Positions 1 to 64,000 of a DNA stretch of 64,000 bases are shown piece by piece. A model generated the notes under the pieces. The model ran no database searches and was not told the origin of the DNA. It saw nothing but the letters and a program-made list of their open reading frames with translations. The first letter of the stretch is position 1; each line of letters starts with the position of its first letter. This stretch comes from an uncultured Gemmatimonadales bacterium (lineage in GTDB: Bacteria; Gemmatimonadota; Gemmatimonadetes; Palauibacterales; Palauibacteraceae): contig CAWANJ010000006.1 of assembly GCA_963783385.1 (NCBI GenBank), positions 160,001-224,000 on the forward strand, read 5' to 3'. The position numbers were made by a program, and so were the translations under genes.

Positions 1-468
1 GGCCCGCGCCAGCAGCCGCCACTCCCTGGCCACGAGAACGACGATGAAAGCGTCCACCACGGTGAGGCCCCCCAGCCACACCGAGGGCACGGTCGCGAGC
101 CGGTAGACCTGGTAGGCCAGGAACAGTCCCAGCACGACCAGGGCGATCGGGAACACCCGCCTCTTCTCGGCCAGGAGTCCTCCCACCAGCCCGAGCTTCA
201 CGAGGCCATGCACCAGCAGGTAGGCCGTGACGAAGGCCTTGGTGCCCACGGACAGGTGCCTCGCCAGCCCGAGGAGCCCGTTGGCCACCAGGTCGCCCGG
301 ATCCTCCGACAGCTCGCCCCGCACCAGGTGCTGAACGAGCACCGCGATCTGGTGCCGGCTCGCCACGGCCAGCGCCACTCCGCCCACTACCTCCAGGAGG
401 CCGTCCAGTCCCTTGAGCCACATCCCGACCCGGAAGAGCTGGTGCAGGCGGTCCGGCTTGTGGCTCAC
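1..468 (-). CDS. DUF2127-family membrane protein (3' end runs off window)
   Basis: Manual translation MSHKPDRLHQLFRVGMWLKGLDGLLEVVGG...ELSEDPGDLVA...YLLVHGLVKLGLV; its GTG start overlaps the udg stop (GTGA). Confidence 0.75.
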   Translation of the reverse strand, partial: MSHKPDRLHQLFRVGMWLKGLDGLLEVVGGVALAVASRHQIAVLVQHLVRGELSEDPGDLVANGLLGLARHLSVGTKAFVTAYLLVHGLVKLGLVGGLLAEKRRVFPIALVVLGLFLAYQVYRLATVPSVWLGGLTVVDAFIVVLVAREWRLLARA

Positions 469-1301
469 GCCGTCCCGAGCTCCAGGGCCCTGCCCCAGAT
501 CCGGTCGAACATCGGCTCTGTGAGTGTGCCCGTGAAGGTGTTTTGCTGGCTGGGATGGTAGGAGGTGAGGAGGGTGAGGGGGGCGGGCGACGGCTGGCCC
601 GCGTCAGCGCCCGCGGGCGACATGGCCGCGTCCGGCGCATCGGCCCGGCCCGGGGCCCCGAGCTCGACCTCGAGCCCGTGCCCGAAGCCGGGCATCGGTG
701 ACGGGACCGTCCACCCCCGGTCCCGGAAGATGCGCAGCACGTGGCGGTAGGCGTACCCGCCCAGGGCCACGATCACCCGCACGTCCTCCAGCAGGTCGAT
801 CTCACGCTCCAGGTACGGGCGGCAGTTCGCGCGCTCCGACGGGCTGGGCCGGTTCCCGGGAGGGGCACAGCGCACCGAGGCGGTGATCCAGGTGCCGAGG
901 AGCTCGAGCCCGTCGTCTCGCGAGGTGGCCTCGGCCCGCGTGGCCAGGCCGGCCCGGTGGAGCGCTCGGAAGAGCCAGTCGCCCGACCGGTCTCCCGTGA
1001 ACATGCGACCCGTCCGGTTGGCGCCGTGGGCGGCCGGCGCCAGGCCCACGACCAGGAGCCAGGCGGCCGCGTCACCGAAGCCCGGAACCGGCCTCCCCCA
1101 GTACGTCTGGTCCGCGAAGGACGCCCGCTTCTCGCGCGCCACCTTCTCGCGCCAGCGCACCAGGCGGGGGCAGCGCCGGCACGCCACGACCTCCTCCCGG
1201 AGCTCGGACAGCGCCCGGCGGCGGGCGCGGAGCGACCGGCCGGCGGCGCTGCGCTCGCGCCGCCCCTGTGGACCTGCCGGTCTCTCCCGCTCGGCGTTCA
1301 C
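465..1301 (-). CDS. udgB: Uracil-DNA glycosylase family 5 (UdgB-like, Fe-S)
   Basis: CRRCPRL Fe-S motif, GLAPAAHGANRTGRMFTGDRSG, VRCAPPGNRP, SYHPSQQNT. Confidence 0.92.
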   Translation of the reverse strand: MNAERERPAGPQGRRERSAAGRSLRARRRALSELREEVVACRRCPRLVRWREKVAREKRASFADQTYWGRPVPGFGDAAAWLLVVGLAPAAHGANRTGRMFTGDRSGDWLFRALHRAGLATRAEATSRDDGLELLGTWITASVRCAPPGNRPSPSERANCRPYLEREIDLLEDVRVIVALGGYAYRHVLRIFRDRGWTVPSPMPGFGHGLEVELGAPGRADAPDAAMSPAGADAGQPSPAPLTLLTSYHPSQQNTFTGTLTEPMFDRIWGRALELGTA

Positions 1302-1712
1302 TTGCGCAGCAGGAGCACCGGGATGTGGACCTGGTGCCGGACCTCGGAAGCGGCGCTCCCCAGGAGGAGATCCAGGACCCCACGGTGCCCGTGGGTCGCC
1401 ATGGCGATCAGGTCGACGCCCAGCTCGGCCGCGGTCGCGACGATGCCCTCCCCCGGCGTCCCGTAGCGGATCTCGCCGCGGACATCGATGCCCCGCTCCT
1501 TCAGACGGTCGACCCGTCGCTGAAGCCGCTCACGGTGCTCGCCCTCCTCGGGGTCCTGGAGACGGCCCTGGAAGTAGCGACCGCGCCATCCGCCGGCCAC
1601 GTGCAGGAGGATGACCTCCGAGCCGCACAGCTTCGGCGAGCTCGGACACGTGGTCCAGGATCCCCTCCTCGCCCTCCTCCAGCTCCAGCGGCACGAGTAT
1701 CGTCCCGTACAC
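1298..1712 (-). CDS. Universal stress protein (frameshift near 1630)
   Basis: [10 protein letters not shown]-terminus in one frame; [29 protein letters not shown] in the next frame. Confidence 0.85.
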
Positions 1713-1811
1713 GTCTCACCTCCATGGTTGCTACAGGGGCGGCCCGGTCGGCCGACCACCACCGATCTCCGCCGGCCGCCGATCGGCCCGCCTCGCCTCC
1801 GCGCAGCGCCT

Positions 1812-3156
1812 TCAGGACCCTCCCGTGACCACCAGGTAGATCAGGAACAGGTTCACCAGAACGATGACCGCCGTGATCACCCAACCCACGATCCGCGTCA
1901 GCCTGCGGTTGACGAATCCCCCACCCATGAGCTTCTCGGACGATGTGAAGCGCAGGAGAGGGACGATCGCGAACGGGAGCTGGAGGCTGAGCACCACCTG
2001 GCTCAGCACGAGCAGGAAGAGCGGGTCCGTTCCCAGGGCCACCGCGATGATGACGGGGATCATGGTCAGGAGCCGCGTCACGAGGCGGCGCACCCACGGC
2101 TTGACCTTGACCTGCAGGAAGCCCTCCATGACCACCTGTCCCGCCAGGGTTCCGGTGGCCGAGGAGGACAGGCCCGCCGCCAGGAGCGCGACGGCGAAAA
2201 CGGTGGCCGACGCGCTTCCGAGCAGAGGACCCAGCGTATGGTGGGCCTGCTGGATGCTCGCGACCTGGAGGCCGCGCGCGCCGAACACGGCCGCCGACAT
2301 GATGAGAATGGCCGCGTTGACGAACAGGGCCCCGTTCAGGGCGATGGCCGAGTCGATGAAGGCGAAGTGGACGAGCTTGCGCTTGTGCTCCTCCTCCTCG
2401 GACTTCTTCCGGTACTGGGACAGGGCCGAGTGCAGGTAGACGTTGTGCGGCATCACGGTGGCGCCCAGCATGCCGATGGCTACGAACACGGCGGCCTCCG
2501 GCATGCGCGGCACCGCGAGGCTGTAGAACACCTGACCCACGTCCGGCCTCGCCAGGAGGATCTCCACCACGTAGCCCCCGCCCACGATGGCCACCATCGC
2601 CGTGATCGCGATCTCGAACCACCGGAAGCCGGCCCGCTGCAGCGCCAGCACCAGGAGCACGTCGAACGCCGTGATGAAGCACAGCCGGAATGAGCCCGAT
2701 GTGGAACAGGAGGTGGATGCCGATGGCCGCACCGAGGAACTCGGCCAGGTCGGTGGCCATCATGGCCAGCTCGGCCGTGATCCACAGGAGCATGGCCACG
2801 CCGCGCGAGTACTCCTCCCGGCAGAGCTCGGCCAGGTCGTGGTTGGTGGCGATCCCGAGCTTGGCGGCCAGCGTCTGCAGGAAGATCGCGAAGATGTTGC
2901 TCCACAGAAGGACCCACAGGAGCTTGTAGCCGAACTCCGCCCCGCCGGAGATGTCCGTGGCCCAGTTGCCCGGGTCCATGTAGCCCACGCTCACGATGAA
3001 CGCGGGGCCGAGGTAGGGAAGCAGGACGGAGGGCGTCAGGTACTCGCGCAGGAGGCCCCGGATGCGGACCGTCACGGACTCGCGGCCACTTCCGCCTCCG
3101 CCCTGGTCCTCTCCGTCCGGTCCCGGGCCGTTGGCATCCGCCACGGGGGCGTTCAC
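1812..3156 (-). CDS. mntH: Nramp-family divalent metal transporter (frameshift near 2690)
   Basis: [12 protein letters not shown] and [13 protein letters not shown] signature motifs; [12 protein letters not shown]. Confidence 0.92.
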
Positions 3157-3623
3157 GGAGATCGGTCCGCCTCGGTGAGGGAAATGTCGCCCGCCTCCTT
3201 GGGCGCCGAGAGGACGATGGAGGTGTTGGTACCCTCGATGCCCGGGAGCCCCAGGAGCCGCTTGATCTCCCGGTTCATCTCCGTCTCGCTCCGGAAGCGT
3301 CCGATCACCATGACGTCGAACTCGCCGGTGATCTCGTACACGTGCGTCAGGCGGTCGTCGGCCACCAGCGCCTCCACGATGCGCGGGAGCGCGTCGCCAC
3401 GTGCCTTGATGCGGATGACCGCCACCAGCCCGTAGCCCAGCCTCGAATAGTCGACCACGGGGCGGTAGCCCGCGATGACCCCGCTCTCCTCGAGCTCGCG
3501 GAGATGGTTGCGGACTGTGCTCGTCGATACGCCCAGCGCCTCCCCCAGCTCCCGCAGGGACCGGCGCGCATCGTCACGCAGTGCCTCGATGAGGCGCGCA
3601 TCCAGATCCTGATAGGCCATCAT
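3153..3623 (-). CDS. Lrp/AsnC family transcriptional regulator
   Basis: N-terminal HTH ([24 protein letters not shown]) and RAM domain (YEITGEFD). Confidence 0.9.
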
Positions 3624-5143
3624 GCGGTCTCTGCCTTGATCTGCAGGTCGGGGTCCGCGGCCGGAGGCGACTCCGGGGAGAGCCGCCGGCCGTAGAGGCG
3701 TCGCTCAACGCGGGCCTCGGCCCCCAGAGGATAACGCCAGTAGCGCCACGGTGCCGAGAGAAGGTGGCGGGCGATGAAGGGCCCGGCCACCTCCGGAGCG
3801 TCCTCGAACAGGTCACGGCCGAGCCGGACGCGGACCTGCTCGAGCCGGCGGATGGCCTCGTCGGGATCGTCACGCACCAAACGTCGGAACAGGACCGCCG
3901 CCAGGTGACGCAGGCTGCGCTCGGGGACGCCCTCGACCTCCGGCATGAAGGTGACGGCCCGGATGGACGGCGCGTGGAACACGAGGTCGGCGTCCGCTTC
4001 CACGAGCCACAGCCCCCGCCGGCCTCCCGACGCCGCCTCCCGTGCCGCCGCCTCGTCGCTGCCGTCGGCCGCCGTGAGCCGTTCGGCCGGGATCCACAGC
4101 TCGCGGTAGTGGCCGTCCGTGACGATCCACTCCAGGCGACCGGCTTCCCGTCCGTCCGCCCGGATCCACAGCTCGACCCGCTCCCAGTCGCGCTCCCAGA
4201 ACTTGCTCAGCTCGGCGGGGGTGAGGGCCAGGTATCGCCACACCCAGTAAGCCTGACCCTCCAGCCACCAGGGCCCGTCGGATTCCCGCTCGTACGGGCG
4301 GCCCGGCCCCTGTTTCACGTACAGGAGGAGCACCGGAGGAACCGGGCGAGGGACGAAGAACGCGCCGACGAGGAGGTCGACGAGGAACAGGCCCGCGAGG
4401 GCGGCCAGAAAGGTTCCCCAGCCCTCGGTGCTGCCGTGCCGGACGAAGGGCAGCAGGTATCGGACGATCACGACCGGGAGCGCTCCCAGGACGGCGGTGA
4501 CCGCGTCGCGATAGATCCCATACAGCAGGAGGACCAGCAGCGGCAGTCCCGCCGGGATCCACAGGTCGAGAGCCGGGCGGAAGACCCCGACACGATGGAG
4601 CAGCGGCACGCTCACCGCGGCGAGGACCAGACCGGTCAGGGTGGCCAGCGGGAGCTTGTACGTGGCGAAGAACATGCTGGTGAAGCCCGAGATGTGGCGC
4701 GGATCCAGGAGCCCTCGGCCCAGGGACGTCCCGTCGTGGACGACGTCCACGCGTCCGCCGCCGACGGGCTTCAGCTCGAGCTCCAGCCTCCGCAGGCGCT
4801 CCAGCACGTCCCGGCCCGCCTCGCTCTTGACCCCGAGCCGGTAGCGGCCCAGGCGCCGGAAGCGGCGCAGAACGAGGAGGAGAGGGCCGATGAGGAACAG
4901 CAGCACATAGCTGCGGAATCTCGGCACCTGGAGGTCCGGACGATCGAGGCCGAGGCGATAGAGCACCGGATCAGCCAGCCCCGCCTCGCGCAGCCGAGCG
5001 GGAACGCCGTCCTCGAGCCGGAGCACGCTGGCCCAGTAGTCGGCGTACAGGTAGGGACCGCGGAGCAGGCCGCGGTCCCTGAGCCACTCGGCCAGCGACT
5101 GGACCGCTCCCTCCTCCGCCCGTGGCCGGTCTTCCGCGTTCAT
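3620..5143 (-). CDS. Hypothetical membrane protein with a Trp-rich soluble C-terminal domain
   Basis: Long ORF with several hydrophobic segments and YWVWRY..KFWERDWERVELW; its stop overlaps the lrp start. Confidence 0.65.
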   Translation of the reverse strand: MNAEDRPRAEEGAVQSLAEWLRDRGLLRGPYLYADYWASVLRLEDGVPARLREAGLADPVLYRLGLDRPDLQVPRFRSYVLLFLIGPLLLVLRRFRRLGRYRLGVKSEAGRDVLERLRRLELELKPVGGGRVDVVHDGTSLGRGLLDPRHISGFTSMFFATYKLPLATLTGLVLAAVSVPLLHRVGVFRPALDLWIPAGLPLLVLLLYGIYRDAVTAVLGALPVVIVRYLLPFVRHGSTEGWGTFLAALAGLFLVDLLVGAFFVPRPVPPVLLLYVKQGPGRPYERESDGPWWLEGQAYWVWRYLALTPAELSKFWERDWERVELWIRADGREAGRLEWIVTDGHYRELWIPAERLTAADGSDEAAAREAASGGRRGLWLVEADADLVFHAPSIRAVTFMPEVEGVPERSLRHLAAVLFRRLVRDDPDEAIRRLEQVRVRLGRDLFEDAPEVAGPFIARHLLSAPWRYWRYPLGAEARVERRLYGRRLSPESPPAADPDLQIKAETA

Positions 5144-5254
5144 CCGCCTGCCCCTCCCGTGGCCCGGCGCCGTTGTGCGCCTCGTCGGTCGGACCCACAT
5201 TCCGCCGGTCCGCGACTCGGTCCCGCTCGCCTGAATCTAAGCCGGGAGGCTCCA

Positions 5255-6171
5255 TGCGCTTCAACCTCGTCCGTCGCGCACCGGCGGTCGCCGGATCCAT
5301 CCTGGCCCTGGCCCTCCTCCTGGCACCCTCCGGCTCGTTCGCCCAGTCGGCGAGCGGCTCGCCGGACTCCGTGCGGGGCGTCCGCTGGTTCCCGCGCACC
5401 AGCCCCTTCCCCTCGCTCCTGGCCGACCCACGCGAGGTGGGACTCAGAGGCTCCTTCATCCTGGCCGACCGGCCACGGCTCGGCGCATACAGCGGCCGCA
5501 ACATCGAAGCGGACGTGGCCGTGGGACACCGGTTCGGCGTCGTGAGATTCCAGGAGGCCACGGCATCCCGTCCCGCCGTGCAGCTCGGCTTCGAGGTGGG
5601 CGTGGTCTCCCGCTTCTACATGCAGACGTCCACCCGGGACCTGATCGACGTGACGTACCGCGTGGGCGTGCCCCTGTCGCTGGGGTGGCGCGGCTGGGAG
5701 GGGCGGCTGGAGCTACTGCACGAGAGCTCGCACGTGGGCGACGACTTCCTGTCCCGGTTCGGCTTTCCGTACGGGTCCTTCCACGAGGTGAGCCGGGAGG
5801 GCGTGGAGCTCCTCGTGGCGCGCCGGGTCACCCCCGATATCCGGGTCTACGTCGGGGGGGATGCCAACTTCCACGCCAATACGTCGGTGGAGAGGACCGA
5901 CGTGCGCTGGGGAGCCGAGTGGGATCCCGCGCCGGGCCAGGGCCGGGGCGATAGCGCCCACCTCGCGGCGTGGCCCTACGCCGGGGCGGATTTCTTCCTC
6001 AGCGAGGAGAACCGTCGAGTGGCGGGGAGCGGAGTCGCGGGCGTGGGCCTGCGCGTCGAGGGCGTGACGCTGCGGCTCGAGGCACGGGGCCACTATGGAC
6101 CCTCCACGATGGGCTATTTCCGGAACACGCCCGAGACGTTCGCCGGACTCGGATTGCGGGTCGTGCTCTAG
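5255..6171 (+). CDS. DUF1207-like secreted/outer-membrane protein
   Basis: GGAGG RBS, signal peptide, FPSLLADPRE and HESSHVGDDF motifs. Confidence 0.7.
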
Positions 6172-6236
6172 CCGCCTCGCCCGTCCTCTGGCGATCCTCG
6201 CCGTCCCACGACCGCTCCGCAGGCACGAGGGAGAGC

Positions 6237-6515
6237 ATGACGACCTTCCCGCCCGACCCGGAGGAACGCGACCTGGTGGCCGTGAAGAGCGTCGCGCGGC
6301 CCGACGGAGGCCGCCGGTTCGCGCTGGAGGAAGGACTCGGCGAGGAGGCGGCGGGCCTCCGGGAGCTGCTCGGGGCGCAGCGACACGAGAGCGACCTGGT
6401 GAGCGCCATGCGGGAGGTGGGTTTCCACCTCACCATGATCGGGGGAGGCGCCTCGCCCGAGGAGACGCGACGCTTCTACTTCCGGAAGGTCGGGGGGAGC
6501 GCGGAGGGCAGCTGA
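6237..6515 (+). CDS. Hypothetical protein
   Basis: GGGAG RBS upstream of ATG, typical codon usage. Confidence 0.5.
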   Translation: MTTFPPDPEERDLVAVKSVARPDGGRRFALEEGLGEEAAGLRELLGAQRHESDLVSAMREVGFHLTMIGGGASPEETRRFYFRKVGGSAEGS

Positions 6516-6568
6516 CCGGGAGACCGCCGGACGGCGTCGGTCGTGAGCCGCGGATCGGCCGCCCGTGC

Positions 6569-6793
6569 TCAGCCCACGTCGACGCCGGACACACGCTCGG
6601 CGGGTCCGGCGCGCTCGACGCGCGCCACGACCCGCAGGACGTCGCCGGCTCTGAGTCCGGGCGGCAGGAGATCCCGAGGGAGCTCGAATCCGCGTCCGTC
6701 CGCGATCTCGAGGAGCTCGACCACATCCTCCGTCACGTCGAACACCACGAGCTTCCTGCGCTCGGTGTCCGTGGCACTGTGCATGGCATCCAT
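6569..6793 (-). CDS. DUF3006-like small protein
   Basis: FELPRDLLPPGLRAGDVLRV resembles the DUF3006 motif. Confidence 0.5.
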   Translation of the reverse strand: MDAMHSATDTERRKLVVFDVTEDVVELLEIADGRGFELPRDLLPPGLRAGDVLRVVARVERAGPAERVSGVDVG

Positions 6794-7119
6794 CCCGTCT
6801 CGCTTTCGCACGGTCCCGCGGCGTTCACGGGCGGCGCGGACAAGCGCCGCGCTCGACGGGACACGGTTCAAGCCACGTGCCGCCCGCGCACCCAGGTCCC
6901 ATGACCCGTAAGCTACATGATAATAGACACTTAGACACATCGTAGCATACGGCGGACCGGCGGGGTCCGCGCGGCGACCGTGCAGCTTCCCTCCGGCTTG
7001 GCGATCTGCGAGGGCTTCCCGGGCGGCGCCTCCACGCCCCCGGAGCCTGGCCTCCGGGCGGTGTCGGATGGTCCGGAGGCCGGGAGATCCCTCCGCCAGG
7101 TGGTGCGGCCGATCTCGCC

Positions 7120-7573
7120 TCAGGAGCCCTCTTCCGGCTCCGACGAGTTCCAGATGTCGCGCCAGATCTTCCACGACCCGTCCTTGCCCTTCACCACCAC
7201 GTTCATCCACGGGCCACCCTGGGAAATCGTGTTCCCGTCCTCGTCTTTCCCCGTGAGCTCGTACGTGCCCCAACCCGCTCCCCAGTCCCCCGTCATTCTT
7301 GCTGCCCGTGACCGTGAGCTTGATCGTGATACCCTTGTAGTTCTGCATGTCGGCCACGATGTCGTCCGTCCCGCGCTGGGGATCGGCTCCCGGCGGGTAG
7401 CGGATGGCGTCAGGCGTGTACAGGGCCGCCGTGGCGTCGTAGTGTCCCGCGTTGAAGGTCGACTCCCACTGGGCGAGCAGCTTCGCCATGGGATCCTGGG
7501 ACTGGGCGCGCAGGGCTCCGGCGGAGGCCACGCACAGAGCGACCGCGACGAGCAGGACGGGACGGTACCGCAT
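7120..7573 (-). CDS. Secreted NTF2/SnoaL-like (DUF4440) protein (frameshift near 7275)
   Basis: Signal peptide; FNAGHYDATAALYTPDA; C-terminal DGSWKIWRDIWNS in a shifted frame. Confidence 0.8.
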
Positions 7574-7682
7574 GAGGCACACCTCCTGGAGTAAATTAGG
7601 TATGGAAAAGTCTTAGATCTTTAACATGGCACGATTTACGTGCCTCCACAAGGGAGTCCTCGAGCCGGGAGCCACTGACGCC

Positions 7683-9027
7683 ATGAAGCCGCGCGTCCTC
7701 GTGTTCAGGTGCCTGGCGACCGTCGCCGCCGGGGCGGTGACCGTCGGAAGCGCCCGGGCATCGGTGCCGGGTGCGATCGGGGGCCGCGCGACCGCCGCCG
7801 ACACGACGGTCCTCGCCCTCCGGCACGCCACGGTCATCGATGGCACCGGCGCGCCGCCCGCGCCGGATCGCACCGTGCTCATCCGGGACGGGAAGATCGC
7901 GGCCGTGTACCGGACGGGGACTCGGACCCTCCCCGACGGTGCCCGGACCGAAGACCTGTCGGGCCGGCTGGCTCATCCCGGGCCTCATCGACGCCCACGT
8001 CCACCTCACGGGCGCCGCCCCCGACATGGCGGCGTATGGGAAGCTCCTCGGCTGGGCGCTCCGGAACGGGATCACGTCGGTGCGGGACATGGCCGGCGAT
8101 GACCGCACCCTCGCGTATCTGTCCCGACAGGCGGAGATCGGGGAGATCGCCTCGCCCGACATCTACTACGCCGCGCTCATGGCCGGTCCGACCTTTTTCG
8201 CCGAGGACGGGCGCGCGCAGGCGGCCTCGGCCGGCGAGGTGGTCGGGCAGGCGCCCTACATGCGACAGATCACCGGCGCCACGGACCTGGCGCTCGCCGT
8301 GGCCGCCGCGAGGGGGACGGGGGCCACGGCGCTCAAGCTGTACGCCAACCTCCCCGCCGCCCTGGTGCGAGGCCTGACGGCCGAGGCGCACCGGCAGGGT
8401 CTGCTCGTGTGGACCCACGCGACCATCTTCCCGGCCGGGCCCATGGACGCGGTGCGGGCCGGCGCGGACGCCATCTCGCACAGCGCCTACCTGGCCTGGG
8501 CGGCGGCCGACCGGATCCCGCAGGACTACGGCGTCCGGGCCCGGGCGGACTACCGGCACATCGCGCCGGACGACGCCCGGATCCTGGCCGTGCTCGACAG
8601 CATGAAGTCCCGCGGCACCATCCTCGACGCGACGCTGTGGGTGTTCGCGCACGAGGTCGCGGAGGAACCGGGAAGCGTGGGGCCCGGGCTGGTGGACTGG
8701 GAGGGCGCTGTCACGCGGGAGGCGCATGCGCGCGGCGTGCTGGTGGACGCCGGCACCGACGACCTGGGCTCGCCGGAGGACACGGTGCCCAACCTCCATC
8801 GGGAGATGGCCTACCTGGTCGAGCACGCGGGCTTCACGCCGCTGGAGGCGATCGTGGCGGCGACGCGCGTGTCGGCCATGACGATCGGGCAGGAGGCCAC
8901 CCGCGGGACCATCAGCTCGGGGAAGCGCGCCGACCTGGTGGTCCTGTCGGCCGACCCGACTGCCGACATCCACAACACGCGCCGCGTCGTGGAGGTGTTC
9001 GAGGAGGGCCGCGCCCACGAACGCTGA
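7683..9027 (+). CDS. Secreted amidohydrolase family protein (frameshift near 7965)
   Basis: ATVIDGTG, IPGLIDAHVH, AGTD and GKRADLVVL motifs. Confidence 0.88.
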
Positions 9028-10403
9028 GCGATCCGCCGGAGCCGGCCTGCAGCGGGTCTTCCGGGTCCGCGACGGCCTGGCGGTCTCGGTCGGCATCGTC
9101 ATCGGCGCCGGCATCCTCCGCACCCCCGGCGCCATCGCCGGCTACCTGGGCCGCCCCTGGCTCATCCTGGCGGTGTGGCTGCTGGGCGGCCTGGTGGCCG
9201 GCCTCAGCACCCTCCTCCTGTCCGAGATGGCCGCCGCCCTCCCCACGGCGGGAGGGAAGTACGTATACGCCCGCGAGGCGTGGGGGCCTGCGGTGGGTTT
9301 CGTGGCGGGGTGGGCCGAACTGCTGGTCGCGAGAGGCTTCTCCGGGGCGGCCAAAGCGGTCGTCATCGCGGAGTACCTGGGACTCCTGGTCCATGGCGTG
9401 AACATCCCGGTCGCGGCCGGGACAGTGGTCCTCCTGTTCACGGCCCTGCACCTGGCCGGAGTGCGGACCGGGCGCGCCTTCCAGAACGCCAGCACCCTGA
9501 TCAAGGTCGTCCTCCTCCTGGTCATCGCCGCCGCCGGACTGGCGGCGGGGCTCGGAGCCGGGGGAGGAGGAGCGGCCGCGGCGGTCCGCGTGGCGCCGGG
9601 CGCCGGTGGCGTGGCTCCGGTGACCCTGCTCGGCCTCGCCCTCGCCTACCAGAACGTGGCGTTCGCCTACTACGGGTGGGAGGACGCCGCCAAGATGGCC
9701 GAGGAGACGCGCGATCCCGGTCGCTCCCTGCCGCGCATCCTCCTCGGCGGAGCCTGCGGCGGTCGCCCTCCTGTACCTCCTCGTCAACGGCTCCTTCCTG
9801 GCCGCCCTCACGCCGTACGCAGATGGCCGGCTCCAAGCTGGTGGCCCGGGAAGCGGTGGCCGGGACGTTCGGGCGCGCCTCCGGCACCTTCGTGATCGTC
9901 GCGGGTCTGCTCATCCTCCTCAGCAGCCTCAACGTCAACTTCCTGGGCATGCCGCGGGTGGCGCTCGCCCTGGCGCGGGACGGCCTCGCTCCGCGGGCCT
10001 TCGCGCGGGTCGGGAGTCACGCGGAACGCCGGTCCCGGGCCTTCTGTTCATCGCGGCGGTGCTGTTCGCCCTCGCGATCACCGGGGCGTTCGAGTGGATC
10101 ATCCGCTTCATGATGCTGGTGGCCATCTCGGTCGACACCGTCGTGCTGGCGGGCTTCTTCCGGCTGCGGCGGACGCGGCCCGAGCTGCACCGCCCGATGC
10201 GGGTGCCCGGCTGTCCGTGGCTTCCGGGCTTCGCTCTCCTGTTGCAGGTCCTCGTGCTGGCCGCCATCGTGGGCACGCAGCCACGCCTCGCGCTGGGGGG
10301 TGGGGCGATGCTGCTGGCGCTCGTCGCGGCCGGCGTCCTGACGGCGCGGCGAGGGCCCCCGCCCCGTGCCGGTAATCGAACCCCTACCGGACCGACTCCC
10401 TGA
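9024..10403 (+). CDS. APC-family amino acid permease (several frameshifts; start approximate)
   Basis: VGIVIGAGILRTPG, EMAAALPTAGGKYVY, FAYYGWE..AEETRDP, RPMRVPG. Confidence 0.85.
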
Positions 10404-10421
10404 GCCCCGACGGAGCTCGAC

Positions 10422-12130
10422 ATGACGCCCGTTCGCACGTGGTCCGTACGCCGCGCTCCGCTCCTCGTCGCCGCGGGGCTCACCGCCCTGGGCGGCTCGA
10501 GTCCGGCCGCGGCCCAGAGCCCGACGCTCAGCGCCCCCGGCCTCGGTACCCTGACCATGCCGACCTCGGCTCGCTCGGACTCCGCGCAGCGCGCCTTCCT
10601 GCGGGGCGTCCTCCTCCTGCACCTGTTCGAGTATCAGCGGGCCGAAGCCGCGTTCCGCGCGGCCGAGGCGGCCGAGCCCGGCTTCGCCATGGCCACCTGG
10701 GGCGAGGCCATGACCCACACGCATCCGGTGTGGAACCGGCAGGACGTCGCGGCCGGCCGCGCGGCTCTCGCCCGGCTTGCGGCGACACCGGCCGCGCGGG
10801 CCGCGAAGGCTCCCACGCCGAGGGAGAAGGCCTACCTCGCCGCGGTGGAGATCCTGTACGGGACGGGGCTCAAGGCACGCCGAGACACGCTGTACTCGGA
10901 GGCGATGGGCCGCCTGGCGCGCGCGTATCCCGGTGACGACCAGGCCCACCTGTTCTATCGCCCTCTCGCTGCTGGGACTGAGCCAGGGGGTGCGGGTCGT
11001 CCCCACCTACCTCCGGGCCGCCGCCATCGCCGAGAGCGCCCTGGCGCGCGAGCCGCACAATCCGGGCGCCGCCCACTACCTGATCCACGCGGTCGACGAC
11101 CCGGAGCACGCCGCGCGGGGCCTGCCCGCCGCCCGTGCCCTGCTGGCCGAGGCGACCGACGCCGGCCACGGCGAGCACATGGCCTCGCACATCTTCATGG
11201 CCCTGGGCATGTGGGACGACGTGGTGGCGGCCAACGAGACCGCCGTGGGGGTCGTCGACCGAGCGGCTGGCCGCAGCGGGCCGGCCTGCGCTCGTCTGCG
11301 GCCACTACCCGAGCTGGCTCGAGTACGGCTACCTGGAGCAGGGACGGATCGGGAAGGCCCGGGCCGTGCTTCACGCCTGCTACCAGCGGGCCATGAGCGC
11401 CGCGAAGCGCTCCGGCTCGAGCGACCCCGACAACTCCGTGGTCGGCTCCTACGCGATGATGCGGTCCCGCTTCCTGGTGGACGTGGCCGGAACGGGCGCC
11501 GAGGTCGGCGGCCTGGACGGTGGACCCGGGCTCGAACACGTTCGCCGCGCTCACCGACGCGTTCGTGAGCGGGACTGGAGGCGGCGCGGAGCGGGGACGA
11601 CCCGGGGCTCCACGCCGCTCGCGCGTCCTACGACAGCCTCGCGCAGCGAGCTCGCGGCCCGAGCCGCGTCGGAGGGCTGGTCCGACCCCGGAGCTGACGG
11701 AGTTCGAGAAGCGCGTTCGGACGCTGGGACTCGAGCTCCGGGGCCTGGAGCGGAGGGCGGCCGGAGACGACGCCGGCGCCGTGGCGGACCTCGAGAGGGC
11801 GACGGCCACCGAGGACTCCATGGCGTTCGCCTTCGGCCCGCCGTTCGTCGACCAGCCGGCGCACGAGCTCCTGGGCGAGGTGCTGCTGGCGGCGCACCGG
11901 CCCTCCCGTGCCGCCGAGCGAGTTCCGCAGCGCCCTGCGGCACGCGCCGCGTCGGACGCGATCCCTCCTGGGGCTGGCCCGGGCCTCCGAGGCCGCGGGA
12001 GACACCGTGGCCGCTGCGCGGAGCCTACCGTGAGCTGGCGGCCATCTGGCACGCGGCGGACGCGGACCTCCCGGGGCTGGTGGAGGCGCGATCTCGGGCG
12101 CCGGCCGGGAGCGCCGGCGCTGGACACTAG
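10422..12130 (+). CDS. Secreted TPR-repeat protein (frameshifted)
   Basis: Signal peptide; FLRGVLLLHLFEY, FAMATWGEAM, HNPGAAHYLIH, HMASHIF, AIWHAADADLP. Confidence 0.75.
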
Positions 12131-12248
12131 AGGCGCCGCCGGCGGCGGCTCCGGATCGGGAGGCTGAAGGAGCGCTCTCCCGATCGTCCGGCGGCGGGCG
12201 CTGGCGGCCCCTAGCCTCGCCCCGGGACTCCTCCCCACATTGGCGATC

Positions 12249-14249
12249 ATGAATACGCTACGGAGCATCTCGGCCGCCGTCTGCCTGGCGCTCCTGGGCG
12301 CCGCGACGGCATCCGCCCAGGAGGCGGACAGCACCTTCATCCGGCAGAACTACGTCAAGCACGAGTACCGCATCCCGATGCGGGACGGCGTGAAGCTGTT
12401 CACCATCGTGTACGTGCCCAGGGACGCGTCCCCGACGCACACCTACCCGATGGTGATGGAGCGTACCTGCTATTCGATCCGACCCTACGGCCCGGACGCC
12501 TACCCGAGCCGGCTGGGACCCGACCGGTTCATGATGCGGGACAAGTACATCTTCGTGTACCAGGACGTGCGCGGGCGCTACATGTCCGAGGGCACCTTCG
12601 TGAACGTGCGCCCCTTCGTCCCCGACTCCATCAAGGCGAAGAACCCGAAGGCCGTCGACGAGGCGTCGGACACCTACGACACCATCGCCTGGCTGCTGAA
12701 GAACGTACCCTACAACAACGGGCTCGTGGGACAGTGGGGGATCAGCTACCCCGGCTTCTACACGACCATGGGGGCGCTGTCGGGGCATCCGGCCCTGGTC
12801 GCCGCCTCGCCGCAGGCGCCGGTCACGAACTTCTACTTCGAGGACTTCCACCACAACGGCGCCCTGACGCAGGGCTACTTCTACACCTACCCGGTGTTCG
12901 GCGTCCAGCACCCCCACCCGACCACCGAGAACTGGTGGATGCCCGAGATGCAGCACGTGCTGGGCACCGAGGGGCAGCAGGGTCGAGGGTTCTTCGGAGG
13001 GGCCCGGAAGATCCAGGGGCTGCCCGACGACTACGACTACCAGCTCAGCCTCGGGCCGCTCCGCAACACGACCGAGAAGTTCTACAAGAACAACTTCTTC
13101 TGGGAGGAGATCGTCCACCATCCCGACTACGACGCCTTCTGGAAGGCGCGCGCCGTCGGCCCGGACATCGTCGAGCACATGAAGACCGGCGCGCCCATGC
13201 CGGCCATGATGGAGGTGGGAGGCTGGTTCGACGCCGAGGACCTGTACGGTCCGCTCCAGGTCCACCGCATGGTCCAGTCGCAGGACCCCCAGCGCTTCAA
13301 CGGACTCGTGTACGGGCCGTTCCGCCACGGCGGCTGGTCCGCGCAGGGCGTCGTTCACACCGTGCACGGCGACATCTACTTCGGCGACTCGCTCGAGACG
13401 AAGTTCCAGCGCGACGTCGAGGCGAAGTTCTTCCACCACTTCCTGAAGGACGGCGGCAAGGGACCGGTGGGGCTGGCCCAGGCCCACATGTTCGACACCG
13501 GCAAGAAGGTGTGGGACAACTTCGAGACCTGGCCCCCCGCGGCCGCCACCAAGCGCTCGCTCTACCTGGACCCGCACGGCTCCCTGTCCTTCGAGCCGCC
13601 CCGGGGCGGCCCGGCCTACTCGGAGTACGTGAGCGATCCCGAGGAGCCCGAGGCGAGCCGCTGCCGGCCGCCGACGATCCAGGGCCTCACCATGTACCAG
13701 TACATGAGCGACGACCAGCGCTGCTTCGACAACGACCGCGGCGTGGTTACCTTCGAGACGCCGCCGCTGGACCACGACGTGACCCTGGCCGGGCCCATCG
13801 AGGTGCACCTGTTCGCGAGCACGTCGACGGACGCCTCGGACTACGTCGTGAAGCTCATCGACGTCTACCCGATGGACGAGCCCGACAGCCCGTACCGGCC
13901 CGACAAGGAAGTGCACTACGCCGGCTACCAGCAGCTGGTGCGCGGCGAGATCATGCGCGGGCGCTACCGGGACGGGTTCGACGACCCGAAGCCGTTCGTG
14001 CCGGGGAAGGTCACGAAGGTCGACTTCCGGCTCCAGGACGTGCTGCAGACGTTCAAGAAGGGGCACCGGATCATGGTGCAGGTGCAGAGCACCTGGTTCC
14101 CGGCCTTCGACCGGAACCCGCAGCACTACGTGCCCAACATCTACGACGCCACGCAGGGCGACTTCGTGAAGGCCACCGAGCGCATCTACCACACGCCCGA
14201 GCAGCCCAGCCGGCTGGACGTGGAGGTGCTGCCGGGCGGGTCTCCGTAG
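12249..14249 (+). CDS. CocE/NonD family hydrolase (alpha-amino acid ester hydrolase / peptidase S15-like)
   Basis: IPMRDGVKL, QDVRGRYMSEG, nucleophile WGISYPG, GWFDAED, C-terminal GHRIMVQVQSTWFP. Confidence 0.93.
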   Translation: MNTLRSISAAVCLALLGAATASAQEADSTFIRQNYVKHEYRIPMRDGVKLFTIVYVPRDASPTHTYPMVMERTCYSIRPYGPDAYPSRLGPDRFMMRDKYIFVYQDVRGRYMSEGTFVNVRPFVPDSIKAKNPKAVDEASDTYDTIAWLLKNVPYNNGLVGQWGISYPGFYTTMGALSGHPALVAASPQAPVTNFYFEDFHHNGALTQGYFYTYPVFGVQHPHPTTENWWMPEMQHVLGTEGQQGRGFFGGARKIQGLPDDYDYQLSLGPLRNTTEKFYKNNFFWEEIVHHPDYDAFWKARAVGPDIVEHMKTGAPMPAMMEVGGWFDAEDLYGPLQVHRMVQSQDPQRFNGLVYGPFRHGGWSAQGVVHTVHGDIYFGDSLETKFQRDVEAKFFHHFLKDGGKGPVGLAQAHMFDTGKKVWDNFETWPPAAATKRSLYLDPHGSLSFEPPRGGPAYSEYVSDPEEPEASRCRPPTIQGLTMYQYMSDDQRCFDNDRGVVTFETPPLDHDVTLAGPIEVHLFASTSTDASDYVVKLIDVYPMDEPDSPYRPDKEVHYAGYQQLVRGEIMRGRYRDGFDDPKPFVPGKVTKVDFRLQDVLQTFKKGHRIMVQVQSTWFPAFDRNPQHYVPNIYDATQGDFVKATERIYHTPEQPSRLDVEVLPGGSP

Positions 14250-14280
14250 TGGAGCGGACGGGGGCGCGACGGCCGGAGGC

Positions 14281-15177
14281 GTGATCCGGACGGCCCCGTC
14301 CGAGACCGCGCCGCTCGGCACGGTCCTGGTCAAGCGACCCGAGGAAGCGTTCGGGAGCGCGGAGCGGATCGAGGCGGAGTGGCGCGACCTGGGCTACGCG
14401 TCGCCGCCCGACTACGAGGCCGCGTGCGCCGAGCACGCGGCCTTCGTCGAGCTGCTCCAGGCCATGGGCGCGCAGCCCACCTACCTGCCGTCCGCCCCGG
14501 ACACCGGGCTCGACTCCCTGTACGCCCGCGACGCGTCCATCGTGGGGCCGCGGGGCGCCATCCTGTGCCGCATGGGCAAGGAGGCGCGGCGCGCCGAGCC
14601 GGAGGCGGAGGCTCGTGCATACTGGATGATGGGCGTCCCCGTCCTCGGCGGGATCGAGGCTCCGGGGACCGTGGAGGGCGGCGATTTCGTGTGGCTCGAC
14701 GAGCGTACCGCGGCCGTGGGACGCGGCTACCGCACCAACGCCGAGGGTATCCGCCAGCTACGCGAGCTCCTGGCCGACGACGTGGACCGCCTGCTCGTCG
14801 TGCCGCTCCCCCACTGGCGAGGACCCGGCGATGTCTTCCACCTCATGTCCATCCTGAGCCCGGTGGACCGCGATCTGGCCGTGGTCTACTCGCCCCTCCT
14901 ACCCGTGCCCTTCCGGGAGGCGCTCCTGGAGCGCGGGGTCGAGCTGGTGGAGGTCCCGGACGAGGAGTTCGACGCGCTCGGCTGCAACGTGCTGGCCGTG
15001 GCTCCGCGCCGGTGCGTCATGGTGGAGGGGTGTCCGGTCACGCGCCGCCGGTTGGAGGCGGCGGGCGCCGAGGTGCGCACGTTCGCCGGCCGCGAGATCT
15101 GCCTCGAGGGGCAGGGAGGACCGACCTGCCTCACGCGGCCTGTGGTACGGAGGACCGAGGGCGGACCGACGGGTTGA
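14281..15177 (+). CDS. Dimethylarginine dimethylaminohydrolase / amidinotransferase family
   Basis: DSLYARD, EGGD, GYRTN, FHL and C-terminal GGPTCLTRP catalytic Cys. Confidence 0.88.
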   Translation: MIRTAPSETAPLGTVLVKRPEEAFGSAERIEAEWRDLGYASPPDYEAACAEHAAFVELLQAMGAQPTYLPSAPDTGLDSLYARDASIVGPRGAILCRMGKEARRAEPEAEARAYWMMGVPVLGGIEAPGTVEGGDFVWLDERTAAVGRGYRTNAEGIRQLRELLADDVDRLLVVPLPHWRGPGDVFHLMSILSPVDRDLAVVYSPLLPVPFREALLERGVELVEVPDEEFDALGCNVLAVAPRRCVMVEGCPVTRRRLEAAGAEVRTFAGREICLEGQGGPTCLTRPVVRRTEGGPTG

Positions 15178-15523
15178 GCCCGGCGCCTCGATCCATTCGG
15201 CGACCGCCTCGCGGCTCCGGGGCCCACGCCGGAGCCGCGACCAGACGCTCAACCGACGACGGCGCAGGATTCGGGGTGAATCCACCGGAATGATTCGATC
15301 AGCCATCCGACGTTCGTAGTCGGTAGATCTTGGGCAGACTTCCTATTGTGACCGCCCGAGTTGTTGATACTACGTTGACGAAGCTATTTAGAATTGCTAC
15401 AGAGGTCTCTGGCCGGCCATGGACCAAGTCTTGTCAGAACTCACTCTGGGCGAGCGACAGGAGAAGCCTACCGAAAGTCCCCACAGGCCCAACATTCCTG
15501 CTACCTCGGAGGCCGTAATCGGA

Positions 15524-15772
15524 TTGCCCGCTCGCAAGTACTCGATTGTGACCGCCGCTTCCCTCCTTGTTGCAGTTCTCCCGATCTCCCTTAGACACGT
15601 GTCGGCCAGCCCCTCAGGCGATAGGGGTGTTCGATCTTGGCATGTCACATGGAGTAGAGCGTGTGCTGAGGGAACGTGTGTCTTCAAATTCTTCTGGGAC
15701 TGCGTGACCCCCAACAACCCATTCCCGCAACCGAATTCATGCGACTATCGAGATCCAGGCTGTTTGCCATAG
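15524..15772 (+). CDS. Secreted Cys-rich micro-protein, paralog 1 (about 82 aa)
   Basis: GGAGG at 15508-15512 and TTG start; signal-like N-terminus; WHVTWSRACAEGTC..WDC..CDYRDPGCLP; clear paralog at 16008. Confidence 0.7.
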   Translation: MPARKYSIVTAASLLVAVLPISLRHVSASPSGDRGVRSWHVTWSRACAEGTCVFKFFWDCVTPNNPFPQPNSCDYRDPGCLP

Positions 15773-16007
15773 GGGCGCAAAACCTCTATGAAGTGCCGGC
15801 ACCCAGATCATGGTGGCAGGTCTCAAGTCGGTTCAAGAGCTACCCCGCTTGTAGTCCGACACGCTCCGCAGGTCGAGGATGTTCCTACGGCGTCCGTTCG
15901 GTCACCCAGCGAGAACCAGTGCGCCGACATGCAGGAAGGCACTGTGCGGTGCGAGGCAACGCTCGATACGCGTGACCGAGTATATTCCCCAATACAAGGA
16001 GGATAGC

Positions 16008-16265
16008 ATGCGCACCAAGAGGCTCCAGATGGTCGCAGCCGTTTCCGCCAGCATGCTGGCCCTCGCCCTGCCCATCCACTTTGGACACGCTGCGTCAGCG
16101 CCGGGCGTGGTCGCAGAGATGACAACCTGGCACATTTCCTGGAGCGAGGCGTGCGCGCAGGGGAGCTGCGCACCCAAGGACAATTGGGACTGCTGGTGAC
16201 CCGGCGCACCCCTTCCCGACCCGAACCACTGCGACCCTTGGGATCCTGGTTGTCTGGATCAGTAG
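16008..16265 (+). CDS. Secreted Cys-rich micro-protein, paralog 2 (in-frame TGA at 16197-16199)
   Basis: AAGGAGG RBS and ATG; WHISWSEACAQGSC..WDCW*PGAPLPDPNHCDPWDPGCLDQ aligns without gaps to paralog 1 across the stop. Confidence 0.72.
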
Positions 16266-16303
16266 CGGATCAAGCTCTGCCCATCGCTCGCATGCCGGCC
16301 GGG

Positions 16304-17578
16304 ATGCATAGTCCATCGCGTGCCGGCGCTGGGCAGGCTGTCCTCACAGCGCTTCTGTTACTTCTGGCCAGCTGTCACGCCGACTCCCGCGAGGCGGTCC
16401 GCTCTCCCGTCACGGACACGAACAACCAGGGAGACTCACCAGCGGCGAGCGCCGAGAGTCCTCCCCAACCGGCCGCTGCGGCATGGCATGTCGACCCGGC
16501 GTCTCGTCTGCGAATTGGACGAGCAGCAGGAGACCCCGAGTATCTGTTCGAACGAGTCAATGGCGTCCAGGTCCTGGAGAATGGGAGAATCGCCATAGCC
16601 GACGCCGGCTCCGAGTCGGTCCGCTTGTTTGACGCTTCCGGGCATTGGGTCGCCACTGCCGGTGGGTTTGGTGGGGGGCCGGGCGAGTATCGCGGACTGA
16701 AGTGGATCGGCGAATGCAGTCCTGACACCCTCTATGCGTACGATGCTGTCAACTGGAGGATTACAGAAATCGACGCCGACGGAGGCGTTGACCACATGTT
16801 CACGCCGGCGCTCCCATCCTCCGATATCCCGCCGCTGCGCGTTGCGTGTGCTCCCGATGGTAATGTGATCCTGATGGGTTGGGGTGGCCTTCGACCGGAC
16901 CACGCGATGATGGCCTGGCGTCCAGACGTTCCGATCGCCGTCGTTGACCAGGACGGCCGGCTCGTCAGGGACATTGGAACCGTCCGTGGCAACGAGCGAT
17001 ACGCCTTCGCTCGCAGCGTTGGTCCCATGCCCCTCGGAAAGTCGACGTTGATCGCGGGAGGTGCAAGCCACGTCTACGTTGGAACAGGTGACAGCTATGA
17101 GATTCGGCAGTACGGTCGTAGGGGCCAGTTCATCAGAACGGTCAGGCTCGGCCGTCGACCTGTTGCCATTACGGACCGCGACATCAATGCGTTCACGGAC
17201 AGTGTACTAGCTCTCACACAGAGCAGCGCCAAGCGAAACATCTGGCGCAAGCAGCTCGAGGAGGTCCGGTTTCCAGCCACTCTCCCGGCCTACGAGTCCC
17301 TGCTGGTCGGGGGAAAGGGCTGCCTGTGGGTCGAGGATTATGCTAGACCGGGAACAGCTTCCGACCGTACATGGTCTGTCTTCGCCCCATCAGGTCGGCT
17401 TGTTGCGACGAGTGCTACTCCACATGGCTTGCAGGTGCTGGATATCGGCCCATCAACCATCGCCGGTGTCACGGCTGATTCTCTAGGAATCCAGCATGTC
17501 GAGGTGCACTCACTGCTTCGTGACTCCCCGCAGGGAGCCGAGGCCTGTGGTGAGACTCAAGCAAGAGGGCCAGCCTGA
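16304..17578 (+). CDS. 6-bladed beta-propeller lipoprotein
   Basis: Lipobox LLASC; GRIAIADAGSESVRLFDASG, GGFGGGPGEY, GCLWVEDY, WSVFAPSGR (NHL/TolB-like blades). Confidence 0.78.
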   Translation: MHSPSRAGAGQAVLTALLLLLASCHADSREAVRSPVTDTNNQGDSPAASAESPPQPAAAAWHVDPASRLRIGRAAGDPEYLFERVNGVQVLENGRIAIADAGSESVRLFDASGHWVATAGGFGGGPGEYRGLKWIGECSPDTLYAYDAVNWRITEIDADGGVDHMFTPALPSSDIPPLRVACAPDGNVILMGWGGLRPDHAMMAWRPDVPIAVVDQDGRLVRDIGTVRGNERYAFARSVGPMPLGKSTLIAGGASHVYVGTGDSYEIRQYGRRGQFIRTVRLGRRPVAITDRDINAFTDSVLALTQSSAKRNIWRKQLEEVRFPATLPAYESLLVGGKGCLWVEDYARPGTASDRTWSVFAPSGRLVATSATPHGLQVLDIGPSTIAGVTADSLGIQHVEVHSLLRDSPQGAEACGETQARGPA

Positions 17579-17635
17579 GGCGAGCGCGCCGGCGGCCGCC
17601 TCGGGGTCGAGCCCCGGGACGGCCCGCTCTCGCGC

Positions 17636-19217
17636 TCAGCCGCCCACGTTGTCCGTGGACTCGATGAACTTCGCCACGTTGTCGTGCAGCTCCTTCAGCG
17701 CCGGAACGTGCGCGTACACCATGTGGCCGGACTGATAGAAGTCGTAGGAGATGTTGTCCTGCAGCCGGCGCTCCATGGGCAGGTGCTTCATCGTGTAGAC
17801 GGCCGCGTAGAAGGGCGTCGCCAGGTCGAAGTAGCCCGAGTTGAGCAGCACCTTCAGCTTCGGGTTCGTCTTCATGGCCTGCGCCAGGTCGAGCATGACG
17901 TTGGTCGCGCCGATGCTGCCGAAGCGCGTCCCGGGCGCCCGGTGCTTGAAGCTCCATCCCTTGGCATACAGGCCGATCTCCGGCCGGTACGACTTGCCCT
18001 TCCCGAAGTCCAGCGTCTTGCGCACGTAGTCGTTGAACAGCGACACGTACGCCGAGCTGATCGCGGAGGCCTGGGGATCGTAGGACGCCTCCTGGCTGAG
18101 GGGATCGATCGTCGGGCCGGCGAAGCGGGTGTCGAGCCGGCCGACGGTCTCCTCGTCCTGGGCGAGCAGGTTCTTGGTGAACTCGCCGCCGTTCACGCGA
18201 AGGTCCGCCTTCATCAGGTAGTCCACCGGAAGGCCGATGTACTGGTGCATCTTCTCGGCGACCGAGCGCAGCGTGGCCGAGTCGAGGGCCGCCCCCTGGT
18301 CGAGCGCCTGCTGGTACGGGCCCATGGCGAAGCTCTCGACCTCCTTCAGGAAGGGCTCGAGCTCGGCCGGCCGGTCGGCAGCGCGTGGTGGTACCAGGCC
18401 GTGGCCGCGTAGGTGGGCAGGGCGAGCTCGTAGGTGAGGTCCATGCCCGGGTTCATCTGCGGACCATCGACGTCCGAGAGGTCGTAGCTCAGGATCTCGG
18501 AGAGGAGGACGACGCCGTTCAGGTCGACGTCCTTGCCGTTCTCGAGGTCGTTGGAGAGCACGGCCGAGCGCGTGGTGCCGTAGCTCTCGCCGAACAGGTA
18601 CTTGGGCGAGTTCCAGCGCCCGTACTCCGACAGGAAGCGGGTGATGAAGTCCGCGAACGCGTGCGCGTCGGCGATCCACGCCGTAGAAGTCCTTGTCGGT
18701 GCCGATCGCCGCCCTGGTCCTTGCCGATGATGCGGCTGAAGCCGGTGCCCATGGCGTCCACGAACACCAGGTCGCTGGCGTCGAGGAGGCTGTAGTCGTT
18801 GTTCACCAGCTTGTAGGGCGCGGCGGCGGTGTGGCTGTGGTCGGCCGTGGTCACCCGGCGCGGCCCGAAGGCGCCCATGTGGAGCCACACGGTCGAGGAG
18901 CCCGGACCGCCGTTGTACAGGAAGGTGACGGGCCGGCTGGCGGGGTCAGCGCCCTGCTTGAAGTAGGCGACGTAGAACATGCTGCCGGTCGGCTTGTCCT
19001 CGTCGTTCTTGAGGATGATGGTCCCGGCGACGGCCCTGTACGAGATCTGCTTGCCCTCGACCGTGACGGTGCCGTGAGTGACGGACTGCTCGGGCTGGAC
19101 CGCCGACTTCCTGGCCGGCGCGCCCGAGTCCGACGGACTCGACTGCGCCACGGAGATGGCGGGCGTGAAGAACGCGCAGGCCGCGAACAGCGCCGCCAGG
19201 GTCGCGAAGCGCCTCAT
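17636..19217 (-). CDS. Peptidase S10 (serine carboxypeptidase), secreted, frameshifted
   Basis: FLYNGGPGSS, DAMGTGFS, GESYG nucleophile, GYFDLATP, SGHMVY. Confidence 0.9.
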
Positions 19218-19528
19218 GGTGACTTCTCCTGTGCTCGATGGAATCGATCGATCGGAACGGCGTCCCCGGTGATGGGGCGGGAGCGTGGCGCGGCACGCCC
19301 GGGGAGCCGGAGGAGGTCCGGCTCTCGGATCGCGTCTGTGGTCGGGACTCGTCGCTGCGACACGCTCATGGTCGGGCGCCACGATAGGACGGGCCTCCAT
19401 CCGGCTGCAACAGGCACCGCCTCCTCCTTGCCCGTGCCCGGCGGGGCACGCGAGGTTGACCGCCGCGTGACCTCCGACGTCGGGGGTGCGCCCGTGACCC
19501 TCGAACCGAAGCCGTACGGAGTGCCCCG

Positions 19529-21016
19529 ATGAGCTCAGCCAGCCCGCTACCCGCCCTTCGATCGCGCGTCACCTCCGGCACCCGGGGCCGATCGGCCGAG
19601 CGCCGACCTCCCTTGGTCACCGTCCTGGCGCTCCTCTGGCTCCTCCCCCTGGCGGCCCCGGCGCCCGCGCGGGCCCAGGCGCGGCCGGGCGCGGATCCGG
19701 CCCTGGCGGGCCGGGTCGACACGATCGCGTCACGGGTCCTGGAGACGACGGGCGTTCCGAGCGCCTCGGTCGCTGTCGTCCGGCACGGGCGCCTGGCGTA
19801 CGTCCACGCGTACGGGTCGGCCCGGCTGGAGCCGCGGACCCCCTCTGCGGCCGACATGCGCTACGCCATCGGTTCGATCAGCAAGCAGTTCGCGGCCTCC
19901 TGCGTCCTCCTCCTGCAGCAGGAAGGGAAGCTCTCCCTGGATGACCCGGTGTCCCGCTTTCTCCCGGACCTGCCCCATGCGGACAGCGTGACCCTGCGCG
20001 AGATCCTCTCCCACACCTCCGGCTACCAGGACTACTGGCCGCAGGACTACGTGCCGCCGGCCATGCTGAAGCCGGTGACGCCGCAGGAGATCCTGGACCG
20101 GTGGGCGAGCAAGCCGCTCGACTTCGCGCCGGGGACGCGCTGGCAGTACAGCAACACCAACTACGTGATCGCGGGCCTCGTCGTGCAGAAGGTCTCCGGG
20201 CTGCCTTTCTTCGAGTTCCTGCGCAGCCGGATCCTGCGGCCCCTCGACCTGGAGAGCGTGGTGAACGTGGACGCGGGACACCTGACCGAATCCGACCCCA
20301 CCGGCTACATGCGCTACGGCCTCGGCCCCCTCCGCCCCGCCCCGAGCACGGGGAAGGGCTGGATCTACGCCATGGGCGAGCTGGCCATGACGCCCCGCGA
20401 CCTGGCCAGGTGGGATGTGTCGCTCATCGACCGGAGCCTCCTGGCACCGGCCTCCTACCGGGAGCTCGAGACGGAAGTGCGGCTGAAGAGCGGGGTGGGC
20501 ACGGGCTACGGCCTGGGCGTCTCGGTGGGCATGCAGAACGGCCACCGGATGATCTCGCACACCGGCGAGGTGTCGGGCTTCACGGCCTCCAACCTCGTGT
20601 TCCCCGACGACAGCGCCGCCGTCGTCGTCCTCACCAACCAGGATGCGGCCAGCGCGGCGGGTCTCATCGCCGGTGGAATCGCGCGGCTCCTGTTTGCCCG
20701 GCAGGACTCGGCGACTCAGGGCCGCCTGGAGCGGGCCCGGCGTATCTTCCGGAGCCTCCAGCGCGGGACCATCGACCGGTCCCAGTTCACTTCGGACGCC
20801 AACGCCTACTTCAGCGACCAGGCGCTCAAGGACTTCGAGTCGAGCCTCGGACCGCTCGGGGAACCTCGCTCCTTTCAGCAGGTGGCCGAGCGAGAGCGGG
20901 GCGGGATGCTGGAGCGCGTGTACCGGGTGACCTTCTCGGACCGGACGCTCCGGGTGTGGACGTACGAGATGCCGGACGGAAGGCTCGAGCAGTACCAGGT
21001 GGCGCCGACGGACTAG
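19529..21016 (+). CDS. Serine hydrolase, beta-lactamase/S12 family
   Basis: SxxK (GSISKQF), LSHTSG, YSNTNY, HTG. Confidence 0.9.
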   Translation: MSSASPLPALRSRVTSGTRGRSAERRPPLVTVLALLWLLPLAAPAPARAQARPGADPALAGRVDTIASRVLETTGVPSASVAVVRHGRLAYVHAYGSARLEPRTPSAADMRYAIGSISKQFAASCVLLLQQEGKLSLDDPVSRFLPDLPHADSVTLREILSHTSGYQDYWPQDYVPPAMLKPVTPQEILDRWASKPLDFAPGTRWQYSNTNYVIAGLVVQKVSGLPFFEFLRSRILRPLDLESVVNVDAGHLTESDPTGYMRYGLGPLRPAPSTGKGWIYAMGELAMTPRDLARWDVSLIDRSLLAPASYRELETEVRLKSGVGTGYGLGVSVGMQNGHRMISHTGEVSGFTASNLVFPDDSAAVVVLTNQDAASAAGLIAGGIARLLFARQDSATQGRLERARRIFRSLQRGTIDRSQFTSDANAYFSDQALKDFESSLGPLGEPRSFQQVAERERGGMLERVYRVTFSDRTLRVWTYEMPDGRLEQYQVAPTD

Positions 21017-21126
21017 TCGCGGGCCGTGCGGCGGAGCGGAGGTGGCGCGACGTAGCCGGTCTGGCGCACCGCCTCCGCGTCCCTCACTGTCAGGACCGAA
21101 CGCCACGTCCATGACAGGAGGAAGCT

Positions 21127-22854
21127 GTGAACCGCCCGCGCCCCGCCGTCCGTCCCCTGGCCTTTCTCCCGCTTCTCGCCCTGGCCGCCCTGCTCCCGGC
21201 GTGCACGGCGCCGGGGGGAAACGCCACCTCCTTCACCATCTCGTTCCCCGATTCAGCCCACGACGGACCGATCACGGGTCGCGCTTTCGTGATGATCTCG
21301 CGCGACTCGAGCCCCGAGCCACGCTTCCAGGCGGGCCGGTTCTTCGGCTCGGCGCCCATGTTCGCGGTCGACGTCGATTCCCTGGCAGCCGGGAGGCAGG
21401 TGACGGTGGACGCCTCGGCCCTCGGGTTCCCCGTGCACGGTCTGGCCGACCTCCCGGCCGGCGACTACTACGTGCAGGGGATGCTGAACGTCTACACGGA
21501 GTTCCACCGCTCCGACGGCCACACGATCTGGGCGCACATGGATCACTGGGAGGGACAGCACTTCCAGCGCTCCCCCGGCAACCTGTACAGCGACGTCCTC
21601 AAGGTGCACCTGGACCCGGCCCGCGGCTTCCACGTGGCCCTCGACGCGGATCACGTGATCGCGCCCATCCAGATGCCCTCCGACACGAAGTACGTGAAGC
21701 ACATCAAGATCCAGAGCGACCGGCTCACGAAGTTCTGGGGTCACCCGATGTACGTGGGCGCCACGGTCCTCCTCCCGAAGGGCTATGACGAGCACCCCGA
21801 CGTCCGCTACCCGGTGGTCTACGAGCAGGGGCACTTCAATCTGAGGCCGCCGTACGGCTTCAGCCCGGACAGCCAGGCCGTACCGGCCGCCATGCGCGCC
21901 CGGCTGGCCAATCTCAACCGCGAGACCGGCCACCAGTTCTACGAGAGCTGGATGAAGCCCGACTTCCCGCGCATGATCGTGGTGACCTTCCAGCACCCGA
22001 CGCCTTACTTCGACGACTCCTACGCGGTGAACTCCCCCAACAACGGGCCGTACGGCGACGCGCTTCTCGAGGAGCTGGTTCCGTACCTGGAGAGCCACTT
22101 CCGCATGGTCCGACAGCCGTGGGGCCGGGTTCTCACGGGCGGGTCGACCGGCGGGTGGGAGTCCCTCGCCCTCCAGGTCTTCCACCCCGGGTTCTTCGGC
22201 GGAACGTGGACGCTGTATCCCGATCCGGTGGACTTCCGGCACTACCAGCTCGTCAACGTCTACCAGGACTCGAACGCGTTCGTGAGCGGACAGGCCGTGG
22301 GCCGCTCCTCGGGATGGGAGTATCCCGAGCACCCGATGATGCGGACGACCGAGGGACAGCCGCTCCAGACCTACCGGGGGATGAGCCGCATGGAGGCCGT
22401 GCTGGGGAGCCACGACCGCTCCGGCGAGCAGATCGCGGCGTGGGAGGCGGCCTACGGCCCGGTGGGGAAGGACGGCTATCCCGAGCCCGTGTGGGACAAG
22501 CTCACCGGGCACATCGACCACTCGGTGCCCGAGTACATGAAGGAGCACGGCTTCGATCTCAGGGCCTACCTGGCCGCCAACTGGGACTCGATCGGCCCCG
22601 ACCTGGTCGACAAGATCCACGTCGACGTGGGCGACATGGATACTTACTTCCTCAACGTGGCCGTGTACGACCTGCAGGCCTTCCTGGACTCGACCACGAG
22701 CCCGGCGGCCCACGCCACTTTCCGGTACGGCCGGCCCGAGAAGCCGCACGGCTGGCAGCACACGACGACCGCGAACCTGCTGCGGGAGATGGCCGACTAC
22801 ATCACCCGGCACGCGCCGCGGGGCGCCAACACCTCGGCCTGGAAGTACCGGTGA
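21127..22854 (+). CDS. Secreted alpha/beta-hydrolase (esterase-like) lipoprotein
   Basis: Lipobox LPAC; VLLPKGY..YPVVY; GGSTGG nucleophile elbow. Confidence 0.8.
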   Translation: MNRPRPAVRPLAFLPLLALAALLPACTAPGGNATSFTISFPDSAHDGPITGRAFVMISRDSSPEPRFQAGRFFGSAPMFAVDVDSLAAGRQVTVDASALGFPVHGLADLPAGDYYVQGMLNVYTEFHRSDGHTIWAHMDHWEGQHFQRSPGNLYSDVLKVHLDPARGFHVALDADHVIAPIQMPSDTKYVKHIKIQSDRLTKFWGHPMYVGATVLLPKGYDEHPDVRYPVVYEQGHFNLRPPYGFSPDSQAVPAAMRARLANLNRETGHQFYESWMKPDFPRMIVVTFQHPTPYFDDSYAVNSPNNGPYGDALLEELVPYLESHFRMVRQPWGRVLTGGSTGGWESLALQVFHPGFFGGTWTLYPDPVDFRHYQLVNVYQDSNAFVSGQAVGRSSGWEYPEHPMMRTTEGQPLQTYRGMSRMEAVLGSHDRSGEQIAAWEAAYGPVGKDGYPEPVWDKLTGHIDHSVPEYMKEHGFDLRAYLAANWDSIGPDLVDKIHVDVGDMDTYFLNVAVYDLQAFLDSTTSPAAHATFRYGRPEKPHGWQHTTTANLLREMADYITRHAPRGANTSAWKYR

Positions 22855-22977
22855 CGACGGACGTTCGCGCTTCGTCCGCGACCCTCTACTTGTACAACTA
22901 GAGGGAGCGCGAACAGGCTGCCGCGTCGGGGATGGGGTCGCGGTCGGCCAGCCGCCGGGGCCGGCTCCGGGGCCTGC

Positions 22978-23970
22978 TCAGTCGGTATCGAAGCCCAGGA
23001 GGCGGACCGCGTTCCCTCCGAGCACGGCCGCTTCCTCCTCCGCCCCGAGCCCCAGGGCGCGTATCGAGGAGAGCATGGCGTCGAGGCTGCCGATCATGTG
23101 CGGGTAGTCGCTTCCGGCCAGGAGGTGGTCCGTCCCGGCGAACTCGATCGCCAGCCGCAGGGCGGCCGGGTCGAAGTTCACCGTGTCGTAGTAGAACTCC
23201 CGCAGGACCTCGCTCGGAGGTCGGCGGAGTCGCTCCCGGCAGGCCCGGAACGCCTCGAAGCCACGGTCCAGCCGCTCCGCCACGTACGGGATCGTCCCAC
23301 CGAGGTGGCACAGGACCCAGCGGATCCCGGGGAAGCGGTCGGGGATGCCCTCGAACACGAGGTGGGCCGCGGCCAGGGTGGTGTCGGCCACGAACCCCAC
23401 CAGCGGCATCAGCATGTGAGCCTTCATGGCCTCGACGCCGCGCGGATAGGTGGGATGGATGTAGACGACCGAGCCCAGCCGGTCGGCGGTCTCCCACACG
23501 GGCAGGAAACGCTCATCGGCGAGCGGCACGCCCCGCACGTTGCTGAACACCATGACGCCCGGCAGGCCGAGCTCGGCGGTGCAGCGCTCCAACTCCGTGG
23601 CCGCCGCGGCCGGATCCCGCAGCGGCAGGTTCCCCAGCGCCGCGAACCGTCCGCCGCTCTCTCGGGCAGCCGCCGCGAGCTCGTCGTTCACCAGGCGTGC
23701 CAGGGACACGGCCCGCGCGGGAGGGGCGAAGGCGGTGCCCGGCGTGGTCAGGGTGAGGAGCTGAAGGTCCACGCCCTTCTCCTCCAGGACTCGGGCCCGC
23801 ACCGCGAGGTCGCGGTGTCCGGGGACGAGGACGTTGTAGTCACCGGGGTAGTGGAGGACCGGGTTCCCCGCCGCGTCCTCGGCCACGCGCACGTCGGCGC
23901 CCGGCGGGTCGGAGCGGAGCGCCTCGAGGAAGCCGGACGGATAGAAGTGGTTGTGGAAGTCGACGATCAT
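22978..23970 (-). CDS. Amidohydrolase_2 family (ACMSD-like decarboxylase)
   Basis: IVDFHNH, YIHP, HLGGTIPY, YYDT, GSDYPH. Confidence 0.88.
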   Translation of the reverse strand: MIVDFHNHFYPSGFLEALRSDPPGADVRVAEDAAGNPVLHYPGDYNVLVPGHRDLAVRARVLEEKGVDLQLLTLTTPGTAFAPPARAVSLARLVNDELAAAARESGGRFAALGNLPLRDPAAAATELERCTAELGLPGVMVFSNVRGVPLADERFLPVWETADRLGSVVYIHPTYPRGVEAMKAHMLMPLVGFVADTTLAAAHLVFEGIPDRFPGIRWVLCHLGGTIPYVAERLDRGFEAFRACRERLRRPPSEVLREFYYDTVNFDPAALRLAIEFAGTDHLLAGSDYPHMIGSLDAMLSSIRALGLGAEEEAAVLGGNAVRLLGFDTD

Positions 23971-23990
23971 GCCGCAACGTAGCGCGCCCC

Positions 23991-24018
23991 TTGACAGACA
24001 CGCCAGTTCTGTTATCAT
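23991..24018 (+). promoter_or_regulatory. Sigma70-type promoter upstream of the cold-shock gene
   Basis: TTGACA (23991-23996), 16-nt spacer, extended -10 TGnTATCAT (24010-24018). Confidence 0.65.
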
Positions 24019-24074
24019 TGATCCTGAGCGACGATCCACGGGCGCATGCCGGGCACGACCCGGACCAGAGTACG

Positions 24075-24110
24075 AAAGGACCTGGACGCTAATCGTCCCG
24101 GTCCTTTTTT
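24075..24110 (+). terminator. Intrinsic terminator-like hairpin inside the csp leader
   Basis: AAAGGACCTGGACG-ctaat-CGTCCCGGTCCTTTTTT. Confidence 0.6.
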
Positions 24111-24241
24111 CGTAGCTGCGCCGGACGTCGATCACGCCACGCGGAGGGGCGGAGTCCTTCGCACAGAACGATGATCCGCTGGTACGGCACGACCGGACCT
24201 CGACATCGTCAAACAGCACCATTCTTTATTGGAGGAACGGT

Positions 24242-24448
24242 ATGCGTACCACCGGGACCGTGAAGTGGTTCAACGACCAGAAGGGCTTCGGGTTCATCAC
24301 ACTGGACGGCGGCGAGAAGGATTGCTTCGTGCACTTCTCCGCCATTCAGGGCGATGGCTTCAAGTCGCTGGCCGAGGGCGAGCGCGTGGAGTTCGACGTT
24401 GTGCAGGGTCAGAAGGGCCCGGCGGCGGAGAACGTCACCAAGGTTTAA
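24242..24448 (+). CDS. cspA: Cold-shock protein
   Basis: [15 protein letters not shown] and [15 protein letters not shown]; GGAGG RBS. Confidence 0.97.
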
Positions 24449-24501
24449 GCCCGAACGGTCCGATGGGCTCCGGCGCACGTCGCCGAGCCTGAAGGTCCAG
24501 C

Positions 24502-24539
24502 GGAAGGGGCCGGTCCGATACGTCGGGCCGGCCCCTTTC
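24502..24539. terminator. Hairpin terminator between convergent genes
   Basis: GAAGGGGCCGGTCCGA-tacg-TCGGGCCGGCCCCTTTC. Confidence 0.7.
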
Positions 24540-24544
24540 GCATC

Positions 24545-26668
24545 CTACTTCGTCCACACCAGCAGGACGCCGCAGTCGGATTGCAGATCGCGGTACTGGA
24601 TCGGAGCCGTCTGTGCGCTCGGATAGGCCTCGATCCCTGCGACGGCCGTGGGGTCGAGGTTGAGGACGAAGTCGGCGGCCGTCTGGCCGGTCATCGGAAG
24701 ACCGTTCACGTAGACCCGCGTGGCGCACCGGCGCGGACCCTGTCCGATCGAGATGGTCTCACACCCCACCCCGAACCGGCCCCCGGAGTAGCAGGGCCGC
24801 ACCCTCACGCCGGGCAGGGCACGAAGAGCGCCGCGTACGCCCGCCTGCTCGATCTTGTGCGAGGTGACGTAGTAGCCGGAGCCCGTGGTCATGCGCTGGT
24901 AGAAGCCCTGCACCCCGAGCCGGCGGGCGGATCCACGGACCGCGACCTTGAGGCCCGGGAGCTGGCGAGGTCCTCCCGTCACCTCCAGGACCACGAAGCG
25001 CGTCCCGCCCGGTTGGAGGGCGACGACCATCGTGTCGGCCCGGCCGTCCGTGAGCTGGATCTCGAGGCGCGCCGAGTCCGTCGGGAGATTGGAGAACCTG
25101 AACCCGCCCCCCGCGGTCGTGAGGGTCTCGCGCGCCCTGCCGAGCACGCGGAGGCGCACGGACCCCAGCCCCTGGCCGGAGGCCGAGTCCCGCACGATGC
25201 CCATCAGGGTCGCCGCGCCGCTCACCGAGTCGTGGGTGGCGGCCGCGACGGGCTCGGGCGCGCGCGCCACCAGCTCCAGGCGCTCCTCCTCGCGGTCCCG
25301 CACGTGGACGACGGCCGTCGCCACATCCGCCTCGTCCGCACCGCCACGCACGACCACTTCGTAGTCACCCGGCGGCACGGGGCCGAGCCGAAATCCCCCG
25401 AACGCATCCGCCGTGTCCACGTACGAGGTCCGGCGCAGCCGCACGACCGCGCCCGGAAGGAGGTGGCCCGGCGCACCGGAGTAGGCCACGCCCGATACGT
25501 AGCCGGCCGGCCCCAGGAGCACCGTCCGCCCGCCCGGAAGCCCCGCACTCACGACCTCGCCACCCTCGACGTGATAGACCGTGAACTTCCAGGCCGTATC
25601 CTGGCGCAGTCTGCGCGTGCCCCAGGCCCCCGTGACCACGCTGCGGTCGACCGACTTCCGCCGCGCGGGGGACTGGACCGACCAGCTCGAGACCAGCCAG
25701 GCGCCGTTCGGGAGGCGGTCGAAGGCCAGGTGACCACCAGCCGAATCCGCTCCGGCTGGGAAAACGAGGCCCGTGTACGTGAAGTCCATCGTGCGGAGCG
25801 CCGCCGTGCCGCGGTCCACCCACAGCACGCCGCGAACGTCGGGGATCTTCCGACCCGGCACCGGGCGGAAGGCCAGGCCCACGAGGCCGACGGACTGGCG
25901 GCTCCGGTCGACGCCGAAGCAGTGGTCCGACGCGAAGGAGGGCGACAGCAGCACGTCCGCGTCGGGGGCCTGGAGGGTGTCACCGCGGAGGTAGCCCCTC
26001 GACGAGAGGGTGTCGGCCGGGAGCGTCGTGAACGCGCGGTGCGCCCGCACCACCGCGCTCACGGAGGACCGGGCCACGACCTTGCGGGTCTTCGGGTCGA
26101 GATCCCGCTCGTAGCGGCGCACGTCGAGAGCCAGCCTGCCCTTCTCGGACCAGGCCGTCACGCGGAGGGCTTTCCGCGCCTCGGACCACAGGTCGAGCAG
26201 GCCCTCGTCGGAGCCGGGCGAGCCGCGGCACTGGTCGCCGACCCGGACGCGGAGGTTCTCGAGGCTGACCGCCTGGATCGGCACGACGAAGGTCCGAGAG
26301 ACCGTCGCGCCCGCGGCGAGCTCGATCCGATCCGAGGTCCACGTCCGGTACCCGATGCGCTCGATCCGGACGCGGTAGGTGCCGGGCGCGGGCGCCGCGA
26401 GCGCGAAGGCCCCGTCCTTCCCCGAGAGGGCGGCGTCGGCCCGTCCGCCGGCGCTGTCGAGGAGGGTCAGGAAGGCGCCCGAGGCCGGCGATCCGCTTCC
26501 CTGCTCGAGCACGCGCCCCCGGAGCTGCTGCGCTTCCACGGGTCGCGGTCGCGCGCCGACGGCGGAGAGCGATATCAAGAGGACCGCCGCAAGGATCCCG
26601 AAGCGTCCGATTGGCCGGATCCCGGGTCGAGGTCGGTGCGGGCGATCGGTCCGGAACTCCCGTGTCAC
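24545..26668 (-). CDS. Carboxypeptidase-regulatory-like repeat protein with a C-terminal TonB plug-like domain
   Basis: Signal peptide; repeated GxVxD..GxF..LP/G.Y units; C-terminal ALPGVRV..VYVNG..VAGIEAY..CGVLLVWTK. Confidence 0.75.
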   Translation of the reverse strand: MTREFRTDRPHRPRPGIRPIGRFGILAAVLLISLSAVGARPRPVEAQQLRGRVLEQGSGSPASGAFLTLLDSAGGRADAALSGKDGAFALAAPAPGTYRVRIERIGYRTWTSDRIELAAGATVSRTFVVPIQAVSLENLRVRVGDQCRGSPGSDEGLLDLWSEARKALRVTAWSEKGRLALDVRRYERDLDPKTRKVVARSSVSAVVRAHRAFTTLPADTLSSRGYLRGDTLQAPDADVLLSPSFASDHCFGVDRSRQSVGLVGLAFRPVPGRKIPDVRGVLWVDRGTAALRTMDFTYTGLVFPAGADSAGGHLAFDRLPNGAWLVSSWSVQSPARRKSVDRSVVTGAWGTRRLRQDTAWKFTVYHVEGGEVVSAGLPGGRTVLLGPAGYVSGVAYSGAPGHLLPGAVVRLRRTSYVDTADAFGGFRLGPVPPGDYEVVVRGGADEADVATAVVHVRDREEERLELVARAPEPVAAATHDSVSGAATLMGIVRDSASGQGLGSVRLRVLGRARETLTTAGGGFRFSNLPTDSARLEIQLTDGRADTMVVALQPGGTRFVVLEVTGGPRQLPGLKVAVRGSARRLGVQGFYQRMTTGSGYYVTSHKIEQAGVRGALRALPGVRVRPCYSGGRFGVGCETISIGQGPRRCATRVYVNGLPMTGQTAADFVLNLDPTAVAGIEAYPSAQTAPIQYRDLQSDCGVLLVWTK

Positions 26669-26907
26669 GGGCAGACTGCGCCTCCCCGGGCTGCGAGTGG
26701 CGGAGACGTAAAATGCAAAACTAGAATATCGCCCGGCTGAGCCCCGGCCGGCAATGGCTGGCGCTTCGAGCTGTCCGCGCCCGATCCTCCGCCTGTCTCG
26801 CCGACCCTCGCCCGCCTACCTTTCCTCCGTAACCAGCGCGCCGCCCGGAGCCCAACGACCCGGCTCCGGGGCGGCCCTTCAGGTCCCACCTCATCCGAGA
26901 TGACGCC

Positions 26908-29172
26908 ATGCGCCCTGCACGTCCGAGTTTCCGGGCCCTCCCCGGCCTCCTCGTCGCGGCTCTCCTCGCCCTTCCCGCCGGCGCGGCCGCCCAGCAGCCG
27001 GCGGCGCGCCAGCAGCACAAGCAGGGCTTCGACAGCCTGCGCGAGGCCCTGTCCGCGGCCTCGGAGCTGAGAGGCTCCTCGGGACCGCGGGACGTGAACT
27101 GGATCGACGGTGGCAAGCGCTTCTCGTACACGACCGGCCGGGCCGGGGACGAGGAGATCCGGGCCTACGATCCGGCCACGGGCGAGGATACGCTCCTGTT
27201 CACGGCGAAGGGCCGGACGTTCCCGAGCACGGACTCGCCGTTCACCTACCGCTCCTTCCAGTGGGCCTCGGACTCGCGCCACCTGGTGTTCCAGACCCAC
27301 TTCCAGCCGCTGTACCGGCGCTCGGGCACGGCCGACTTCTACGTCTACTCCCTGGACGACGGATCCATGACCCTGGCGGCGCGCGGCGCGCGCACCGCCG
27401 AGCTCTCCCCCGACGGCTCCATGCTGGGCTACGAGCGGAGCGGCAACATGTACGTGTACGACATGAAGGCCGGGAAGGAGACGCAGCTCACCGACGACGG
27501 CACCGAGCACGTGTTCGACGGGCACTTCGACTGGGTGTACGAGGAGGAGTTCGGGATGGCCCAGGGGTGGAACTGGTCGCCCGACAGTCGTCACCTGGCC
27601 TACTGGCAGCTGGACGACAGCGCCGAGCCGGTCGTCCAGCTCACCGACTACCAGGGGCGCCATCCCGACTGGACACGCATCAAGATCCCCCAGCCCGGCG
27701 ACTCCAACGCCACGGTGAAGATCGGCGTGGTCGACGTGCACTCGGGCAAGAACGTGTGGCTCGACCCGGACCTCCGGGGGGAGTACTACATCCCGCGGGT
27801 CTACTGGACCAGCCGGCCGGACACGCTGGCCGTGGTGACGCTGGACCGCCCCCAGCAGACCATGAAGCTGTTCTTCTTCGACGTGACCACGGGCGGGAAG
27901 CGCCTGGTGCACACCTGGAAGTCGAACACCTGGATCGACGTGTACGACTTCTACGCGGGCATCCAGGACATGCTCACCTTCCCCAGGGGCATGGACCAGT
28001 TCTTCTGGATCTCCGACCAGAGCGGCTGGCAGCACGTCTACCGCTACGACTACTCCGGGAAGCTGGTGAACCAGGTGACGAAGGGGGACTGGACGGTCAC
28101 CCGGGTGGAGGGCATCGACCCGAAGAGCCGTACCGTCTACTACACGTCGACCCAGGTCTCCCCACTCCAACGCGAGATGTACGCGGTGGACTTCGACGGC
28201 TCGCACACGCGACGCCTCACCTCCACCGCGGGCACGCACCACGTCGACATGTCCCCGGACACGCGGTACTACATCGACCGCTGGTCCAGCCTGGAGACGC
28301 CCGCGCAGGTCGAGCTGTGGGCCACGGGCAAGAAGAAGCTCCGCACGATGGAGGACAACGCGAGCGTCCGGCAGTGGCTGGCGAGCCACGAGTACTCGAC
28401 GCCGCGACTGTTCCAGTTCACGACCTCGGACTCGGTGCGGCTCGACGCGTCGATGATCCTCCCGCCGGCGTTCGACTCGACCCGCCGGTACCCGGTCATT
28501 CTGGCCATCTACGGCGGGCCCGGCTCCCAGGAGGTGTACGACCGTTTCGACACCGACTCGTGGGCACAGTGGCTGGCCCAGCAGGGCTACATCGTCGTGG
28601 GGGTCAACAACCGCGGAACCAACAACTACGGCAGCCGGTTCATGAAGATCGTCTACCGGCAGCTGGGGAAGTGGGAGAGCCACGACTTCGCCGAGACGGC
28701 CCGCTACATGGCCCGCCAGCCCTACGTCGACGGAAGCCACATCGCGATCATGGGGACGAGCTACGGCGGCTACAGCACGGTCTACACGATGGAGATGTAC
28801 CCGAGCACCTTCTCCGTCGGGATCGCCAACTCGCCCGTGACGGACTTCAAGCTGTACGACACGATCTACACCGAGCGCTACATGGGCCTCCTGGGAGACA
28901 ACGAGGACGGCTATCGGCAGGGCTCCGCGGTGGATCACGCCGGCGACCTGCGGGGGCACCTTCTCCTCATCCACTCGATGATGGACGACAACGTCCACCC
29001 CCGGAACACGATGCAGCTCCTCACGGCGCTCACCAACGACGGGAAGGACGTGGACCTGAGGATCTACCCGCCGGGTCGCCACGGAGCCGCGTACAACGCG
29101 GCCAGCTACCTGCTGATGCGGAGCGTGGAGACCCGGTTCCTGGATCGCGAGCTGGGAGCCGACCGGCCGTGA
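26908..29172 (+). CDS. Dipeptidyl peptidase IV family (S9B)
   Basis: DWVYEEEF, YGGPGSQ, GTSYGG, YTERYMG, DDNVH. Confidence 0.93.
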   Translation: MRPARPSFRALPGLLVAALLALPAGAAAQQPAARQQHKQGFDSLREALSAASELRGSSGPRDVNWIDGGKRFSYTTGRAGDEEIRAYDPATGEDTLLFTAKGRTFPSTDSPFTYRSFQWASDSRHLVFQTHFQPLYRRSGTADFYVYSLDDGSMTLAARGARTAELSPDGSMLGYERSGNMYVYDMKAGKETQLTDDGTEHVFDGHFDWVYEEEFGMAQGWNWSPDSRHLAYWQLDDSAEPVVQLTDYQGRHPDWTRIKIPQPGDSNATVKIGVVDVHSGKNVWLDPDLRGEYYIPRVYWTSRPDTLAVVTLDRPQQTMKLFFFDVTTGGKRLVHTWKSNTWIDVYDFYAGIQDMLTFPRGMDQFFWISDQSGWQHVYRYDYSGKLVNQVTKGDWTVTRVEGIDPKSRTVYYTSTQVSPLQREMYAVDFDGSHTRRLTSTAGTHHVDMSPDTRYYIDRWSSLETPAQVELWATGKKKLRTMEDNASVRQWLASHEYSTPRLFQFTTSDSVRLDASMILPPAFDSTRRYPVILAIYGGPGSQEVYDRFDTDSWAQWLAQQGYIVVGVNNRGTNNYGSRFMKIVYRQLGKWESHDFAETARYMARQPYVDGSHIAIMGTSYGGYSTVYTMEMYPSTFSVGIANSPVTDFKLYDTIYTERYMGLLGDNEDGYRQGSAVDHAGDLRGHLLLIHSMMDDNVHPRNTMQLLTALTNDGKDVDLRIYPPGRHGAAYNAASYLLMRSVETRFLDRELGADRP

Positions 29173-29236
29173 GGTTGAGCGGGCGGCGCGTGATGGAGGC
29201 GAAGGCCGGAGCGGCGACGGGCGCGGAGAGAACGGT

Positions 29237-31018
29237 GTGACGCACCGCCGCGCCACCTCCCCGGTCCTCGAGTGCCTCCCGTCCGCGGCGGGTGACGCTC
29301 TCGTCGAGCACATCCGGACCTCGATGATCGGGCGCGACGAGGCGGTCGTCGGCCCCTGGGGCCCGCGGCGCGTCACCTACGCGGACTACACCGCCTCCGG
29401 ACGGTCCCTCTCCTTCATCGAGGACTGGATCCGCGACGCGGTCCTGCCCCTGTACGCCAACACCCACACCGAGAGCTCCGGGACGGGCCTCCAGACCACG
29501 TGCTTCCGCGAGGAGGCGCGGGCCATCGTGCTCGAGTCGGTGGGAGGGGAGCCCGACGAGCACGCGGTCGTGTTCGCCGGCTCGGGCTCCACGGCCGCCA
29601 TCGACAAGCTGGTCGGCGTCCTCAACCTCCGGATCCCCAACGACCTGGACGAGCGCCACGGCCTCTCCGACCACATCCCGGTCGAAGAGCGTCCCGTGGT
29701 GTTCGTGGGTCCCTACGAGCACCACTCGAATGACCTCCCCTGGCGGGAGTCGATCGCCGACGTGGTCACCATCCACGAGGACCTGCACGGCGGCATCGAC
29801 CTCGATCACCTGGAGGAGGAGCTGGGCCGCTACGCCGACCGGCCACTCAAGATCGGCTCCTTCTCGGCCGCCTCCAACGTCACCGGCATCGTCTCCAACG
29901 TGTCGGCCGTATCGACCCTCCTCCACGAGCACGGGGCGCTCTCCTTCTGGGACTTCGCCGCCTCGGCCCCCTACGTGGAGATCGAGATGCGGCCCGGGCG
30001 CGGGGAGCGCCCCGAGCTGGACTACAAGGACGCCATCTTCCTCTCTCCTCACAAGCTCATCGGCGGGCCGGGCACCCCCGGTGTGCTCGTGGCGCGCCGC
30101 GCCCTGTTCACCAACCGCGTTCCGGTCGTCCCCGGGGGCGGCACGGTGTGGTACGTGAACCCGACCGTGCAGCGCTACCTGGAGGACCCCGAGCACCGCG
30201 AGGAGGGGGGGACGCCGGACATCATCGGCTCCATCCGCTGCGGCGTCGTGTTCAAGCTCAAGAAGGCGGTCGGCGAGGAGCGCATCCGGGAGCGGGAGGA
30301 GCGCTTCATCCGCCGGGCCATCGCCACGTGGTCCGAGAACGACCGGATCGAGATCCTCGGCAACCGGGAGGCCGAGCGGCTCAGCATCGTCTCCTTCGTG
30401 GTTCGCCACGGGGACGGGCGTTACCTGCATCACAACTACGTCGTCGCGCTCCTCAACGACCTGTTCGGGATCCAGGCGAGGGGCGGCTGCTCGTGCGCCG
30501 GCCCCTACGGCCATCGGCTCCTGGGCATCGACGTGGAGACGAGCCACGAGTTCGAGCGCGAGATCGGGAGGGGCTGCGAGGGGATCAAGCCCGGTTGGGT
30601 GCGAGTGAACTTCAACTACTTCATCTCCAATGCGGTGGCCGAGTACATCCTCGAGGCCGTGCATCTGGTCGCCCGGGAGGGCTGGAAGCTCCTGCCACTG
30701 TATGTGTTCGACCCGATGACGGGGCTATGGCACCACCGGGACGCGCCGGCCCAGCCGGCCATGAGCCTGCGGGACGTGCGGGTGGGCCCGTCGGGCCTCG
30801 AGTACGAGCGGGTGCGCCTCACCGAGCCGGAGACGCGCCTGGCCGACTACCTGGAGGCGGCGCGCCGGGCTTTCGCGGCGGCGGACGCGCGCCGGGCCGC
30901 CGGCGACGTCGCCGGGGCGCACGGCGTTTCCGGCCCTGCCGTCCCCCTGTCGGCCGACTTCGAGCACCTGCGCTGGTTCCCGCTGCCCGAGGAGATCGCG
31001 GCGGCCCCGGCGGGCTGA
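29237..31018 (+). CDS. Class V PLP-dependent aminotransferase / cysteine desulfurase-like
   Basis: YADYTASGR, EHHSN, SNVTG, SPHK (PLP Lys), ARGGCSCAGPYG. Confidence 0.9.
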   Translation: MTHRRATSPVLECLPSAAGDALVEHIRTSMIGRDEAVVGPWGPRRVTYADYTASGRSLSFIEDWIRDAVLPLYANTHTESSGTGLQTTCFREEARAIVLESVGGEPDEHAVVFAGSGSTAAIDKLVGVLNLRIPNDLDERHGLSDHIPVEERPVVFVGPYEHHSNDLPWRESIADVVTIHEDLHGGIDLDHLEEELGRYADRPLKIGSFSAASNVTGIVSNVSAVSTLLHEHGALSFWDFAASAPYVEIEMRPGRGERPELDYKDAIFLSPHKLIGGPGTPGVLVARRALFTNRVPVVPGGGTVWYVNPTVQRYLEDPEHREEGGTPDIIGSIRCGVVFKLKKAVGEERIREREERFIRRAIATWSENDRIEILGNREAERLSIVSFVVRHGDGRYLHHNYVVALLNDLFGIQARGGCSCAGPYGHRLLGIDVETSHEFEREIGRGCEGIKPGWVRVNFNYFISNAVAEYILEAVHLVAREGWKLLPLYVFDPMTGLWHHRDAPAQPAMSLRDVRVGPSGLEYERVRLTEPETRLADYLEAARRAFAAADARRAAGDVAGAHGVSGPAVPLSADFEHLRWFPLPEEIAAAPAG

Positions 31019-31177
31019 GCGGATCTTCTCCCACACTCCCGCACGGCCCTCTCCCGACAGACACCGCGGCGCTCCCCGGACAGGTTGAAGCATGGATGGG
31101 CCCGGGAAGGCGCCGGAGCGCGCCGCGTGGGCGCGCCTTCCACCCTCCGGCCACCCGGGCGAGCGCGGGAGGTCATC

Positions 31178-31690
31178 ATGCACGTCGATCGAATGCGGGT
31201 GCTTCGGGAAGGGTTCGTCGCGGGGCTCATCGGCGCCGCCATCGTGGCGGTGTTCTTCGGCGTCGTGAACGTCCTGGGCGGCCACTCGCCCTTCTACACG
31301 GTGGACCACCTGGGGCGCGCCCTGGTCGGGACGGCCCCGGCCGGTGGACCGGGATCGGCGGCGGGACCTGCCCTGGCTTACAACGGGCTCCACCTCCTGG
31401 TCTTCCTGCTGATCGGGTTCGCTCTCGCCTGGCTCACCGCGAAGACGGAGCAGCATCCCGCCTTCTGGTACCTGGCGTTCTTCGGCCTGGTGGCCGCGTT
31501 CATCTACGACTTCTTTTTCGTGATGATGCTGGCCGGCCGCGCCACGGGCGGGCTGCCGTGGACACAGGTGGCGATCGGTAGCCTCCTGGCCGCCGTGGGC
31601 ATGATCGCGTACCTGCTGCGCATGCACCCCGCCCTGCGGCGCGCCGCGGACGAGGGCGGCGATCCGGAGTCGAGCGTGCGCCGAACCTGA
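31178..31690 (+). CDS. Hypothetical membrane protein
   Basis: GGGAGG RBS; four hydrophobic helices. Confidence 0.6.
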   Translation: MHVDRMRVLREGFVAGLIGAAIVAVFFGVVNVLGGHSPFYTVDHLGRALVGTAPAGGPGSAAGPALAYNGLHLLVFLLIGFALAWLTAKTEQHPAFWYLAFFGLVAAFIYDFFFVMMLAGRATGGLPWTQVAIGSLLAAVGMIAYLLRMHPALRRAADEGGDPESSVRRT

Positions 31691-31800
31691 CGCCCCCACA
31701 GATTGCTCCCGCCCCGCCCGGTGAGCGGGCGGACGGGTCGGGGCCGGCCCCACACGAGTAGCGGCACGGCCCGGCTCATCCCCGAGGGAGGGAGCGGAGG

Positions 31801-33714
31801 ATTCAGGACATCGAACCGGCGGAGGGCGCGCTCCACGCGGAGTCCCCCCGCGGACGCCAGCTGGCCGGGCTGTCGCTGGCCGCGCTCGGTGTGGTGTACG
31901 GCGACATCGGGACCAGCCCGCTGTACGCCCTGCACGAATCCCTGGCCGAAGAGGCGCACCTGCACGCGGATCCCCGCAACGTGCTGGGGGTCCTGAGCCT
32001 CATCTTCTGGTCCCTCATCCTCGTCATCTCCATCAAGTACCTGATCTTCATCCTGCGAGCGGACAACCGGGGCGAGGGCGGCATCCTCGCCCTGGCGGCC
32101 CTGGTGGCGCCCGCGGTCCGCAAGCTCGGAAAGCGAGTGAGCGCCACGATCTTCCTGGCGGGACTCTTCGGGGCGGCGCTCCTGTACGGCGACAGCATGA
32201 TCACCCCCGCCATCTCGGTACTGTCCGCCGTGGAGGGCCTCAAGGTGGCCACGTCCGTGTTCGATCCGTACGTGATTCCGATCACGATCGGGATCCTGGT
32301 GGGGCTGTTCCTGTTCCAGAAGCGAGGGACGGCGGGGGTGGGGCGGGTGTTCGGTCCGGTCACCATGGTGTGGTTCGCGGCGATCGGCGCCCTGGGACTC
32401 AAGGAGATCCTGCTGTATCCGGGCATCCTGGCGGCCATCGATCCCCGGCACGCGGCCGACTTCTTCGTGCGCAACGGCGGCACCGCGTTTGCCGCCCTGG
32501 GGGGCGTGTTCCTGGTCGTCACCGGCGGCGAGGCGCTGTACGCCGACCTCGGGCACTTCGGCGCGCGGCCCATCCGGCTCACCTGGTTCGTGCTCGTGCT
32601 CCCGGCCCTGCTCCTCAACTACTTCGGTCAGGGCGCGCTCCTCCTGCACAGCCCGGATGCCATCCGGGCCCCCTTCTTCCTCCTGGCGCCCTCCTGGGCA
32701 CTGTATCCGCTGGTCGTCCTGGCCACGGTCGCCACGGTGATCGCCTCGCAGGCGGTGATCTCGGGCGCCTACTCCCTGACCCGGGGCGCCGTGCAGCTCG
32801 GCTACCTGCCGCGCATGCAGGTCGACCACACCTCCGAGACGCGCGTGGGCCAGATCTACGTGCCGACCGTGAACTGGCTGCTCATGATCGCGGCCATCGG
32901 TCTCGTGCTCGGGTTCAAGACCTCGAGCAACCTGGCGGCGGCGTATGGGGTGGCCGTGACCACGACGATGGTGGTGACGACCATCCTGTTCGGGGCGGCC
33001 GCCCAGTACCGCTGGGGGTGGAGCTTCTGGGTGGCCGGACCGGTGGCCGCCGGCTTCCTGATCGTGGATCTGGCCTTCTTCGCGGCCAACATCCTCAAGA
33101 TCCCCCACGGCGGCTGGTTCCCGCTCCTCGTGGCCCTCGTCGTCGTGGTCATGATGACCACCTGGGCCCGCGGCCGGGACATCCTGGCCGGCCGGATCCA
33201 CGCGGGCGTGCTGCCAGTGACGAACCTGCTGGAGAACCTGCAGCGCGGCGGCATTCCCCGGGTCAAGGGCACCGCCGTGTTCATGTACAAGAACCCCGAC
33301 GGCGTCCCGCCGGCCCTGCTCCACAACCTCAAGCACAACAAGGTGCTGCACGAGCGCGTGATCCTCCTCACCGTGCTCACCGAGGAGATCCCGCGGGTGG
33401 ACCGGGCCGAGCGCTCGGAGACCGCTGACGTGGGATACGGCCTGTACCGCGTCGTCCTGCGCTACGGATTCGCCGAGGACCCGGACGTGCCCGCGGCGCT
33501 GCGGCGCCTGCGCCTGGGGGACTGGGACTTCAAGCTCTCCGAGACCAGCTTCTTCCTGGGGCGGGAGAATCTCCTGGCCACGCCGGGGGAGGGCATGGCG
33601 GTATGGCGCGAGCGGCTGTTCGCATTCATGTCCCGGAACGCCCGCCAGGCCACGTCCTTCTTCCGCATCCCCGCCGACCGGGTGGTGGAGCTGGGCACGC
33701 AGGTGGAGATCTAG
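31801..33714 (+). CDS. kup: KUP potassium uptake transporter
   Basis: GVVYGDIGTSPLY, ADNRGEGG, TGGEALYADLGHFG, GQIYVP; homology extends upstream of the GTG at 31891. Confidence 0.93.
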   Translation: MQDIEPAEGALHAESPRGRQLAGLSLAALGVVYGDIGTSPLYALHESLAEEAHLHADPRNVLGVLSLIFWSLILVISIKYLIFILRADNRGEGGILALAALVAPAVRKLGKRVSATIFLAGLFGAALLYGDSMITPAISVLSAVEGLKVATSVFDPYVIPITIGILVGLFLFQKRGTAGVGRVFGPVTMVWFAAIGALGLKEILLYPGILAAIDPRHAADFFVRNGGTAFAALGGVFLVVTGGEALYADLGHFGARPIRLTWFVLVLPALLLNYFGQGALLLHSPDAIRAPFFLLAPSWALYPLVVLATVATVIASQAVISGAYSLTRGAVQLGYLPRMQVDHTSETRVGQIYVPTVNWLLMIAAIGLVLGFKTSSNLAAAYGVAVTTTMVVTTILFGAAAQYRWGWSFWVAGPVAAGFLIVDLAFFAANILKIPHGGWFPLLVALVVVVMMTTWARGRDILAGRIHAGVLPVTNLLENLQRGGIPRVKGTAVFMYKNPDGVPPALLHNLKHNKVLHERVILLTVLTEEIPRVDRAERSETADVGYGLYRVVLRYGFAEDPDVPAALRRLRLGDWDFKLSETSFFLGRENLLATPGEGMAVWRERLFAFMSRNARQATSFFRIPADRVVELGTQVEI

Positions 33715-34946
33715 TCCACCCCGCTCTCGGCGCCCGCTTCGCCTCCGGAGCTCCCGGCCGGGGCGGCCCGCGCCCCCGCTCCGGGCCCCAGCGTCTTCCA
33801 CGCGCCCACCGTGAGCAGAGGCACCGCGAACACGGCGATGAAGGCGTACCCCAGCCAGGTGTAACCGCGGGCCACGAGCGCGATGATCCCGACCCGGGAC
33901 AGGAGGGCGGCGAGCAAGAGGATCCCGCCGCCCAGGAGCCCACTCCGGACCGGGCCGAGGCCGTTCGAATCGCCCTTCCGCAGGTCCGCGTCGATCCGGT
34001 CCACCAGCGCGTGGATGAGCCCCACGCTGGTCTCGAGCAGCGTCCAGCCCATCACGATCCCGAACAACGCGAACAGGGTCGTCCCCCCAACGTCCTGCAG
34101 CATGTGGAGCCACGGGACCGGCGCGTCGAACACCTCCGGCGACGGATAGAAGCCCAGGAGGCACAGCCAGGTGAGGGCGAAGGGCAGCGTCATCAGGAGC
34201 CCGGACAGGAGCGCCGCCGTCACGGTCTCCCGCCGCTCCGTCTGCCGGTGGAGGGTGAAGAGGACGGCGGGATACACGGCCAGGTTGTAGCCCACGTACA
34301 CGATCCCGGTCCCGACCACCGCCAGGGTGGACGCGCCCGCGCTCGCAGCGACGACACCGGCGATGGCGCCGCCGTGCGCCAGCGCCGCGGGCGTCCTCTC
34401 CGACAGCGCCCTCATGACGCTCGGCCACCGGGTCCCCAGCACGAGCGCGCCGAACAGGAGGTAGGCGGCGTACAGGAGGATGGTGCCCAGGCTCTTGAAC
34501 GCCTCGATGACGTCGGCCCCGAAGTAGAGGAGGAAGGCGACCGCCAGGATGACGAAAGCGGCGCCCAGGAAGCCCGGCAGGCCCAGGGTCTCCTGGAGGA
34601 TGTTGGCGGCGGCCGAGGCCACGACCGCGATGACCAGGACGGTCATGGCCACGTACACGAGGTCGAAGGCGGGCCAGGCGCGCCCGATGAGCCGGCGGAT
34701 GAACGCCTTGTACTCGTAGGCGTGGTAGCGCCGCGCCAACTCGAAGGTGAGGAAGGAGACGACCGTGAAGCCCACGAAGATCGTGAGCACCGCCATCCAG
34801 CCGCGTCCCCCGTACCGGGCGCCGTAGGCCACGCTCTCCCGGCCCGTGGCGTAGCCGCCACCGACGAGCACGGACTGGAGGACCACCGCCGGCAGGAGGA
34901 GCCGCCCGAAGCGCCCCCGCGTCAGGCGCCGAAAGGCCTGGATCAC
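33711..34946 (-). CDS. YkvI-like membrane protein
   Basis: VLVGGGYATGRE motif, many TM helices; GTG start overlaps the fabH stop. Confidence 0.75.
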   Translation of the reverse strand: MIQAFRRLTRGRFGRLLLPAVVLQSVLVGGGYATGRESVAYGARYGGRGWMAVLTIFVGFTVVSFLTFELARRYHAYEYKAFIRRLIGRAWPAFDLVYVAMTVLVIAVVASAAANILQETLGLPGFLGAAFVILAVAFLLYFGADVIEAFKSLGTILLYAAYLLFGALVLGTRWPSVMRALSERTPAALAHGGAIAGVVAASAGASTLAVVGTGIVYVGYNLAVYPAVLFTLHRQTERRETVTAALLSGLLMTLPFALTWLCLLGFYPSPEVFDAPVPWLHMLQDVGGTTLFALFGIVMGWTLLETSVGLIHALVDRIDADLRKGDSNGLGPVRSGLLGGGILLLAALLSRVGIIALVARGYTWLGYAFIAVFAVPLLTVGAWKTLGPGAGARAAPAGSSGGEAGAESGVD

Positions 34947-35940
34947 CAGCGCACGAGCGCCGCTCCCCAGGTGAAGCCCGACCCGAACGCCGTCAGGCAC
35001 ACGAGGTCGCCTTCCCGGACCCGGCCGTCGGCCACCGCCTCGTGCAGCGCAATGGGGATGGAGGCGGCGGTGGTGTTTCCGTAGCGCTGGATGTTGTTAT
35101 AGACCTTCTCGTCGGGCAGACCGAGCGTCTTCTGGACGGCCTGGGAGATCCTCAGGTTGGCCTGGTGAGGGATGATCATGTCGACCTCCTCCAGCGGCAG
35201 GCCCGGCTTCTCCGAGCACCTCGTGCACCGACTCCGGCATCCGCTTCACGGCGTGCCGGAACACCTCGCGGCCCTGCATCGCCGGGACGTGGAGCTTCTC
35301 CTCGATGTCCGCGCAGGTGATGTATGGGTCGGTGCGCGCAGCCGGGCATGTCGGTCCACAGCGTCTCGGCGTGACGGCCGTCGGCATGGACCTTAACGGT
35401 CAGCACGCCGCGCTCTTCCTCGGTCGGTCGCGAGGATCACCGCGCCGGCGCCGTCTCCGAACAGCACGCCCGTGTCCCGCCCGCGCAGCGACAGGTCGAG
35501 GCCCGCGGAGTGCGAATTCGGCCCCCACCAGCAGCACCCGCCGGTAGGCGCCCGTCCGGATCCACGCATCCGCCACGGAGAGCCCGTAGAGGAAGCCGGT
35601 GCACTGGTTCCTCACGTCCAGGCAAGGGATGTCGGTCACGCCGAGCTGGCGCTGCAGAAACACGCCCGGTGCCCGGAAAGAAGTGGTCGGGGCTCAGGGT
35701 CGCCAGGATGATGCAGTCGAGCTCGGCCGCCTCCATGCCCGCCCGCTCCAGCGCCATGCGCGCGGCCGCCTCGGCCAGATCGGCGCCGGTCTCGTCCTCG
35801 GCGGCCCACCGCCGCTCCTCGATGCCCGAGCGCTGACGGATCCACTCATCCGAGGTCTCCATCATCCCCTCGAGCTCGTGGTTGGTGACCACGCGGTCGG
35901 GCACGCGGAAGCCGGTGGACAGGAAGCGGGTTCGGGTCAT
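34943..35940 (-). CDS. fabH: 3-oxoacyl-ACP synthase III (multiple frameshifts)
   Basis: ETSDEWIRQRSGIEERR, NQCTGFLYGL, PHQANLRI, YGNTTAAS, AFGSGFTWG. Confidence 0.9.
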
Positions 35941-36047
35941 CGGTCACTCCAGGGGACGGTCGGGTGAACGCTCGGCGCGGCGGGCCCGCTCGGCATGCCG
36001 CCCAAGATAGGACCCGGCGGAGATGAGCCACGAGTCCGAACGGGCCC

Positions 36048-36107
36048 TTGACAGTCACCGCCCCTGGCCATACAGCTTTAATCATTCGATTAAATCATGT
36101 GACTAAC
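36048..36107 (+). promoter_or_regulatory. Promoter and TetR-type operator(s)
   Basis: TTGACA at 36048; palindrome TTTAATC-attc-GATTAAA (36077-36094) with an overlapping imperfect copy TTAAATC-atgt-GACTAAC. Confidence 0.65.
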
Positions 36108-36124
36108 AGCCGGACACGGACCCC

Positions 36125-36774
36125 ATGGTCGAAGCGAACCACGGCGGCGCGGGTCAGGGACGCCGAAGAGGCGATCCTCGAGGCCGCACACGAGGTGTTC
36201 GTGCGCCGCGGCACGGCGGGAGCGCGCATGCGCGAGATCGCCGATGCCGCCGGCGTCAACCAGGCACTCCTCCACTATTACTTCCGCAGCAAGGAAGGGT
36301 TGGCGCGGGCCGTGTTCGCGCGCGCCGCCCGGCAGCCTGATGCCGGCCGTCCTCGCGGCGGTGGGCGCGGACCTGCCACTGGAGGAGAAGGTGGAGCGTG
36401 TGATCGCCACCGAGATGGAGGTGCTGGGGCGACACCCCTACCTGCCCGGGTACGTCCTGTGTGAGCTGACGCACCATCCCGAGCGCGTCGAGCAGCTCGT
36501 CGAGGCCGCGCTGGGCGAGGGCGGAGAGGCCGCCGGTCAGACGGCGCTCGCCGTCCTCGGGCCCCAGCTCGCCGAAGCTCGCGAGGCGGGCACGATCGGG
36601 CCCATCGACCCGCGGCAGTTCGTGGTGAACCTCCTCGCCCTGGCCATCTTCCCGTTCGCCGCGCGTCCGCTGCTCCAGGTCATGCTCGGGCTGGACGAGG
36701 AGGGCTACCAGGCGTTTCTCGAGGTACGGCGGAAGGAGCTCGCGGGCTTCTTCCTTCGGGGGCTGCGGCCGTGA
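36125..36774 (+). CDS. TetR/AcrR family regulator (frameshifted)
   Basis: ILEAAHEVF..GARMREIADAAGVNQALLHYYFRSKEGL. Confidence 0.88.
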
Positions 36775-38168
36775 GCGCGCCGACCCTCAGACGTCCCCCG
36801 ACGCCCGCGTCGACGGCGATCGCGCGCGGGATCGTCGCCGCGGCCGTGGCCCTCTCGCCGGGGTGGGCCGCTCCCGCCCCGGCCGCCGCCCAGCAGGACA
36901 CCCTGCACCTGGCGGAGCTGCGGGACGCGGCCGAGCGCTTCGACCCGCGAGCCGCGCAGTCGCAAATGCGGCAGCGAGCCACGGGCCTGGAGCTGGCCAA
37001 CCTGTCATCGGGCTACCTCCCGCAGCTCTCGGTCACCGGGCGGGCGACCTACCAGTCCGACGTCCCCACCGCGCCCTTCACGGGTCCGGGCGGCGTCGGC
37101 ATCGAGGTGCCCAAGGACCAGTACGCGGCCGATCTCCAGGTGAGCCAGCTGGTGTGGGACGGAGGACGCATCGCCGCGCGCCGCGGCCTGGAGCGCGCCA
37201 GACTCGCTGAGTCCGAGGCTTCCCTCCGCACCGACCTGTACCAAACGCGGCAGGACGTGGACGGCGCCTTCTTCCGGGCCCTCCTTCTCCAGCAACGCAT
37301 CGGCGAGGTCGATCGACTGGTCTCCGACCTGAAGAGCAAGCTCGGGGAGGTGCGCTCGCAGGTGCGGAACGGGGCCGCCCTCCCGGGCGACACCGCGGCC
37401 ATGCAGGCGGAGATTCTCCAGACCGGGCAGCGGCGAGACGAGCTGGCGGCCGACCGCCGCGCCGCCCTCGGCGTGCTGGCCCGACTGACTGGACGAAAGG
37501 TGGGTCCGGACGACGTGCTCGCACTGCCCGATCTCGCGGACCGCGTGCGAGCGGCACGGGGCGCCGAGGCCGCGGCGGGCGCCGCCGGTGTGACGGACCG
37601 GCACCGCCCCGAGTTCGACCTGCTGGCGCGCGAGCGCGAGGTCCTGGACCGGCAGGAGGGCCTGACGGGCACCGAGCGGCTGCCGAAGCTCGTCGCGTTC
37701 GGGATGGCCGGCTACGGGAAGCCGGGCCTCAACCTGCTCGGGGACGGCTTCGACACCTACTGGCGGGCGGGGGTCCAGTTCGAGTGGGCTCCGTGGCACT
37801 GGGGCACGGTGTCCCGCGAGAAGGAGGCGCTCGACCTCAGGCGCCAGATCGTGGCCACCGAGGAGGAGGCGCTCTCCCGGCGCCTCGACCGGGCCGTGCA
37901 GGAGCCACTGGCGACGATGGACCGTCTGCAGGCCGCCCTGGACTCGGACCGACGGATCATCGAGCTGCGGTCGCAGCTCGAGCGCCAGGCGGCGCACCAG
38001 CTCGAAGAGCAGGTGATCACGCCGGCCCGCTACATCGACATCCGTGATGACCTCTACGACGCGCGGGACGCGTGGCAGACCCACCGGGTCCAGCTCGCCG
38101 AAGCCCGCGCCCGCTACCTGACGACCCTCGGCCTCGAGCCGACTGAAGCGGTGAGGAGGACCCCATGA
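36771..38168 (+). CDS. TolC-family outer membrane efflux protein
   Basis: Signal peptide; YLPQLSV..QLVWDGG; operon context. Confidence 0.85.
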   Translation: MSAPTLRRPPTPASTAIARGIVAAAVALSPGWAAPAPAAAQQDTLHLAELRDAAERFDPRAAQSQMRQRATGLELANLSSGYLPQLSVTGRATYQSDVPTAPFTGPGGVGIEVPKDQYAADLQVSQLVWDGGRIAARRGLERARLAESEASLRTDLYQTRQDVDGAFFRALLLQQRIGEVDRLVSDLKSKLGEVRSQVRNGAALPGDTAAMQAEILQTGQRRDELAADRRAALGVLARLTGRKVGPDDVLALPDLADRVRAARGAEAAAGAAGVTDRHRPEFDLLAREREVLDRQEGLTGTERLPKLVAFGMAGYGKPGLNLLGDGFDTYWRAGVQFEWAPWHWGTVSREKEALDLRRQIVATEEEALSRRLDRAVQEPLATMDRLQAALDSDRRIIELRSQLERQAAHQLEEQVITPARYIDIRDDLYDARDAWQTHRVQLAEARARYLTTLGLEPTEAVRRTP

Positions 38169-39091
38169 ACGGCCTTCGACGCATGCTCCCGATCACGGGC
38201 GGCCTCCTGGTGCCGCTCCTCCTGGCGGCCTGTGGAAAGCCCGCCGCCGACGCGTACGGCAACTTCGAGACGACGGAGGTCACGGTGTCCTCCGAGGTGC
38301 CCGGTCGACTCCTGACGCAGGACGCCAGGGAGGGCGACACCCTGCGGGCGGGCCAGGCCGTGGCGCTGGTCGACACCACCGCCCCGGCACTCGACCTGCG
38401 CGAGGCCCGAGCCCGCCTGGAGGTGGCGCACGCCGCCACGCGGCAGGCCCGCTCCCGGGCCGCGGCCCTCGAGGCGCGGCTGGAGCGCGCGCGCAGCGAA
38501 TACGCCCGAACGCAGCGACTGCACGCCGACCAGGCCGCCACCGTGCGTCAGCTCGAAGCGGCACGGTCGGACGCGAGGGCGCTGACCCACGAGCTGCGCG
38601 CCGCCCGGGACCAGGTCACCGGCAGCCGCAAGGACGCGGACGCGCTCGAGGCGCGCATCGCCTCGCTCGAGAACCGTCTGTCCAAGAGCCATGTCACCAA
38701 CCCGCTCACGGGCACCGTCCTGACCCGCATCGCCGAGCCCGGCGAGTTCGTGCAGCCGGGACAGCCCCTGTACCGGATCGCGAGCCTGGACACGCTGGAG
38801 CTCCGCGCCTACGTGGGCGAGCCGCAGCTCCCCGGCGTGCGGGTGGGAGAGGCCGCGCGCGTCCGCATCGACGTGAACGGCGCCCGCCGCACGCTCCGCG
38901 GCCGGGTGAGCTGGGTCTCCCCGGAGGCGGAGTTCACTCCCACCAGGATCCAGACACGGGACGAACGCACCGACCTGGTCTACGCTGTGAAGATCCGCGT
39001 GCCCAACCAGGACGGAGAGCTGAAGATCGGGATGCCGGGCGAGGTGGTGTTCGGGAGTCCGGCGGCGGACTCGACGGTCGCCGACCGATGA
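38165..39091 (+). CDS. HlyD-family membrane fusion protein (YbhG-like)
   Basis: GNFETTEVTVSSEVPG, AEFTPTRIQTRDER, LKIGMPGEV. Confidence 0.9.
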   Translation: MNGLRRMLPITGGLLVPLLLAACGKPAADAYGNFETTEVTVSSEVPGRLLTQDAREGDTLRAGQAVALVDTTAPALDLREARARLEVAHAATRQARSRAAALEARLERARSEYARTQRLHADQAATVRQLEAARSDARALTHELRAARDQVTGSRKDADALEARIASLENRLSKSHVTNPLTGTVLTRIAEPGEFVQPGQPLYRIASLDTLELRAYVGEPQLPGVRVGEAARVRIDVNGARRTLRGRVSWVSPEAEFTPTRIQTRDERTDLVYAVKIRVPNQDGELKIGMPGEVVFGSPAADSTVADR

Positions 39092-40071
39092 GTGCGCCCG
39101 CGGTCGACGCCGAAGGCCTGGTCAAACGCTTCGAGGAGGAGACGGCACTGGATGGCCTCACCTTCTCGGTCGAGCCGGAAGAGATCTTCGGCTTCATCGG
39201 ACCCGACGGGGCCGGGAAGACGACGCTGTTCCGGATCCTCACGACGCTGCTCCTGGCGGACGAGGGGAGCGCCCGGGTCCTGGACCTGGACGTGGCGCGC
39301 GACTTCTGGGCGCTGAGGGCGAGAGTCGGCTACATGCCCGGCCGCTTCTCCCTGTATCCCGACCTCAGCGTGGCGGAGAACCTCGCTTTCTTCGCCTCCG
39401 TGTTCGGCACGTCGCCGGCGGAGCAGGAGGACCTCATCGGTCCGATCTACTCCCAGATCGAGCCTTTCCGCGACCGACGGGCCGGCGCCCTCTCCGGCGG
39501 CATGAAGCAGAAGCTGGCGCTGTCGTGCGCGCTCGTGCACCGGCCCGAGATCCTGTTCCTGGACGAGCCGACGACCGGCGTCGACGCCGTGTCCCGGCGG
39601 GAGTTCTGGGACCTTCTGGGCCGCCTGCGGGAGCAGGGTCTCACCATCGTGGTCTCGACCCCGTACATGGACGAGGCGAGCCGGTGCGACCGGGTCGCCC
39701 TGATCCAGGACGGACGTCTCCTGGGCGTGGACGCGCCCGGGGCGTTCGGAGCGCGCTACGGACATCCGCTGCTGGCCGTCAGCGGCTCCGATCGCCGGCA
39801 CCTGCCGGAGATCCTCCGTTCCTGGGAGCACGCGCTATCGGCGTATCCGTTCGGCGAGACGGTCCACCTCACGGACCGCCGGGCCGATCTCGACCCGCGG
39901 CGGGCGGCGGTACAGGTCCAGGACTACCTGGCGGCACGGGGCGTCCCGGACGCCGAGGTCAGGCCGATCGAGCCCGGCATCGAGGACGTGTTCATCGCGC
40001 GCATGGGCAGCGGCGGCGTGGAACCTCCCGCTGGCGCGGCCGCCGACCCGGGAGCCGGGGAGGCCTCGTGA
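39088..40071 (+). CDS. ABC transporter ATP-binding protein
   Basis: GPDGAGKT, LSGGMKQK, LDEPTTG. Confidence 0.93.
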   Translation: MSAPAVDAEGLVKRFEEETALDGLTFSVEPEEIFGFIGPDGAGKTTLFRILTTLLLADEGSARVLDLDVARDFWALRARVGYMPGRFSLYPDLSVAENLAFFASVFGTSPAEQEDLIGPIYSQIEPFRDRRAGALSGGMKQKLALSCALVHRPEILFLDEPTTGVDAVSRREFWDLLGRLREQGLTIVVSTPYMDEASRCDRVALIQDGRLLGVDAPGAFGARYGHPLLAVSGSDRRHLPEILRSWEHALSAYPFGETVHLTDRRADLDPRRAAVQVQDYLAARGVPDAEVRPIEPGIEDVFIARMGSGGVEPPAGAAADPGAGEAS

Positions 40072-40883
40072 GCGCCGGGGAGCAGCGGGCGGCGGGGAGC
40101 TCGGCCCCGCCGGGCTCGCACGGCGCGGCCGCCATCGAGGCGAACGGACTCACCCGCCGGTTCGGCGACTTCACCGCCGTCGACGCGATCAGCTTCCGGG
40201 TGGAGCGCGGCGAGGTGTTCGGCTTCCTGGGCGCCAACGGCGCCGGCAAGACGACGGTGATCCGCATGCTCACCGGCCTCCTGTCGCCGAGCGCGGGCGA
40301 GGCCCGGGTGGCCGGCCACGACGTGTACGGCGATACCGAGGCGATCCGCCGGTCCATCGGCTACATGAGCCAGCGGTTCTCGCTGTACGAAGACCTGCGA
40401 GTGCGCGAGAACATCCAGCTGTACGGCGGCATCTACGGCCTGCCGAATCGCACCATCCGCGAGCGCGGGAACCGGCTCCTGGCCGACCTCGGCCTCGAGC
40501 ACGCCGCCGACGAGCTGGTGGCCTCCATCCCTCTCGGATGGCGTCAGAAGCTGGCCTTCTCGGTCGCCACCCTGCACGAGCCGGAGATCCTCTTCCTGGA
40601 CGAGCCGACGGGAGGCGTCGACCCGATCACGCGCCGGCAGTTCTGGGAAATGATCTATCGGGCCGCCGATGGCGGCACGACGGTGCTCGTGACGACCCAC
40701 TACATGGACGAGGCGGAGTACTGCGACCGGATCTCCATCATGGTGGACGGCCACATCCGCGCCATGGGGACGCCGCGCGATCTGCGCGCAGAGTACGGGG
40801 TCGCCTCCGTCGACGAGCTCTTCCTGCATCTCGTGCGCCCCACGGACCCGACGACGCCGGCCGACGCGGGAGGCGGGTCATGA
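40068..40883 (+). CDS. ABC transporter ATP-binding protein
   Basis: GANGAGKT, LDEPTGGVD, TTHYMDEAE. Confidence 0.93.
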   Translation: MSAGEQRAAGSSAPPGSHGAAAIEANGLTRRFGDFTAVDAISFRVERGEVFGFLGANGAGKTTVIRMLTGLLSPSAGEARVAGHDVYGDTEAIRRSIGYMSQRFSLYEDLRVRENIQLYGGIYGLPNRTIRERGNRLLADLGLEHAADELVASIPLGWRQKLAFSVATLHEPEILFLDEPTGGVDPITRRQFWEMIYRAADGGTTVLVTTHYMDEAEYCDRISIMVDGHIRAMGTPRDLRAEYGVASVDELFLHLVRPTDPTTPADAGGGS

Positions 40884-42013
40884 CCGCGCTTCGCGGGTTC
40901 ATCGTCAAGGAGGTCCGCCACATCCTGAGGGACCGCCAGACGTTATGGCTCCTCCTGCTCCTTCCGCTGGTCCTCGTGATCCTGTTCGGGTTCGCGATCC
41001 GAACGGACATCCAGTCGATCCGCGTGGCATTCGTGGACCCGAGCCCGAGCGCGGCTTCCGTGTCGCTGCAGGACCGATTCGACGGCACGCCGGTGTTCCA
41101 CGCCGCGGCAACCGTTGCCTCGACACGGGCCCTGGACCCGCTGTTCAGGCGTGGCGCCATCGACGAGGCCGTCGTCTTCCCCGCCGACTTCGCGAGAGGA
41201 CTGGGACGGGGGGCGGGCCGGCTGCAGATCCTCGTGGACGCCACCGATCCGAACATCGGCAGCATCATGACCGCCTACGCCGAGGCGGTGATCCAGGGTT
41301 GGGCGGCCGAGCGCGTCGGCTCGGGCGCGGCCGGACCGGGCGCCCCGGCGTCGGTTCGGGCCGTACCGGCCGTGGTGCCGGAGACCCGGTTACGCTTCAA
41401 CCCGACGCTGGCCAGCGAGGACCTCTTCGTCCCGGGTCTGATCGCCCTGGTGCTCACGATCGTGTCCGCGGTGATGACATCCATTACGCTGACGCGCGAG
41501 AAGGAGCGCGGCACGATGGAGACGCTCCTCGTGTCGCCGCTCCGGCCGTGGCAAATCCTGGTGGGCAAGGTGACCCCGTACCTGGTCCTCGGCTTCGTGA
41601 ACCTGGTGACCGCCCTGGCGGCGGCGGGGCTCATCTTCGGGGTCCCCCTGCGCGGCTCCGTCCCGCTGCTCCTCGCGGAGGGCCTCCTGTTCCTGCTGGT
41701 GTGCACGGGGTTGGGCGTGTTCATCTCCACGCGAACGGACTCGCAGCGGGCCGCCATGCTGGCCTCCATGGCGGGGCTGCTCCTGCCGACGACCGTGCTG
41801 TCCGGGATGATCTTCCCGATCTCGAGCATGCCCGCGTGGCTGCGCCCGATCACCTACCTGATCCCGGCGCGCTGGTTCATCACGATCGCCCGTGGGATCC
41901 TCCTCAAGGGGGTGGGCCTCGACGTCCTGTGGCCGGACACGGTCGTGCTGGCGCTGATGGCGGCCCTGCTGCTGGCGGCGAGCATGCGGCTCTTCAAGGT
42001 GAGGCTGACATGA
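40880..42013 (+). CDS. ABC-2 permease (YbhS-like)
   Basis: KEVRHILRD, REKERGTMETLLVSP. Confidence 0.9.
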   Translation: MTALRGFIVKEVRHILRDRQTLWLLLLLPLVLVILFGFAIRTDIQSIRVAFVDPSPSAASVSLQDRFDGTPVFHAAATVASTRALDPLFRRGAIDEAVVFPADFARGLGRGAGRLQILVDATDPNIGSIMTAYAEAVIQGWAAERVGSGAAGPGAPASVRAVPAVVPETRLRFNPTLASEDLFVPGLIALVLTIVSAVMTSITLTREKERGTMETLLVSPLRPWQILVGKVTPYLVLGFVNLVTALAAAGLIFGVPLRGSVPLLLAEGLLFLLVCTGLGVFISTRTDSQRAAMLASMAGLLLPTTVLSGMIFPISSMPAWLRPITYLIPARWFITIARGILLKGVGLDVLWPDTVVLALMAALLLAASMRLFKVRLT

Positions 42014-43206
42014 CGACCGCAGAGCGAAGCGTCCGACTCCGCCGCTGGCTCCGCACCGTCGGCTTCCTGGTGCGGAAGGAGTTCCTCCAGGTGTTCCGCG
42101 ACCGGGTGATGCTGTTCGAGATGATCGCGATCCCGATCATCCAGCTCCTCATCCTCTCCAACGCGGCGACCTTCGAGGTGCACGACAGCCGGGTGCACGC
42201 GGTGGACGAGTCGCGGACGGCCGAGTCCCGCGCCCTCGTGCGGCGAATCGGGGCCTCACGGTACTTCACGGTGGTCTCCAGCGATCCCTCCATGGCCGCG
42301 GCGGAGCGGGACCTCGCCACGGGGCGCGCCTCGGTGATCGTGCGGATCCCCCGGCGGTTCACCGATCGCCTCGCCGCCGGCCGGGTCGCCCCCGTACAGC
42401 TCGTCCTCGACGGCGTGGACGGCGCCACGGTCGGGGTGGTGCGCTCCTACCTGGGAGCCATCGTCGAGGGTTACGGCGCCGAGCTGGAGACGCGGACGGG
42501 CTCCGGCCGGCTCTCCCGGTCCGCGTCGGCGGCCGGCGGCGCGACCGCCGCCGGCCCCGGAACACCGCTCGCGATCCGCAGCCGCGGGCTGTTCAACCCG
42601 ACGCTGGACTACAAGAACTTCATCGTCCCGGGGATCCTGGTGCTGCTGGTCACCCTGATCGGAACCCTGATCACCTCCATGAACATCGCGCGCGAGAAGG
42701 AGATCGGCACCCTCGAGCAGCTCAACGTCACGCCGCTCCGCAAGAGCGAGTTCGTGGCGGGCAAGCTGGTGCCCTTCTGGATCATCGCCCTGGCCGAGCT
42801 GTCGGTGGGCCTCGTCATCGCCCGCCTCGTGTTCGCGCTGCCGGTGCGAGGGAACCTGCTCCTCCTGTTCGCCGCGGCCGGCCTCTACATGGTCGTGGCG
42901 CTCGGCGTGGGGCTGTGGATCTCCACGGTCGTCCAGACGCAGCAGCAGGCCATGTTCCTCACCTTCTTCGTGATGATGCTGTACGTGTTCATGAGCGGCT
43001 TCATGACGCCGATCGCGAGCATGCCAGGCTGGGCCCGCGTCCTCACCGAGCTCAACCCGGTCAAGCACTTCCTCATCATCATGCGGGGGATCCTGCTGAA
43101 GGGAGCCGGCCTCGCCGACCTGTGGCGGCCGCTGGTCGTGCTCGCCGTGATGGGCGTGACCGTGCTCAGCCTGGCGCTCCGGCAGTACTCGAAGACGACC
43201 GGGTGA
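42010..43206 (+). CDS. ABC-2 permease (YbhR-like)
   Basis: KEFLQVFRD, REKEIGTLEQLNVTP. Confidence 0.9.
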   Translation: MTTAERSVRLRRWLRTVGFLVRKEFLQVFRDRVMLFEMIAIPIIQLLILSNAATFEVHDSRVHAVDESRTAESRALVRRIGASRYFTVVSSDPSMAAAERDLATGRASVIVRIPRRFTDRLAAGRVAPVQLVLDGVDGATVGVVRSYLGAIVEGYGAELETRTGSGRLSRSASAAGGATAAGPGTPLAIRSRGLFNPTLDYKNFIVPGILVLLVTLIGTLITSMNIAREKEIGTLEQLNVTPLRKSEFVAGKLVPFWIIALAELSVGLVIARLVFALPVRGNLLLLFAAAGLYMVVALGVGLWISTVVQTQQQAMFLTFFVMMLYVFMSGFMTPIASMPGWARVLTELNPVKHFLIIMRGILLKGAGLADLWRPLVVLAVMGVTVLSLALRQYSKTTG

Positions 43207-43397
43207 GGAGAGGTCTCTCCACATCGGCGGCCGGCGTCCGCGTCGCGCTGCGGTGCACGGGCGCGGTTCGCACCGACGCCATCCACGACCGTCCGCCGCC
43301 CTTGCCCGGGGCCCGGGATGTGCCTAAGCTCTGTGACGATATAGAGTTTCGTGCGCAGAACATTGGTCCGTCCGTTCCCCGTGTCCGAGAGGAACCC

Positions 43398-44366
43398 ATG
43401 ACGCGCCCGCGTGCCCGACGCCCGTTCACCCTGCTCTCCGTGGCCTCCCTCGTCCTCCCGCTGGCCGTGGCCGGGAACGCAGCCGCCTGCGGGCCGGCCG
43501 ACCGCGGGGCGGCCGGGGGCCAGGAAGCCTCCGCCGCGGCCTCCCCGGCCGACGGCGCCATCCAGGTGGTGGCCCGCGACTACGCCCTCGAGGCGCCCGA
43601 CTCGATCCCCTCGGGCTGGGTGACGTTCCGGTTCGAGAACCAGGGGAAGGAGACACACTTCTTCGTGCTGCACCACCTGCCCGAGGGCAAGACGATGCAG
43701 GACTACATCGCCGGCGCGGCCCCCCCGTTCGACAGCGCCATGAAGCTCCTCCAGGCCGGCGGCACGAAGGCGGACGCGGGGCAGGTGCTGGCCGAGGGGC
43801 TGCCGGCCTGGTTCGCGGACCTGCGCGAGATGGGCGGAGCGGGTCTCACGGCTCCCGGTTCCAGCGTGCGGTTCACCGAGAAGCTCCCGGCCGGCCACTA
43901 CCTGCTGGAGTGCTACGTCAAGAACGCGGAGGGCACGTTCCACTCGGGGCTCGGGATGCTGCGCGCCCTGACCGTGACCGACGCGTCGTCCGCGGGCGAG
44001 CCACCCAGCGCGGACCTGGACGTCACGCTCTCCGGCCAGGGCATCGAGGTCCGGGGCACGCCCACGGCGGGCGCGCACGTGGTCGCGGTCCACTACGGCG
44101 AGCAGCCAGCTGGCCTGGTGGGTTACGACCTCCACCTGGCGCGCCTGGAGGAAGGCCAGACCGTGGAGAAGCTGGTGCCCTGGATGGACTGGATGAACGT
44201 CGGCGGGATGAAGGTCCCGGCACCGGCCACCTTCCTGGGCGGCGTGCAGGAGATGCCGGCGGGGAACACGGCCTACGTGCACGTGACCCTGACGCCGGGC
44301 CGCTACGCCTGGATCTCGGAGCTGGGGGCCGACCAGGGGCTGGTGAAGCCGTTCACGGTGGAGTGA
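43398..44366 (+). CDS. Lipoprotein with tandem cupredoxin-like domains
   Basis: Lipobox AAAC; ENQGKETH...YLLECYVKNAEGTFHSGLGM (H, C, H, M type-1 Cu ligand pattern). Confidence 0.6.
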   Translation: MTRPRARRPFTLLSVASLVLPLAVAGNAAACGPADRGAAGGQEASAAASPADGAIQVVARDYALEAPDSIPSGWVTFRFENQGKETHFFVLHHLPEGKTMQDYIAGAAPPFDSAMKLLQAGGTKADAGQVLAEGLPAWFADLREMGGAGLTAPGSSVRFTEKLPAGHYLLECYVKNAEGTFHSGLGMLRALTVTDASSAGEPPSADLDVTLSGQGIEVRGTPTAGAHVVAVHYGEQPAGLVGYDLHLARLEEGQTVEKLVPWMDWMNVGGMKVPAPATFLGGVQEMPAGNTAYVHVTLTPGRYAWISELGADQGLVKPFTVE

Positions 44367-44417
44367 CGTGACGGGCGGCGGCGCGGTCCCCGAGGCTCCT
44401 CCGGGACCGCGCCCGCC

Positions 44418-45560
44418 CTACAGGTCCAGGTAGCCGTTCGGGGCCAGAGAGGTCGCCAGCATCACGGCGTTGATGTCCCGGTGGCCGGTCCAGGTCTCGG
44501 CCTCGCGGTGGCGGGCGTCGACCCAGAAGGACTCGATCTCGCCACGGAGCGGCACGTGCCGGACCAGGGACTCGAGCACCGGCCCCGCAAGCCGGATGGA
44601 GCCCGCCTTCACGTCCCGTGCGATGCGGGACACGGCGGCCAGCCCGATCGACAGCCCCAGCTCCCGGAAGGGCAGGCGGGTCCACGCGCCCGCCCGCAGG
44701 GTCCTCGACCGTCCGAACGCGTCCAGGCTCCAGCGTGCCTGGTCCAGCACGGAGGCCAGGAGGGCTCGCTCGCGCCGCCGGCCCGCCTCGGAGAGCTGGA
44801 CCAGACGCCAGGCGTCCGTCAGGAGACCGCCGATCCCGAGGGCGTCCGCGGTGGCCCACGCGCCGTCCCGGCACAGCTCCTCCAGCTCGGACACCTCCCG
44901 CAGGAGGACCGGTCGTCCTTCGGGTGCCATCACCTGGAGCGCGCTCAGGGTGACGAACCCGTCCAGCGCATCGTGCTGGCCCGCGGACGTGACGATCGGC
45001 CGGGAGAGGTCGACGCTCATCTTCCAGTGAATGTGGGACGGAGCGCCCTCGCCCGGCGCATGGACGAAGGCGCGGAAGGCGACCTCCGCCAGCTCCACCG
45101 CCCACGCGTGGAAGCGGGGCTCGCCGGTGACCCGCCACAGGCGGCCCAGCGCCCACATCCACCGGGTCAGGTAGTGGAAGTACTGGCCGTCCCGGTCCCA
45201 TTCGGCCTCGGCGTCGTAGGGCTCGTAGGGGCCGCGCTCGGGGTGCCGCTTGCCGATGCGGAGGCCACCCGCCGTCGGGCGCTGCTCCGCCTCGTCTCCC
45301 TCCAGGCCGCTGATCCATCCCTGGCGGCGACCGTCCGGCCGGTGCCGACCGAGGACGTGGTGGACCTGGTCCACCAGCCGGACGGCCAGCCCGAGCAGGC
45401 GGTCGTCGCCGGTGGCCTCGGCCAATCCCAGGTAGTTGCACACCGCGAACGCGTCCGTCCACAGGTAGCGACGGGGCTCCCCCTCGGGCTCGAGCCCGGT
45501 GGAGCGCGCGAACCACTCCATGATCCGCCTCGCCCCGGAGAGTCGGTCGGACTGGCTCAT
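44418..45560 (-). CDS. Conserved hypothetical protein (possible six-hairpin helical fold)
   Basis: RRYLWTDAFAVCN, GGLRIGK, DRDGQYFHYLTRWM, WKMSVDLSRP, HRDINAVMLAT. Confidence 0.7.
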   Translation of the reverse strand: MSQSDRLSGARRIMEWFARSTGLEPEGEPRRYLWTDAFAVCNYLGLAEATGDDRLLGLAVRLVDQVHHVLGRHRPDGRRQGWISGLEGDEAEQRPTAGGLRIGKRHPERGPYEPYDAEAEWDRDGQYFHYLTRWMWALGRLWRVTGEPRFHAWAVELAEVAFRAFVHAPGEGAPSHIHWKMSVDLSRPIVTSAGQHDALDGFVTLSALQVMAPEGRPVLLREVSELEELCRDGAWATADALGIGGLLTDAWRLVQLSEAGRRRERALLASVLDQARWSLDAFGRSRTLRAGAWTRLPFRELGLSIGLAAVSRIARDVKAGSIRLAGPVLESLVRHVPLRGEIESFWVDARHREAETWTGHRDINAVMLATSLAPNGYLDL

Positions 45561-45665
45561 GTCACCTCCCGCTGGTCCGGCGCCGCGCCGGCTGGACCGG
45601 CAGCCTGCACCGGAAAATACGGGCCGGAGGCTGATGGCGGGCGGGTGCCGTCCCGGCGCCGGCTC

Positions 45666-46394
45666 TCAGTCGGTCGAGCCGAGCAGCGCCTCCAGCAACG
45701 CCCGAGCGGCCCGGAGCTCGTCGCGGTTGATGGTGTGGCCGAGACCCGGGTAGACCCGCAGGTCGACCTCCGCCCCACGTTCCCGGAGGACCCGGGCGGA
45801 CTCCTCCAGGCGCTCTCGCGGAATGTGCGGGTCGGGGTCCCCGCAGCCCAGGAACAGGGGCGTGCCCTCCAGGTCCCCCCGAAATCCCAGCGCGTGCTCG
45901 GCGGCCCGATGAGGCCCGCGGACAGCCCGACGATCGCCCCGTAGCGGCGGGCGTTCCGCACCGCGTACTCGAGCGCGAGGCAGCCCCCCTGCGAGAAACC
46001 CAGGAGAAGCTGGCGCTCGGCCGGCACGCCGCGGTCCTCCAGCTCGGCCACCACCGCCCCGAGGAGAGCCAGCGCGGAGGAGAGGTGGGGCTCGTTGGCC
46101 TCGAGGGGAGCGATGAAGGACAGGGGGTACCAGGTCGATCCGGCCGCCTCCGGAGCCGCGAACGTCACCCCCGGCGCGTCCAGCTCGCGGCGCAGACCCA
46201 GCATGTCCTCGGCCCGGCCGCCGCGGCCGTGACACAGCACGACGGCCGCCGCCGCCGCGGGTGACTCTCCGGCCAGGAGGACCCGGGGCGGCGCGTGCGG
46301 TCCCTCGAGGCTGTGATGGATCTTCAGGAGGTCGTGTCCGTCGACGGCCAGCGCAGTCTCCGGGTCAAGGAAATCGAGGCCGGCTCTCAGCCAT
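45666..46394 (-). CDS. Phospholipase/carboxylesterase (MhqD-like; frameshifted, start approximate)
   Basis: HGRGG, GFSQG, DPHIP, YPGLGHTI. Confidence 0.82.
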
Positions 46395-46473
46395 GGAAGA
46401 AACGGACCACGGGAGCCCCGTCATCTCCCGCGGAGCGGCGCCTCCAGCCGCACCCCGGACCGGTAGGAGGCGG

Positions 46474-47541
46474 CTACCAGCGCAGGGTGCCCCCGAACCC
46501 GACCGTCAGATAGCCGAGCGGGTGATCGGTGCCCCCCGACCGGCTGAGGTTCGAGTCCCAGCGCGCCTCCGCGCGAACGCCCACGGCGGACCGACGCGGC
46601 TGCCAGCGCAGGCCGCCCCCCACGGAGTAGCCCAGGAGATCGAGCGAAGTCCCGAAATAGTCGGAGCGCCACGCGTAGAGGCCGAGACCTCCGACCGCGT
46701 AGGGGCGTAGATCCGCGTGCAGGGGATCGAGCTGCGCCGCCCCACCCACGTGCCAGACGCTCTCCCCGACCGGCACCTGCTCCGGGCAGAACGTGACGGT
46801 GTCGGGGACGGCCCCCGACGGGCTCCTGACGGGAGGCTGACATCGGACGAAGCCCTGGCGAAGGTTCGTCCCGAGGCCGTGCCAACCCACGTCGGGACCC
46901 ACGGCGACGGGGCCGAACGTGGCCATGTACGAGAGGTCGCCGCCGAGCCCCGAACCGCCGGCCCGACTTCCGAGCCGGGACCACGCACCGGTGGCAGCAA
47001 GCTCCCCGATCCGGGCCGGGGCGGCGGCGCCCGGCTCCACCCACCGGGGGATCGTCGAGCCCACCACGGCGCCGAGGGCCGCTCCTCCCCCTCCCCCGGC
47101 CAGGAGACCGAGCCCGGCGCCGACCAGGACATCGGTGCCCGTGCTCGCGCAGCTGTCGGTCTCGCACAGGGCCGCGACCACCAGGCCAATGAGGCCTCCG
47201 CCGATCGTCCCCCCGATCCCGCCCGCGATGAGCCCGACCTTGAGCCCCGTTCCCGTGGAGCGGCCGCGGGCGGAGAGGTGGTTGACGGCATCGAGCGGCA
47301 CGGCCGCCGCCCGGCCCTCGAGCCGGAGCCCGGCGCCGTCCACGCCAGTGAGCCGCCCCGTGAGGACGTTTCCGGTACGCAGCCCCAGCCGTACCGGCGT
47401 GCGCGGCGCGAGGCGGGCCGCGGCGGCCCGGAGCGAGTCGGCGCGAGGCCTGGCCTGGGCCGTGACGACCGAGCCCGGGAGTGCGCACAGCACGGCGAAG
47501 AAAGCTGCGCACCCGAGCCCACCGTTGCAGCGTCGACCCAT
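46474..47541 (-). CDS. Secreted protein with a Gly-rich segment and a C-terminal beta-barrel-like domain
   Basis: Signal peptide, glycine-zipper GxxxG repeats, PYAVGGLG, terminal LRW. Confidence 0.6.
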   Translation of the reverse strand: MGRRCNGGLGCAAFFAVLCALPGSVVTAQARPRADSLRAAAARLAPRTPVRLGLRTGNVLTGRLTGVDGAGLRLEGRAAAVPLDAVNHLSARGRSTGTGLKVGLIAGGIGGTIGGGLIGLVVAALCETDSCASTGTDVLVGAGLGLLAGGGGGAALGAVVGSTIPRWVEPGAAAPARIGELAATGAWSRLGSRAGGSGLGGDLSYMATFGPVAVGPDVGWHGLGTNLRQGFVRCQPPVRSPSGAVPDTVTFCPEQVPVGESVWHVGGAAQLDPLHADLRPYAVGGLGLYAWRSDYFGTSLDLLGYSVGGGLRWQPRRSAVGVRAEARWDSNLSRSGGTDHPLGYLTVGFGGTLRW

Positions 47542-47590
47542 CCGGTCCCCCTCCTGGCGCGTCAGCTGCCCGATCTTCCTCTCGGCACCC

Positions 47591-47839
47591 TCACGGCCTC
47601 CCGATCCCCGAGGTCCCGGCCGAAGCGGGTGCCTGCTCGCGAGCCACCAGGAGGCGCCCGGCGACTCCGGCCAGGAAGGGGAAGGGCAGGTACCGCATCA
47701 GGAACAGGATCGCCCGGCGCGGAGTTCCCCGGGTCGCCAGGGCCGCGGACCCCAGCCACAGGACCGCCGACACGAGCTGTCCGGCGAACCCGCCCGGAAA
47801 GGTGCGCCGAACGTCACGCTGGGCCTCGGCGATGTCCAT
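47591..47839 (-). pseudogene. Remnant of a membrane-protein gene, probably internally deleted
   Basis: Strong AGGGAGGA RBS; MDIAEAQRDVRRTF.GGFAGQLVSAVLW then an abrupt jump to YLPFPFL. Confidence 0.35.
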
Positions 47840-48000
47840 GCGATCCTCCCTCGCTGTGGTACCGGTCAGTGGAGCGTCCCCTCGTAGGAGAGCTCGCCAA
47901 CGTGTCCTGTGGACCCGGGCACGGCACCCGCATGGCTACTGGCGGAACTTTTTCCGACCCCCTAGAGTGGCTGTCACCCCCCGAAGAAGGCACGGTCCGC

Positions 48001-49998
48001 ATGCCCAACGCCCGTCACACGTTCGTGATCCTCGCGGCTCTCTGCGTCTGGTCGAGCCTCCCCCTCTCCGTGCATGCCCAATCCACGTACACGCCCCGGC
48101 AGGCCACGGCGGGGCGGCGCGTGTACGGGGCCTACTGCGCCAACTGCCACGGGGCCGAGCTCGAGGGAGCCGTGGGCCCCGCGCTCGCGGGAGCTCGCTT
48201 CCTCCACGATTGGAGCGACAAGGGCGCCCGGCATCTGTTCGAGGTGCTGCGCACGACCATGCCCAAGCCGGCGTCCGGGTCGCTCTCCGACTCGGCCTAC
48301 GTCGACGTGTTCGCCTACGTGCTGTCGCGCAACGGCGTGCCGGCCAGCGCCGAGCCGCTCGACGGCTCGGAAGCCCGCCTCGACTCCATCGACCTGACGG
48401 CGCTGGCCTCCGCCGCGGGCCCGGCCCCGACACCTCCGCCGGCGTTCATCGCCGGGAAGCGGGCCCGCCCCAGGGCACGGGACCGAGCCAGGAGGAGCTC
48501 GCTCACCCGGACAGCGGCGACTGGCTGTATCACACGGGGAGCATACGCCGGGACCCGGTACTCGCCGCTCTCCCAGATCTCGACGTCCAACGTGAGCCGG
48601 CTGGGCGTCGTGTGCGCCTACCAGATGGGGGTCCCGGAGACCTTCTACGCCGGCCCCATCGAGTACCACGGGGTCCTGTATCTCTCGACGTCCAGCGTGA
48701 CCGTGGCGCTCGACGCAGCCACCTGCCGGGAGCGCTGGCGCCACGTGTGGCAGCCCCGGGACAAGGCTCTGTGGCAGAACAACCGTGGCGTGGCCATCGA
48801 GAACGGCTACGTCGTCCTGCGGAACGGCCGACGGGTATCTCGTGGCCCTGGACGCCGCCGACGGCGAGCTGCTGTGGGCCCGGCAGGTGGCCCACCCCGA
48901 CAGCGGCGAGACCATCACCATGCCGCCCCTGATCTACGGGGACCTCGTCCTCATCGGGCCGGCGGGAAGCGAGAACAACGTGCAGGGCTGGATCGGCGCG
49001 TTCCGCCTGGAGGACGGGACGCCCGTGTGGCGCTTCAACACGGTCCCGCGGGCGGGCGAGCCCGGAGCCGAGACCTGGAAGAGGATGCCGGGTATCGCCG
49101 CGGGGGGCGGGGCCGTGTGGACGCCGCTGTCGCTCGACCCGGCTCGTGGCATCGTGTACGTGCCGGTGACCAACCCGGCCCCGGACCTCGCAGAGCGCCT
49201 CCGCCCGGGGGCGCAACCTGTACACCAACTCCCTCGTGGCGCTCGACGTCCATTCCGGCAAGCTGCTCTGGTACGAGCAGCTGGTCCCGAGCGATTTCCA
49301 CGACTGGGACCTCACCCAGGTGAGCCCGCTGATCCGCGCCGAAGGTCGGAGGCTCCGAGCGCGACCTGGTGTTCGCGAGCGGCAAGGATGGTCTCCTGCG
49401 CGCCGTTGACCGCACGACCCACGAGCGTCTGTGGGAGACGCCGGTCACCACGCGGCGCAACGTGGACGCCCCCCTGACCCCGGAGGGAACGGTCGCGTGT
49501 CCCGGAATACTGGGCGGGGTGGAGTGGAACGGACCGTCCTACGATCCCGGGACCGGCCTCCTGTTCGTGCCAGCGGTGGATTGGTGCTGGAAGTTCGCCA
49601 CCCTTCCCGAGGACTCGGTCCGCGTCGTGCCGGGCGAGATGTACCTGGGTGGAACCGCCACACCCACGCCCGACGCGACGGGGTGGCTCACCGCGGTCAA
49701 CGTCCATGATGGAAGCGTGCGCTGGCGCTACCATTCGTCGATGCCGATGGTCGCCGCCGTGACCACGACCGGGGGCGGGCTGGTGCTCACCGGGGAGCAG
49801 ACGGGCGACTTCCTGGCCTTCGACGCCGCCACGGGCAAGGAGCTGTACCGGTTCTACGCGGGCGGCGGGCTGTTCGGCGGCATTGTGACCTACGAAACCG
49901 GGGGGAGGCAGTACATCGCCGCGACCACCGGGGGCGGCTCGTTGACCTTCGGCTCCAGCGGCTCGGCGACGCTGTTCATCTTCGCCCTGCCTCAATGA
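48001..49998 (+). CDS. Cytochrome c-fused PQQ-dependent dehydrogenase (frameshifted)
   Basis: CANCH heme motif; TRYSPLSQI, NRGVA, GGGAVWTP, DFHDWD, GGVEWNG, Trp-docking blades. Confidence 0.85.
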
Positions 49999-50069
49999 CC
50001 CCGGCTGGACTCGAACCAGCGGCCTCGGGATTAGGAATCCCGCGCTCTATCCACCTGAGCTACGGGGTC
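49996..50069 (-). tRNA. tRNA-Arg (anticodon CCT)
   Basis: GACCCCG TAGCTCAGGTGGATAGAGC G CGGGA TTCCTAA TCCCG AGGCC GCTGG TTCGAGT CCAGC CGGGGTC A cloverleaf; no encoded CCA. Confidence 0.95.
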
Positions 50070-50194
50070 GGGGGTCGGCGAGGAAGGTAATACGTCCGCC
50101 GCCCCCGCGCGTGCCACGCCGGGCCGCGCTTCCCGACTCGCGCCGGCCGGTCGGCGGCGCGGCGACGTCCGGGGTCCAGGGGGCCGCACCCCCG

Positions 50195-50668
50195 CTACAG
50201 CTGCACCGTCGCCGCCCGCTTCAGCAGCGAGACCTGGCCCAGGTGATAGAGGGTGTGCTGCACGACACCGTGCAGCATGTAGCCGATGGTGTACGTCTGC
50301 CCGGGCGCGGTGCGGTCCAGGTCTTCCGGCTCGAGCGCCGAGGCGGCCTGCTGCAGGGCGGCGTGCACGCGCTCCAGCTCGGCCACCGTCTCCTCCCAGG
50401 CCGCCTCGTCCGAGGCGCCCACCGGAGGCCAGTCCTGCTCGGCCGTGGTCACCCAGGCCGCATCGCCCTGCGCCCGGCGCCGGACCGCGTCCTCCCATAC
50501 GGTGACGTGCAGGAGGATCTCCCAGATGGAATGCCGGCCCGGGATGGGCCGCGCCGAGGCGACCCTCGCGTCCACGCCCTCCAGGATCTCTCGCACGGGC
50601 GGCCCGAGCCAAAGGGGCCCCTCGAAGCTGCCGCGCAGTTCCTCCAGGATACGGCTCTTCTCATCCAT
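50195..50668 (-). CDS. DinB family protein
   Basis: HSIWEILLHVTVW and VVQHTLYHLGQV His triad. Confidence 0.85.
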   Translation of the reverse strand: MDEKSRILEELRGSFEGPLWLGPPVREILEGVDARVASARPIPGRHSIWEILLHVTVWEDAVRRRAQGDAAWVTTAEQDWPPVGASDEAAWEETVAELERVHAALQQAASALEPEDLDRTAPGQTYTIGYMLHGVVQHTLYHLGQVSLLKRAATVQL

Positions 50669-50899
50669 GCCGGCCTCCCATCCCGGGCTGGGGCGCACCT
50701 GGCGCCGGAGACCCCCACGCTAGGGCGGGGTGAGGTTCCCGGGAAGGGCAGGGGCGGGTGACGTGGGCAGGCCATGGGCGGGACTCCGGCGCGCATCCAC
50801 GGGGCGCGCGAGGCGACGCGGTGCCCCGCGTCGCGGCGTCTCCGCGGGGACGCGCGTTGGCGCGAACCGTCCAGGAGAAGACGGATTCGCGCCACTGAA

Positions 50900-51711
50900 C
50901 CGATCAGCCCGAGCTGTCGCTCGACGCGGAGCCGGTGGCACCACGCCGACCCGGCACCGACCGCCCCACCCACGATCGCCTCGGGCTTCACGGCGACGAT
51001 GAAGGCGCCGCGCTCCGGGTCGGGCCGACCGCTGCCGAGCACCACGGTCTTGCCGATCGGCACGGTGAGCGAGGTGGCGAGGATCTGTCCGAAGGCATGC
51101 GACTCCAGGTCGACGCGCAGGTCCGCCTCGCCCCCGCCCCCGACCCTGCGCACCCGGTCGAGCCACACGTTGAGCGAGATGGAGCGCCCGTCCACGAGGA
51201 GCTTCGCCGACGACATGCCCCCACTGGCGGCGGTCACCTCCGCCTGGTCGAGCAGACGATAGCCCTGGTAGCGGAACAGCCCGCGCAGCAGCGAGTCCAG
51301 GGAGGCGATGCGGGGATCGGGCTTCCCGGCCCCGTCGGCCTCGATGAGCTGGAAGCGGAGCCTCAGGTTGGGAACGGGGCGGTCGTACCGGCTCAGCACG
51401 CTGTCGATGCGGGCCACGTTCTCGGGCGTCTCGCGGATGGTGAGGCCGTCCCGGAAGGTGCTGATCGAGCCCGGCGCGTCCTTCCGCCCGGCGTACACGT
51501 ACGGCTCCACGATCTTCGCCGCTTCGTCGGGGCGCAGGTACTGGAGGCGGAAGGTCCGGGTCTCCAGGGAGGGCGCGCGGTCCTGGCAGCCCGCCGCCGC
51601 GCCGCCGGCCACTAGCGCCAGCACGAGCGCCGGCAGAAGCCCCGCCCGCAGCCGCCCAGGCGTCGCCCGCGGCCGACGAACACTCATCCGACCACTCACT
51701 CGCCTGTCCAT
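50900..51711 (-). CDS. Lipoprotein with a secretin-N (NolW)-like domain (3' end uncertain)
   Basis: AAGC lipobox; TRTFRLQYLRPDEA..LTIRETPENVARIDSVLSRYDRP; TSLTVPIGKTVVLG. Confidence 0.6.
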
Positions 51712-51715
51712 GACC

Positions 51716-52363
51716 TCAACCTCCCTTGGGAGTAGGAAAGAACCACACGACGGCGACCGAGGGGTCGCGCGTCTGGAACACGGCCACCCGAGCGTCCGCC
51801 GGCACCCGCACCCGGAGCTCGGGCCCGGCCCGGCCCCGGGCGGCTGCCGGCCCCGGAAGTCCCGCGGCGGGCGCCGTTCGGCCTCCGGTGTCGGCCACCG
51901 GTCCTCGTGCGGCCCGGCCCGGGCGGCCTCCGCCGGATCCGGTCCCGCCGCCCCGCGGCCACGCCAGGACCAGCACGGCCAGCGCCGCCGCCACGGCCAC
52001 AGGAGCGGTGAGCCTCCACAGCCGCTGCCAGCGCGCGTCTCCGGAGACGCCGGCCGCCAGGCCGCGCGGAACGCGCGCGCCATCCTCCGGGCCGCGCGCG
52101 CCACCACCGCGCTCGGCGGGGGCGCGTGCGCTCGCGGGCCGTTCCATTTCCGCCCCTTCCCGGCTCCGCCCGGCCTCCGCCATCGGCCCGGCGAGCGCCG
52201 CCAGGGCATCGTCCAGCGCGCGGAGCTCGGCGACCAGCGTCGCGGCTCGCCGCCGGCAATCCGGACAGGCCCGCAGGTGCGCCGCCAGGGCGGAGTCTCC
52301 GCGGCCCTCCAGCGCGTCCGGGTCGCACTCCAGCATCGCCTCGCGGGCGGCTTCACACTCCAC
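51716..52363 (-). CDS. Zinc-finger (zf-HC2) anti-sigma factor
   Basis: MECEA..HLRACPDC, a single TM helix, directly downstream of the ECF sigma. Confidence 0.8.
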   Translation of the reverse strand: MECEAAREAMLECDPDALEGRGDSALAAHLRACPDCRRRAATLVAELRALDDALAALAGPMAEAGRSREGAEMERPASARAPAERGGGARGPEDGARVPRGLAAGVSGDARWQRLWRLTAPVAVAAALAVLVLAWPRGGGTGSGGGRPGRAARGPVADTGGRTAPAAGLPGPAAARGRAGPELRVRVPADARVAVFQTRDPSVAVVWFFPTPKGG

Positions 52364-53026
52364 GGCCGTAGCCCTCCTCCAGCTCGGGATGTCGCTCCAG
52401 GATCCGGGGACGGATCGAGCGGCGGGCCCGGAGCAACGTCACGCGCACGGTCGAGGGACTGAGCTCGAGGGCCTCGGCCACCTCCGCCGGGGAGTCGGCC
52501 CTGCAGGTCCACCAGGTCGAACACCTGCCGCTGGCGATCGGGCAGCTCTCGGAAGAAGACCCGCACCAGGCCAGCCACGTCGCGTGCGTACAGGGCGTCG
52601 ATGCCGTCCGCCCGGTCACTGTTCGCCGCCGGCGCACCGGCCGTCCCGCCGACCGGCGCCGCCCTCTCGCGGAATCCCTCCAGCGACACGATCCTGGCAT
52701 TCCGGCCCCGCTCCAGCGTCGTCGCCTCGTTCATGGTGATCCGGTACAGCCACGTCTCCAGCCGCGCTTCGCCCCGGTAGTCCCCCAGGTGCTCGTGGGC
52801 GCGAATCAGGACATGCTGCACGACGTCGTCCGCCGCGGCCGGGTCGCCGGTGCGCACCACGGCCCAGCGGCGGAGGAGCGGCTCGACGACGACGAGCCAG
52901 CTGTCCGAACGCCTCCTCGTCGCCCCCGCGCGCCCTGTTCGCGAGATCGGCCAGGGGGACCTCGCCCGGCAGCGGATCGCTCAGTCGTCGCTCCCTTTCC
53001 GGGTTCGGGCTCCGCGTGCGAGCCAT
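52353..53026 (-). CDS. ECF RNA polymerase sigma factor (frameshifted)
   Basis: GDEEAFGQL, AADDVVQHVLI, TWLYRITMN, LPDRQRQVF, STVRVTLLRAR. Confidence 0.88.
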
Positions 53027-53186
53027 GAGACGCGGCCGGGGCCCCGAGCGTTTACTCGGGTCGGTTCGGGCTTGTCTCCCGTGCGCCGCAGGGCGTAGAC
53101 TGTGCGGGCGATTTCCCGTTCCGGGACGCGGCCGGATGTCGGCCGCCGTCGCCCGGCCGGACCGCTCACTCCATGGGAGACCCGTG

Positions 53187-53351
53187 ATGGCCACGTACGA
53201 GGTTCACTACAAGGACGGAACGGTGGAAACGGTCGAGGCGGATCGGCTGGCTCCCACCAAAGACGGCAAGCACTACGTCCTCCTGGACCCGGACGAGGAG
53301 ATCGTGGGTTACATCCCCTGCTCCGAGATCCGCAAGGTGCTCAAGGCCTGA
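53187..53351 (+). CDS. Small hypothetical protein
   Basis: GGGAG RBS; MATYEVHYKDGTVETVEAD.. with strongly biased codon usage. Confidence 0.6.
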   Translation: MATYEVHYKDGTVETVEADRLAPTKDGKHYVLLDPDEEIVGYIPCSEIRKVLKA

Positions 53352-53402
53352 CGCCGCCCCCCGGGGCAGCGCGCGCGTGCGCGCGCCGCTCCGGGCGTGG
53401 CG

Positions 53403-53620
53403 CTAGCGCCGGGAGAGCAGGTTGAGGAGCACCGTCAGCAGCGACGCTGAGGAGGATCATCCAGCCCAGCGGCACGTAGACGGTCCAGCCCTCGCCCCGC
53501 CACACGATGTCGCCCGGCAGGTGGCCGAGCCCCAGACGGCCGGCCAGGATCAGCAGGAGGCCCAGCGCCGCCATGGCCAGGCCGACGAGCAGCAGCACCC
53601 TGCCCGAGCTGGCCGATCAC
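53403..53620 (-). CDS. DUF2905 family membrane protein (frameshifted)
   Basis: LGHLPGDI..VYVPLGWMILLS motif. Confidence 0.75.
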
Positions 53621-54470
53621 GCACCGTCCCCGCTCGTCCGTCCCGCAGGATACGCCACGGATGGGTGTAGACGTTCAGACGGTCCCCCCGGGCGAAGCCC
53701 GCGGCGGTGATGCCGAGATCATCGGCCATCTCGAGCGCGAGTCCCGTCGGCGCCGACTTCGACACCACCACCGGACAGCCCATCTTCACCACCTTGAGCA
53801 CGATCTCGGAGGAGATCCGCCCGCTGAACACCACGAGCCGCTCTCCGAGCTCGAGGCCCGAGCGCAGCGCCCACCCGTACAGCTTGTCGAGCGTGTTGTG
53901 GCGACCGATGTCCGTCCGCACGACCTCCAGCCGCCCCCCGGCCGCAAGGCCCGCGTTGTGGACGCCGCCGGTGCGCCCGAACACGGGCGAGGCGGCCTGC
54001 AGCTCCTCCATGAGCCGCAGGCAGGTGGCCGGATCGAGGCGCAGGTCGGACTCCACGCGCCGGGCCGTGCGGGCGTCGTTGGCCAGGTAGAAGCCGGTGC
54101 GGCTCTTCCCGCAACAGGACCCGACATACCGCTTCCCGAACATCGCCTGCTCCAGCTCGGCGTCGCGCTCGGGCGCCTCCACGACCACGCGTCCGCGCTC
54201 GGCATCCAGGAAGAAGCGGTCGATCGTCTCCCCGCGGCGCAGGATTCCCTCCGCGGTCAGGAAGCCGAGCGCGAGATCCTCCAGGTGAGAGGGGGAGCAG
54301 ACCAGGGTGGCGAGCTCGCGGTCGTTGACGACCAGGGTGAGGGGGTGCTCGGCGGCCACCTCCTCCGACCCCCGTTCCACGCGGGCGCCTCCCTCCTCCA
54401 CCCTCCAGGCCTCATGAGCGGAGGTGAGCGGCCCATCGTCCTCCGGGACGCGTGTACGCTCGGTCGCCAT
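53550..54470 (-). CDS. fdhD: Formate dehydrogenase accessory sulfurtransferase
   Basis: EHPLTL, LALGFL, GSCCG, TGGVH, DIGRHNTLDKL, SGRISSEIV. Confidence 0.92.
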   Translation of the reverse strand: MATERTRVPEDDGPLTSAHEAWRVEEGGARVERGSEEVAAEHPLTLVVNDRELATLVCSPSHLEDLALGFLTAEGILRRGETIDRFFLDAERGRVVVEAPERDAELEQAMFGKRYVGSCCGKSRTGFYLANDARTARRVESDLRLDPATCLRLMEELQAASPVFGRTGGVHNAGLAAGGRLEVVRTDIGRHNTLDKLYGWALRSGLELGERLVVFSGRISSEIVLKVVKMGCPVVVSKSAPTGLALEMADDLGITAAGFARGDRLNVYTHPWRILRDGRAGTVRDRPARAGCCCSSAWPWRRWASC

Positions 54471-54553
54471 CGTCCCGAAGCTACCCCGCCGGCCCGCCCG
54501 CGAGCCAGCGCCGTCCCTTTGCCCCGGGCGGCGCGGCCGCCTACCGTGCGGAC

Positions 54554-55267
54554 ATGATGGCCGAGGACGGAACGCCCGTGCGCCGCGGCTCCTTCGTCGT
54601 CCTCGCGGGTGGCGCCAGCCGCCGGATGGGCCGGGACAAGGCTCGGATCCCGGTGGGCGGCGCTCCCCTCCTGCTGCGCGTCCTGGAGACCGGCCGCCGA
54701 GCCTGCCTGGAGGGGATCCTGGTCACCGACCGGCCGGGGCGCTACGCGGACCTCCTCGCGGAGCAGGACCCGGGAGGTTGGCCGCTGCGCGCCGTGACCG
54801 ACCGGCGGCCCGGCCGGGGACCGCTGGCCGGACTCGAGGCGGGCCTGGCCGCCGCCGCCGAGTCCGCCTGCTTCGTGGCCGCCTGCGACCTGCCCGACCT
54901 GGATCCCGCCCTCGTGGCGGGCCTCCTGGGCGCCCTCGAGGCGGACGTGCCGTCCGCTGGCGCGAAGGGTGCCAATGCCTACGTCGACGTGGGCCGCCCG
55001 CGAGCCGTCGTCCCCGTGCGGGACGGACGGGACCAGCCCCTGTGCGCCGCCTACGAGCGGCGCGCGGCCCGCGAGGCCACGACCTGCCTGGACGCGGGCC
55101 GCTCGAGGGTCGACGCCTTCCTGGACCGCCTGGCCGTCCTCCGTCTCGCGGAAGCCGAGCTCGAGGCGCTGGTCGGAAGGGCGGACGCGGCGGCCTGGAC
55201 GCTGGACCTGGACCGCCCGGAGGAGCTGGAGGAGGCCCGCCGCCGACTCGACGATCCCATGCCGTAG
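54554..55267 (+). CDS. mobA: Molybdenum cofactor guanylyltransferase
   Basis: LAGGASRRMGRDKA, GPLAGL, ACDLP, QPLCAAY. Confidence 0.9.
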   Translation: MMAEDGTPVRRGSFVVLAGGASRRMGRDKARIPVGGAPLLLRVLETGRRACLEGILVTDRPGRYADLLAEQDPGGWPLRAVTDRRPGRGPLAGLEAGLAAAAESACFVAACDLPDLDPALVAGLLGALEADVPSAGAKGANAYVDVGRPRAVVPVRDGRDQPLCAAYERRAAREATTCLDAGRSRVDAFLDRLAVLRLAEAELEALVGRADAAAWTLDLDRPEELEEARRRLDDPMP

Positions 55268-55329
55268 GCAGACGGGCGCGGCACTCCCTGAGATTCACGG
55301 ACCTGAAGCGACGTTTCCGGAGGAATACG

Positions 55330-55857
55330 ATGAGCGAGAAGAAGCTCCAGGTGGAGCTCGAGCTGGTGGAAGGCTTCGAGTTCCGCGTACGGTTCGACGA
55401 CGCGTGGGAAGAGCTGATCATGGACGAGCCCGAGCCGCTCGGAGAGGACCGCGGCCCGAACGCCGCCCGGGTCCTGTCGGCCGCCGTGGGCAACTGCCTG
55501 AGCGCCAGCCTCCTGTTCTGCCTGCAGAAGTCGAAAGTCCGGCCGGCCGGGCTCAAGACCGCGGTGAGCACCTCGGTGGAGCGGAACGAGCGCGGACGGC
55601 TCCGGATCGCCGAGACGTCGGTGCACATCCACCTGGCCCTCGGTGACGAGGATCGCGACCGGGTGGCCCGCTGCATGGAGCTGTTCGAGGACTACTGCAT
55701 CGTCACCCAGAGCGTGCGCCGGGGACTCGACGTCGACGTCACCGTGTACGACCAGGATGGACGCGAGCTGCACCGGTCCGGCGACGGGGCGGCCCCGGAG
55801 GCTCCCGAGGAGGCCCCGGAGGAAGAGGCGAAGGCGGCGGCTCCCGAGAAGGCGTAG
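55330..55857 (+). CDS. OsmC family protein
   Basis: DEPEPLG..GPNA..AVGNCLSASL; FEDYCIVTQSV (two Cys). Confidence 0.85.
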   Translation: MSEKKLQVELELVEGFEFRVRFDDAWEELIMDEPEPLGEDRGPNAARVLSAAVGNCLSASLLFCLQKSKVRPAGLKTAVSTSVERNERGRLRIAETSVHIHLALGDEDRDRVARCMELFEDYCIVTQSVRRGLDVDVTVYDQDGRELHRSGDGAAPEAPEEAPEEEAKAAAPEKA

Positions 55858-55893
55858 CGCCTTCCCCGGAGGGCCCGGGCGGGCGGCCCACCG

Positions 55894-56460
55894 CTACGTC
55901 GAGAGCGGCCCCGGGGAGACCAGCGGCCGTGAGCCCGGCGGGGCGAGGTCGGGGACGAGGAGCCCGGGGCGCTCGAGGCCGGTCTTGTGCTCCGCGCCGG
56001 CCGGCGGGGGTGTCCAGCCGGGTCGGATCTCGGGATGGTGGATCTCCCCGCCCAGCTCCGCCGCCCAGGCGGTGATCCCGGACGCCACCAAAGCCAGGAC
56101 CCACACGCCGAGGAGGGGCCCGCGTCGGATCGGGCCGCCGCGCCGCTGCCACAGGATCCACGCGGACGCGGCTGCCAGGACCAGGAGGCCGATCAGCACC
56201 CACAGCGCCGCATCCTCGTGGCGGTGGATGGCGGCACGGCTGATCCCGGGCATGTTCTCCACGACGTCCTGAGCCTCGTCCCCGAGGAGGTAGACCGGGA
56301 TCGCCATCAGACCCGCGCCCACGAAGGTCCACAGGCCCGCCAGGGCGATCCCCTCTCGCCTCCACAGGAGCCACAGGGTGAGGAGCCCCGTGCCCACGAA
56401 CACCCCCACGATCGGGAAGTGATTGAGCATAATGTGGAGGTGCGCGGCGTTCAGGTTCAT
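55894..56460 (-). CDS. DUF2231-like membrane protein
   Basis: AHLHIMLNHFPIVG, AIHRHE, LGGEIHHPEIR. Confidence 0.65.
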   Translation of the reverse strand: MNLNAAHLHIMLNHFPIVGVFVGTGLLTLWLLWRREGIALAGLWTFVGAGLMAIPVYLLGDEAQDVVENMPGISRAAIHRHEDAALWVLIGLLVLAAASAWILWQRRGGPIRRGPLLGVWVLALVASGITAWAAELGGEIHHPEIRPGWTPPPAGAEHKTGLERPGLLVPDLAPPGSRPLVSPGPLST

Positions 56461-56648
56461 GACTCCTCCTCGCATGGAACGGGCTCGTGGTCCGGGCCTA
56501 CCGTCCGCCGTCCGCGTGCCCGCGTGTCGCTCCCGCATGACCCCAACGTGCACGCATCGCGCCAGTTCGGATCCGGCCGGGGCGAGGGACGGTATAAGTC
56601 ACGCGACAGTCGTTCCCGATGCGTCCCCGCAGGACCCCGGAGGCCCTC

Positions 56649-57377
56649 ATGGCTGACCGCCGTGCGCGCACGCTCGCCGGTACCCTGTCCCTCGCCGCGC
56701 TCCTCGCGATCGCCGGAGCGGCGCCCCTCGCCGCCCAGGGACGCGGCTTCGGGCCGGTTCGCGGCCGGCTGGGCATTGGCGCCGACCTCGCGCTCCCCGT
56801 GGGGCAGTTCCACCAGTACGTCGACAACGGGTTCGGGGTGCGCGGCTTCGGCCTCCTCGCCCTGGACCCCTACGGCATCCTGGGCCTGCGGCTGGACGGC
56901 AGCTACGTCGTGTACGGGCACCAGAGCCGGGTCGTGCCGCTTAGCCCCACGGTGCCGCTCATCGACGTGCGCGTGAACACCGACAACCAGATCGTGTTCG
57001 GCTCGCTGGGACCGCAGCTCACCTTCCCGATCGGTCCGGTGCGTCCCTTCCTCCGGGGCGGCGTGGGCGTGTCCTACTTCGTGACCACCAGCTCCGTGAA
57101 GGGGACCTCGAACACGTCCTCCTTCGCCCAGACGACCAATTTCCACGACACCCGCCTCGCGCTGGAGGGCGGGGGAGGCCTGTGGATCCACCTGGGTGGG
57201 AGCAAGACGCCGATCGACCTCTCCCTGGAGGCGACCTACGTGCACAACGGCCGCGCGCGCTACCTGCGCAGGGAGAGCATCGTCGAGCAGCCGGACGGCT
57301 CGGTGACCATCACGCCGGTGCGGAGCGGGGCCAACCTGGTGACGCTGAACCTGGGGGTCGTGTTCGGGATCCGGTGA
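56649..57377 (+). CDS. Outer-membrane beta-barrel domain protein
   Basis: Signal peptide, amphipathic strands, VRPFLRGGVG, terminal GVVF. Confidence 0.65.
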   Translation: MADRRARTLAGTLSLAALLAIAGAAPLAAQGRGFGPVRGRLGIGADLALPVGQFHQYVDNGFGVRGFGLLALDPYGILGLRLDGSYVVYGHQSRVVPLSPTVPLIDVRVNTDNQIVFGSLGPQLTFPIGPVRPFLRGGVGVSYFVTTSSVKGTSNTSSFAQTTNFHDTRLALEGGGGLWIHLGGSKTPIDLSLEATYVHNGRARYLRRESIVEQPDGSVTITPVRSGANLVTLNLGVVFGIR

Positions 57378-57450
57378 GCGGTGCCGCACGGCCGGCCGCA
57401 CCCGGGGTCACGGGCCGGCCACCGAATGCGGTCCGGCCGCCCGCGTCGGC

Positions 57451-58665
57451 CTACCCGCCTCCGAAGCGCACGCCGCGGCGCTCGCGGCCCAGGCCGGCTA
57501 CAACGGCTCCGAGCACCAAGACCACGCCCGCGGACACGGCCATCGAGCGCGCGTAGGTGAGGTGCTCGGCCACCCGGGACTGGATCCAGGGCATGAAGCC
57601 CGCCAGCCCGGCGCCGCACTGGTACGCGAAGCCCGGGAAGAATCCGCGCAGCGCGTCCGGCGACAGCTCGTTGATGTGCGCGGGAATGATGCCCCAGGCG
57701 CCCTGCACCATGAACTGCATCAGGAAGCCCCGCGATCCACAGGGGCGCGTGGACGGCGCGAGCACCCACAGCGGGATGCACGACGGCGCAGGAGCAGGGC
57801 GCCGACGATCGCGCGGCGGCGTCCGATGCGGTCGGACAAGTACCCGAAGAGCAGCCCGCCGAAGATCGCGCCCACCATCGAGATCATCGTGATGCGCGGC
57901 CAGCTCGGGGCTGAAGTGCCGGTCGCGCTGCAGGAAGGTCGGATACATGTCCTGCGTGCCGTGGGAGATCGCGGTCATGATGGTCATGAGGAGGGCGAGG
58001 TAGAGGAACAGCTTCCAGTTGGCGGGGATCTCCCCGACAGGTCCGCCACGTGGTGTGCCGCGACTCGTGCCACGCGTCGGTCTCCTTGACCTTCGAGCGC
58101 ACGAACAGCGTGAGGAGCGCGGGCAGGCCGCCGATGAAGAACATCGGCCGCCAGCCGAAGTGCGGGAAGACCACGAAGTAGCAGCGGCGGCCAGGAGGTA
58201 GCCGAACGCGTAGCCCTCCTGCAGCAGTCCCGACAGGATGCCGCGCCGCCGCACCGGCACGCTCTCCATGACCAGCGACGCGCCCACGCCCCACTCGCCG
58301 CCCATGCCGATCCCGAACAGGACCCGCAGGACCAAGAACGTCCCGTAGTTCGGCGCGAGCCCGCAGCACCTCGATGACCGAGAAGAAGAGGATGTCGATG
58401 ATCAGCGGCCGCCGCCGCCCGTAGCGGTCGGCCATGAGGCCGAAGATGAACGCGCCGACCGGGCGGAGGCGAGGCTGAGGGGGAGCGTCAGCGCGATGGC
58501 CGGCACCGAGCGGCCGAAGTCGTTGCCACCTGGCGCGAGCGCGAACACGAGCAGGAAGAAGTCGAAGGCGTCGAGCGTCCAGCCGAGGAAGCCGGCCAGG
58601 ACGGCCGGCCCGTGGTCCGGGGCGCCGCGAACGGCCGCGGGGGCCGAATAGAGCTTCGATTCCAT
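57451..58665 (-). CDS. MFS transporter, SHS (NanT/JEN1-like) family (frameshifted)
   Basis: GWTLDAFDFF, DRYGRR, GIGMGGEW, SHGTQDMYPT, GAWGIIPAHINELSP. Confidence 0.88.
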
Positions 58666-59173
58666 GTCCGCTCCGGTGCGGTCGACGGAGGGCCCAGACC
58701 CGGCTCGGGGCCCGACCCGTGGCCGGGCCGGGGTGTGGGCTTGCCGAGTCTATCGTAATCGCTTCAGGTCTCTGTCGTGATCCCGGCGCCGCTAGAGGCT
58801 GTTGGACTCTTGGACTTTCTGCCGACATGCTGTCGTATTGTAATCTACGGCCATCGCGGATGCGAGGCCCAAGACAGGCGGTGGCGCATCAAGAGCAGAG
58901 GTCCATCACGTTGTACATTGGTTGACTGATTCACCGATCGCGGAAGATCCAAGCTCCGGGTGCTGCTACGTAACAGTCGAGCGATTGGGCTGACGACCCA
59001 TGGTAACTGCGAGCAACGTTCTCGCCGGCGAGGACGCCGTCGGGCATCACAGAGGACCGTGTAGCGAGACGCCGTACTCTGTCGGTCTGGAGACACCCAG
59101 TTTTACGCATCGGGATTAACGCTGCCGAGGTTGGCAGCAGACTCCGCGTCGACCATAGACGCCGAGGGAACCG

Positions 59174-60493
59174 ATGGCGAAGCTGGGAAAGGAGCAGGTC
59201 ATGGTGGCCAGGCAGATGATCCGGAACGGCCAGGTGTCGATCCGTCAGGTGGCGCGGCAGCTCGGCGTGACCGAGGGGGCCCTCCGCTACCGTCTCCGGA
59301 AGGGGGAAGCCGGGCCGGCCGTGGACGGCCGGTGGCTCCAGCCGACCGCGGTGGGTGGGCTGGAGGAGGCGGTCGGAGCGATCCTGGAGCGGCTGGGGTG
59401 CTTCCGGGTGACCGGGGAGGGCCGGCCGGTGCAGGCGCGGACGGTGTGCGAGTCCTGCGCCGGGACTACACCTACGAGGGAAGCTACCAGGCCGTAGTGC
59501 GGCACCTGAGGCGGCGCTACGGGGCGCGGCCGGTGCGGGCGCTGCGCCGGGTGGAGACGGCGCCGGGGGTGCAGGCCCAGCACGACTGGTTTGACGTCCA
59601 GACCCGGATACGGGGCGAGCCGGCGAAGCTCTCGGCCCTGGTGGGGACGCTCTCGCACAGCCGGGCGCGCTTCGCGTGGCTGAGCCGGACTCAGACGCAG
59701 CTGGCCCGGCAGACCGGCCACCTCGAGCTCTTCCGCCGCTACGGCGGGGTGCCGCTGTGGGTCCGGATCGACAATCTGAAGACCGGGGTGGCCCGGGGCG
59801 CGGCCCGACGGCGGTCCTCAACCCGAGCTACCGGGTCTTCCGCCCGCACCTGCGGCTTCCAGGTCGACCCGTGCCGGCCGGCCAAAGGCTCGGACAAGGG
59901 AAAGACCGAGCGTACGGTCCGCACCTTCCGGGACGTCTTCGGCGATCTCTTCCGGTCGGACTCAAGGGAACTGGAGATCTTGCAGGAGGCGGTCGACGAG
60001 CGCGCGCGCCGGGTGGCCGAGCGGCTCCGCTGCCCGGCCACGGGGACCACGGTGGCCGAGGCGCACCAGGCCGAGCGCTTCGTCCTCCAGCCGGTGCCCG
60101 AGACCTGCGAGCCCTTCGACGTGGTGGTCGCGCGCCGGGTGAGCCGCGACTGCCTGGTCGCCTTCGAGGGTCGCCGCTATAGCGTGCCCTTCCCCTGGGT
60201 CGGCCGGGACGTGGAGGTCATGGGCACCCTGGCCCACGTCGTCGTGCGGGGCGCAGGCGAGGTGATCGCCCGCCATCCGCGGGTACGCGGGCGCTCCTGG
60301 TGATCGACCCGGGCCACACGAAGGGAGCTCGACGGACCGGGTGCTCCGGCCGACGCCGGTCGGCCACAGGGCCCGGCTCCAGCTGGCGGGTCTCTCGGCG
60401 CCCTCGCTCAGCCACTTCTACCTCCTGCCGGAGCCGGCCGAGGTCGTGCGGCCCATCGACACGTACGCCCGGCTGGTGGAGGCCGTCCGATGA
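59174..60493 (+). CDS. istA: IS21 transposase (frameshifted)
   Basis: VETAPGVQAQHDW, IDNLKTGV, KGKTER, RRYSVP. Confidence 0.9.
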
Positions 60494-61322
60494 GCGCCCG
60501 GCCGAAGGTGGACCTGGACGGCCTCGCCCGGAAGTGCGAGGCGCTGAGGCTCCTCCACATCGCCGAGTCCCTGCCCGAGGTGGTCGAGACGGGCACGCGC
60601 GAGAACATGACCCCGATCCACTTCCTCGAGGAGGTCCTCACCCGGGAGCTCACTGGAAGACCGAGCGCCGCATCGCCACCTCGCTGCGGCTCTCGGGCCT
60701 GCCGACCGGCAAGACGCTCGAGAACTTTGACTGGGCCTTCCAGCCCCGCGTCGACCGCTCCAAGGTCGAGGCCCTGGCCACCTGCGCCTTCCTGCGCGAG
60801 AGGGAGAACGTCCTCTTCCTCGGCCCGCCCGGCGTCGGGAAGAGTCACCTGGCCGCCGCCCTCGGGGTCAAGGCCATCAAGAACGGCTTCTCGGTCACCC
60901 ACTTCCTGCTGGACGACCTCATGCACGCCCTCCGGCAGGACGCGGCCGTGCCCCCGGGCCGCCTGCGCTCGAAGCGCTACATGAGCTCCGCTCTCCTCCT
61001 CGTCGACGAGGTGGGCTTTCGGCCCCTGGACCGCCACGAGGCCAACATCCTCTTCCGCCTCGTCTCCGCCCGCTACGAGAAGGGCTCGGTGGTCCTCACC
61101 TCCAACAAGCACGTCCGGGACTGGCCGGAGATCTTCGCCGGGGACGAGGTCCTCACCACCGCCATCCTCGACCGGCTCCTCCACCACGTCCACGTCGTCC
61201 ACATCGACGGGCGTAGCTACCGGCTCCGGGAGATCGGTGAGCTCCTCCAGCCGACCACGGCGTCCCCACCTCCACGGAAAGGAGGCGTCAGGCAGCCCGC
61301 TCTCTCGAGCCCGGGTGCGTAA
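60490..61322 (+). CDS. istB: IS21 helper ATPase (frameshift near 60655)
   Basis: GPPGVGKSHLA, LLVDEVG, LTSNK, AILDRLLHH. Confidence 0.93.
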
Positions 61323-61620
61323 AAATGGATGTCTCCAGACTGCGTAAAACTGGGTGTCTCTTGACAGACCGCGCGCCGATCGAGCCAGACGCCCAGATTC
61401 CAGCGGTCCCACAGGCGCATCAGCAACACCGGGCCGCGCGCGTCGGTCAGCTACCGGGCGCCGTGGAGGGGCCTCAGGGGAGCCGGGTCGCTTTGCAAAT
61501 GGAGCCGGGAACGAATACGATGGCTTCGCACCCGCTGGATGACCTTCGTCTCGGGGACCGTTCATGCCCGGCCACCCCACAACGTGGGCACTTGGCGGGT
61601 GCATTCCATCCCCCAATGCG

Positions 61621-62879
61621 TCACTCGGCGCAGGATCCAGGGCGAGCGACCTGCCCCACTCCATCTCGGTCGATGCACAGAATTTCCAGGAACTCTGCGT
61701 CCAGAGCGTCCCTACCCTTCAGGACTACTAGATGACTCGACCCTGCCACCACAGTGGCAGGAGCCGGCAGTTCGAGATCGCCAAGAACCTTCCCTCTTGA
61801 GCCGAGTAATACCCACTCCGCGCTATCTGTGGAGACGTGGGGAGTGCGGCGGACCCAGATGGTATGATCAGAACCCACGACGATCGCATTATAATCTGGG
61901 AGAACGTGACTCACCGGAGTCACGCGGACGACGCGGTCGTATGCCGCACCAACCCTACCTCGATCAGCTTTAGAAATCACAGTGCGCAGCAGCGTCATCT
62001 GTTTACGGACATCATGTTTGAGTCTCTCACGCTCCCGCTCGATGTCCTCGTCGGTGGCAATCTCCCGCCGGGTGCTCAGCGCCACCGCCGGCAACGTGTC
62101 GCCGTGCATGTCCACTCGCTCCCACTGTAAGGAGTCACTCCTACCTACCCAGAGCGTCTTCCCCACTACTACAGAGCGTGTCCGCGGCCCCAGAATTACG
62201 TCCTGGTAGAACGCGTCTTTTCCCTCGGTAATGAACCATGCCTGCGGATTAGATCGGCGCGCCACTACGTGCTGTGTTCCAGAGTCAGCATCGAAGAAGA
62301 CATAAGTCGTCGTATCGAAGACGGCCATTCTCTGTTGGCCGGTCCGACGGCTCACTCGCCGGCCTCGGTCGCTGAACACGGCGGAACATCCGGAGACAAA
62401 TCCCACTAGGTTAGGCCGCAGCTGGAAAAGCCGGCGAGTGAGGGACTCCGGGTACCGAGGACGCGTCCATCAGCAGTCAGGTGGGTAATCCGGGTAAGCT
62501 GTATATCCCAAATGCAGAGCCCGGCGGTCGAGTCAAAAGCGATGTCCCGAATAGCCTCGAACATGCCGGGACCGGCGCCGCGTCCACCAAGGCTGCGCAG
62601 GAACCTGCCGTCCGTGGTGAACATCTCCACCTTCTGGGTAGCCTCGTCGGTCACGGCAAGTAGACTATCACCGAAGGTTGCAACCCCTCGGATCCGGCCA
62701 AATGCCGCAGGACCCTTTGCCGCCGCGCCCCCGATGTTCGCTATCTTCCGGTAGGACAGCACGGGCAGTTCCGGACTCTCTCGGCTCTGGGTAGGTTTCG
62801 AGGGTGCACAGGCCATGGCGGCGATTCCAAAGAGAGCGGCCAAGGCGAATGAGTCAACCGCGCGTAGGGAGAGGCTCAC
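61621..62879 (-). CDS. 6-bladed beta-propeller lipoprotein (frameshift near 62410), lower GC
   Basis: Lipobox AMAC; FTTDGRFLRSLGGRGAGPGMF; GSDHTIWVRR..WVLLGSRGKVLG. Confidence 0.7.
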
Positions 62880-63399
62880 GAGATCACTTCCAAGGGGTTA
62901 GTCTGAGGAAGCCTTTTAGTCACAAGGGCGAGAAGCCACACTCCGCCTAGACGCAGGAAAATGTCGAGTCCGCCCATCGCGGGCGCACGAAGCGTCGAGA
63001 GAATGCCATTCCGACTGTGGCCATTCGACGACCTGTGAACCCACACTTTACGCACCCTAAGTCCGACACAATGCAGAAGCTGGGGAAACGCAGCAGAGCG
63101 TAAGCTCCCGCGGCGCATGACTCGGTTGAGTCCGGCCGATGCAACATACCCGCAAGTTCTCCGATAGATAGACCCGGACACGCCGGCTGGCTCTGCCACT
63201 CGACTTCTTGCGGTTGCATCCGAACTGCAAAGGCAGCAGAAGACATCGGGGAGTGTAAGGAAGTTAGCCGCAGATTACGCCAACTCCTTGGCTTACGTCA
63301 TTGCAGGTCCACGAAGCGCAACCGTTGCTACAAAGGAGGAAGCTACACCCCCCTCCACCGCACACGTCACACGAACCTGCAGAGCCGGACGTGCAGACC

Positions 63400-64000
63400 G
63401 AGGCGGCTGCGGGCCTTGGGCTACGCCCGGCGGGTGTGGCTGCGGGCCGACGCGGGCTTCCCCGCCGAGCCGTTCCTGGCAGGCCTGGAAGCGGAAGACG
63501 GGGTGCGCTATGTTGTGTGGTTGAGGAGCACTGCCGTGCTGGAGCACCAGGCCGCGCCCCATGTGGACCGGATCCTCGAGAAGCGGGTCCCCGAGGACCG
63601 GGCCCACACGATCGAGATCTCCTACGCCGCCAGGTCCTGGAGCCGGGAGCGGCGGGTGGTGCTGGTGATCGAGGAGCGGCCCGACGAGCTCATGCCCCAC
63701 TGGTTCTTTCTCCTCACCCACGCGACGCCGGAGGAGATCCCGGGGGCGGAGCTGTTGATCGAGTACCGGAAGCGGGGGCCACCGAGAAGGATTACGGCGG
63801 CTGGCAGGGGGCCCTGGCGCTGGCGCTCTCCTCCACCAATCGCCCTAAAATCACCTACGGCGGCCAGCCGCCCCGGCGCCGGAGCCCGCCGGTGGACAGC
63901 TTCGCCGCCAACGAGGCGAGTCTCCTGATGAGCCTTCTGGCCGCCAACCTGATGCACGCCGGCCGCGTCCTGAGCGAGCGGGCCCGCCGACACCTGTGGA
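63400..64000 (+). mobile_element. IS1380-family transposase fragment (5' truncated, runs off window)
   Basis: VWLRADAGFP, SWSRERRVVLV, HWFFLLT, YRKRG, FAANEA.LLMSLLAANL. Confidence 0.75.

Follow-up and report, generated by a model that had tools for sequence, protein, structure and literature searches.

A recurrent gene couple encoding small five-cysteine proteins and propeller lipoproteins in Gemmatimonadota, and its candidate role in the cell envelope

In the window, the 64-kb stretch of Gemmatimonadota DNA that was analysed here, an island of some 2.4 kb (15198-17606), acquired recently and by horizontal transfer, is located between two convergent housekeeping-type genes and carries a gene couple which, judged from the loci compared, is strictly conserved and recurs across Gemmatimonadota. 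The couple consists of a gene for a small protein with five conserved cysteine residues, here named pepA, and a gene for a propeller lipoprotein; in the island it is accompanied by pepB, an inactivated paralogue of pepA. We suggest that the small protein, presumably exported and disulfide-rich, might pair with its cognate propeller lipoprotein as ligand and receptor in the cell envelope, a tentative assignment which may well be correct but which we would not yet call probable.

The earlier note on this DNA had described a cassette of lower GC content, and the composition bears this out: over positions 15200-17600 the GC content is 0.57-0.66, compared to 0.70-0.76 in the left and 0.66-0.77 in the right flank. 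At third codon positions, GC amounts to 0.59 in pepA, 0.76 in pepB and 0.65 in the propeller gene, and to 0.92 in the neighbouring ADI-like gene. In the congener G001, the island is absent and the same two flanking genes are separated by about 85 nt, and in L040, a relative at roughly 90% ANI, the island is 96-100% identical while the flanks are merely 82-90% identical. Two copies of an imperfect 17-nt direct repeat (88% identical to each other, spacing 2392 nt; Table 1) border the island; the left copy lies where identity to L040 jumps and agrees with the alignment of the empty site, and at the right copy, from about 17600, identity to L040 drops. The dip in GC and the host-atypical codon usage, the empty site in G001, the flanking repeats and the contrast in identity with L040 thus identify the region as a recently acquired, mobile island, and the case illustrates that relatives at the species level can exchange a small island via replacement at a fixed intergenic site. 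A metagenome scan returned near-identical copies of the island and nothing else. The perfect inverted repeat just past the ADI-like gene is probably the terminator hairpin of that gene; a scan of positions 15200-17700 against Rfam gave no meaningful match, and a promoter scan of the island revealed no sigma-70-like site. The island contains pepA, pepB and the propeller gene only, in agreement with the previous statement that no RiPP-modifying enzyme is adjacent; likewise, none of the neighbours by which a RiPP precursor would be recognized, that is, a modifying enzyme, a protease or an exporter, is present at the island.

Table 1. Features of the island (positions are those of the window)
Feature	Position	Strand	Sequence, basis or remarks
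Imperfect 17-nt direct repeat bordering the island, left copy	15198..15214	.	CGGCGACCGCCTCGCGG; repeat search
Perfect 12-nt inverted repeat with 8-nt loop, just past the ADI-like gene	15209..15240	+	repeat search
GGAGG ribosome-binding site of pepA	15508..15512	+	11 nt ahead of the TTG start; read from sequence
pepA, 82-aa predicted exported five-Cys small protein, intact	15524..15772	+	ORF reading, homology
Ribosome-binding site of pepB	15996..16003	+	AAGGAGGA; read from sequence
pepB, pseudogene of a pepA paralogue, 43% identity	16008..16265	+	in-frame TGA at 16197-16199
Lipoprotein gene (P0003), 428 aa, NHL-type six-bladed beta-propeller domain	16292..17578	+	lipobox LASC, Cys28; profile match
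Imperfect 17-nt direct repeat bordering the island, right copy	17590..17606	.	CGGCGGCCGCCTCGGGG; repeat search

pepA is an open reading frame of 82 codons with TTG as start codon, which is favoured since an upstream ATG at 15419 is missing in L040. The gene is also intact in L039 and L040, and the mature domain is unchanged in L040, where only synonymous changes occur. The product comprises an N-terminal signal or anchor segment, the hydrophobic part of which is closed by the conserved Pro20, a conventional small-x-small site (VSA/S, residue 28) eight residues past this proline, and a domain of roughly 45 aa with the five conserved cysteines, the core of which reads WHVTWSRACAEGTC...WDC...CD..DPGC. 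By inspection, the peptides possess one to four K/R within the first eight residues, followed by a hydrophobic stretch and the conserved proline. The pepA product may be exported, cleaved and stabilized by disulfide bonds. Maturation after ACA, as previously suggested, finds no support: across both subfamilies, no part of the mature domain is more conserved than the core xCA[EQ]xxC, and the VSA/S site is located elsewhere. In several Palauibacter peptides, a proline occupies position +1 of the best AxA site, which leaves it uncertain whether the peptide is cleaved and released.

A search of the genome with pepA retrieves pepB at E = 3.3e-20, and 35 of 85 alignment columns, including all five cysteines, are invariant between the two, so that the common architecture which had been noticed for the two small ORFs stands. 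The view that both are ORFs with ribosome-binding sites holds for pepA, which is open and preceded by GGAGG; pepB has such a site but is not open, although it had been read straight through as an intact second peptide: the frame is stopped by a TGA, reads WDCW(stop)PGAPL... at this position and yields 63 aa only upon translation with table 11. A stop codon can escape notice when sequences are read by eye. The window's TGA also occurs in L038 and L039. In a contig of run X1, the pepB start is ATA instead of ATG and the TGA site reads TGG, and L040 displays ATA, a CAG>TAG change, TGG and a frameshift of +2 nt. As TGG is found at the site in L040 and the X1 contig, the TGA represents a one-base change from a tryptophan codon; pepB is dead in every haplotype seen and has been inactivated at least twice, independently and recently.

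It was considered whether pepB might instead encode a selenoprotein or be recoded, the TGA being read as selenocysteine within a C-x-U motif or read through. The genome does possess a tRNA-Sec (76 bits at a cut-off of 47, anticodon TCA) and a selB match above its cut-off, and the similarity of pepB to pepA carries on past the TGA. However, homologues have T, W, H, H and H in the TGA column and never cysteine, the RNA past the TGA shows no more stable folding than shuffled sequences do (z = -0.96), and selB is split over two frames in the assembly. In addition, the relatives with TGG at the site bear other lesions (ATA start, TAG, frameshift), and pepB is therefore a pseudogene; the selenocysteine reading is extremely improbable and was rejected.

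As had been proposed, a lipoboxed propeller is encoded downstream on the same strand; it comprises 428 aa, and its ATG follows the stop of the pepB frame by 26 nt. Motif inspection of P0003 revealed LLLLLAS-C28, i.e., a signal segment and then a lipobox of the form [LVI][ASTVI][GAS]C, the cysteine of which is conserved in 38 of 40 members of the propeller family. A profile of these 40 sequences matched solved six-bladed NHL propellers in the PDB at E = 1e-36 to 1e-12 (6d69, 1.2e-36; 7qrw, 6.7e-33; TRIM2/3/71, about 1e-32; 1q7f (Brat), 1e-12), and by this homology the domain is an NHL-repeat beta-propeller with a predicted binding-type fold. The designation as six-bladed is supported by this homology; the match of P0003 to DUF5128 (PF17170; residues 84-137, 16.3 bits, E = 0.0059) stays below the cut-off of 22.9 bits. 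TolB_like (PF15869, gathering cut-off 29.2 bits) did not match the window's propeller. The profile also matched the PAL domain of PAM weakly (3fvz, E = 1.3e-4). Together with the strict linkage of peptide and propeller genes described below, this match would fit an enzyme-substrate pair in which the NHL propeller, as a maturation enzyme resembling the peptidyl-alpha-hydroxyglycine lyase propeller, modifies the peptide and the couple represents a new RiPP-like class. We consider this very unlikely: the binding domains of TRIM-NHL proteins give much stronger matches (1e-36 to 1e-32), no His/Cys cluster for a PAL-like metal site is seen in the columns that are invariant among the 40 aligned members, and another tailoring enzyme or an exporter is absent.

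The propeller gene is likewise intact in L039 and L040. The window and L040 differ at nine nucleotides of the gene, leading to seven amino acid changes, a pattern more compatible with neutral drift or diversifying selection than with strong constraint. Most members of the P0003 family are encoded without a nearby peptide gene (one of 34 paralogue loci scanned had one), indicating that the propeller fold is independent of the peptide. In a quick maximum likelihood tree, the four peptide-linked propellers of the P0003 type cluster with one own-genome paralogue (SH-aLRT 96). Additional cysteines common to peptide-linked propellers were considered and rejected, as no general pattern emerged.

The small proteins constitute an undescribed and unannotated family which, in the searches conducted, was found exclusively in Gemmatimonadota. 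pepA and pepB matched no Pfam family at E <= 1, and the family as a whole matched nothing in Pfam, NCBIfam or the PDB. Members were defined by a signal-like segment ending in the conserved proline, the core xCA[EQ]xxC, further conserved cysteines and an adjoining gene for a six-bladed propeller; pepA possesses all of these, the propeller gene at 16292 being directly adjacent, and matches the 18-member family profile at E = 2.1e-25. Homologues elsewhere, on which the earlier note had staked its reading, were indeed found. Four outside peptide homologues were present among 1.84 billion representative proteins, and when pepA was used to query a word index of 5.8 billion proteins, the window's own protein was the only match. 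In an order-level search of 145 genomes, 13 of 25 outside rows were judged to be genuine members, as were 26 of 27 in a sample of 401 genomes from the phylum, in which 14 of 19 Palauibacter genomes were positive. A profile scan of genome contigs with one peptide alignment gave no match, and three weak hits from a first search of relatives with a two-sequence profile were discarded as out-of-frame noise within long ORFs. A genome may encode several paralogous variants, up to four in G143. The pN/pS ratio is 0.49 for the whole peptide gene and 0.40 for the mature core (36 pairs of nine genes), indicating purifying selection on the peptide genes. The loops between the cysteines are diversified, no tryptophan is conserved across the family, P0007 lacks the first cysteine, and a member in G134:C2 has retained three.

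The linkage of peptide and propeller genes, already supposed from the window, recurs without exception: in all 29 distinct outside loci that were judged genuine, a gene of the propeller family adjoins the peptide gene on the same strand, downstream in 27 and upstream in two. The downstream gene often overlaps the peptide gene or lies within tens of nucleotides of its stop codon, an arrangement that would be compatible with translational coupling. Both propeller subtypes, the NHL-like P0003 type and the TolB_like type, take part in the pairing; P0022, the partner propeller in Palauibacter, matches PF15869 with 65.7 bits (E = 5.6e-18), and weak matches to DUF5128 are seen for both subtypes.

In Candidatus Palauibacter, the pair belongs to an operon of four genes, in which it is preceded by genes for an ECF sigma factor with Sigma70_r2 and r4 regions and for a zf-HC2 anti-sigma factor of about 700 aa with a large extracytoplasmic part. 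Genes for sigma and anti-sigma factor were located directly upstream in all 11 extended copies of the P0022-type module tested, and an anti-sigma gene occurs within 1.5 kb in 20 of 26 peptide loci. The modules are paralogous and arranged in tandem, L100 harbouring three sigma/anti-sigma pairs within 17.6 kb. Beyond the sigma and anti-sigma genes, the Palauibacter modules add no exporter, lysis, processing or tailoring gene; a signal peptidase I gene was rejected as a module part, as it follows the propeller gene in only two of 12 extended loci. A tblastn search of the window yielded no match to sigma or anti-sigma factor, and the window's genome contains no homologue of the Palauibacter anti-sigma factor or of the P0022-type propeller. 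A signalling role in this genome is, for this reason, an extrapolation.

Taken together, the most likely mechanism, tentative as it is, would be that the small protein is exported by way of its Sec-type N-terminal segment, becomes disulfide-bonded and, within the cell envelope, serves as the specific ligand of its cognate propeller lipoprotein. In Palauibacter, such a ligand-receptor pair would operate together with the ECF sigma/anti-sigma switch or be subordinate to it, and the pair in the window's genome would represent an orphan copy devoid of that switch. The missing anti-sigma factor, the many P0003-family propellers without a peptide, the seven of nine propeller substitutions that are non-synonymous, the repeated inactivation of pepB, which could point to a decaying module, and the proline at position +1 all speak against a ligand-receptor pair.

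The same proline, which argues against cleavage by signal peptidase in several members, would suit a membrane-anchored or periplasmic redox or metal sensor in which the small protein remains anchored by its uncleaved N-terminal segment and the five cysteines, those of the CxxxxC motif included, sense thiol or metal stress, with the propeller as scaffold. The odd number of conserved cysteines, the CA[EQ]xxC motif and the zf-HC2 type of the associated anti-sigma factors point in this direction as well. Nevertheless, we regard such a sensor as unlikely, as the first cysteine is missing in P0007 and all but three are missing in the G134:C2 member, conserved His or Met partners are not evident, and the window's genome has no anti-sigma factor. 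Slightly less likely still is that the island as a whole is in decay and no longer functional. The inactivations of pepB, at least two in number, could reflect decay of the module; pepB is dead in all haplotypes seen, the pattern of propeller substitutions is compatible with neutrality, and the sigma/anti-sigma partner is absent. However, pepA and the propeller ORF of 428 codons are intact in the window, L039 and L040, the mature domain of pepA has undergone synonymous changes only, and both small genes have kept good ribosome-binding sites.

The alternative with the most substance, doubtful as it is, is a toxin-immunity pair, in which the pepA product would be a Sec-exported, disulfide-stabilized bacteriocin-like peptide to which the propeller confers immunity in the periplasm or at the outer membrane. 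The island would then serve as a mobile cassette for competition, and pepB would be a second toxin that has been discarded. Such a pair would be consistent with the mobility of the island, which differs in presence among close relatives and has recently been exchanged between lineages, with the diversified loops, the tight and often overlapping arrangement of peptide and lipoprotein genes and the paralogous variants within genomes (up to four in G143), as well as with the repeated, independent knock-out of pepB and the mostly non-synonymous changes (7/9) in the propeller. On the other hand, an exporter, lysis or processing gene is absent from every module, neither Pfam nor NCBIfam contains a match to the peptides, and their cleavage and release are uncertain. 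Moreover, most loci place the pair inside an ECF sigma/anti-sigma operon, a context that is typical of envelope signalling and atypical of bacteriocin loci.

Among known systems, one of the closest parallels to the gene pair comes from Bacteroidota, where NVEALA small proteins (PF14055) are reportedly encoded beside six-bladed propeller lipoproteins of the DUF5128/TolB_like type. Both systems combine a small protein that has an N-terminal hydrophobic segment with an adjacent six-bladed propeller lipoprotein, and the match of the Palauibacter subtype to TolB_like and the weak matches of both subtypes to DUF5128 add to the likeness. The equivalence suggested by the earlier note could, however, not be upheld at the level of the peptides: pepA and pepB have no Pfam hit, and a search of the whole genome with PF14055 gave no match at E <= 0.1. 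The peptides described here are unrelated in sequence, are marked by five cysteines and the CA[EQ]xxC core instead of an NVEALA motif, occur in a different phylum, Gemmatimonadota, and are in most cases linked to an ECF sigma/anti-sigma pair. Similarly, the propeller family resembles, at the profile level, the NHL propellers of TRIM-NHL proteins (Thin, TRIM2/3/71, Brat) and of the PAL domain of PAM, but the window's protein is, by its lipobox, a bacterial envelope lipoprotein which has neither the RING/B-box context nor PAL-like metal ligands in its conserved columns.

ECF sigma/anti-sigma operons with accessory envelope proteins are known, as exemplified by RseA/RseB and by surface signalling of the FecI/FecR/FecA type. 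The Palauibacter operons, in which the peptide and propeller genes directly follow those for the ECF sigma and zf-HC2 anti-sigma factors, are of similar layout; the window's copy differs in that it is entirely devoid of sigma and anti-sigma factor. In our literature searches, a Cys-rich mini-protein with a propeller lipoprotein was not found as a described ECF context. By analogy only, the pair also resembles the quinoprotein amine dehydrogenases MADH and QHNDH, in which a small Cys-rich subunit is packed against a beta-propeller subunit, since in both cases the gene for a small polypeptide rich in Cys/Trp adjoins one for a propeller protein. In contrast to these enzymes, the peptides have no conserved tryptophan, a MauG or radical-SAM maturase gene is missing, and the propeller is of the NHL type with six blades by homology, not seven.

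Thus, the analysis adds an unannotated family of small proteins and a gene pair that is, across the loci compared, strictly conserved and that in one genus resides within multiplied ECF operons; the window's own copy is an orphan and partly decayed. It might further be speculated, although in this full form it is unlikely, that the family mediates peptide-based envelope signalling in a Gram-negative phylum: the disulfide-knotted peptide exported by a given module would be recognized by the cognate propeller lipoprotein and its signal passed to the cognate anti-sigma/ECF sigma pair, enabling self- or kin-specific sensing, and island-borne orphan pairs like that of the window would be passed on horizontally, serving as add-ons or for eavesdropping. 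If peptide and propeller do form a ligand-receptor couple, they would provide a tractable entry to envelope signalling or peptide-mediated competition in the mostly uncultured Gemmatimonadota.

The two small cysteine-rich genes of the window, pepA and pepB, and the gene of the propeller lipoprotein P0003 together form a small mobile island (see table). Its GC content of 0.57-0.66 over 15200-17600, as opposed to 0.70-0.76 in the left flank, is also below that of most of the right flank and agrees with the lower-GC cassette described in an earlier note on this DNA. The third-position GC is 0.59 in pepA, 0.76 in pepB and 0.65 in the propeller gene, compared to 0.92 in the adjacent ADI-like gene. 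In the congener G001, about 85 nt separate the ADI-like gene from the convergent gene downstream, with nothing in between, and the peptide searches gave no copy at this site in the other three genomes of the genus. The metagenome locus L040, which carries the same island, is 96-100% identical to the window across approximately 15200-17600 and 82-90% identical in the flanking genes, for which homologous replacement through the conserved flanks would be a candidate explanation. No integrase or transposase is present on the island. The genes to its left are ordinary ones, encoding an S15 X-Pro dipeptidyl-peptidase family protein (12240-14249) and an arginine-deiminase/DDAH-like amidinotransferase (14281-15177).

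Features of the island (window coordinates)
Feature	Position	Description
pepA (ORF A)	15524-15772	open, 82 aa, TTG start, GGAGG 11 nt upstream
pepB (ORF B)	ATG at 16008; TGA at 16197-16199	start preceded by AAGGAGGA; broken by the TGA
Propeller lipoprotein gene (P0003)	16292-17578	428 aa; lipobox LLLLLAS-C28
Imperfect direct repeat, 17 nt	15198-15214 and 17590-17606	island ends; copies 88% identical

The products of pepA and pepB are clear paralogues with 35 of 85 alignment columns invariant, including all five cysteines, and a genome search with the former recovers the latter at E = 3.3e-20. The common architecture noted earlier for both ORFs is confirmed, as is the lipobox of the propeller. 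The second ORF, previously taken to be open, is interrupted by an in-frame TGA that had been read through (...WDCW-stop-PGAPLPDPNHCDPWDPGCLDQ-stop). The loci L038 and L039, which are 98-100% identical to the window, possess the same ATG and TGA, while a contig of run X1 covering 15851-16249 shows two differences only, ATG to ATA at the start and TGA to TGG. In L040, a relative of about 90% identity, pepB has ATA, a CAG to TAG stop, TGG, and a 2-nt insertion leading to a frameshift near the end. As every pepB haplotype seen carries at least one disabling change and the lesions differ among haplotypes, pepB is a pseudogene that has been hit independently more than once. A single base change in an ancestral Trp codon accounts for the TGA. 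Since the genome harbors a tRNA-Sec (G000:C9:429086-429177, anticodon TCA), a reading of this TGA as selenocysteine was put to the test and rejected: the column is occupied by T, W, H, H and H in four outside homologues and PepA, and never by Cys; the RNA downstream of this codon is not more stably folded than shuffled sequence (z = -0.96); and other alleles (TGG etc.) occur in independent assemblies. The selB match of the same genome (G000:C9:419445-421299) is split over two reading frames abutting near C9:420103, which is either an assembly frameshift or a real pseudogene. Neither pepA nor the propeller gene is disrupted in L039 or L040. PepA of L040 differs by two amino acids, both in the N-terminal segment, with only synonymous change in the mature part, and the nine nucleotide differences in the propeller gene of this locus result in seven amino-acid changes.

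Pfam, NCBIfam and a profile search of PDB sequences yielded no match for the peptides, and without a Pfam match the equivalence to NVEALA proteins proposed earlier was not borne out. A word-indexed search of 5.8 billion proteins returned the window's own protein alone. Exhaustive searching of 1.84 billion representatives with HMMER gave seven matches: two own, one spurious repeat protein, and four real small proteins (P0006, P0007, P0009 and P0010) of 75-83 aa with E-values of 2e-12 to 7e-5. A mature-domain profile run against 145 genomes of the order gave 27 rows, two of them from the window, 13 judged genuine, six noise, and six weak ones left uninspected; an 18-sequence profile run against 401 genomes of the phylum gave, at E <= 0.001, 27 outside rows, 26 of them genuine and one noise. 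Genuine peptides, i.e. small ORFs that combine the Cys motif with a signal-like segment, were judged by eye from ORF shape and motif. Both searches combined revealed 29 distinct outside loci, so that homologous small ORFs do occur elsewhere. Candidatus Palauibacter was positive in 14 of its 19 genomes in the phylum search, which also gave a few matches in two other families, and all eight matches of a motif scan of 185,579 species fell into Gemmatimonadota. As the genomes are samples of their groups, 'not found elsewhere' refers to those searched and does not show absence.

At the outside loci, the peptides have one to four Lys/Arg residues at the N terminus, followed by a hydrophobic stretch ending at a Pro that is invariant among the 17 sequences of the family alignment, and then by a short spacer. 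The core xCA[EQ]xxC precedes further conserved Cys residues; in 15 of the 17 members, five Cys are located behind the Pro. The window-type subtype ends with ...WxC-x12-CD-x5-GC; the Palauibacter type reads LSTA[AS]CAExxCG...DCxCPD...PRC. Cleavage 'after ACA', as formerly suggested, is not supported, xCA[EQ]xxC being the conserved core of the mature peptide. For nine Palauibacter genes, pN/pS values of 0.49 (entire gene) and 0.40 (mature core) indicate coding genes under purifying selection. Proline at +1 blocks signal peptidase I. Whereas the VSA/S site of PepA is a good one, Pro occupies +1 in several relatives, and it is therefore a possibility that the peptide acts as a membrane-anchored sensor. 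Several Palauibacter peptides, e.g. those encoded at L100:5901-6116 and L100:11453-11653, carry this +1 Pro behind AEA, their best small-x-small site downstream of the hydrophobic segment; a conserved S-T-A site directly precedes the CAE core.

The linkage to propeller genes, which the earlier note had wanted checked, was found throughout: each of the 29 outside loci rated as genuine has a gene of the propeller family adjoining the peptide gene in the same orientation, located downstream in 27 and upstream in two (G134:C35, gap 74 nt, and G361). The gap between peptide and first aligned propeller residue is 0-349 nt, and in several loci the ORFs overlap or are a few nt apart. This juxtaposition suggests translational coupling, and the pair fits a specific two-protein envelope module. 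The partners are of two types. One, represented by P0022, matches Pfam TolB_like (PF15869; 5.6e-18). The P0003 type, which occurs in the window, G134:C35, G003, G361 and G337, is part of a lipoprotein family that is very large in the order (matches in 54 of 61 genomes and above 300 in total, often in tandem arrays; 11 in the window's own genome), and its 40-member profile matched six-bladed propellers of the NHL type with solved structures (1e-36 to 1e-12). Most members are without a peptide gene: among 34 paralogue loci scanned, a credible small Cys-rich ORF was present at one (G003), which encodes a distant member of the peptide family (same C-x12-C-x6-C spacing and DPGC end, hhalign E = 1e-3). 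In a quick ML tree, four peptide-linked propellers of this type group with one own-genome paralogue (SH-aLRT 96), with P0003 as sister to the G134:C35 protein (SH-aLRT 95), a clustering that is tentative because of long branches.

Further propeller-like genes were observed. Next to IS-like genes of the window (IstB-like ATPase ORF, ~60534-61322; transposase-like ORF, 63416-63928), a further stretch of reduced GC content encodes at 62406-62879 (minus strand) an N-terminal piece, 157 aa long, of a lipoprotein of the propeller family; it has the lipobox AAMAC and a GPGMFE motif, and no credible peptide gene adjoins it. In another lower-GC patch, an unrelated small ORF (G000:C2:~133900-134140, plus strand) has a signal-like segment and a tail rich in Cys (...CDQSCHSNSDCSADPLCSKCS...). 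It precedes a weak propeller-like ORF (C2:135103-136170) by about 1 kb, and its product may be a further exported small protein of the Cys-rich kind encoded near such a gene. The similarity of the Palauibacter homologue P0023 (L104:6145-7263) to P0022 stops at about residue 303, beyond which P0023 ends in a different Cys-containing tail; this may represent a fusion or a replacement of the C-terminus.

In Palauibacter, the pair forms the distal half of a four-gene unit in the order ECF sigma factor (Sigma70_r2/r4), zf-HC2 anti-sigma factor of about 700 aa, peptide and propeller lipoprotein. In each of the 11 extended module copies of the P0022 type that were tested, sigma and anti-sigma genes immediately precede the pair, and an anti-sigma gene lies within 1.5 kb at 20 of 26 phylum-sample loci. 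These units have multiplied, the four genes together as paralogous units: G143 has four peptide loci, and L100 (G140:C3:101800-119400) harbors tandem units with three sigma/anti-sigma pairs within 17.6 kb, L099 two pairs. A signal peptidase I gene between units occurs in L099 and L100 only. The window contains no sigma or anti-sigma genes of the Palauibacter type, and its genome no homologue of the Palauibacter anti-sigma factor or of P0022-type propellers.

As main rival explanation, peptide and propeller might be a toxin and its immunity protein. The mobility of the island and the diversified loops speak for this, as do the repeated inactivation of pepB and the predominance of amino-acid changes among the propeller substitutions; the absence of any export or lysis gene and the ECF operon context argue against it. 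We consider it less likely than the reading favored below.

Small exported proteins beside propeller lipoproteins and accessory genes in ECF operons are familiar kinds. No description of the peptide family or the four-gene unit was found in Pfam, NCBIfam or the full-text literature (main texts), and full-text searches gave no paper on NVEALA or on ECF, anti-sigma and propeller in Gemmatimonadetes. Judged from titles and opening abstract lines, none of the listed matches for NHL repeat lipoprotein, cysteine-rich and ECF sigma appeared relevant, nor, from the listing, did those for DUF5128/PF17170/PF15869/BF3164; a term search of the text of the Palauibacterales paper PMC10469786 gave no hit for sigma, propeller, NHL, lipoprotein, bacteriocin or cysteine-rich. 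Thus, the peptide family and the four-gene architecture appear to be new. Based on the juxtaposition, the joint multiplication of the units, and a binding-type fold in which conserved metal-site residues are absent, we tentatively favor that the small protein would be exported and disulfide-bonded and may bind its own cognate propeller lipoprotein, and that in Palauibacter this pair could be tied to ECF signalling.
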